Assembly (NCBI RefSeq): GCF_009914755.1
Contig: NC_060935.1
Length of the DNA stretch: 64,000 nucleotides
Source of the DNA: the human T2T-CHM13v2.0 reference genome, Homo sapiens
Reading direction: 5' to 3' (one strand)
In this document: piece by piece, positions 1 to 64,000 of the stretch
Position numbering within the stretch: position 1 is the stretch's first letter
Layout: each line of letters starts with the position of its first letter
Position numbers and translations under genes: made by a program
The notes under the pieces: model-generated
What the model was told of the DNA's origin: nothing
What the model saw: only the letters and a program-made list of their open reading frames with translations
The model's database searches: none

Positions 1-249
<249 letters not shown>

Positions 250-461
250 AAACTTTTTGAGATTATTTTGTTAATCCCTGGTTTTCATCCATTTTGATTA
301 AGATGTGCTTTGTTAGGGTTTTCTTTATGGTCTTCCTCTTGGAATTTGTTGAGTTTCTTAGGTATATGATGTTATGGTTTTGCTCATCTTTGGAAAGATG
401 CCAGCCATAATTTAGCTATTGTTTCTTCAAATGAGTTGTTTTTTGACCCCCTTTTACTTTT

Positions 462-800
462 TCTTTTCTTTTCTTACTTTCTTCTTTCTTTTCTTTTTTT
501 TTTTAAGTTTTGTTTTGTTTTTGAGGTGGAGTCTCGCTTTGTCGCCCATGCTGGAGTGCAGTGGCATGATCTCGGCTCACTACAACCTCTGCCTCCCAGG
601 TTCAAGCATTTCTCCTGTCTCAGCCTCCCGAGTGAGTAGCTGGGACTACAGGCACGTGCCACCAAGCCTGGCTAATTATTTGTATTTTTTATACAGACAG
701 GGTTTTGCCATGTTGGCTAGTCTGGTCTCGAACTCCTGGCCTCAGGTGATCCACCTGCCTCAGCCTCCCAAAGTGCTGGGATTACAGGTGATGCCTGGCC
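462..800 (-). mobile_element. AluS (Sx/Sz-like) with long degenerate poly(A) tail
   Basis: gagtctcgc...gctggagtgcagtggcatgatctcggctcac...cctcaggtgatccacc...aaagtgctgggattacagg; TSD cttttact(t/c)tt at 451-461 and 801-811. Confidence 0.95.
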
Positions 801-1239
801 CTTTTACTCTTTCTTCTTTTGCTTGGGACTCAAATTATTTGTATGTTGTATTGCTTGATATTATTCTATATGTTTCTGAGACTTCATTTTTCCCTCTCTT
901 TGCTTCATTGTGGTCAGATTCTATTGCTGTGTCTGCACTTTCACTGATCTGTCATCTGAACTGCCTAATTTCCTGCTTGGGTTTTCATCCATTACAGAGA
1001 ATATAAGCAGTATGCTGTACAAAACTGCACGATGTACTTCCTCATTTCTCATCTCTTAGGGATCACTATCATACACTGTCTGTTTTCTATAGTCTAAAAC
1101 AGTTATTTTATAAATTGTTGGGGATTTTATTATTTTTTTGTTTAGTGAAAAAATATTTTTTTTTGGATGGAATGGAAATATTTCCTCAGTAGATTTTGAT
1201 AATAGTTTCATTATATTGATCTTCTGTTATAATTTCTAA

Positions 1240-2830
1240 CATTCATCTTTCTCAACAAATATTTATTGAGAATCTATTATGCTAGGCTTTAAAGAACTTG
1301 TCCTCAAGGAGCCAGCCTACTATACAGATTAAAAAATACTACGAAATAAGGCAGGGCTTGTAGCAGAAATGTTGAAAGGGTGCAGGTGGAGACCAAAGAG
1401 AAACATGGTGGTAATTTCAACAGAAATATATGTGATGCAGACAGAGATGAACAACTATTTTCCATGAGATGGTGTAACCAGACCAAAAAAGAGAAGTTTA
1501 TAAATGAGGTGTTTTTTTTCCTAAGATACAAACACTTTTAATTTGATATGTTGATTTCAGAAAGCTGAGATAAATTCTATATCCCTTAAGAAATTCCCTG
1601 GAAATACACACACACACACACCACCCTGACATAATACTTCCATTAAAGGTTTGGCAATATAGCTGAGGAAAATGTGTAAATAAATAAATTTAAAGAAGTC
1701 TTCTAGAACTGAGTAGGAAGGGATAAGTAAGTGTTGAATTTCAAGCACAGCAGAAAGAATGGCCAGTTCTACCTGAGCAAGCAGGAAATCTTGATTAGAA
1801 TATTGTTCATGTTTCTGATTCTAAAAATTTAATACTTCTTGGCTGGGTGGGTTGGTGAAATGTGTGGTGTTGATGGAATATTATGGGAAAACAAAATGAA
1901 AAGTCGTAGAGACATGAGTCAGGTTTCTGTGCTTTGTAATCTAGAAGAAAAGTTAAATGGAAAGAATTCAGAGTGTTGTGGAGATAAGAGGTGTTGTTAG
2001 AGATAGGACTGAAAAGTTTGCAAGAATTATTTGTGAGGGATTAAACATTATTTTGTGAGATTTTATTGACTGTTCATTAAGAACAGTGAGGTAAATGCAT
2101 TACTTCTAGATTTCTTTCTGAAACACAGGCAGAGATAGCAGTGCTCTTCACCAAAATTGTCAATACTAGAGTAGAAGGCTTGGTGGGTATGGAGTAAATT
2201 TAATTTCAGAATTTTTAGGCCTTTAATTCCTGAGAATATCCACTTAGAGAAATCCAGTGGACATTTTACATAATTTGCTACGGTTTATGGAAGAAGTTGT
2301 ACTAAAATATAGTTTGGAGATTTATCAACCACAGGTTGTTGCCAAAGTCATTAATGCAGATTAAATAATCCAGAAGAAATGTGAGAAGGAATAAAAGATG
2401 GAATACTAAGTAGCCTTGGGGAAAAAATAAAGAAGACTGAGAAAAACAAAAAGAAAATTGTCATAGGAGCCAAAGAAAGTGAGAATTTCTAGGAATATTT
2501 AACAGTGATACATACATAAAGGTAATGTGTGGAAAATGACAAGAAGAATCTGCTGGGCTTTGTAGTTAGAAGGTCAGAGGTAACATTTGATAAGTGGCGA
2601 GGTAAAAGACTAATTGAGATGACAATAGGAAGATCAGGTGATTGATAGAGACCAAGGCCAAAGACTAATCACTCTCCAGGAAATCTGGCTGTGAAGAGAA
2701 GAAGGATAAGATGGTATCCGAAGAGAGACACTGGGAGAAAATTATTGTTTTTAGTAGGTAAAACACTTAAATATATTTTTAGCCTCCTTGTAAGAACCAG
2801 TAGAGAGGGAAGAGTTGAAAATTTAGCAGG
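1240..2830 (-). mobile_element. Fragmented L2 LINE remnants
   Basis: L2 3'-end signature tcaacaaatatttattgag at ~1252; purine-rich L2-like segment at ~2200-2800; boundaries approximate. Confidence 0.55.
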
Positions 2831-2859
2831 AAATATTGTTAATGACAGTGTAGATATGG

Positions 2860-3300
2860 TAAGACTATCTCTTTCATACACAGCTAGTGGGTGTATAAAT
2901 TGGTATAATCTTTCTGAAAAGCAATTTGATAATGTGTGTAAAGAGCCTGAAAAATATAGTGTTTGACCCTGTAAGTCTACATATAGAATTCCACCCTGTA
3001 GATATAATCAGAGATGTAGATAAAGATTTATGTACAAAGATAATAATCACAGAATCATTTATAATAAGGAAAAAAGGAAACAATCTTTATGCTGAACAAA
3101 GAAGGCACAATTAAATAAATTATGGTGTATTCACAGAGTAGTCACAACCATTGTAAATGTTATTTTCAAAGAAAGACTTTCAAATTATTGGAGAAAATGT
3201 TCTTGTAATATATTTTGAGTGAAAAAATGAGAAACAAAAAAGCTGAATGCAGAGTGTAATCTAAATGTTGAAAACTAAAAAATAAAGATTTAAAGAAAAG
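2860..3300 (+). mobile_element. Ancient L1ME 3' fragment
   Basis: aaattggtataatctttctgaaaagcaatttg...tttgaccctgtaa resembles the L1ME ORF2-end/3'UTR. Confidence 0.6.
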
Positions 3301-5959
3301 ATACAGAAATTAGTAGAAGAACATTAGAAAATTGAGCAATGCCTCAGCCTTGACTTAAGGGTTCTAGATAACTACAGTGATCGAAGGGTTAGTTTTAGGT
3401 GCAGTATCATCTCTACCTAAATGAATGAAGAAATGGAAGGATATTTGTAGATATGGGGAAAGGAATGAAGAGAATTTTTTTCTGTTAAATGAACAGCAAA
3501 TCCTTCATCACCATCACCATCATCATTTTCAGGAACTCACAATATTAATATTTAGAGACACAAAATTTTGTGTCAGTTTTTATTCCATGTTTTTAATAAT
3601 CACAGTATTTTAGATAAGCAAACCAAGGCACAGCAAAGAAGAACCATACTCAAAGTTTTACACACTCTAGAAAATGGTGGATGTGAGATTCATACCCAAT
3701 TCACAGTCCAGTCGTGAGCCTTCTGCTGAGAGAGGAGTGGAGCAACATTGGGAAGGAGGGACTTAAAATGTATAGGGTAGTCACTGTGGGGACATTGAGG
3801 GGACTTGACCAGAAACAGGATGAAAGAGTTGGTTTAATGGTACTGAGGGTCTTATTAACATTACTTACTTGTAGGGCCACCAGTTCACAAAACCATGTGC
3901 TATAAATGAAGTAACCTGCCATGGTTCAGGAGAAAAAAAGAGAGAGGGTTACATTAATGAAAAGTTACAGTGTGTTCACTAGCAAAAAAAAAAAAAAAAA
4001 AAAGTAGGATTTGAAAACTTTGAAGATGTTGGCAATAAATGAAGCTGAATGGATCTAAGTTTAATATGGAACATTGGGTTTTTGTTTTATAGGGAGGTGA
4101 AGTAAAGGATAAAAAAAAGAATAGAGGGAGGAACTGCAGTACTTGCTGGGTCAGGGGCATAGTGAGAAGGACTGAATTGGAAAGTTGATACAATCTGTTG
4201 TCCTGGAAGAGATTGAGGACTTTGATGTTATATATATGGTCAGATAGTAAGATGAGCTATCTAAACATCTGTGAAAAAATGAATGACTAAATCATTCCTA
4301 TGATGACAGAAACCAGAAGCAGAGGAAGACTGTGAAGCATGTTTCAAATTGCTTAGTAGATGAAAATGAAGATCTTCTTCATCTAGAAAATCTCTAAATG
4401 ATGAAAATGTGAGGTAGAGGAGAGGTGGTAAAGTGGGATGACTTCAACTTCAAAGGATGAAAGGGCTTTGCATGCAGACCAATGAACTAAAGATCTACAA
4501 TCAGCAAAGGGCACAGGGATAATGGCCATGGACTTTATGACATTGGAGTATAGAGAGAAGGATTTTCTTGGAGAAGAAGCAGGTTATATTCTTATGTTCA
4601 GAACATTGTCTGATGCACAGTTAATGCTGAATGCCCACTTATCTAACCTCATAGACAAATAAAAGGCTTTATTAATGTGGCCAGAGCAGGAGATAGAGGG
4701 ATTCTGTGAAGAGGTGGAGGATGTGATGGGATAGGGGTTGTTTACTTTGGAACATAGGTTGCAGAGAGTATAATGGAAAGTATTTGTAAAGAAGACCAGA
4801 AATGGACAAAAGAACATGATGGGAAAATGCACAGAAAAAAAATAAATGGACAAGCATCAGGTAAATGTTTGTTGATTGGAAGAACTAGTGTTCAGTCCAG
4901 TGAATGAGAGTGACAGGAATAAAGGATATGACTCATAATGACTATCCTAAGGTGCCCTGGGACAGAGCTAACTAAGCCCTAAGCAGTCTGAGAACCCTAG
5001 CAATGTTAAGAGCCTGCAGCCTTTTCTCAGCACTCAAATTGCAAAACATGGAAAAAGCTTTATGATGACTTTTGAAGCTAATTCTGCCTTGGTTATTGGA
5101 GGTGATTAGCTGCCACTTGCCAAAGAATCGTTGGCTTGAGGTAGCTATGGTGCCAGGTTTCTTTTCTGACATGAATTGGGTATAATAAAGCAGCTTGGTG
5201 TGGGGGAACTGCTCTTAAATAGTACTCCTTATAAATGCGAGAGCATTGATTTTAAGAATAAACTGGGGATAAATTTGGCTATTTTCTCCAATTCTTAGCC
5301 CTCCATGGTGTAGAGGTAGGCATCTGGTTGCTAGAATCCTAAAGTCTCAAGTTCTGTAACTAGCCTATTTCTATTTTCTGCTCCAATAACTTAGTAAGGC
5401 CATTGAGGTGGTACACCGTCTCTTCATTAGCTTGCATGTCAGTGAGATGTATATAAAAATCTGAAAATATATATTAGTTCTGAGGCAAATAGGTGAACGA
5501 GATAAATCACTGGGGAAAGGAAACACCCCTAGCTCCCTCACATTGTGATTGGGGTAATATAATTTTCTACAGGAAGAATTATTGACATGTAGTGAAATGT
5601 GAGATCAATATCTGTTATTTACTGAATAAATTTACTAGAGTCATTGGTAAACATCTTCAGTAATAAATTCCCCAAATTCTTGGATGGATTTGTGTTTTAA
5701 TTAACATTCTTAGCTGGAAATTAGAGGCAGATGGGAAGGGGTGTTAATAATTCCATAATTGATAACAATCACTTATGAAACAGAGAAGCAACTCATAGCT
5801 CACTAATTATTTCAGAGAGTAAAACACTCCAAATTGTTAGGAGAAGCGCTCAGTGATACAAGAAGTCAGTGAATGAGGACTGGGTAGAGGCAACAGCCCT
5901 GGGTTTGAATTTTGGACCCACCACTTATTAGTAGTTTCTACCTTGTTTCTACCTCAAGG

Positions 5960-6132
5960 AGCAGGGACAACCTATTTTATAAGAAAGGTTCTGAGCAGTT
6001 CGATATTAAGAAATCATTTTGATTGACTTTAACCTAGCATTTCCTAACATGCTTTATGCCAGGTCTTTCTCCCCTATAAAAAATATTAATCCCTTAAGAA
6101 ATTAGAGTGCTGTAGAAAACTTTAGGAAACAT
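5960..6132. mobile_element. hAT-Charlie MITE (MER103C-like) remnant
   Basis: tttaacctagcatttcctaac...aactttaggaaaca resembles the MER103C internal and terminal motifs. Confidence 0.45.
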
Positions 6133-6196
6133 TAACAGAAGGTCTCCAAATTCCCCTCCCATTGTTCGTCGGTCAGAATTAGCAATAGCAGCTGAT

Positions 6197-6415
6197 TTTT
6201 ATTAAGTGCTCACTATGAGTTAAGTTCTGTACTATAGACTTTAACTATAAAATCTCCCTTAATTCTTACAACAACTTTGAAGGCCAGTATTATCATCAAC
6301 ACCATTTTGAAGTTAAGGAAATGAAGGCACAGAGAGTTTAAGCATCTTGCCTAAGCTCACAAGGCTAAGAAGCAGTGGAAGATGCTGTAAAGACAGGCAG
6401 TCTGGCTCCACAGCC
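6197..6415 (-). mobile_element. MIR SINE
   Basis: Core ccattttgaagttaaggaaatgaaggcacagagagtttaagcatcttgcctaagctcac. Confidence 0.85.
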
Positions 6416-8313
6416 AGTTTCTGTAGTCACAATGCTAACTATTCTAGGGTTTAATCAGCTAGTGTGGTTCAGTGAATACCAAATGGAAAGTAAAGACCTG
6501 GAAACTACAAAACAGCCCCCATGGAGTGGCATATTCCAAAGGTCCAGGAGCCAATGTGGAAGCCAGGGAATAGAGTTAGGAAACCAAAGAAGCAGAGCCA
6601 AATGCAAGAGCAGTGATCCGAAAATAAACTGGGAGAAGTCTGAAGCATTTTTCTAGACTGCTGGATACTGTCTGTGGCTTGCTTTTATCTCTCATTCATG
6701 GTCTTGTGTGTAGGTAAGCCTGCTGAGTTTAAAAGACCAATAATAGGATGGACCTTTTGGTTTAAATGGGAAATTTTCATTAAATCAAGACATGGAAATC
6801 TATTCAAACTGTAGTCTCATACAACTAGAATTAAATAAAGAAGAGCATACTAGGCCAAATAAATATAACTAGGAAGGCAGCAGACATTGCTACATTTCAT
6901 TTGAAATTTTAAAATTCTTATATGTCAAGGGATATACTAACTACTTCATCATGGATACCAATGGGCAGTGCTTGCTCCTTAGCTTAGCCCAAGTAGCTTT
7001 TAAATGCAATGTCCTATTTTAGCAGGATTTATGGTTTTGGGAGTTTAAGGTAGGATGGTTAAAATAGATTGTTTTCTTTCCCCCCTCTACAATGTGGCAT
7101 TTTCTTTAGGGTTAAGAAGTCTCCCCTATTGGGAGGTGGGAACCATATGATGTTAAGCAATGGGTTTATATTTTATTAAACAGAGGAAACTGTATTATCT
7201 ATAGAGGATATTTGGATGGGAAGGCAAGCCACTGTGAAATCCATCACCCCATTTTTTCTCCAGGGTTGATTTACTGGCCTCATACAGGTTTCTCTTTGAA
7301 CCCTTGTTCATCCTGCAGCTCCAGGATATGGGTTTCTCAGTCGGAGGTGATGACTTCTGAGAGTCAAGGAGGTCTATTTTGCTCACAGGTTTCCAAGAGT
7401 CTAACGTAGAAAAATAAGCAATTGTGCATATTTCCTGAGTCCAAAACTTGTTCAAATTTTGAGTAGTCTGCTGGATGCCTCTCCTCTTCTCCTATCTCCA
7501 TAGAAAAATAAATTCTCAAAAGTTGCCAGAAGCACCTGTGTTTGACTGTAATGGCAGTTTGGATACCATTTAAGCAGGACTTGTCAAGGCAAAAGGAACA
7601 CCAAGAAAAAAATGTGGCCAGGAAAGCATCGTAGTTTCAAAATAGGTTCCTTGAAATATTCATTAAGAATAAATTTGCTGAATCATTCTCTAAAACCTAT
7701 CAAAAATACCTAAATTTTACCACAGAGACTGGATCCAGGAGCCTCTCCTCTGTCTTCTGAGTTATGGTGTCTCTATCCAGTGGTGAGACTAGATTAGCAA
7801 TATGCCAAAAGAGGAAAATCTGTTCTTTTGTCTGGGTGATTGTTGGCTCCCACCTCCAGCACTTTGTAAAATTAGAGAGGTGAGCTGTCTTAGATCTAGT
7901 TTAAAGTATCTGGTGGTGTTTGGAGAGTTGGCCATCTGATGGTTTCAATTTAAATGAATTTATTTGTGCAAATTAATATTCGACCATATTGAACTATAGC
8001 CTCACCTCAGGCTGCCTCATCAATCAGGGTCAAAGAATATGCAGATGATTGTGGGACCACTCAATCTGTGTTTCTCAGCTCTAGACTCCTTATTTAAATC
8101 TAAAAGTATATTTGCTGTTCTTCAGGGACTGAATTCCTAGCTCATGGACAACTTTGCAAAGGTTCCTTGTTTCCAAACCAGATTTGTCTTCTCTCTGTAG
8201 TTTGACAGAGTATCCCCTAATAAGATTTCTGCATTCCTAAGCTAAAGGATAAGAACTACATCTGTCACTGAGAGGGTACCTAATCAAGACCTCATCTGGT
8301 GTATCTGGTTACC

Positions 8314-8904
8314 TGTTTTATCTATTGCTGTATAACAAACCACTCACTACTTAGTGGCATAAGACAATGACCCTAGAATTACGTTCACAGCTCTTCGGGT
8401 AAAGAATTCAGACAAGGCCAACTAGAGGTGGCTTGTCTCTTTTCCATGAGATCTAGGGACTCAGATGGAAAGACTCCAGCTGGAAGACTCTAACCTGGAT
8501 GTGACTTGAATGGCTGAAGCTGGAATCCTCGGAAGACTTTTTTACTAACACATCTGAAAACTGGGCTGGGATGATTTAAGCGCTGGGCTCAGCTGACACT
8601 CTGGAACAGAGCAAATATCCATGGTATCCTCATGTCATTTGGGCTTCCTCAAAGCATGGTCGCCTAAGGGTATTTGAATTTATTACCTGGTGGGCAGGGC
8701 TCCAAATTCAAATGTTCCAGTGAACAAGGTGGAAGCTGTGTGGCCTTTATGACCTAGCTTTGGAAATCAAATATACTCACTTCTAACCATATTTAAACGG
8801 TCAATGTGGTCACAGCCTGCCCAGACTCAATAGTGGATAAAATATACTCCCCTCTTTTTCTGGAAAGTGTCAAAAAATTGTGGCTATGTTTTTAAACTGC
8901 CACA
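8314..8904 (-). mobile_element. MLT1 (G/H-like) ERVL-MaLR solo LTR
   Basis: Begins tctattgctgtataacaaaccac...ttagtggc; ends tttttaaactgccaca (reverse complement TGTGGCAG LTR start). Confidence 0.8.
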
Positions 8905-10649
8905 TTTACTAACACATTTCACAAAGTAATTAAACTACCTTTTTAACAGGTCCTAATATGTTTCCAAATATATATTGCTTCTTTAGTACAATCTACTTTT
9001 TACTTAGACAACTATTCTATGAATATGTCCGTGGCAAAAAAAAAAAAAAAATTCAGAGTAATAGCATAGAGCCAGTTGAGGAGGCTCAGGAAATAACAGT
9101 CTGTAGTTATTCTTTTCTTTGGACACAAAATGACATTACTGAGTTTCATTATCTATCTTGATCACTTAAATTCTGTGGGAAATAAATTTCATGAGGAAAA
9201 AATAGTTTTTTTGTATCTAAAAATGTTCAACACAAAATGTTGGGGACCACTGGACCACTTTATAAAAGATTATTAAATATGGATGTTGAGGCTGACTGCA
9301 TTGAGACCCTGCCAAGTCCCATGTTAAGCTAGTTGTGTCCCTTTAACTACTAGAGTGGTTTCACCATGACCTAAGTTCTTCATAGACTTGCAAAATCTGA
9401 AATTCATTATTAGTCACCATACTCTTTTAGTGATGAGATCACATTAGTATCAGGAGATTAATGTATAAACCAGACACCAGTTTAATAATTTATATGAAGA
9501 AATATGACGTTTTAGAAATACTGCCATTCACTGGCCTTCACAGTCATTTTCTGGAAGCACTCTGCTGAAAAAGCAGATAATACTTAGAAAGCTATTTGGT
9601 AAATATTGCACAAAACTTTGAAAGGCAGGTATGATGTTATCTTGTATACCCAATGCCTAGTAGAGAGTCTGATACAATGAGGCTCCCAGTAAATGTTTGG
9701 TGAGTACACGAAGGAATACCTTGGAAAGAGACCTTAGGGAGGATGTAATCTGATGGTATTCAAATATCCTTAAGATTCTTGAGGAGGTGATATAGGGGCC
9801 ATCATAGAAAGCAGTGGGCAGGAAGAAGCAGGGGCCCTAGAGTTGCTCTCCTTTTATCTATTTCAGATATTAGACTCTTAATAATATTTAAATTGGGAAA
9901 GGAATTATGATACAAAGTATTGGCAGCTAAAAATAAATTATGAGCTTTGCACAAAGTCACCCAATTAGTAAGAGACTAACCTAGAACTCAAATAGGAAGC
10001 TTCTTGTTTTCAGCTCTGGGCTCTTTTTACTATGCAACCTGCTAATAATTCACTGGGAGCTTGGCCCCTAATTTGGTGTGAAGTTCTCTAATCTATTTCC
10101 TGACAATAGCATTTGGCATCTTTCCAGAATTTACTATAGCATTTTCATTTTCTTTCTGAGAAGCAACACATGGCATATCAATCGTCACCTTATAAAATTC
10201 TTTCTGCCCTAGTTTTTTTCTCTTTCTCTCAGACCCTCATTCATTCACCTTTTTAAAAATTATTATTCCTTGGGCAACCTCACAGACAAGTTATTTTCTG
10301 AAGAGAAAAGGACCAAGGAGGATGTAGTGGATAAGTACACAATAAAATCCAGGCAAAAGCTCATTCTAAAACACATTTTCCTGAAAGCATTGTTATCACT
10401 GCTATTGTTCATACCATTCCATTCATTCCCTTGAGCTGCCATCTCCTGCTGATGCTTTAAAGAGGTCAGAATAACCCTGGTAACTTACTTGAACATTAAA
10501 AAAATCTAAGCCGTAGCACCAGAGAAGTATTTCTTATGCGTCTTCAGCTGGCTGTGCAATTGACCTTGCCTTGACGCTATACACACTACCTTTCTAACTG
10601 CAGTCAACTGTAGGGATCCAAGACATGAAGAGAGCCAGAGATGCAAAGC

Positions 10650-10790
10650 GCTCTTAGAATCCTGAAACATAGCCTTCTCATTTTATACATGAAGGAACTG
10701 AAACCTAGAGAGGGGGAGGAATTTGCTGAAGGCCACATAGCTAATTAGTGGCAGAGAATTGTGTCTCCTGACTCCAAGTTTAAGACTCTA
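10650..10790 (-). mobile_element. MIR fragment
   Basis: ctcattttatacatgaaggaactgaaacctagagag...ggccacatagctaattagtggcagag. Confidence 0.8.
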
Positions 10791-11359
10791 TTAGCAATAG
10801 CCGACTTATTTTTCCTTCCAGCACAATGCATTGCCCTCTACCTGAAGCCCTGGTGACAGGGCAGTCTTTCAGCATTGCGGAGGACTAGTGAGGTCTGGCG
10901 ACTAGACATGGCACCCTACTAGCTGGATTCATAAGGGATAGGTCTAGAGGGACATACAGGTCCAGTGGGCATCAGTCAGGACAAGGAAACAGCTACCAGC
11001 ACAAGGAGCAGAGTTCTCTGGCTAAGCCAGCAGTCTGTCACTCCAACTCTTTCTTGTGACAGATGACTGGGGCATTAGCAGTGTGCTCACCCAGAGAGAA
11101 ACAAGGTGGGAGCAGATGGTAGGAAGTGCAAACAGGTATTTCCATTGTGCTCAGTGGAAAGAGATGAGCAATGAATCCTACTCTGGAGCAATAGTTTTAA
11201 AACTTTTTTTAAAAAATAGCAAAAGCTTTTATTTTTCCAGACAAAATCTTGCCTGGGACCCCAGTGCATAAAATGGATAAAAGCAGAGTGCCTCTTGTTG
11301 AATTTGAGTATAGAATAAAATGTTCTCTGAGGCTCCAATCAACAGAGTTTGGGTACTAA

Positions 11360-12426
11360 TGACAGCAGGAGAACCTCCCACTAGGAGAAGTTTTGGAAAG
11401 CTATGGTTGTAGTGACTAGTGGGGGTACAATTGTCATTTAGTGGACAGTGGCCAGGGATGTCAGGTATGCTGCAATGTGAAGGATGGTCCTAGATGCCTA
11501 GATGTTGAAGACTTGTCCCGTATCTCATATGACGGATATGAATATCTCCCCAGACATTCATGTCAGTGAAAAAGAAATTTGTAAAAATCTGAGTCTAGAA
11601 CCCAACTCTATTTTATATGTGACATGGAGTATTAATTTCACAGTTTTGATATACACTGTATTTTCCAGACATGCAACAACTGGGATAATTGAAGGAAGAG
11701 TAGACTTTGGTTATTGTTGTTGTTAGGAGCTTCATCAGGACTTGTTTACCAAGAGAGAGAACAAAAAGGTTAAAAGCAAGGATTCTGGAGTCAGGCAGCC
11801 TGGCTTTGAATTGCAGATCCCATACTTACTAACTGTGTATGACTTAAGACAAGGTACTCAGCCACTCTGTGTCTCAGTTTCCTCAGCTGTAAATTGGAGA
11901 TAGCAATAGTACCTATCTCAAAATTTTATGGGAACTCAATGAATCAATAATGTTTTACCTAGGAAAATTATACACTGCTGACAGTGCTACTTGTGTTATT
12001 TGTGGCTCTAATACAATTATATATTTATTGTCCTGCAGTTGCAGGAGTTGCATTCCTGGTCATTACAATATAGACATGGAAGTGCATATTTATGTCTTTA
12101 AAAATATCAACTGTAAGAAAAAGTGTTGGCACTATGTCAGTTTAATGTTGTCCTATTGACTTAAATCTAAACTTGCCAAGGGTAAGAATCTAACTGCTTT
12201 ATTATGTTTTTTTAAGGTAGCCATGCTCAGCCTTTTACATACTGAGTATGCATTATTTTAATATAAATTCATTTCCTTATATAGTTTATATTTAAGGTTT
12301 ATGATGATTTTTCAAGATTATGTATATAGGAAGTTTATATTAAAATGTTGTTTCAGGGTGCTAAAGAAGGTATTACAAAGTGCTCGTAACAGGGAGCATG
12401 GGGTGTGATTAGATGGTGAACCGCTG
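11360..12426 (+). mobile_element. MER20B-like hAT-Charlie DNA transposon, interrupted by a MIR
   Basis: gccagggatg...tgcaatg; gacattcatgtcagtgaaaaa...ctgagtctagaacccaactc; terminal gaaccgctg. Confidence 0.7.
11765..11975 (+). mobile_element. MIR nested within MER20B
   Basis: ggattctggagtcaggcagcctgg...ctctgtgtctcagtttcctcagctgtaaattggagatagcaatagtacctatctc. Confidence 0.9.
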
Positions 12427-14679
12427 CAATAGGTGAATGAGAATCCCTTGGAACTCCTGAATTTGTGGGTGATGAAAGCATAGTTGCTCTGGGAAAAGCT
12501 GAGAAGAAACAAGAATTTTCTACAACCTACTCTATTTTTCTCTAAGACCCCTTGCAAGCTTTAGGGCTTCAGTAAATATGGCTTTGGGACTGAGATTCTC
12601 AAAATATATCTGAACCCCCTCAGTGAGCTTCTTAGTAGACTAAGAATAAAATGACTAACAATGGAAATATTCTCAGTTGCATAAAAGGCCATTTGTAATT
12701 AATGTATTAAAATATTAAGGATTACTAATATCTGGCATTTTAATTATAAAATTCACCAATTCTCTTCAAGTTTATTGAAGATTCAGTTTATTATTCCACA
12801 GGATATTTTGCTACCATCAATGGTCTGGCCATGTTGAAAAACTCAACTGACACAGACAAAATTCTTAGAATTTATTCTTAGAATTTGGGGAAAGGATGCT
12901 TTGTTACCCAAACATTAAAAGTGTTTTAAGTTGCTTATGGCTTTTAATTACTGTTATTTTCTATTCTTAATTATGCATCCTTAGTTATATTAATATCAGT
13001 TTTGTTTCTTCTGCGATTTTTTTCTGCCTAACGTTATGTAATGATTCTCATTTTTAATAGTATTATTTTGAGCCAATAAGTTGGCAATAAAAAGACTTTA
13101 AAATTATTGCATTCCCATTACAGTGTGAATTATCTGTACCTCTATTGTTAAAAAAAGGTATGAGCATGCCTTGCCCAATCTCCAATTTGCTTCTACAGTG
13201 GCAAATTTTTGTTTGTCATTTCAATAACAAGTTATTATCTGACTGGAAAGTGAAAAAAAATGAAGTGGGTTAGGTAGAACCTATGACCATACCTAAAGGG
13301 ATCAAGATTGATAAAATTCGAAAGCCCTCTTTAGCTCAGAAGTTACACCTGGGAAGTGGATGGGGTGTAGAGGAGCCAGGAGCCATGATGCCTTGTAGGT
13401 AAGATAAAGGAGGCATATGTTCACCCAGAGACAGGTTCTTTATTGCCTTTCATCTGAAAGCAGGTTTGCAGAACACAGTAGACAGGCCACACTTAAGAAT
13501 GAGCCAAGGTTCTCCTGAGGAACTCTGCCTAGCATGACAGGGAAGAGGCGAGTCAGATCTGAAATAGTGCTACTCTGCCTTTAGACACTTGAGATATTTT
13601 TCTGTTGGAAATTCTGGGTGTTTTTTTGTTTGTTTTTTGTTTTGTTTTGTTTTGTTTTGCCAGATTCAATTCATCCATGAGCAAGAAGAACAGACATATC
13701 CTTGAAATGCCAAGGACCTCTATCCTAATAGAGATAGGAAGACAGATCCATCAGATTATTTTTAAAAATATGAAAATTTCAGGGGCCTGCCTACTTTCTA
13801 TGAAAACACATGCATTTGTTTTTCAGGACTAACATAACATCTAAGTAGAGTAGGATGACTGAAAGACCAAATCCCTTGCAATCACAAGACCATTCTAGTT
13901 TTGAGGGACTTTTTTGTTTTGTTTTGCTTCTCTGGTGGATTTTGTATGAGCCCTAGAAGTGAATAAGACTGGGCTGATCTCCACTTGCAAGAAAAAGTCT
14001 TGCAGGAGTACCCATCCCCACCTAAACAGAAAGTTCTATAGCCTCAGTGGAAAATTGCTCTTGGGTTTTCTTCCAGCCTTAGAATTTCATAATTTCAGGG
14101 GAAGTCAGAGAGATTTTTACTAGCCCAGTTCTGCTCTCTATAATTGTCTTTGCCATAGCTCTTTGCAGTTTTGGACATAGCCTATCAAAATGGACTTCCT
14201 TTTTTCTTCTCCTTCACTTGCATTTAATTAAACTCATTGAATTAATAGGAATTAAAGACCATCTATATGCCACAAATTTTGCTAAGTTTAGGGAGGCAAA
14301 GATAAGGAATGTGATTTCAAATTGCTCAAAGTCCAGGAAAAGGTATAGGCAAATGCAACAATGGTGATAATTCAATAGAAGCGTATTATGTTTGAGATAA
14401 GCAAGGGATGCTATGGAGTCGAGGGTGGTGGGTTGTAGTATCTTGAATCCACAACATTGTACAAGTATAAGTAGCACTACGTGTTTAGAAAGAGATTAAA
14501 TCTCTATTTGTGTACTTTCAGATTGCTAGCTTTTTCCCCTTGTTAAATTGGATTGGGACACACCAAATGCAAATGTTACTGCTGATGACACTTACTATTT
14601 TTTCTTTGGATTCTTTCTCTGAAAAGTATAATGAAGAATGAAACTTGATTAATGATATCCAAGCTTCAATAGTAATTAA

Positions 14680-14850
14680 CAATTACTCTATGCCAGGTAC
14701 TTATATATGTAGTTTTCTTTATGAACTCATTTAATTCTTACCACTACCTTACGAGGTGTAGGTATTCTCAAAGAATTGAGGTAAAGATATATGCAGAAAC
14801 ATGATCAAGGTTGCAAAATTGGTACAAAGTAATCATGCTAAGAGCTCAAA
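14680..14850 (-). mobile_element. MIR fragment
   Basis: tactctatgccaggtac...aactcatttaattcttaccactaccttacgaggt. Confidence 0.6.
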
Positions 14851-14889
14851 CTTTCTTCAGAAAATGTATCTAAAATTCAAATACTTTTC

Positions 14890-15380
14890 TAATTAAAAAC
14901 ATCAATGGCTCCCTTTGCTTAGACTCGAGAGAGCAAAGTCTGATATCCTTAGTGTAACATTTTAGGTTCTCTATGATCTGGTCCTTACCTCTTATCCAAT
15001 ATCATTTCTTGCCTTCTCTTACCTTAAATTTGTATTTCACCATTCAAACATGTTTCCCAATATACTTTTTGAAAACATTTTTGTCTTCATCATTTTAAAT
15101 GCCTGATATGTACATGTTCCCCTGCTCTTTGCAAACTTAGCTCCAACATTAATCACCTCTTCTAGAACATTTCCCTGATAGCTCCAAGCCACTGATGGTG
15201 CCTCTTCTGTATGTTCACTTGGTAGTCTGTGCATATCTGCAACCAGAGCTTACCACATTGCACTGACATTCATGTGTTTCTCTCCTGTATTAAGCTGTGA
15301 ACACCTCAAGGACAGAAGCCATGCCTTAGTCATCTTGATATTGCCAGCATCTAGCAGAGTAGAACCTCAGGACATATTTG
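14890..15380 (+). mobile_element. L2 3' portion
   Basis: tcaatggctccc...ctctatgatctggtcc...taagctgtgaacacctcaaggacagaagccatg...ccagcatctagcagagt. Confidence 0.75.
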
Positions 15381-15409
15381 CTGCAAGTTCCTGATTCATA
15401 GGATGCACT

Positions 15410-15630
15410 GTGCAGCAGTTTGGAACTCAATTCTAGAGCTCAGGTCCTGCACTAGCATTTACTGCCATGTCCTCTGGACAAAGGATTTAAACTCTCTGAG
15501 AATCAATTTTCTCATTTGTAAAATGGTAAAAATAGTGGTATCTTCACCATGGTTGTTGGGTAAACACAACAATGGATATAAAATAGTTAATAAGCTATTT
15601 TTTACATAATAGTCACTTATAAATATTGTC
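15410..15630 (+). mobile_element. MIR
   Basis: ctctctgagaatcaattttctcatttgtaaaatgg. Confidence 0.75.
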
Positions 15631-16189
15631 ATCAATCCTTATCATCATATTTTGAAAGCATTATACTCAATCCTTTTAAGACCACAGCATGTCTGCTTAA
15701 GGCTGCAAAAGCCTTCAAAGGACTTCTTTCCAGATTTATCCCTTTGCCATTTTTTAGGGTTTGTCAATCCTTGTGGTCATAAAACGACAAGAAGAAATGA
15801 TCCCATACATGAATCATATTGTTTTCCACTCACTCTTTTGCCCTCTTTTCAGCAGTCTTTCTCTATTTGGAAAAAAAAATAGGCTTGGAAATAAAGTGAG
15901 GAGGTTAAGAAAAAGTAGCTTGGAGGATGGGAATAAAATTTAGCCCAAGATAAAATTATTAGGCTTGCCACATTTTCTGTCTTGACCACTAGAACATGCT
16001 TTAATAAAACTATTTAGAAATATGTTCTTTTCTGATTCATCCTAACAAGCCATCTTTTCTAGCTGATGAACTGGAAATTTTTGTAAATAAATGTCAGCAG
16101 CATGATATTTTCTTTAAATGATAGAGACTTTAAATAACTGAAAATAGTTTCAAAGATTAAGTGAATTATATAACAATATAATTATAAAA

Positions 16190-16410
16190 GCTAACATTTA
16201 TTGTTTGTTTACTGTGATAAGCACTTTAAATTTCTTACCCCATTTAGTAATTATAACAATTCAGTGATGAAGTAGTGCCACTTCTATTTCCATTAAAGAA
16301 ATGAAGAAAGTAAGGCTTGGAGAGTTTAGGACTTGTCCAAGGTCAAAAGACATAAAGATGCAAACATGAGATACTAAATAAGTTCTGTTGACTCCTAAGT
16401 TCATGCTCTT
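16190..16410 (-). mobile_element. MIR
   Basis: agctaacatttattg...atgaagaaagtaaggcttggagagtttaggacttgtccaaggtca. Confidence 0.8.
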
Positions 16411-17425
16411 TATCAATTCACTGAACAAATACATGCACATACAGACATGCTTATTATGCATACATGCATGCATACACATGTGAAAAGCCAGTATATTTTG
16501 GCTTCTAATTGTGTACAGAAAGCTGCAACTGATATATAAAAATGAAATTATTTGTTTCACATTACATATTGACTCTGATCAACAAATAAAAAAGAAACAA
16601 GGTACAGTACATTATTTTAGCCTGTTTCTGAAGATCATGAAGTTCAATTGAGTTCAATTTCAGGAGGGACTTTAGTATTAGAGTCAATATGGAGCAAGAA
16701 TGGCATTTTTCTTTTTCCTGGTGACCTTTGAGCTGTCTAAGCTCCCAGAAGAAAGACACAAGATTCGCTTTCTGTTTTGTTTTGTTTGTTTGTTTGTTTG
16801 TTTGTTTTAAACTTCTCTACCCAGCTGTGGCTCACTGTTCAGCAAATACCTCCAGTCTCTGGAAAAATTAAATTCATTCTTCTTTTCTAATGAGCAAACC
16901 CTCCTCTGCCTCCAGCTCAGTTCATCATTTGTTTGATTGTACATCCAGATACCCGAGATGCTGTTTGCTTGCTTTCTCTTAACCTGAGTTGTTGAACTTT
17001 AAAGATTTGGAGCACTACAACATTATTTTAACTCATGCCACTAAGCACATTACTCATTCTATTGTTATTGAGTCATGAATCACTCCCTGGCCTTTACCCG
17101 CTACCAGGTTTGCAGTTAACTACTGAGAGCATGTTCTAAGATGCCTCTTGGAAAATAAAACCTTTTTCTACTTGTTACGTGTCTTGTTATCTCATTATGC
17201 TGAGGGAGAAAGAAGGATTAGTCTAATATTTGAATCAAATCAAGTAGGCTAGTATGAAAATACTAATTAGGGAGCAGTTCCTAGAAAAAAACTACATACT
17301 TATTTTTTTCTTTTCTTTCCTTGGCCAGCCTGGGAAATCTATGCTGTTGATATCTGCTGAGATGACACAAGTGTCTAGGTAGAAACAATCAAATAGGAAA
17401 TGTTCCTAATAATTCACTCACTCGT

Positions 17426-17478
17426 CCCCTTCCCTCCCCTTGCCTTCCCTTCCCTTCCCTTTCCTTCCCTTCCTCTTC
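17426..17478. repeat. Polypyrimidine (CCTT/CCCTT)n tract
   Basis: ccccttccctccccttgccttcccttcccttcccttt... Confidence 0.9.
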
Positions 17479-17519
17479 TTTCCTTCCTTCTTTCCTTCTA
17501 TTTAAGCCATCTATGTGAT

Positions 17520-17870
17520 TATCAGTTATTGGATGCCTACCATAGGTAAAACATTATTTAAAGTGCCCAGATTTAGAGAATGGAGACACAAAGATTAATC
17601 ATACCTAGTCTCTACCTCAAGCTATTTTTATAATATTAGGGGAGAGAAAACAGGAAAGTAGGAACTAAAATCCAAGGTGGGAAGTGCTCAGTGCTATAAA
17701 AGATGCACAGATAAGCCTATAGAAGATCAGAAAATATATTCTTCCTGCTAGAGAATCAGGGAAGCTTCATGACTGTAGCAGCATTTGTACTCCACCTTTA
17801 AAAAGATAGGAGTGTTGGAGGGGTGAGGGCAACATTCCAGGTAGAAGAATGCAGAGGCAAATAAAGATGA
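17520..17870 (-). mobile_element. L2 fragment
   Basis: ttattggatgcctac...gtctctacctcaag...gaatcagggaagcttca...cattccaggtagaagaa. Confidence 0.65.
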
Positions 17871-18659
17871 GAAATCTTGTGTTTCTGTCATTTCCTTTAT
17901 TTCCTCTACAAGCCTCTGGATCTCTAGGCCAGCAACCCTTAAACCTCTTGAGATTCTTTTTTCATCTATTTTCCCAAATCAAACTCATTTGTTCTGTATT
18001 GAATGGATCTTAACCACCATCTAGGTGAACAACTGGCCAATCTATTGATTTGTCCACACACAAAAATGTCATTCTTATATTATTTCATTCATTTAAGATT
18101 ACCTGTTCATATTTTAACGAGGAGTTTCTAAGAAGTGACCCTAATTCTACACAGACAATTTCAATGATGAGGGCACCTGTTTTTGTTTGAGGGAAGGAAG
18201 GGATACTTCAAATATTCCCTCAGAACAGAGATAACTGTCCCCATAGCTAACTTGGCATTCCCTTAGTGAAATGTTACTGGGCACAATAAAATCTAGGTAG
18301 GATCAAGCTATTGTGGGCAAGATAATTTGCATGCGATCAATTCAGTTTTTTGGAAGATGAATAATATAGGAGGAAATTCTAAGGCTTACGTGGGACACCC
18401 CGTAGTATATTGCAATATTGGAGTCACACCAGGGAATTGCATAACTCCACTACCTCTCTGTGTTAAAGAGAACAAAATATCCGTTAAAATTTCCACAAGT
18501 CTTTAGGTTCCAACAGATTCATGCTTCAAGGTGTCTGTTCAGATAATCTAAAATAATGTACTACTTTACCATAAGAGGAATAAGAGAAGGAAAAGTTAAT
18601 ATTTCCTAAGTACTGTTACGTACGAGGTACTATTTCTAAGATATTTCTCCTGCACAAAA

Positions 18660-19120
18660 CTGTCTTCTGGTTTATCATTTCACTGACACTAAGATGTGAT
18701 CTCAATCTGGGCCTATGAGATTCTGCATAATCTGACCTCTGCTTGCTTTCCTCTTTCCCCTCATCTCCTGTGACTGTCCTCATTCCTTAAATTATTTTAC
18801 TCACATTAACTTTCTTTACTTAAAATAACACCTTTATTCCTTCCTCAAAGTTTTTGGATTTCCCGTATTTTCTGATTGGGGAATTCATCCCCCAGAGAGC
18901 CCTGTGGTTCTCACTCTCTTTTAATAGAGTCTTCACTCAGAGAGCCCTTCCCTTATTACCTGGTTTAATGTAGATCTCCCACCACTGATTTTAGCTGTCT
19001 GTGTTCCCTTTATAAGATAAAAATCAAGAGAACAGGGACTTTTATCTTGCTTGCTGCTGAATTCCCAAAGCCAAGAACAATATTCAGCACATAGTAGGCA
19101 TTTAATAAATATTTATTAAA
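18660..19120 (+). mobile_element. L2 3' end
   Basis: gagaacagggactttt...cagcacatagtaggcatttaataaatattt. Confidence 0.75.
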
Positions 19121-19976
19121 ATAGAGGAAAATATTGTTATCTCCATTTTACAGAGGAGCATATTATATTCAAGAGAGGTTGAAAATTTATGCAAGGTTGC
19201 CAGTCTAATAACTGAAGCAGCTGAGGATTTGTACCCCTGTCCCTTTCACTGCACCAAAATTACTTTGAAGAGCATGCTCTAGTAAATGCTTCCCTTGTAT
19301 TGTAGAGAGTTTTACATAAGCACAATCTTTTTTTCCACAATGCCTCTGTTATAATTAGGTATTTGTTTTTCTCACTTCCCATTTCAGTAAAACCTAATCT
19401 GTGTTGTCATCTTCTGTAGACTAATTGCAGGGAGTCTACTACACATAGTAATCATTAATGCATAAAATATACTAACTTTAACTGGTATAAATAATACTAG
19501 CAATGGTTCTCTGTCTTTCTGTCTGTCTCTCTCTTCCTAGTTATTTGACAAAGCTTTTGTTGCATCGCTTATCTTAGTTCAATGTGTATCAGAACTGGAA
19601 GGCATCTTAGAAAGAGACCCAGAGTGGAAAGGGATCCTTTCAATGTCACATAAATCCCTATAGTGAGTCTCCATACTCTTTCTGATATTTTCATCAGCCT
19701 TATATCCTGCATATGCGAAAAACAAAAGGAAAAAAAAGCTAAAAGCAAAATCTAACTTAATACCCTAAATTTTTCCTTTGCCTTATGTTAACATTGGTTA
19801 TAACACAACTTCCATGAAAGAACTTTTATTTATTTTATCTATGCTTTTTTTAATTATGTGGAGGCATGACAGAGCTTTATCTCAGTGTCATTTTAATTGG
19901 AAGTATTGATGTCTGAAGTTGCACCCTGCTGAGAAAATGTTATTTATGTGCCACATGTCCCCAGCCTAAACGGTTC

Positions 19977-20412
19977 TGTAGTATATTGTAATGTTGTTCA
20001 TAGCTCTTGTTTTCCTTTCCACTCCTATAGGAGGATTAAACAGCCACATTCCTTGTCACATAACTTATAGTGCCCCCTGTAGGCATCATTGTCAGGACTG
20101 GCCATGTGACTTGCTCTGGCCAATCCCCTATGAGTGAACAAGATATAGGTTGCATCCAAAAAGGAGCTTTGAGTTTGATTCCTCCCTGCTTCAAGAAGCA
20201 GTGCATTGTACAAAGGGGCTGCTCTCTCATCGTGAGGTTATGAATGGGTCATGTAGAGCAGATTTACAGTGGATCTGGAGCAAAGAATGAGATTACTTGA
20301 AGCCTTCACATAATATGTGCAAGAACAAATGTTTTGTTGTTACTGGTGAAATCCATTGAAAAATGTTGGATTTGTTTGTTAGCATAGCAAAAGTTGAGTA
20401 GTTGATAAGACA
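19977..20412 (+). mobile_element. MLT1 (H/I-like) solo LTR
   Basis: TG start; ggccatgtgacttgctctggccaat; ends tttgtttgttagcatagcaaaagttgagtagttgataagaca. Confidence 0.75.
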
Positions 20413-20589
20413 GCTTTTTGTAAGTGGAAATGTCTAAGCTGTGGCTTGTAGCTGTTTGGTATGATTTTGGGTAGAATCCAGAATTTCATACTGGATAGAA
20501 GCCAGGATCCAGTGACCTCTTATGGATCTTCAACTTTGAGATTTTATGATTCTTTGCTTTACTTTCTTAGTACTTCTATTACTCAAGTA

Positions 20590-21055
20590 TTTATGAAATT
20601 TATTCAAATGATACCTTAAAATCCTGATACATTCATGACATCATCTGAGTTGTACATGTACAGTTAATTACTCATAATTTTTCTTCAATTGAACTCTACC
20701 TTTGTACTTAAATTAACTTACTTAACCAGGATACTTGTTATCATTACCAAAAAATAGAAAACCAATATCATTTGCATTAAACAGAAGGTTATTCTGTAAA
20801 AATATATATACTATAGAAAATAAACTTATTAATTTTAGCTGTGCCTGATTTATTCCTATTAATATGGGCCTTTCTCATTGTCTTTCTTAACAAGGATTAT
20901 TAAGAAGTGTTAGAGAACTGAGATATTCTCTTCATTACCAGAAAGATGAAAAGGAAAATCAATAGAGGGTAGCATACTCACTGAATGATTTGGCACTGCT
21001 CAATCTGTGCCTGTCCTTTCATGGACCTCTAGAAAGACACACCAGAAAATAGACT
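20590..21055 (+). mobile_element. MER113-like hAT-Charlie fossil
   Basis: aaaaccaatatcatttgcattaaacagaagg; aagtgttagagaactgagatattctc; boundaries approximate. Confidence 0.55.
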
Positions 21056-21153
21056 GGATGGAGTACAAGGAATGTCACTTCTCTAAAAGATAATTATCTT
21101 TTTATGATAATATGTTGATATCATGGGCACTGACTTTGATTTTAAAAATGATA

Positions 21154-22606
21154 GAGAAATGGAGCAAGATAGCCGAATAGAAGCCTCCACCAATAATCAT
21201 CCCTGCAAGAATAGCAAATTGAACAAAAGGAGGAACCTTCATAAGAACCAAAAATCACTGTGAGTGATCACAGTACCTAGTTTTAACTTCATATTACTGA
21301 AAAAGGCACTGAAAGAGGAAGAGTGTAGGAAAGACAGTCTTGAATTGCTAATGCCACCCGTCCCTCATCCCCAGGTGGTAGCGGCATAGTGCAAAGAGAG
21401 AATTTGAATGTACTTGGGGAAGGGAGAGCACAATGATTGTGGGACTTTGCACTAAAACACAGTGCTGCCCTGTCACAGCAGCAGACAACACTAGGCAGAA
21501 CACAGCTGGTGTTCATGGAGGGAACACTTGGTGCAGCTCTAGCGAGAGGGGAAACGTCCATCCCAGCAGTCAGAACCTGAGTTCTGGCAAGGCTCCCCAC
21601 CACAGGCTAAAGATCTCTGGTGTCCTAAATAAACTTGAAATGCAATCTAGGCTACAAGGACTGCAATTCCAGGGCAACTTCTTGTGCTTTGCTAGGCTCA
21701 GAGCAAGTGGACTAGTGGGACATGTGATGTAGTGAGACACCAGCTTGGTGGCCAAGGGAGTGCTTGCACCACCCCTCCCCCAAGCCCAGACAGTACAACT
21801 CACAGCTCCAGGAGAGACTCTTTGCCTTTGCTTGAGGAAAGGAGAGGGAAAGGTAAAGAGGACTTTGCCTTGTAATGTGGATACTGGTTCAGCCACAGTA
21901 AGATAGGGCACCAAGCAGAGTCCTGATGCCCACATTCCAGCTCCTGGGAGCTTAGCACAGAGAGAGAGAGAGACTCAATTTATTTGGGACAAAGTAAGGG
22001 AAGAGAATAAGAGTCTCTGCCTTATAATTCAGGAAATTTTTTCAGATCTTATCCAAGGCAAGCAAGGTGGTACCTCTATGAATCTGCAAGAGCCATAGCA
22101 TTACTGGGTTTAGAGTGCCTACCATTGCAAATATAGGTGCAGTTACCAAAAACTTAGACCACAACACCCCAGTCCCTTCAAATACCTGGAAAGCCTTCTC
22201 AGGAAGGATGGGTACAAATAAGCCTAAACTATGAAGAATATAATAAATACCTAACTCTGCCCAAAAACAATGAACATCCACAAGCATCAAGACTATCCAG
22301 GAAAACATGACCTCACCACACAAACTAAGTAAGGCACCAGGAACAAATCCTAAGATACGTGACCTTTCAGATAGAGATTTCAAAATAGCTGTTTTGAGGA
22401 AACTCAGTGAAATTCAAGATAATACAGAGAGTGAATTAAGATTCCTATCAGATAAATTATATAAATAAAAATTATAATAAAGTTATTTATAATAATAAAT
22501 AAATTATAATAAATAAAATTATAAAAATTATAAGAAATTATAATAAAAAGAATCAAGCAGAAATTCTGGAGTTGAAAAATGTAATTGACATATAGAAAAA
22601 TGCATC
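21154..22606 (+). mobile_element. L1MA (L1M1-type) 5'UTR and start of ORF1
   Basis: atggagcaagatagccgaatagaagcctccacc start; caggaaaacatgacctcacca, aaaatagctgttttgaggaaactca (ORF1 start region); TT/AAAA site and putative TSD aaaaatgata at 21144-21153. Confidence 0.85.
22456..22548. repeat. AT-only low-complexity expansion (ataaataaaattata-like units) inside L1 ORF1
   Basis: ~90 nt of almost pure A/T built from reiterated aaattata/ataaata units. Confidence 0.85.
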
Positions 22607-22966
22607 TGTATTAGTCCATTTTCACACTGCTATAAAGATACTACCAGAAAATGGGTAACTTATAAAAGAAAGAGGTTTAATTGACTCAGTTCCTCATTGC
22701 TGGGGAGGCCCCAGGAAAATTCTAAGCATGGTGGAAGGTGAAGGAAAAGCAAGCACTTTCTTCACAAGGTGGCAGGAGAAAGAGTGCAGGGAAAACTGCC
22801 ACTTTTAAACCATCAGATCTCCTGATAAATCCCTCACTATCAAGAGAACAGCATGGGGAAAATGATCCCTATGATCTAATAACCTCTCACCAGGTCCCTC
22901 CCTCGACACATGGGGATTAAAATTCAAGATGAGATTTGGATGGGGACAGAAGGCCAAACCATATCA
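22607..22966 (-). mobile_element. THE1D/MSTA-type MaLR LTR (3' LTR)
   Basis: tgtattagtccattttcacactgctataaag...gagatttggatggggacagaaggccaaaccatatca (TG...CA termini). Confidence 0.9.
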
Positions 22967-23149
22967 TTCTGCCCCTGGTCTCTCCCAAATCTCATGTCCT
23001 TTTCACATTTCAAAACCAATCATGCCTTCTCAACAGTCCCACAAAGTCTTAACTTATTCCAGCATTAACTCAATAGTTTAAGTACAAAGTCTCATTAGAG
23101 ACAAGGCAAGTCCCTTCTCCCTGGGAGCCTGTAAAATCAAATGCAGGTA
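22967..23149 (-). mobile_element. THE1/MST internal sequence, truncated
   Basis: ttctgcccctgg...cccaaatctcatgtcc...gagacaaggcaagtcccttc...gagcctgtaaaatcaaa. Confidence 0.85.
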
Positions 23150-23150
23150 A

Positions 23151-24470
23151 TAAAATCAACATGGATTGAGGGCTTAAATCTAAGACCTCAAATTATGAAA
23201 CTCCTAAAAGAAAACATTGGGGAAGCTTTCCAGGACTTTGGCCTGGGCAAAGATTTCTTGAGTAATACCCCACAAGCACAGACAATCAAAGTAAAATTAG
23301 AGAAATGGGGTCACACCAAGTTAAAAAAAAAAAAAGGACTTTTGCACAGCAAAGGAAACAGTCAACAAAGTGAATAGGGAACCCACAGAACTGGAGAAAG
23401 TATTTACAAACTATCCATCTGACAAAGGATAAATAAATAGAATATATAGGAGCTCAAACAACCCTATAAGAAAAAAAAAAAACTGATAATCTGATTTAAA
23501 AATGGCCAAAAGATCTGAATAAGTATTTCTCAAAAGAAGATGTACAAATAGCAAACAGGCATGTAAAAAGGTGCTCAATATTGATCATCAGAATAATGCA
23601 AATCAAAACTATAACGATATATCATCTCACCCCAGTTAAATGGCTTTTATCCAAAAGACAGGGTATAACAACTCCTGGCAAGGATGTGGAGAAAGGAGAA
23701 CCTTCTTTCTCCATTAGTGGGAATGTAAAGTAGTGCAACCACTATGAAGAACAGTTTGGAAGCTCGTCAAAAAGTAAAAATTGAGCTACCATATTGTCTA
23801 GCAATCCCACTTCTGGGTATATACTCAAAAGGAAGGAAATCTGTCCATCAAAGAGATATCTACACTCCTGTGTTTATTGTACACTATTCACAATAGCCGA
23901 GATTTGGAAGCAACCTAAATGTCCATCAACAGATGAATGGATAAAGAAAATGTGGTACCTATATATACTGAAATAGCATTCAGCCATAAAAAAAAGTAAT
24001 ATCCCATCATTTGCAACAACATGGATAGAACTAGAGGTCATTATGTTAAATGAAATAAGCCAGGCACACAAAGGCAAACTTCTCATATTCTCACTTATTT
24101 TGAGGAACTACAAATTTAAACAGTTAACTAATAGAGATGAAAAGTAGAAGGATGGTTACCAGGGGCTGGGAAAGGTAGTGGGTAGGAGGGAAGTGGTTAA
24201 TGGGTACAAAAATACATTTAGATAAAATTAATAAGATCTATAATTTGATAGCATAAAAGGGTGACTAAAGTCAACAGTAATTCACAGTACATTTAAAAAT
24301 AACTAAAAGTGTATATTTGGATTGTTAGTTACATAAAGAAAGGAGAAATGCTTGGGGTGATGAATATCCCATTTGTCCTGTTGTGATTATTACACATCGT
24401 ATGTCTGTGTCAAAATATCTCATGTACCATATAAATACACAAAACTACTATGTACCCACAAAAATTAAAA
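23151..24470 (+). mobile_element. L1MA2/3-like ORF2 C-terminal part and 3'UTR
   Basis: Decayed ORF2 (ORFs 23141-23377, WKQPKCPSTDEWIKKMW); 3' end tactatgtacccacaaaaattaaaa; putative TSD caaagtgata at 24476-24485. Confidence 0.9.
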
Positions 24471-25569
24471 CTTTACAAAGTGATAAACTTCAAATTCTCC
24501 TTCCGGTTTTGCACCATCACCAGTGTCCACAGTCTTGTCTTTTTTCCTCGAGATAAACAGCTCTAAGTCATTCATCTTTTCCTTATCTGATATGGTTTCT
24601 GTGACTCTGCTCTACTTTCCTTTCCCTGACTAGTAGTCTTCTTATCAAGCTCTCTTTCTCTTGCTCAGAAGTAAACAGAATTTATATTGGAACAATATAA
24701 TTGATCTGAAAACTTCTCATATAAAATTCTCTATTATTTTCGTGTCTCTCAAATTTAACTAGGACATCATAGGAGACTTTGGAATACAGGAAATGTCTAA
24801 TGATTGACTCTCTGTTTAAGTATAATGAGAAGTTTTCCTGATGCTTTTACTATTAGCTTTGGAATCAGTGAACCTTTAACTTGTAATCCCTGGGGCTAGT
24901 TTTGTTTTCATTCTTATTAAATTGGGGATAAGGGCAGATTATCCCACAAATTGTCTCTCTGTTCTTATTCAGGTAGAAATGAAAATCAGCCAAGTGAGAA
25001 GTTACAGCAGCAGGACCTGGTCAAAGTGGATAGGGAAGAAGGGCAATTTCCCTGTCTGAAAAGAACCTGACTGTCTCACAACCTGGCAGATCCTTTCAGA
25101 AGTGAAGCTATTAGGCTGTTCATTCAGCTTCACAGTGTCGGCCACGGACATGCTAAATTGTCACACTTATCTGACCAAAAAAATCCTAGGCAGTAATTTC
25201 TGCTTTAAGCTAAAATAGCTTTCAGACCTCTTTGGCTAGTGAAAACTAACTGGATTTTTCTTCAATGAATGTTTGATTTAAGCTCCTCTGCATGTGCAAT
25301 GGGAAAGCGACTGCTCTTCCCACCACCAGAAACTGCTCATTAGTAAGTAGATGTGCCTAACCAGTTGTGCCAGAGAGGGGCAAAGAAGCCTTTCAGGCAG
25401 TTAATAATGTTATGGCATCCTGTTCCCCTCAGAATGCTTCATTTTAATTTTGTGCTCAATATGTCCCTAATAAACCAAGTGGGGTGGTCTGAATGGTTGG
25501 GGAAATACCCCTGAACTAGTTTTTACTGTTTTGCCTTTTATCTCTTTCTCACAACTTCTTTTCTGGTTT

Positions 25570-25770
25570 ATGACTATATGTATATAGTCTTGGCTAAATC
25601 ACTAGTCACTTAACCGGATTACTAGTCACTTTACCTCAGTTTATTCCTCAATAAAATGGAGGGCTTTACAATGCCTTTCTCCAAAGGCCATTGTACATAT
25701 TTAATGACAGGACATGTGAAAGTTTCCTAGAATACTGTGTAGCACATAATAAGTGCTCAATAAATGATGT
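25570..25770 (+). mobile_element. MIR
   Basis: cctcagtttattcctcaataaaatgg...agcacataataagtgctcaataaatg. Confidence 0.75.
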
Positions 25771-25929
25771 TTAATGCAGAATCAAACTGTATTAAATATT
25801 AAATAATGTTCCTCTAATGTGAATGACCCACAGGTAAAGTCTCTCCCGATTCAAAGAGCTTATAGGGCAAGCCTACAAAGACAGCTTCATAAAGGGCTCA
25901 TAAAATTATTCATCATTTCTATTCATACA

Positions 25930-26080
25930 AAACTTAATGACTGTGGAGAGCTCAGAAAAGAGCAGTGAAATGATGAAAGTTCCATGAGGTCATTCCTCTG
26001 AGAAAGGGTTAGAGGAGATGGATTCTTTAATCTGGGCAAGTGAAGATTGCAGCATGACTTAATAATGGTCTTCAAGCATG
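25930..26080 (+). mobile_element. L3/CR1 LINE fragment
   Basis: gagctcagaaaagagcagtgaaatgatg...gagaaagggttagaggagatggattctttaatctggg...gacttaataatggtcttcaag resembles the CR1 ORF2 3' end. Confidence 0.65.
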
Positions 26081-26650
26081 ATTGATGTTAGTAGCAGAGA
26101 GAGTAATGTAAGGGTTGCATTAAAGTGGAAACACACCCTTATAATTCTCTCAAGACCTGCTAGATATTTCCTAAGAGCACAAGTAAATGAAACAGATTCC
26201 TATTGCTGATGAGAATAGATATTAAAGCTGGAGTCAAGAAGAAAATGCCCCTGCATGTTTACTTGTCAGAGACAGCATCTGGATGGCTGATGGCTGGACA
26301 TTGTTGAGACTGCTGTGCCTCGTGGACTTTAGGCAATTTCACAGCATCTGCTGCTGACTGTAGGATTGCCTGGCAATCTGGGCTAGCCCCACAATGCCCA
26401 AAACAGAACTGACTCCCATTGAATGTGTGACAAGTATCTGAAAAAAAGAACTCATTTACACAAAGAGTATGCCATAGCTCCGCTGGTAGAGGTAAGAATT
26501 TTACGGGTATTGGCTTAGTTATCTTGATTGGAGGCAAAGCAGGCCCTGCTTTTAGGTTCTTATAGGAATCAGAACCAGGTTTGAATTCAATCTACCACTT
26601 ACTAGATGGGTGACCTTGAGCATAGTTTATAATTCCCCTCCCTGTTCTTT

Positions 26651-27113
26651 GTATACTAGTCAGAGTTCATTTTGATAAATAATAGAAATCTACTTTGGAT
26701 AAATTTAAGCAAAAAGGAATTAACAAGTGAGATGACTAGTTTATAGAATTGACAGAAAGATTAAAAATTAAGCTGTAGCAGAAACCAGAGTAGGCAAGGC
26801 AAAGGAATGCTTTGCATAAGGCATCACACCAATTTTGCTGCAATTAAACACTTACTGCTCTAATGGACTGTGGACTCCACTGTAGTGTTGAGTAATCTCC
26901 AACAGACCCCACGCTTTTATGTCATTCCCCAAAAGTTCTGGGTAGGAGTATCTGATTAGTTGTTCTTAAGTCATATGCCCTACACTCTAGGGGCCATGGT
27001 ACTAGAGAGGGAATATCTGTTCCCAACAGGCTGTTAGCATGCCATACCTCCACTTATCATAGGATTTTTCCCAAATTTGGATGCTGGTCACCCAGAATTA
27101 CACATGTCGACTA
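26651..27113 (-). mobile_element. Old MLT1 (J/K/L-like) LTR
   Basis: aatagaaatctactttggataaatttaagcaaaaaggaatt; tctgattagttgttcttaagtcatatgccc. Confidence 0.6.
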
Positions 27114-27618
27114 CATTTCACTCTTAGCTTTTGCAAAGCAGAGATAATATTCTACTGCTAGAGTTGACGTACATGACATGTACTAATAGATGACAAATGC
27201 TAGCTGTCTTAATAAAAATTACAGTAGTGGTGATGGTTGTTGGAGAAATTTCCCAGTGGGAACTGGGTGACTTCTGTTTACTAGACACTGAACTCTTTGA
27301 GGGCAGATTACTCACTCTCCAGTGGTGGAACTCAGTGGCCCTCAATCATGGCCGTATATGAGAATTTCCTGGAGAGCTTAAAAAAAAAAAAAAGAAAAAA
27401 AGAAAAACTGTGACAGTGCCTTTCCTTTTGTTTGTTTGTTTGTTTGTTTTTCCCCCCAAGGAACATGGTATTTGTAAATGATTAGCATTAAAATTGAAAC
27501 AAAACAAAATAACTGTCATAGAACATTTATATACCTGAAAATTGATGTGATGGATTTATGGGGCCCATTTGATTAATAGTGGTTTACTCTACTATTATTA
27601 CCATTAGGCCTCTATAAT

Positions 27619-27682
27619 TTTTTTTTTCTTTTTTGAGACATAGTCTTGCTCTGTCGCCCAGGCTGGAGTGCGGTGGAGTGAT
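27619..27682 (-). mobile_element. Severely 5'-truncated Alu (3' ~48 nt plus poly(A)) with TSD
   Basis: T-tract then gagacatagtcttgctctgtcgcccaggctggagtgcggtggagtgat, flanked by a perfect direct repeat ccattaggcctctataat (27601-27618, 27683-27700). Confidence 0.95.
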
Positions 27683-28469
27683 CCATTAGGCCTCTATAAT
27701 CTTAATAGTATAAGAGTGCCTGGCACTGCCTTTCCAACATTAAGTATGTTAGGCAATTCCAACAGGTACTTATAGTATAGTATAGCTGCTCTGTATTGAT
27801 GGTGCAAGTCAAGGCCAGATTATTTAAGTGTCTGAAAATAAGATAAAATTATCCTTTTGTTAATGCTTAAGCACTTCAATTGCTCAACTACCTAGAGACC
27901 GAATCACTTTACCATGAATATAGTCGACAGAACTGCTTCCAGGTAAAGCTAATGTGTTCTGTACACATACAATATACTCCCCAAAAAGGATACATTTTCT
28001 TGTTTGCAGTACCTGTCAATATATGCTTCCTGCAAAGTACGTCTTCAACAAGCTAACTAAATGAACTGCTACACAGGGTTAAATGTAGGTCTAGATCTCC
28101 CAAATCCAATGATTTTAATATTGTCATTGTCTGAATCAAGAATGATGTTATCTGCAGTAATTATCCTGTTCGTTTAGCAATTAAAAATGCTAGTAAAACA
28201 GTTTTGCAATATGTATCAAGATTTTTGAAAATCTTTACACCTTTGGAGTCAGTGTAAAAGCTTAATTTAAAGAGGATGCCTAGAAAATAGTGTGAAATAT
28301 AAACAAATATTTTTATATAAAATATGAATTATGCTATTAGTAATTAGTTCAAAGAGTGAACAAATAGAAGTAAACAAGTATTTAGCATAAGGTGTAATTA
28401 AGTAAAATAGGATACCCAAATAATGGAATATTGTGTGGTTATTATACCCATCCAAAAGAAAAATGAAAT

Positions 28470-28497
28470 TATATATAGTATATATATACATATACAA

Positions 28498-28528
<31 letters not shown>

Positions 28529-28641
28529 AAATATTCCATTATTTGGGTGGTTATAACCACCCAATATTCCAATAACCAAACAATATCCCATTATTTGGGT
28601 ATCCTATTTTACTTAACATATATATATATATATATATATAT
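28470..28641. repeat. (TA)n/(CA)n microsatellite split by a templated inverted insertion
   Basis: (TA)n at ~28510-28528 and 28618-28641 flanking 28530-28616. Confidence 0.9.
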
Positions 28642-29144
28642 GTCAAATGTGACCTCATTATATAAAATATCCTAAGTATTTAGCCAGCGTTAATAGTGGT
28701 TGTCTTGAGTAGCGGAACTTAAGGATAATTTTTTTCCCATGCTATATTTTTTTGTATAAATTTCCAAACTTTCCATAGTTTTTGTTTTATAATGAAATGT
28801 CCCTATTGCTGTTTTTCCTAAAACAAACAAAAAAAAATTGCTGACACAATAAATTTAAGCAACATAAACACCTAAGGAAAAAGGTGAAATTCATCTCCTT
28901 ATGCCCCGAGAAACCACCACCATTTTGGTGACCGTTCTTATATGCATCATCTTTTTAAAAAATATTGACATATACTATACACTTTTACAATAAAGGTATT
29001 TACATTGCTTTATGGTGCTCAACTTTATTCAATTTTTTTTCTCCTTACCTCTCCCCTTACATTTATTCTTCCACATCTTCATGTAATTTAACCAACTCCC
29101 CATGTAACCACCTAATATATAAATTTACAAATGCACACTCATAA

Positions 29145-29290
29145 GAATATATATGTAGGCTTGTGTTTATGTATGTATACATATATGGATATGTATATTT
29201 GTGTATAGTAGATGATATGCATACATATCCATATATACATATATATGTGTTATATATACATATGTACATTACATATGTACATATATGTAT
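29145..29290. repeat. Degenerate TA/TATG low-complexity repeat
   Basis: Alternating purine-pyrimidine atatatgt/atacatat units. Confidence 0.8.
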
Positions 29291-29299
29291 GAATAAATA

Positions 29300-29378
29300 T
29301 AAAATTATAGAAATCATTTGAAATTGTCAATTTTCAACTGCTTTGACTTACAAACATCTCAATTTCATAGGATATATT
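29300..29378. mobile_element. MADE2-like mariner MITE
   Basis: catttgaaattgtc...tttgacttacaaa...caatttcatag: gaaattg/caatttc inverted repeats, ~80 bp. Confidence 0.6.
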
Positions 29379-30849
29379 CTCCAAATCAACAGACTGATTT
29401 GTTTTGATGGTATTAAATGATTTCAGAAATATGACTCCTTACATGCAGTTAGTACACATGTCTTCCATGGAGAGGAAACAAAAAAGCAAGTAGATAGTCA
29501 CAGTTCACATAGATTTCCTAGGAGAGAACACTGGAATATAACCAAGAAGTGACCAGAAACACTGAAAGCAAAGGAGAGGGAAATAGGCAGGCTGGTTGGC
29601 CAGGACTGACTAGGAACTGGGAGAAGCTCCTGGACATAAGGAAAGGGTGAGTGAGTGACGTCAGGGTTTCATATACTTGCCATGTATAATCCTAGCCATG
29701 GAAAAGCTCCTCAAGCCTCACAGCCTTGAGACTAATATAGGCAGCTGCCTAGTGATTGTGCCAAGCTTCAGAAAAGGAATTCACACAGTCCCACAGATTT
29801 CCAAACCCTGAGCAGCTGCAACATAGTGCCATTCTGAGAGCTCAGCCCTCAAAGACTACCAAGGAGAAAGAGGGGAAGCCAGGCACTTTCATCCACCCTA
29901 AAGACAAATCTCACCTCTCCCACTGCTGTGAGCTGTTGTGGGACCAAGATGTGAGGAAATCACAGGCCCCATAGCTGTCTGCCTATTCTCCTCCCACTGA
30001 GAGTGGCCCCCATCCTCCTCAGTGGCAGGCCTCCAATCCTGCACCAGTCCAAGTTCACAGCCCTTAGAGGACTGTGTCCTCCACTGGGTTCAACACTGCT
30101 GTTGCCACTGCCAGACCAGGAAGGGAGAAGGGAAGCTAGGCAATGTCGTACATTCCAAGTACAAATACTACCGCCTCTGCTTGCGAGCTGCTGTAGGACC
30201 GAGGTGGGAGAAAATCACAAGTTCTACAAATGCCTGCTTAAGCTGCTCCCACTGAGAGTGGCCCCACCCTCCCTGGAGGCCAGTCTGCAGCACAGTCACC
30301 ACTGCACCCACCTGAACATTCTGCCAATAATCTGGGGACCATCCCACTCCTGCCTATTACAGACAGTGCCAGAACATCCTACCAGAAGGCCTGAGGACAA
30401 GCCTGCTGTCCTGGTCCCACCCCCACAATACTTAAGCATGACATCCAGGCGCCTGCAGATTGCCCAGCCCAATCCACATGTGTTGGCACCTAAACACTTT
30501 TCCCAGGGTTTGAGGTTATGCCAACCCAACTGCTGATACTGCCACAGCTAGTACCTACCTGTACAAGCCACTTGCAGGCCACAGGGATGCCCTGACCAGC
30601 CCATCACAGCCACTGCCAACATCACCGTGGACCACTGGGGTTCCGGTGGGTTGCCTCACCACTACTTCTGCCATTGCCCACAAAATACCCATAGACCAGG
30701 GGCCCTAAAACCCACCCAAATTTCTGGACCATTCCTGATACTACCAACATCCAAGCAAGCTACCTGGAAGCCCAAGAATCAACCTGCCTGGACTTACGAA
30801 CACTAGACTCACCATACACCACTCTGGAGCTCACAGACAGGCATGCTCA

Positions 30850-31122
30850 GCTGACTGCTGCCACCACAGGGACCCGAAGACTGGCCCACCTGGTATCCTA
30901 GTCCTCAGCAAAACTTCACCACAGCCTCCACTAGTAACCATACCCTAAGCCACTGAGGAAATTGCAGATATCACCAATGCTGCTTATAGGCCAGGAAATC
31001 ATACAAAGACTGAACTACTGCACAAATCCAGAATCAAAGCTGAAGGCCCCACCCACCAACAACATATCTACATCTTCAGCAAAAAGCCTTCTCCTATGAA
31101 AGCAAGTTCAAAAAAATAGAAG
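30850..31122 (+). repeat. Inverted repeat arm A (donor, L1 5'UTR)
   Basis: Exact reverse complement of 32936-33208, checked base by base. Confidence 0.97.
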
Positions 31123-32935
31123 TGACTGTTATACAAGCTATGCAGATGTCAGCATAAGGAAACCAAAAACATGGAAAAGAAAGGAAATATGACACTTGGA
31201 AAGAGACACAGTAATTCTCTGGCAATGGATCCCAATCAGAAATTCATAAAATTTTGGATAAAGAATTCAAAATACTGATTTTAAAGAAGCCCAAATGAGA
31301 CACAAGAGAATTCTGAAAAATGATACAGAGAATATAAAAAACAATTCAGGATATGAATTTAAAAATTACCAAAGGGATGGATATTTTTAAAAAGAAGCAG
31401 AAATCTTGGAACTGAAGAAATCATTGAATGAAATAAATACATTTGGAAACTTTGATAATAGTCTAGATCAAGCAGAAGAAAGAATCTCAATAGTTGAAGA
31501 CAAGTCTTTTGAAATAATCTAGTCAGACAAAAATAAAAAGGCCTAGAAAAGAATGAACAAAGACTTTGTGGTGTTTGGGACACCATAAACCAACTGATTA
31601 TTGAAATTATCAATGTCTCCATGGACAAAGAGATAATGAAGGGGTTCCAAAACCTATTAATGAAATAATGGATGGAAACCACAAGTCAGGCAAAAGATTT
31701 AGATATCCAGATATAGGAAGATCAAAGATCACCAAACTGACAAAACTCCGTAAAGGTCTTCTCTGTGACACATTATAGTCAAACTGTCTAAAGCCAAAGA
31801 AAAAGAGAGTTCTAAAAACAGCAAGAGAAAAGCATCTAGTCACCTATAGAGGAACCACCATCAGACTAACTGGGGATTTCTCAGCACAATGCAGGAGAGA
31901 ATGAGATGACATATTCAATGTGCTGAAAGAAAAAACTGACAGAGAAGGATAATATATCCAGTAAAATTACCCTTCATAAGTGAGGGATAAAGTCTTTCCC
32001 AGAGAAGCAAATGCTTAGGGAATTTATCACCACAAGATGAGCCCTACTAAAATTGATTAAGGGAGCCCTACACCTGGAAGCAAAAAAACAACATTTACCA
32101 ACATGAAAACTCATAAAACTGTAATACTGACAGGTAAACCATACACACAAATGAGAAAGAGGAAGGGCTCAAGTGGTTCCACTACAGAAAATCACCAAAT
32201 CACAATGACAAATAATAAGATAAAAAGAAATGAACAAAGAACATACAAACAACCAGAAAACAATGAACAATATGACAAAAACCCTGACAGATCATTAATA
32301 ACCTCGAATTTAAATGGATTAAATTCTGCACTTAAAATATATAGATTGGCTGAATGGATTTTAAAAAGCTATAATCCAACTATATGCTACCTATTAGAAA
32401 TGCACTTTACCTGTAAGGACACAAGTAAACTGAAAATAAAAGGATCAAAAAAGATATTCCACTCAAACAGAAGCTAACAACCGGGAGGAGTAGCTATACT
32501 TATTTCAGATAAAACAGACTTTACATCAAAAACAATGTAAAAAAGACAGAGAATATCATTACATAATGATAAAAGAATCAATGCAAAAATAGAACATAAC
32601 AATTCTAAATATATATACATACAACACTGGAACACCCAGATTCATAAAGCAAATATTACTAGATCTAAAGAGAGAAACTGACTTCAATTCAGAAATACTT
32701 TAAAAGCCTATTCTCACCATTAGACAGATTCTCTAGACAGAAAATTGACAATGAAATCATGGATTTAAATTGGACTTTAGACCAAGTGGATCTGACAGAC
32801 ATTTACAGAACATTTTATTGAACAACTACAGAGTATACATTCGTCTCATTAACAAATAGAACATTCTCCAGGATAGACCGTATGTTAGGCAACACAAAAA
32901 TTCTCAACCAATTAAAAAAAAAAAGAAATAAACTT

Positions 32936-33208
32936 CTTCTATTTTTTTGAACTTGCTTTCATAGGAGAAGGCTTTTTGCTGAAGATGTAGATATGTTGTT
33001 GGTGGGTGGGGCCTTCAGCTTTGATTCTGGATTTGTGCAGTAGTTCAGTCTTTGTATGATTTCCTGGCCTATAAGCAGCATTGGTGATATCTGCAATTTC
33101 CTCAGTGGCTTAGGGTATGGTTACTAGTGGAGGCTGTGGTGAAGTTTTGCTGAGGACTAGGATACCAGGTGGGCCAGTCTTCGGGTCCCTGTGGTGGCAG
33201 CAGTCAGC
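32936..33208 (-). repeat. Inverted repeat arm B (inserted copy within L1 ORF2)
   Basis: 273/273 identity to 30850-31122 in reverse orientation; ORF2 resumes at cagaccacagtgg. Confidence 0.97.
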
Positions 33209-33995
33209 AGACCACAGTGGAAGAAAACTAGAAATCAATACCAAGAGGAACTTTGAAAACTATACAAATACAAAGAAATTAAACAACGTATTCCTAAACA
33301 ACCATTGGGTCAATGAAGAAATTAAGATGGAAATCAAAAAATGCCTTTAAAACGTGACAATGGGAAAATAACATACCAAAACCTGTGGGATACAGCAAAG
33401 GCAGTGCTAAGAGAAAATTATATAGCAATAAATGCCTACATCAAAAAAAAAGAAAGATTTCAAATAATAACCTAATGATGCACCTTAAGGAACTGGAAAA
33501 GCAAGAACACACCAAGCACAAAATTAGCAGAAGGAAATTAGATCATTTAAATAATAAAGATCAGAGAAGAACTAAATGAAATACAGACTTAAATATAAAG
33601 AATCAATGAATAGCTCGTTCTTTAAAAAGGAACAAAATTGAAAAACCACTCACTAGACTAACCAAGAGAAGAGAAAATCCAAAGAAAAAAAATCAGAAAT
33701 GAAAAAGGAGACTTTACAAGTGATAGCACAGAAATACAAAAGATCATCAAAGACTATTGTGAACAGTTATACACTAACAAACCCCAAAACATAGAGGAAA
33801 TGGATAAATTCCTGGAAACATACAACCTACCAAGACTGAATGAGGAAGAAATAGAAACCTGAACAGACCAATAATGAGTAGTCAGATTGAATCAGTAATA
33901 TAAAGTCTCCTAACAAAAGCCCAGGACCTGGTGGATTCACAGCTGAAGTCTGCTAAATGTGTAGAGAACTAACACCAATCTTCCTGAAAGTATTT

Positions 33996-33996
<1 letters not shown>

Positions 33997-34037
<41 letters not shown>
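33997..34037 (+). repeat. Pure A41 mononucleotide run
   Basis: 41 uninterrupted A inside L1 ORF2. Confidence 0.95.
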
Positions 34038-34038
<1 letters not shown>

Positions 34039-35749
34039 AGAAGAAAAGGGAACTCTCCCTAACTTGTTATCTGAGGCCAACATTACCCTGATATCAAAAC
34101 CAGACAAGGATACATCCAAAAAAGAAAACTATAGGCCAATATCCCTGATGAAATTAGATGTAAAAATCTTCCACAGAATAATACTAGCAAGCTGAATCCA
34201 ACAGTACGTGAAAAGGAAAATACACCATGACCAAGTGGGATTTACACCAGGACTGCAAGGATGATTCAACATATGCAAATCAATAAACATGTTACATCAC
34301 ATCAGCAGAATGAAGGACAAAAACCAAATGATCATCTCAATAGACACAGAAAAATCATTTGATAAAATGTAACATCCCTTTGTGATAAAAACTCTCAACA
34401 TCTAGGAATAGAAGGAACATACCTCAAAATAATCATGCCATATATGACAAACCCACAGCTGACTTACATCATAGTGAGTGGGGAAAAGCTGAAAATTTTT
34501 CTTCCGAGATCTGTAACAAGACAAAGATGCCCACTTACATCAATCCTATTTATCATAGTACTGGGAGCCCTCAGCAAAACAATCAGACAAGAAAAAGAAA
34601 AAAAATATCCACATCAGAAGAGAGGAAGTCAGATTTTCTCTGTCTGCTGATAAGATCTAACATCTAGAAAAACCTAAAGACACCACAAAAAAATCTCCTA
34701 CATTTGATATATTCAGTAAAGCTGTAGGAGAGAAAATTAATATACAAAAATCAGTAGCATTTCTATACAACAATGATGAACTAGCAGAGGAAAAAAATCA
34801 AGAAAGCAATTTTATTTACAATAGCTCCAAAAAATATATACTCAGGAATTAATTTTACCAATGAGGAAAAGATATCTGTAAGGAAAACTGCGAAACACTG
34901 ATGAAAGAAATTGAAGAGGACACAAACAAATTGAAAGACATTACATGCTTATAGATCAGAAGAATTAATATTATTATAATGGCCATACTGTCCAAAGAAA
35001 TATACAGATTCAATTCAATCCCTATCGAAATACCAATGTCATTTTTCACAGAATTCAAAAAATCAATTCTAAAATGTGTATGGAACCAAAAAAAAAAAAA
35101 AAAAAGCCAGAATAGCCAAAGCAACCTTGAACAAAAAGAACAAAGCTAGAAGCATCACACTACCTAACTTCAAAATATATTACAAGGCTATAGTAACCAA
35201 AACAGCATGGTTTTGTTGTAAACACAGACACATAGGACAATGGAACAGAATAGAAAGGCCAGAAATAAATCCATGTATTTACAGCCAACTGATTTTTAAT
35301 AAAGGCACCAAGAATATATACTGAGGAAAGAACACGGTCCTCAATAAATGGTGCTGGGAAAATTGGATATCCATATGCAAAAGAATGAAACTAGATACCC
35401 ATTTCACCCCACATACAAAAATAAACTCAAGATCAATTAAGGACTTAAACATAAGACCTGAAACTATAAAACTGCTATAAAAAACATAAGGAAAACACAT
35501 CAAAATGTCAGTCTAAGAAAAGATTTCATGGCTAAGACCGCAACAGCACAGACAACTATAACAAAAATAGACAAATGGGACTATGTTAAACTGAAAAGCT
35601 TCTATACAGCAAAAGAAACAATCAACAGAGTGAAAGACAATCTGTTGAATGGGAGAAACTATTTGCAAACTGTCTATCCAAGGGACTAACATTCAGAATA
35701 TTCAAGGAACTCAAACAACTCAACAATAATATAACAAATAGTCCCATTA

Positions 35750-37540
<1,791 letters not shown>

Positions 37541-39624
37541 AAGTTGGCTAAGCCCATAATAGACATTTCTCAAAAGAAGACATACAAATGGCCAAGAGAT
37601 GTATGAAAAAATGCTCAATATCACTAAGCATCATGAAATGAAAATCAAAATCACAATAAAGTGTCATCTTATCTTACTCCAGTTAGAATGGCTATTATTA
37701 AAAAGACAAAAAGCAACAGATGATAGTGAGTATGCAGAGAAAAGGGAACTCATACACTGTGGGTGGGAATGTAAATTAGTAAAACCACTATGGAGAACAG
37801 TACACTTTCCTCAAAAACCTAAAAGCAGAACCACCATATGATACAGCCAGCCCACTACGGGGTATTTATCCAAAAGAAAATAAATCAGGATATCAAAAAG
37901 ATACCTACATGTGCATATTTAGCACTTAACTATTCACAATAGCAAAGATAGGGAATCAACCTAAGTGTCCATTGACAGACAAATGAATAAAGTAAATGTG
38001 GCATGTATACACTATGAAGTACTATTTCTCCATAGAAAAGAATGAAATCATGTAATTTGAAACAACATGGATGGAACTGTAGGTCATTATGTTAAGTGAG
38101 ACAAGCCAGGCACAGAAAATTAGATACCACATATTCTCACTTATGTGTAGGAGCTAAAAAAAAAAAATTGATCTTCTGGAGATAGAGTATAGAATGATAG
38201 ATACTAGAGGATGTGAAGTGTCTATGGGTGGGATGGGGAGCAGATTAAGAAAGGTTGATTAGTGAATACAAACATATAGTTACGTAGAAGAAATATGCCC
38301 CAATATTTGACAGCAGATAGGGTGACTATAGTTAGCAAGAATGTATTATGTATTTAAAAGAAGTTTGAAGAGAGGACTTGAAATGTTACCAACATAAAGA
38401 AATGACAAATAGTGTAGGTGATAGATACCACAAATATTCTAACTTGATCATTATACATTCTATGCATGTAACAAACATTCACTCATACCCTATAAATATG
38501 TAAAATATTTTGTATCAGTAAAATATTGATATGCCGTGGTGTGGATCTATCACAATTTACTCCTTTCCCTTATTAATAGGCATTCACTTTTTATTTTTTT
38601 CTCAGCACAAACAACACCCCAATAATCATTGTTGTACATATATTTTTCATAACCAGTGTTTCTATAGCTAAGCAATATATTTTCAGGTGTGTGATATTGA
38701 TTTTTACCAAAGCCATTTACATATAGTATTAACAAAAATGTATTTAATAATTTTTAGTAGGTAGGTCTTGGCACGTTAAGTAGTGATCTAATGTTTCTAT
38801 TTTACAAAAAATTTTTGTTTGGAAGAATTAACAAATTTTATCAAGTGTTTCGTAAACATCTATTGTTTTATAAACTGTTTAATATATTATTCTTTCAAAA
38901 GAGCACTTGTAACGCATAAACACATATTAGGAGACATAAAAATGAACACTCACTAACAAGTCATCCAATTTCAAAATAAAAGAAATTACTCATAATTTTG
39001 AAGTTATCCTAGTGCTACTCCCTTATTTCATCCCCTTTTGTCACTTATCCTTGGAGGCAAAATTTTTCCAGAATTGCATATTTATTATTCCTTCACATTT
39101 TAAAATATGTAATTTTAGCACACACATGTGTGTATTTCAACAAATATGTTATAATACATTTTACTATTTTTTGAGCTTTATGAACATGGTATTATACTAT
39201 ATATTTTGGGAAATATATATGTGCGTGACTCATCAACTTATTCTACTCCTAAATGTATACTCAAAAGATATTCATATATATATGAACCAAGAGACATGAG
39301 GATGACATGTATCAACAGTAATTTTTATAACTGCAATAATTTGAAAATAACAAATTGTGAAATATTCATGCAATGTAATATTATACAGTATTGTAAACAA
39401 ATCAACAGTTCAAACAACGTAGATAAATCTTATAAACATTGTTTTCATTGAAAAAAACAAGTCAAAAAAGTTGTTCCTATTGACTTTTCTCCCATCATAC
39501 ATCAATATTTATTCTTTTTTAGAAAAATTAGTGATGTAGAGCCATCTTTTTCATCACTTGATCATCCTACTAGGTTACAGTATGGTTTTTCTCTTGGTAT
39601 TCTTCTGTTTAAAAACTCTCATGA

Positions 39625-40490
39625 ATAGCTTTATTGAGATATATTTCAAATATCATACATTTAACCCATGTAAAACATATAAGTAAATCAGTTTTTCAAA
39701 GATCTTTGCAACCATTGCCAATAGCTAATTTTAAAACATTTCATCACCCACCAAAGAAACTCCGTACTCATTAAGCAATCACTCCGCGTAATCCCTTTCC
39801 CCTAACCACAAGCAACACTAAGCTACTTTCTGTCAGCATGGATTTGCCTATTTTGAATATTTTATATTAATGAAACAATACAATCTATGGCCTTTTGTGT
39901 CTGACATCTTTCACTGAGCGTAGTGTTTTTCAGGTTCACTCATGTTATAGCATGTATCAGTACCTGATTCCTTTTTATGGCCGAATAATATTCTATTTTA
40001 CAGGTACACCACATTTGTTTAAACAGTCATCAGTTTATAGACATTAGGGTTGTTTCTACTTTTTGACTATTATGAGTAAATCCACTACTAATATTATGTA
40101 CCAGTATTTGTTTGAATATATATTTGTAATTCTCTTGGGTGTGTATACTTAGGAGTGGGATTGATGGATCATACCGTAATTCTATTTTTAACTTTCTAAG
40201 AAACTACCAAACAGTTTTGCACAGTGGCTGCATAATTTTACACGCCCACCAGCAATGGATGAGTATTCAAGTTTCTCTACATCCTTACCTATACTTGTTA
40301 TTATCTCACTTTTTGATTCAAGTTGTCCTGGTGGGTATGCTGTGGTACCTCCTTTTATTTTTGATTTGCATTTTCCTGATGACTAATTAAGTTGAATATC
40401 TTTGTATATGCTTATTGGCCATTTGTACATCTTCTTTGGAGAAATGTCTGTTAGATTCTCTGCACATTAAAAACGGGTTGTCTCTTTTCT
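39625..40490 (-). mobile_element. L1MB 3' end
   Basis: atagctttattgagatata...catttcatcaccc...atggatttgcctattttgaatatt...cttattggccatttgtacatcttctttggagaaatgtct. Confidence 0.85.
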
Positions 40491-41013
40491 TGATGTTTCT
40501 GCATACTATATTAATATTTTATTTAGAATTATAAATATATTGTCATATATGAGCTGCTCTGTGACTTTGTTGTCTATTATCTGTACCAAGTGGGTCCACT
40601 TTAAAAATAATTTAGAACTTGTTATTGCTTTCTATTTTGAAAATGTGTAAGTTATATTAATTGCTTTTCAAAATTTAGACTTGGCTATAAGGTCACGTGA
40701 CCCTGAAGACCTTGAAAATGATAGATTAATTTTTCATTTTTGAGCTTTTTTATGATTATGTGTCCTTCTCAAAATTTGTACTTCTTATATGCACAGTTGT
40801 AGTAATTTATATTTTTTGAAAAACTATACATTTCCCTTAGGTTTAGAAGCCAGTTACCACATATTATCATTGCATTCCCATATAATTATTTTAATCTTTT
40901 AATGTCTATAATTATGTTTCTTTTTCTATTTCTTGTTTAACAGATTTTTGCTCCTCCTTTGCATTTCTTAATTATTCTTATAGGAGTTTCTTTTTTCAAT
41001 AGGTACAATTTAA

Positions 41014-41334
<321 letters not shown>

Positions 41335-41443
41335 TGTTCTTTTCTTTGTATTTCTACTTTATACATTTTAGCTTTCAAATTTATTCTCTCCCTACTTTCT
41401 TGTTTCATTTCAAATTGTTTTTAACTTATTAAGAAGTAAACCA

Positions 41444-41951
41444 TTCCTGTGTCTAAGCGTTCTCATTGTTCAATTCCCACCTATGAGTGAGGACATGCAG
41501 TGTTTGGTTTTTTTGTCCTTGCAATAGTTTGCTGAGAATGATGGTTTCCAGCTTCATCTATGTCCCTACAAAGGACATGAACTCATCATTTTTTATGGCT
41601 GCATAGTATTCCATGGTGTATATGTGCCACATTTTCTTAATCCAGTCTATCATTGTTGGACATTTTGGGTTGCTTCCAAGTCTTTGCTATTGTGAATAGT
41701 GCCGCAATAAGCATACGTGTGCATGTGTCTTTATAGCAGCATGATTTATAATCCTTTGGGTATATACCCAGTAATGGGATGGCTGGGGTGGGGGGAGGGG
41801 GGAGGGATAGCATTAGGAGATATACCTAATGTAAATGACGAGTTAATGGGTGAAGCACACCAACATGGCACATGTATACATATGTAACAAACCTGCACGT
41901 TGTGCACATGTACCCTAGAACTTGAAGTATAGTTACAAAAAATATTTTTAA
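41444..41951 (+). mobile_element. Short 5'-inverted L1PA5-like element (41444-41787 antisense, 41784-41951 sense)
   Basis: Antisense 3'UTR/ORF2 end joined through shared tggg to the sense G-rich 3' end; TSD aagaagtaaacca (41431-41443) / aaaaagtagacca (41952-41964); TT/AAGA site. Confidence 0.93.
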
Positions 41952-56679: not shown

Positions 56680-59037
56680 TGGTCCTCAAGCCTCAATGGC
56701 ATGTTGAGAACACCTCTTGTTCCTGTCTTAGCTGGAACATGGCAGCTGTTCCAGAAATACCCTTGTGAGTTGGTACCTCTTTAGCTGAAATGATCCCAGA
56801 AGAGTGAGCTAAGAGAATATTGAGCACATGGGGCCCATTGTCTTTCCTGAAGCAGGCCAGCCTCCTGTTTAATGCTGGCCTTGCCTTTTCTTCTCTTTCT
56901 ATCTCCCCCAAAGATAAACACCTTATCCCACCTCTGTTAGATAATTAGGACAAGACAGAGTATGAGACTAACTGACCCTCAGAAGTCACATTATAATGAA
57001 ATCATGTTATCAGGGAGTATGTCATCCAAGGATTTTATTGCATATTTTATTATTAGGGAGAATGACAATATAGCTTTGATTTTATACTTACAGTGCTTGA
57101 TATATAGTGATATTATAATATTTTCTTATATTGTAATTATATGTGTGCTTGTCTCCCTCAAGGAAAATGTACTACTGATAGCCAGGAGAGGGTCTAATTC
57201 AACTTTGTGCCCCTAGTAAGAAAGGGGGAAATGAAAACCAACGTGTATATTCACCTACTACAAATAGTAGTAGAATAAGTCTTATTTAATAGTCACAAAT
57301 AGTCTACAAGGCAAGATCGATTATCTTTATTTCAAAGACAAGGGAGACAAGGATGAAGAATGAAAAGCCACATAGGCAGTAAAGAACAGATCTATAAAAT
57401 GCCATCCCAAATTGTGTGAAAATAAAAGCTACATGACTAGAAAAAAAAAAAGAAATATGCAACAGATATAAACCAACGAAGCCTGTTGACATTCCACCTA
57501 ACCGAACCTATTACCGCCAATGCTTGTACATGTTTCCTGGCAGGTAGCTAATGCTCAGCAGATATTTGATGGGTTAAAAATGAAAAATACATTTGACCAT
57601 TTTGGATTTAAAGAGTGGGGTTAATGGCACCTATTTCCCTAATCAAAGCCAGTAGTCAAGGTGATTGGACATCAAGTTTATTCTTAAGCAGCAAGGCCAC
57701 AGTCAGCTATGGTTTGGGACCCCAGGCAGCCCTACTGAAGTTGCACAGAAGAGGTACTTGTCAATGCCAATCAGTCTATTCCTGCTGTTCAATTAGGTTC
57801 TGATTTGTAATTCACTACCCTCCAGCACCATTTTACTCAGTGAATTGTAGTCAACACCACAGGAAAAATTAATGCCTGTGAAATAATACCTGAGTAAGGG
57901 GAAGAAAAGCCAAATGCAAACTGTTCTTCTCTTATAAGTGTGTTTATTTTTTTCCAAAAATAATATGGATTTGCTCTTTTGCAAAGAAGTCATTCCTCAG
58001 TGAATGTGTGTATGTGTACATCTGTGTGTGTGAGAGAGACACATTGGTGGCTTGATATCAGAAAAAAATACTTTTGCCAGACTATAATAACTATTATTTG
58101 TGATTCTATTAACGGAAATATATCTTTTTCAAATTAAAGTATATATATTTACATACAGATGGAAAAGGAGGAACTGCAAAATAGGCCTAGTTTTCTCAAA
58201 GACATGCTTGAAACTCTGAGTCAGTCAGAGATTGTTGTTTTGTTAACTAAGCTAAAATAGAATGAAATTAATAATATTTAGGATAATAAAAGTTGTCAAG
58301 TATTGAGCATGGACTCTGAAATCTGAAACCAATAATCAACTTCCAGGCATTATCTAATTTAAGTATCATGGAGATATAGCGATTATTTCTCTTATTTTAG
58401 TGATGAAGAAACTGAGACTGAAATATAAAATACATGGTTCCATAGCCAATTAAGGAACAGAGCCAGAACTTGAGTTTGGTTCAATTTGACTCAAAATACG
58501 TGTCTTAGAGCCTGAGCCCCCCTGGTGAGTATGTTAGAGTGATGATGAGACACCCACCCCTGCCTGGGATTCCAGGCATTGTGCCTAGGACTGAGCATAC
58601 CAATGCTGGTATTGAAATATTAGCATTTCCAGCTATATTGGTATTTATCTTATCAAAAGCAAAAACATAAAACTTGATTAATCTTTAATTCAAAACAACT
58701 CGATTGCAAATGATTGACCTGGCAGTGTCATTTAGTTAGCACAGAAAATGTTACACAATTCAAAGCAAGATTTTCAGAATCTAACATATTCCATCATTTT
58801 GCAAATATCAAAATAATACATTAAAGAAAATAGTTTTGTAAAATTAACAAATAACAATTTAACATTGTCAATTTAAATTGATTTAAAATATTTGCCTTAT
58901 AATTTTTAATTCCAAATTTTGTGTATATTTGGCATATAAAAATGAAGATGTTGGAGTTCCATGCTAAACATAATTATAATGTTAGAGGTGTGCCAGCCAA
59001 AGAATTTAGAAATTTTGTTGCCCTTGTCAATATGAGG

Positions 59038-59360
59038 GCAGATGTCACAGATTCAGAATTCTAAATCTGTCAAGTATGAGTAAAGTGAGCCAGATATGGA
59101 CTGCTCTGCAGCGGAGAGTCCATGCGCCACCTAAAGGCAGCACCTGCTCCTCACGTTCTGCCAGTTGTACCCATGTGGCAACATGAATTGAAGGTTGCCA
59201 GATTAATCTCTTTTTTGTTTTTTTTAGAGATGCCAGGCATCCAGATTCTTAATGTTGGCATCTGATTCAATATTTAAATATAGCTCTCCCTGTGCCAAAC
59301 GAAATCACACAATGTGTGTGGGCTGTTTCTGGCCAGGGGGCAGACTGTTTGGGTCATCTA
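59038..59360 (-). mobile_element. MER102 hAT-Charlie
   Basis: gagtaaagtgagccag...gagagtccatgcgccacctaaaggcagc...gttgccagat...aatgttggca. Confidence 0.7.
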
Positions 59361-60749
59361 TGCTAAGGCTGTGGGAATACATCTGTCACAGGGGTTTGGA
59401 CAGTTTTCTTTGTGACAAGAAAGCCCTGCCTTATGGATTGAGAAACTATTCTTTTACAGTGTACAGTCCTGTCCTATATTATTGAGGACTGGCTTCCAAT
59501 GTATTTGTTCCTTTGCCAATGTCATTATTGAGAAGCCAGGAGTTGGGTGGGGTAGGTGATACTAATGGTCACAGCGATGGCAATGGGTGATAGAATCCTT
59601 CTTAGAGGGGTTTCTTATAGCTTGCAGGTAGGGCGGGTAGGTGGTAAAATTGAGGGTAAAGCAATGAACAAATGGCGAAAGTATCTGAAAATGACTTTCC
59701 TATTTCTTGGCACTTTTGTGTTGACACAAAGTACTTAATAATTCCCTTTTACTATTTGCTTTTAATTATATGTAAACATGTGCATGATTTTTACAGTACA
59801 GACCTTCATGTGGTCCTCAATAGAAACAATCTGTAGACTTCTCTGACTGTTGTGCTTCTACTTCTTTCTGAAAATCTCAGTCTTTGGCATAAGTCATGGG
59901 AAAATGATAGGAGGGGACAGATGGGAGTAGCTTATTGAAAATTACTGAAAGAAAAAAGACATAGGAAAAGTAAAAGTTCAGCAGATGAAGAGGAAGCAGA
60001 TATCATCAACTAGAATCAAATCCCACTGCAACATGTTTAACTAATTCTCTGTGGGGGGCCTTCCTCTTGCTACCTGCCACTAACTTTCTTCTCCATCCCC
60101 CAGTACCTGAATACCTAGCATATTATGTTATAAAGAACATAGAGCTCAGAGGCAGAAGACCCCATCTGGACTTCTCCACTTTGAGCCATTTTCTCTTTGG
60201 GCCTCAGTTTCATAATGTTTGAAGGGAGAATTTGAACCTTAAAGTGCCTAATTCACTGTGGAATGTGAGGATCAATAAAGATATTGTATGATAGCACATC
60301 CATTACGGTTCCATGCTGCACCTGCCCTAAGGGATAGTTGTTATTGCTAAGCCTCCAAGGCACAGCATTTCACATCAAAAAGACTCTCTTAAGGACTCCA
60401 TGATCTGACTTTGATTTTGAAGCCAGAACATTGTCTAGAGATTGCAAGGAGGAAGTTGGCAGCTGAACTTTGCTCACTACAAGTTGAGGAGGTAGAGCAA
60501 ATGAAGCTCTAATGAGCTGAACGAGTAGCTTCATGCAGAGCTGGCCCTGGGTGTCTTCTCAGCAATGCTGTTGCTTCTCAGTATTATTCACACTGCATTT
60601 CTCCTGGAGACGTACTTGTTTCTACATCTTCCTCCCACAGCAGACTGTGAGATCCCCGAGGGCAGAAGCCATGTGTGGTTACTTATGGTCTCACAGAAGA
60701 AGGTGGAAGAAAGGGGCAACTTTGCTTATAGAAGAACAGAGTGTTTGGC

Positions 60750-60920
60750 ATTAGACAGACCTGAACTTGAATCCCAGGTCCATCATGCACCATTCTGTGG
60801 CCTTGGGAGGGTGACATATACTCCTAGTGTTCTAATCTATAAAATGGAGAAAGTAAGTTGTACTTATCAGGGTTGCTATGGTGACTAAAACATAGTATCT
60901 GAGTACTTAATAGGCATTGA
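60750..60920 (+). mobile_element. MIR
   Basis: agacagacctgaacttgaatccc...ccttggg...atctataaaatggag. Confidence 0.7.
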
Positions 60921-61040
60921 AAAAACTATTCATCCTCTTCCTTATTTATAATTTTAGCATCTAGCAGAATATTTGAGTGGGCATATGTTAGGTGATAGAT
61001 GCCTGTACACGTGTGTGTATCTTGTGTGTGTGTGTATGTG

Positions 61041-61354
61041 TAGTTACCCATTGCTTAACAACAGGGATACATTTTAAGAAATGCATCATTAGGCCATTTC
61101 GTCCTTGTGCAAACATCAGAGAGTACACTTACACAAATCTAGATGGTCTACCCTACTACACACGTAGGCTATGTGGTACAGCCTATTGCTCCTAAGCTAC
61201 ACACCTATACAGCATGTTACTGTACTGAATACTATAGGCAATTGTAACATGATTGTGAGTATCTGTATATCTAAACATATCTAAAGATAGAAAAGGTACA
61301 GTAAAAATATATTATACTCTTATAGGATCACTGTTGTATACATGGTCTGTCAAT
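61041..61354 (-). mobile_element. Tigger3a/MER7A (TcMar-Tigger) MITE
   Basis: gcttaacaacagggatacattttaagaaatgcatcattaggc...gcctattgctcc...gcatgttactgtactgaatac...agaaaaggtacagtaaaaata. Confidence 0.85.
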
Positions 61355-61403
61355 CACACACACACACACATACACACACACACACACACACAGACACACA
61401 CAC
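61355..61403. repeat. (CA)n microsatellite
   Basis: ~24 CA units with two interruptions. Confidence 0.95.
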
Positions 61404-61439
61404 TCTTCTTTTAAATATATCTAGCGATTTGGCATTGGT

Positions 61440-61719
61440 ATTTTTTTTTTTTTGAGACGGAGTCTCGCTCTGTTGCCCAGGCTGAAGTGCAGTGGCATGA
61501 TCTCGGCCCAGTGCAACCTCCGTCTCCCAGGGTCAAGCAATTCTTCTACCTCAGCCTCCCAGGGCGCCCACCACCACACCAGGCTAATTTTTGTATTTTT
61601 AGTAGAGACGGGGTTTCACCATGTTGGCCAGGCTGGTTTCAAACTCCTGACCTCAAGTGATCCACCTGCCTCAGCCCCCAAAGTGCTGGGATTAGAGGCA
61701 TGAGCTACCGCGCCCAGCC
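61440..61719 (-). mobile_element. AluSx/Sz with a small internal deletion
   Basis: cctgacctcaagtgatcc; the gagtagctgggattac segment is missing at ~61560; degenerate TSD catt(g)gtatt. Confidence 0.93.
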
Positions 61720-61863
61720 ACCATTGTATTCTTTAAACAGCTGTTGAATTGATTCATGGTATATGCTGTTAAGTATTTGTCCTTTTACCTAGGAAACCTT
61801 AGGCAAATCACCTCTCTCATGGGGACCTCAACTTTTCTACATGTAGAAGAGTGGTTTTGGGCT

Positions 61864-62190
61864 CAGAATTTGCAACTGAAAGCTCAAGTTCAATGAAAAC
61901 TATGTTTTATGTGTCCTGCCCTGCACAGCGTTGGTCTAAATGACATTTTCAAACAAATAAATAAAACCAACCTTGTAACCAATTAGACAGACGGTGAATA
62001 AACCTTCGACTGGGTATAGTAATGATCTTTTCTGGGATTCCAGCAAGGCATGGTAACATTTTTGGAGCTACATAATAGCTGTTCCCCTTGGGCAGAACAT
62101 GTACGCTCTCTAGTTTACCAACACCTGGGCTACATCACTCATTTAGATTGCTTGCCTGGATTCTGTAATCTTCGGAATGTATGACCTTGA
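61864..62190 (+). mobile_element. MER102 hAT-Charlie
   Basis: gcatggtaac...tggagcta...agctgttcccctt...catgtacgctctctagttt...cactcattta. Confidence 0.65.
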
Positions 62191-63494
62191 ATATGGTAGC
62201 GTATAGACATGTCAATCCTCTGTGCCTCTATGATTCAATGATTTCTAAGCATGTGGGATTTAGACGTTCTTAGTCATAACCAGTATCACTATGGCTAACC
62301 CACACCATAGAAAAGAGTTGTTTTTCCATGGGCACTAAAAAGGGATATACAGCAAATGGTCATGGGCAATGACATTATCCTTTAAGTCATTTCTGATTGA
62401 TCTCCATCACATAATCTACCCTCTCAACAGTCTTTCTTCTCTACATACTAAAGTGGTTTTTCAAGATATATGGTTAGGTTTATTCAGTGAGAAATGATTC
62501 AGTCCCTTTGTTTCCACTTGTTACTTGGTCCTGGCTCCAACCTTTTCAAGTCGCAGATGCTTCTTCATGGGACCAGCTCTGACTCTGGATCCATGGTGAG
62601 CAGCATGAGTTCTGTAAAGATATTTTTAAGCCAAGTGCATCCAGGATGCTATGGAGCCACAAGCAGACAAAACGGCATAAATGCTCTTTGGGAATCATAA
62701 ACCCTAGTGCTTCTATCTGTTAAGAGTTCTTGAATTTTCTCATCTTAATTTCTTCCCCAACTCACTGAAGAAAAAAAAAAAAGGTGCTGATTTTCCCCCT
62801 TTCAGAAGCACAATGATAAAACTTTGTGAATTTGACAAAAGCTTTTTTTTTCCAAAATAACTTTTTCATTATGATGGTTACTTGTCTGCCCTTTACACAA
62901 CATGAAAGAATTTTTCTCTGGGTGTAATCAGATGATGACAGAAATATGGTGAAGCTCTCTAAAGGATTGACTTACTTAAATTCTTCAGTTCTCATTCAGG
63001 GCTGAAGCCTCCTTGTTTCATTTGGAGGTGAATTATCTTATTGATCATGTCTGCATAAATACCTCTAATATGAATAATGCAGACTATTGGAATACTCAAA
63101 GTAAAAAATGTGGACCTGTCTTTAAAGGGATAGGTTTAACATCATGAAGAATAAATTAAAAATCAAATTGTATTCCTCCTTTTAAGCCGGAAAATAAAGC
63201 ATCATTCAGAATAGAATTCTTAAGTTCATAAAGCAACTAAGGATTAGATATAATGGCATAAGGGAAGAAGTGAAACGTAGTCCCTTTGCTCCCTGGCCAC
63301 CACCAGGCTTGTAGTTTGGTGGGAGTGACAGTGTGATCTACTGAGAGGTAGAGTAGCCTCATAAAGTTTTGTATTCAGAGAAAAGCAAGCCTAAAACTTA
63401 GAATACCATGTAACTAGATATGTTGCCTTATGGAAATTATTTAATATCTTTCAGACTTGTTTCCTTTAGCTGTAAAATAGAGATAAAAATATTC

Positions 63495-63900
63495 CATTGG
63501 TTGAATTTATTTTGGCTGGAAGTAATAGAAATCTCAAGTAATTGTGACTTAATAATAAAGTCTTTAATTCTCTCTCATGACATGAATTCTGGCAATATGT
63601 AGCTCCAGGGTTGGTTCAGCAGCTCAATGACATCAAAGGCCTAGTTTGGTATTTCTGTGATTTAATTGGAATTTTTCCCATAAACTAAAGAAGGCTGTAT
63701 CTCTCTAGTCCTCACGTTCTCCAGCCAGCTGACTACACAGAATGAACATAGTAGGAATTCTGTCATTTAACCATGAAAGTCAACCCCACTGCCACTCCAT
63801 CTCCAGCAGACTTCTCCTTACTTCTCATTAGCAAGAACTTGGTCACATGCCCTTATCTAGACAGATCACTGGGAAAAAGGATGAAAATTCCATTATTATT
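63495..63900 (-). mobile_element. Old MLT1 (K/L-like) LTR
   Basis: ttggctggaagtaatagaaa...gggttggttcagcagctcaatgacatcaa...cagcagacttctccttacttctcattagcaagaacttggtcacatgccc. Confidence 0.75.
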
Positions 63901-63907
63901 ATAGATA

Positions 63908-64000
63908 TGTGGTTCTCAAAGTAGAGTTCTCAGATGATTCTGGCAAGCTTGTTTAAATACAGACTACTGGGTTCTACCCCCAGAATTTCTAATTTAGTAT
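63908..64000. mobile_element. MER5A-like hAT MITE (cut by window end)
   Basis: gtggttctcaaagt...gcttgtttaaatacagactactggg...cccccagaatttctaatttagt. Confidence 0.75.

What the first reader, a model, noticed from the sequence alone, without database searches (positions are those of the whole stretch)
30850..33208. Perfect 273-bp inverted duplication inside a heavily decayed L1
Seen: 32936-33208 is the exact reverse complement of 30850-31122 (273/273 by manual comparison), with a 1813-bp spacer. The copy is 5'UTR sequence placed antisense in ORF2. It has no poly(A) and no TSD, so it is not a retrotransposition product. From the L1 consensus as I recall it (...atcttct|cagaccacagtgg...), the insert sits between tcttct and cagacc, with ~5 nt microhomology on the left (cttct) and 1 nt on the right. 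That fits a replication template switch (FoSTeS/MMBIR). The host L1MA is full of stops and indels, so zero divergence means the event is very recent or the arms are kept identical by gene conversion. Inference: the arms could mediate recurrent NAHR inversion of the 1.8-kb spacer. If transcribed, they would form a perfect 273-bp dsRNA stem (ADAR/MDA5 substrate) in a window that has no inverted Alu pairs.
Basis: partly seen in the sequence, partly recalled or inferred. Interest (0 to 1): 0.8.

Follow-up and report, generated by a model that had tools for sequence, protein, structure and literature searches.

The report
Self-copied inverted patch in dead L1
A long-dead L1 retrotransposon in an intron of NELL1 carries a perfect, back-to-front copy of 267 bases of its own leader inside its second gene, a clean scar of a DNA-copying slip that is a known kind of mutation, unusually large but probably without function.

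Summary
Window 32936-33208 is the exact reverse complement of 30850-31122 (273/273, spacer 1813 nt).

In the whole assembly only these two arms match at 100%. The next best L1 copy is 80% identical.

Arm A is the source. It is collinear with 20 related L1 copies and lies upstream of the ORF1 remnant.

Arm B interrupts ORF2 in the codon equivalent to Ser228 of the endonuclease domain. In 14 of 14 related copies the two flanks are directly adjacent...TCTTCT|CAGACC....

The first 5 nt (CTTCT) and last 1 nt (C) of arm B are native ORF2 bases, so 267 nt are new. There is 5-nt and 1-nt microhomology, and no target duplication, deletion or poly(A) tail.

Arm A carries 38 substitutions and 5 indel columns against the majority of 20 relatives, and arm B shares all of them. 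The copy was therefore made late, under about 3-11 Myr ago if gene conversion played no part.

Best reading: one microhomology-primed template switch, an MMBIR/FoSTeS-type templated inverted insertion. This is a known signature at an unusual size and distance.

Inversion and dsRNA effects are plausible but untested. MDA5 sensing is unlikely because the site is intronic and the stem is under 300 bp. No other genome was available to date the event.

The parts
30231..38522 (+). Host element: an old, decayed full-length-type L1, sense to NELL1. It may start as far 5' as about 29443. It is interrupted by arm B and by a younger L1 at 35751-37542.
   Evidence: blastn against 20 related L1 loci gives collinear matches at 66-80% identity from 30231 (29443 in 4 loci) to 38522; no long open frame remains.
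30850..31122 (+). Arm A, the source copy: native 3' part of the L1 5'UTR. It ends 48 nt upstream of an ATG at 31171 that is a candidate ORF1 start.
   Evidence: exact arm; alignments to related copies run through it without a break (for example L023, window 30740-32921); both arm ends read like the relatives; the ATG and ORF1-like frames lie downstream.
31118..31122 (+). Donor-side microhomology AGAAG, native to the 5'UTR.
   Evidence: most related copies read ...GAAGAAG followed by (T/C)(G/A)AC at this place.
31123..32935 (+). Spacer (1813 nt) in native orientation. It holds the 5'UTR tail, the ORF1 remnant, the inter-ORF stretch, and the ORF2 endonuclease domain up to about residue 227.
   Evidence: window 31779-31901 matches LINE-1 ORF1p chains (best E 0.0013); window 32061-32474, residues 75-136, matches ORF2p endonuclease residues 6-66 (E 4.7e-16); the spacer is collinear with the relatives.
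32936..32940 (+). Acceptor-side microhomology CTTCT. These are native ORF2 bases that are also the first 5 nt of arm B.
   Evidence: 14 of 14 related copies carry ...TCTTCT-like bases directly followed by CAGACC-like bases; 6 of 14 read exactly TCTTCTCAGACC.
32941..33207 (-). The newly templated DNA (267 nt): an antisense copy of 30851-31117.
   Evidence: This stretch is absent from all 14 related copies aligned across the site.
33208..33208 (+). 1-nt microhomology: the C of native CAGACC, which is also the last base of arm B. The insert splits the codon equivalent to Ser228 of human ORF2p (SDHS motif).
   Evidence: window 33114-33347, residues 32-76, aligns to ORF2p residues 228-272 (E 5.7e-6), and residue 32 is the codon at 33207-33209.
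32936..33208 (-). Arm B as a whole (273 nt identical to arm A).

Best explanation
A single templated inverted insertion was made at the DNA level, long after the L1 had died.

Proposed sequence of events:
1. A 3' DNA end in the ORF2 remnant, ending ...TCTTCT-3' on the + strand, lost its proper template. This end was either a nascent strand at a stalled or collapsed fork, or a resected break end.
2. It annealed by 5 nt (CTTCT:AGAAG) to the + strand 1.8 kb upstream, at the end of the element's own 5'UTR.
3. It copied 267 nt there. Because the template had the same polarity as the primer, the copy is antisense.
4. It returned to its original place using 1 nt of homology (C) and carried on.

The mirror-image order, with the - strand entering by the 1-nt homology and returning by the 5-nt one, fits equally well.

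The result is an exact 273-bp inverted repeat with no loss or duplication of target bases. This is the signature ascribed to microhomology-mediated template switching (MMBIR/FoSTeS, or fold-back 'snap-back' synthesis at a resected break).

The event is young. With no gene conversion it is under about 6-11 Myr old at 95%, or under about 4% of the element's age by its own clock. It most likely has no function. Its consequences are latent: a perfect 273-bp stem in NELL1 pre-mRNA and a substrate for inversion of the 1.8-kb spacer.

What is shown: the structure, the source and target, the microhomologies, and the late timing relative to the element's decay. What is inferred: the enzymology, the strand and order of the switches, the absolute age, and the lack of function.
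For: - **Exact arms.** 273 of 273 positions match and similarity stops sharply at both edges.
- **Local copy.** Of 728 candidates in the assembly, 40 were scored. Only the two arms are 100% identical; the best other copy is 80%.
- **Late copy.** Arm A differs from the majority (at least 60%) of 20 related copies at 38 substitution and 5 indel columns out of 270, and arm B shares all of them.
- **Arm A is native and arm B is the insert**.
- **Empty site.** In 14 of 14 related copies the target flanks are adjacent. That gives 5-nt and 1-nt microhomology, no target-site duplication, no deletion and no poly(A) tail.
- **One template only.** No second templated patch of 11 nt or more occurs in either 56-nt flank, apart from A-runs and one 13-nt direct match at 27744-27756 that was not followed up.
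[quoted passage not shown] About 100 germline events were found per person. Passages of PMC7954356 describe template switches in great apes that generate perfect inverted repeats.
Against: - Only one haplotype could be examined, so neither the age nor the reality of the insertion in other people could be checked.
- The catalogued events of this signature are much smaller and closer. MMBSearch looks for templates within 100 bp and inserts up to read length. The great-ape study covers tens to hundreds of nucleotides. A 267-nt copy from 1.8 kb away lies outside those ranges.
- One of the two junctions has only 1 nt of homology, which chance gives in 1 of 4 cases.
- Perfect identity could also be kept by arm-to-arm gene conversion. 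The weak-to-strong substitution test was inconclusive: 13 W>S against 18 S>W in the arm, compared with 9:24 and 18:16 in the flanks.
Confidence: 0.75

Rival explanations
1. The inverted duplication is old, made at or soon after the L1 inserted, and the arms have been kept identical by intrachromosomal gene conversion, as in larger palindromes.
For: Zero differences in 273 bp inside an element that is about 14-20% diverged from its relatives. Under concerted evolution both arms would share all 'private' changes, which is what is seen.
Against: - Identity is perfect right up to both junctions, and the junction microhomologies are still intact. Long-term conversion of a 273-bp tract would be expected to erode at the edges.
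- There is no clear GC-biased substitution pattern in the arm against its flanks (small numbers, inconclusive).
- 0 of 20 related L1 loci show anything similar.
- If the event had occurred during retrotransposition, a reverse-transcriptase jump to an antisense template would be required.
Confidence: 0.1
2. A free copy of the 5'UTR segment, such as a displaced flap or an Okazaki-size fragment from the sister chromatid, was captured in inverted orientation at a double-strand break by end joining. There was no primed synthesis at the site.
For: - The size (267-273 nt), the lack of target loss and the minimal homology at one junction (1 nt) are compatible.
- Donor and acceptor are only 1.8 kb apart.
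Against: - The 5-nt junction homology is more than blunt ligation needs.
- Ligating a fragment with no loss of any target base at either side is less likely than primed copying. This point is inference.
- The sequence alone cannot separate this reading from the best explanation.
Confidence: 0.07
3. The insertion was RNA-templated. A reverse transcriptase copied the local transcript (NELL1 pre-mRNA or L1 read-through), which carries arm A in sense, primed by the broken DNA end ...CTTCT on AGAAG. This would be an endonuclease-independent, retrotransposition-like repair.
For: - The geometry is the same as in the best explanation.
- The L1 is sense to NELL1 (hub annotation), so such an RNA exists wherever NELL1 is transcribed.
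- No target-site duplication and no poly(A) tail, which fits endonuclease-independent events. That fit is from recalled knowledge.
Against: - It needs germline transcription of this intron plus reverse-transcriptase activity at exactly this break.
- A template only 1.8 kb away on the same DNA is explained more simply by physical proximity of DNA strands.
- Nothing in the sequence calls for RNA.
Confidence: 0.05
4. It is an assembly artefact in T2T-CHM13, and arm B does not exist in the cell line's DNA.
For: None from the tools. Only one assembly could be read.
Against: - The junctions are biologically tidy: the target is restored exactly and there is microhomology at both sides.
- The arms are single-copy in the assembly apart from each other, so a mis-join between repeats is not expected.
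- Artefactual palindromes from long-read libraries are read-scale, not a clean 267-nt patch. This last point is recalled knowledge.
Confidence: 0.03

Closest known systems
MMBIR-type templated insertions (MMB-TI; Osia et al. 2021, PMC8421209, passages read)
   Same: The insert is an inverted copy of a nearby template and is flanked by microhomology. It lacks a target-site duplication and occurs as a germline variant without a larger rearrangement.
   Different: The insert here is 267 nt and its template is 1813 nt away. The published search tool looks within 100 bp and at inserts no longer than a sequencing read.
Short-range template switches of the four-point model in great apes (Walker et al. 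2021, PMC7954356, passages read)
   Same: Reverse-oriented copying creates a perfect inverted repeat in the descendant sequence.
   Different: Those events span tens to hundreds of nucleotides and usually replace sequence. This one is a pure insertion with a kilobase-scale jump.
L1 twin priming (5'-inverted L1 insertions)
   Same: An L1 piece lies in inverted orientation next to L1 sequence. A probable real example sits in the same window at 35751-37542.
   Different: Twin priming happens during retrotransposition and gives a 3' end with an A-tail and target-site duplication. Arm B has neither. It copies the 5'UTR of its own decayed host, including the host's 38 private substitutions.
Inverted retrotransposon pairs that mediate inversions (Lee et al. 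2008, PMC2603318, passages read; Giner-Delgado et al. 2019, PMC6748972, passages read)
   Same: Inverted homologous arms flank a kilobase-scale spacer. 28 of 49 retrotransposon-mediated human/chimpanzee inversions used Alu pairs, which are about the size of these arms, with mean inverted sizes of 0.8-1.9 kb.
   Different: The arms here are two parts of one element made by duplication, not two insertions. In the 45-inversion human set the NAHR arms ranged from 654 bp to 24.2 kb, longer than 273 bp. No inverted allele is known here.
Long, highly paired genomic dsRNA candidates (dsRNAscan preprint PMC11838218, section 10 read; Barak et al. 2020, PMC7006430, abstract, methods section 8 and Table S8 searched)
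   Same: An intramolecular inverted repeat of LINE origin inside a gene's pre-mRNA, 100% paired.
   Different: 273 bp is below the >300 bp cut of both catalogues. The arms are intronic, so the RNA is expected to be removed by splicing.

Membership tests
Microhomology-mediated templated inverted insertion (MMBIR/FoSTeS signature) | [quoted passage not shown] | tested here: met
   exact reverse complement with the template 1813 nt away. This is further than the 100 bp operational limit in PMC8421209.
Microhomology-mediated templated inverted insertion (MMBIR/FoSTeS signature) | Microhomology between donor and acceptor at both junctions. | tested here: met
   5 nt (CTTCT/AGAAG) and 1 nt (C/G), each native to both donor and acceptor as judged from 14 and 20 related copies. 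The 1-nt junction is weak on its own.
Microhomology-mediated templated inverted insertion (MMBIR/FoSTeS signature) | It arises during replication or break-induced replication. | not testable with these tools
   Sequence alone cannot separate fork switching from fold-back synthesis at a resected break.
L1 retrotransposition product (TPRT, including twin priming) | 3' poly(A) tail and target-site duplication. | tested here: not met
   no A-tail at either end of arm B. The target bases are neither duplicated nor lost. The A-run left of the insert lies where related copies have A/T-rich ORF2 sequence.
L1 retrotransposition product (TPRT, including twin priming) | The copy derives from an active source element, not from the decayed host. 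| tested here: not met
   arm B shares all 38 substitutions and 5 indel columns private to arm A. The best other genomic copy is 80% identical.
Palindrome kept by arm-to-arm gene conversion | The arms are far more alike than their age allows, with the structure shared by distant species. | not testable with these tools
   No primate or other human assembly is held. The W>S bias test was inconclusive.
Inversion-mediating inverted repeat (NAHR) | Inverted arms of high identity and sufficient length. | tested here: inconclusive
   Identity is 100%. The 273-nt length matches Alu-size arms known to mediate inversions, but it is below the 654 bp minimum of the 24 NAHR inversions in PMC6748972.
Inversion-mediating inverted repeat (NAHR) | Both orientations of the spacer are observed. 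| not testable with these tools
   In this haplotype the spacer is in the native L1 orientation. No other haplotype is available.
Long, highly paired dsRNA / putative MDA5 substrate | >300 bp and >96% paired. | tested here: not met
   273 of 273 positions pair in the minimum-free-energy fold (duplex -564.6 kcal/mol). The length is below the 300 bp cut.
Long, highly paired dsRNA / putative MDA5 substrate | Present in a mature, cytoplasmic transcript. | tested here: not met
   The hub annotation shows no NELL1 exon in the window, so both arms are intronic.
   No repeat library is held. Pfam gave 0 hits for 17 ORF pieces. Divergence from the majority of related copies is 14% in the arm and 16-20% in its flanks, which says only that the element is old.

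The most novel reading that the evidence does not exclude
This may be one visible example of a class that current catalogues under-count: mid-size (hundreds of nt), kilobase-range inverted templated insertions. Such events create perfect hairpin-forming repeats from nothing inside genes. They fall outside the search ranges of the tools built for this signature (template within 100 bp, or tens to hundreds of nt). Complete assemblies would let them be counted, dated and tested as sources of new intronic dsRNA (ADAR hyper-editing, small RNAs) and of small recurrent inversions. For this locus the specific version is that the insertion is specific to the human lineage or still polymorphic, and that its stem is edited in tissues expressing NELL1.
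Probability: 0.2. Interest if true: 0.5.

Novelty: new member of a known kind. Interest (0 to 1): 0.3.

Why it matters
The locus is an unusually clean natural record of a template switch. The donor, the acceptor, both microhomologies and the untouched target can all be read, and the decayed host element gives an internal clock.

It shows that the inverted templated-insertion signature extends to 267 nt copied from 1.8 kb away. That is beyond what the dedicated detection tools scan for.

It also shows how a perfect inverted repeat can appear in a gene's intron without any new transposon insertion. By itself it is most likely a neutral scar with no effect on NELL1.

Tried and rejected
- **Pfam on 17 open-frame pieces of the old and young L1.** 0 families. 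The anatomy was established by sequence search of solved structures instead. One ORF1 piece found nothing.
- **Rfam on 29000-38500.** 0 families at gathering score.
- **Evidence that another human reference carries the repeat.** Table S8 of Barak et al. 2020 has 8 chr11 rows and none at this locus, and NELL1 is not mentioned. The table only lists structures over 300 bp, so this says nothing about a 273-bp stem. The supplementary tables of the dsRNAscan preprint were not opened.
- **Gene-conversion footprint (weak-to-strong bias).** Inconclusive.
- **Complex multi-template event.** No second templated patch of 11 nt or more was found in the junction flanks; the scan gave only A-run matches and one 13-nt direct match at 27744.
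- **Retrotransposition or twin priming as the origin of arm B.** Rejected: no tail, no target-site duplication, and arm B shares the host's private mutations.
- **Tandem monomer array in the 5'UTR.** TRF found none.
- **Print searches.** Four full-text searches returned no paper about this locus. None of them used the gene name or the locus as a search term. They returned no listed paper describing an L1 that carries an inverted copy of its own 5'UTR.

Full report
**Observation.** A script comparison of the window shows that 30850-31122 is the exact reverse complement of 32936-33208 (273 of 273), and similarity stops at both edges. The repeat finder reports the same pair as 279 nt at 99% with 1813 nt between the arms, because it extends 6 nt with mismatches. 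Two controls put this in context. None of 20 related L1 loci (166 kb) holds an inverted repeat of at least 80 nt at 97% or more. The 64-kb window holds only one other inverted repeat of at least 80 nt at 90% or more.

**What the two arms are.** I searched the window's own assembly with arm A. Of 728 first-look candidates, 40 were scored. Only the two arms match at 100%; the next best copy is 80% identical and the rest are 76-80%. I fetched 8.3 kb around each of the 20 best other copies and compared them with window 28000-39000 by blastn.
- Arm A lies inside uninterrupted collinear alignments. In L023, for example, window 30740-32921 aligns to 1201-3410. It is therefore native sequence of an old L1 on the + strand.
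- Arm B matches the same part of the relatives in reverse orientation.
- The L1 sequence to the left and right of arm B corresponds to neighbouring positions in the relatives.

Sequence searches of solved structures fix the anatomy.
- Window 31779-31901 matches LINE-1 ORF1p (best E 0.0013).
- Window 32061-32474 matches ORF2p endonuclease residues 6-66 (E 4.7e-16).
- The frame running out of arm B (33114-33347) matches ORF2p residues 228-272 from its residue 32 onward (E 5.7e-6).

So arm A is the last part of the 5'UTR, ending 48 nt before an ATG at 31171. The spacer holds the ORF1 remnant and the endonuclease domain. Arm B splits the codon equivalent to Ser228, just before the D-H-S of the SDHS motif. 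Pfam found nothing in 17 frame pieces and all frames are broken, so the element is long dead. The family name L1MA could not be tested.

**The junctions.** I aligned window 32850-33290 with the corresponding stretch of the 14 related copies that have matches on both sides.
- In 14 of 14 the bases flanking the insert are directly adjacent, and 6 of 14 read exactly TCTTCTCAGACC.
- The window reads ...AAACTTCTTCT, then the insert, then CAGACCACAG....
- The first five bases of arm B (CTTCT, 32936-32940) and its last base (C, 33208) are therefore native ORF2 bases that happen to match the ends of the donor.
- The donor ends are native too. Most of the 20 relatives read ...GAAGAAG before (T/C)(G/A)AC at the 3' end of arm A, and ...CTCAG at its 5' end.
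- Net new DNA is 267 nt (32941-33207), with 5-nt and 1-nt microhomology.
- No target base is lost or duplicated and there is no A-tail.
- The 56-nt flanks contain no second templated patch of 11 nt or more, apart from A-runs and one 13-nt direct match at 27744-27756 that was not followed up. This looks like a simple one-template event.

**Timing.** Arm A differs from the majority (at least 60%) of the 20 relatives at 38 substitution and 5 indel columns out of 270. A second, wider alignment gives 37 substitutions. Arm B shares every one of these changes, so the copy was made after essentially all of the element's decay.
- With zero differences in 267 nt, the 95% upper bound on the age is 11.2 Myr at 0.5e-9 per site per year and 5.6 Myr at 1e-9. 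These rates are from general knowledge, not from a call.
- By the element's own clock the bound is 3.9% of its age. That is about 2-4 Myr if the element is 60-100 Myr old, an age that is an assumption.
- All these bounds assume no gene conversion between the arms.

**Mechanism.** The geometry fits a primer-template switch. A + strand 3' end ...TCTTCT pairs through CTTCT with AGAAG on the + strand 1.8 kb upstream. It copies leftward for 267 nt, which makes the copy antisense, and then returns through a single C. The reverse order on the - strand fits equally well.

This is the signature described for MMBIR-type templated insertions. [quoted passage not shown] Passages of PMC7954356 describe short-range template switches that create perfect inverted repeats in great apes. 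The difference here is scale. Those studies search within 100 bp, or over tens to hundreds of nucleotides; here 267 nt were copied from 1813 nt away. Sequence alone cannot separate fork switching from fold-back synthesis on a resected break end, or from capture of a displaced copy.

**Rivals.**
- *Old duplication kept identical by gene conversion.* This cannot be excluded from one haplotype. The untouched junctions argue mildly against it, and the weak-to-strong substitution test was inconclusive.
- *Retrotransposition or twin priming.* Rejected: there is no tail and no target-site duplication, and arm B shares the host's private mutations.
- *RNA-templated repair from the local transcript.* Possible in geometry, but nothing calls for it.
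- *Assembly artefact.* Unlikely given the tidy junctions, but unchecked.

**Consequences.**
- *RNA stem.* The L1 is sense to NELL1 and no exon lies in the window (hub annotation), so both arms would be in one intron of the pre-mRNA. In the minimum-free-energy fold of the 2359-nt RNA, all 273 arm positions pair with their mirror partners, and the arm duplex alone scores -564.6 kcal/mol. Such a stem would be a plausible ADAR substrate.
- *MDA5.* The stem is shorter than the >300 bp cut used for putative MDA5 substrates, and it would be spliced out (section 10 of PMC11838218; Table S8 heading of PMC7006430). The MDA5 idea is therefore unlikely.
- *Inversion.* Alu-size inverted pairs mediated 28 of 49 retrotransposon-mediated human/chimpanzee inversions, with mean inverted sizes of 0.8-1.9 kb (passages of PMC2603318). 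The 24 NAHR inversions in a 45-inversion human set had arms of 654 bp to 24.2 kb (passages of PMC6748972). Inversion of the 1.8-kb spacer is thus possible but not shown. In this haplotype the spacer has the native orientation.
- *Other stems in the window.* The arms are not the only long stem-forming pair. 37003-37347 and 41441-41787 are 94.5% complementary.

**Verdict.** It is a new, unusually large and long-range example of a known mutational signature, and most likely neutral. Left open because no other human or primate genome was available: its age, whether it is fixed, whether the spacer ever flips, and whether the stem is edited.

Noticed in passing
window 35751-37542: A younger L1 3' fragment is nested in the old L1, 94-97% identical to parts of loci L022 and L039. 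Its 5' part (35751-36607) is inverted relative to its 3' part (36594-37542), with about 14 nt of overlap in window coordinates at the inversion point. It has an A-rich tail ending near 37540 and a candidate target-site duplication AAGTTG at 35752 and 37541. This looks like a classic twin-priming insertion. The old L1 resumes at 37538.
   Followed up: partly
window 41441-41931 (with 37003-37521): This is a second young L1 3' fragment. 41441-41787 is inverted and 41784-41931 is direct relative to the nested L1 at 37003-37521 (94.5% and 93.3%), so this copy also has an internal inversion point. Together the two young L1 pieces form a 348-nt, 94.5% inverted repeat about 4.1 kb apart in the same intron.
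   Followed up: partly
window 29858-30018 and 30115-30272: A direct repeat of about 160 nt (72% identity, 257 nt apart) lies in the far 5' part of the old L1's leader. Tandem Repeats Finder reports no array there. It may be an old internal duplication of the 5'UTR or a family feature.
   Followed up: partly
window 33987-34046 and 32914-32924: Long A-runs (about 40 nt and 11 nt) lie inside the ORF2 remnant of the old L1. Related copies show shorter A/T-rich sequence at the 32914 site. These are probably slippage expansions rather than tails of inserted elements.
   Followed up: no
window 41316, 47791, 61701: Three matches to an Alu head motif (2-3 mismatches) were found, all on the - strand. 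No opposite-strand Alu head was found by this crude scan.
   Followed up: no
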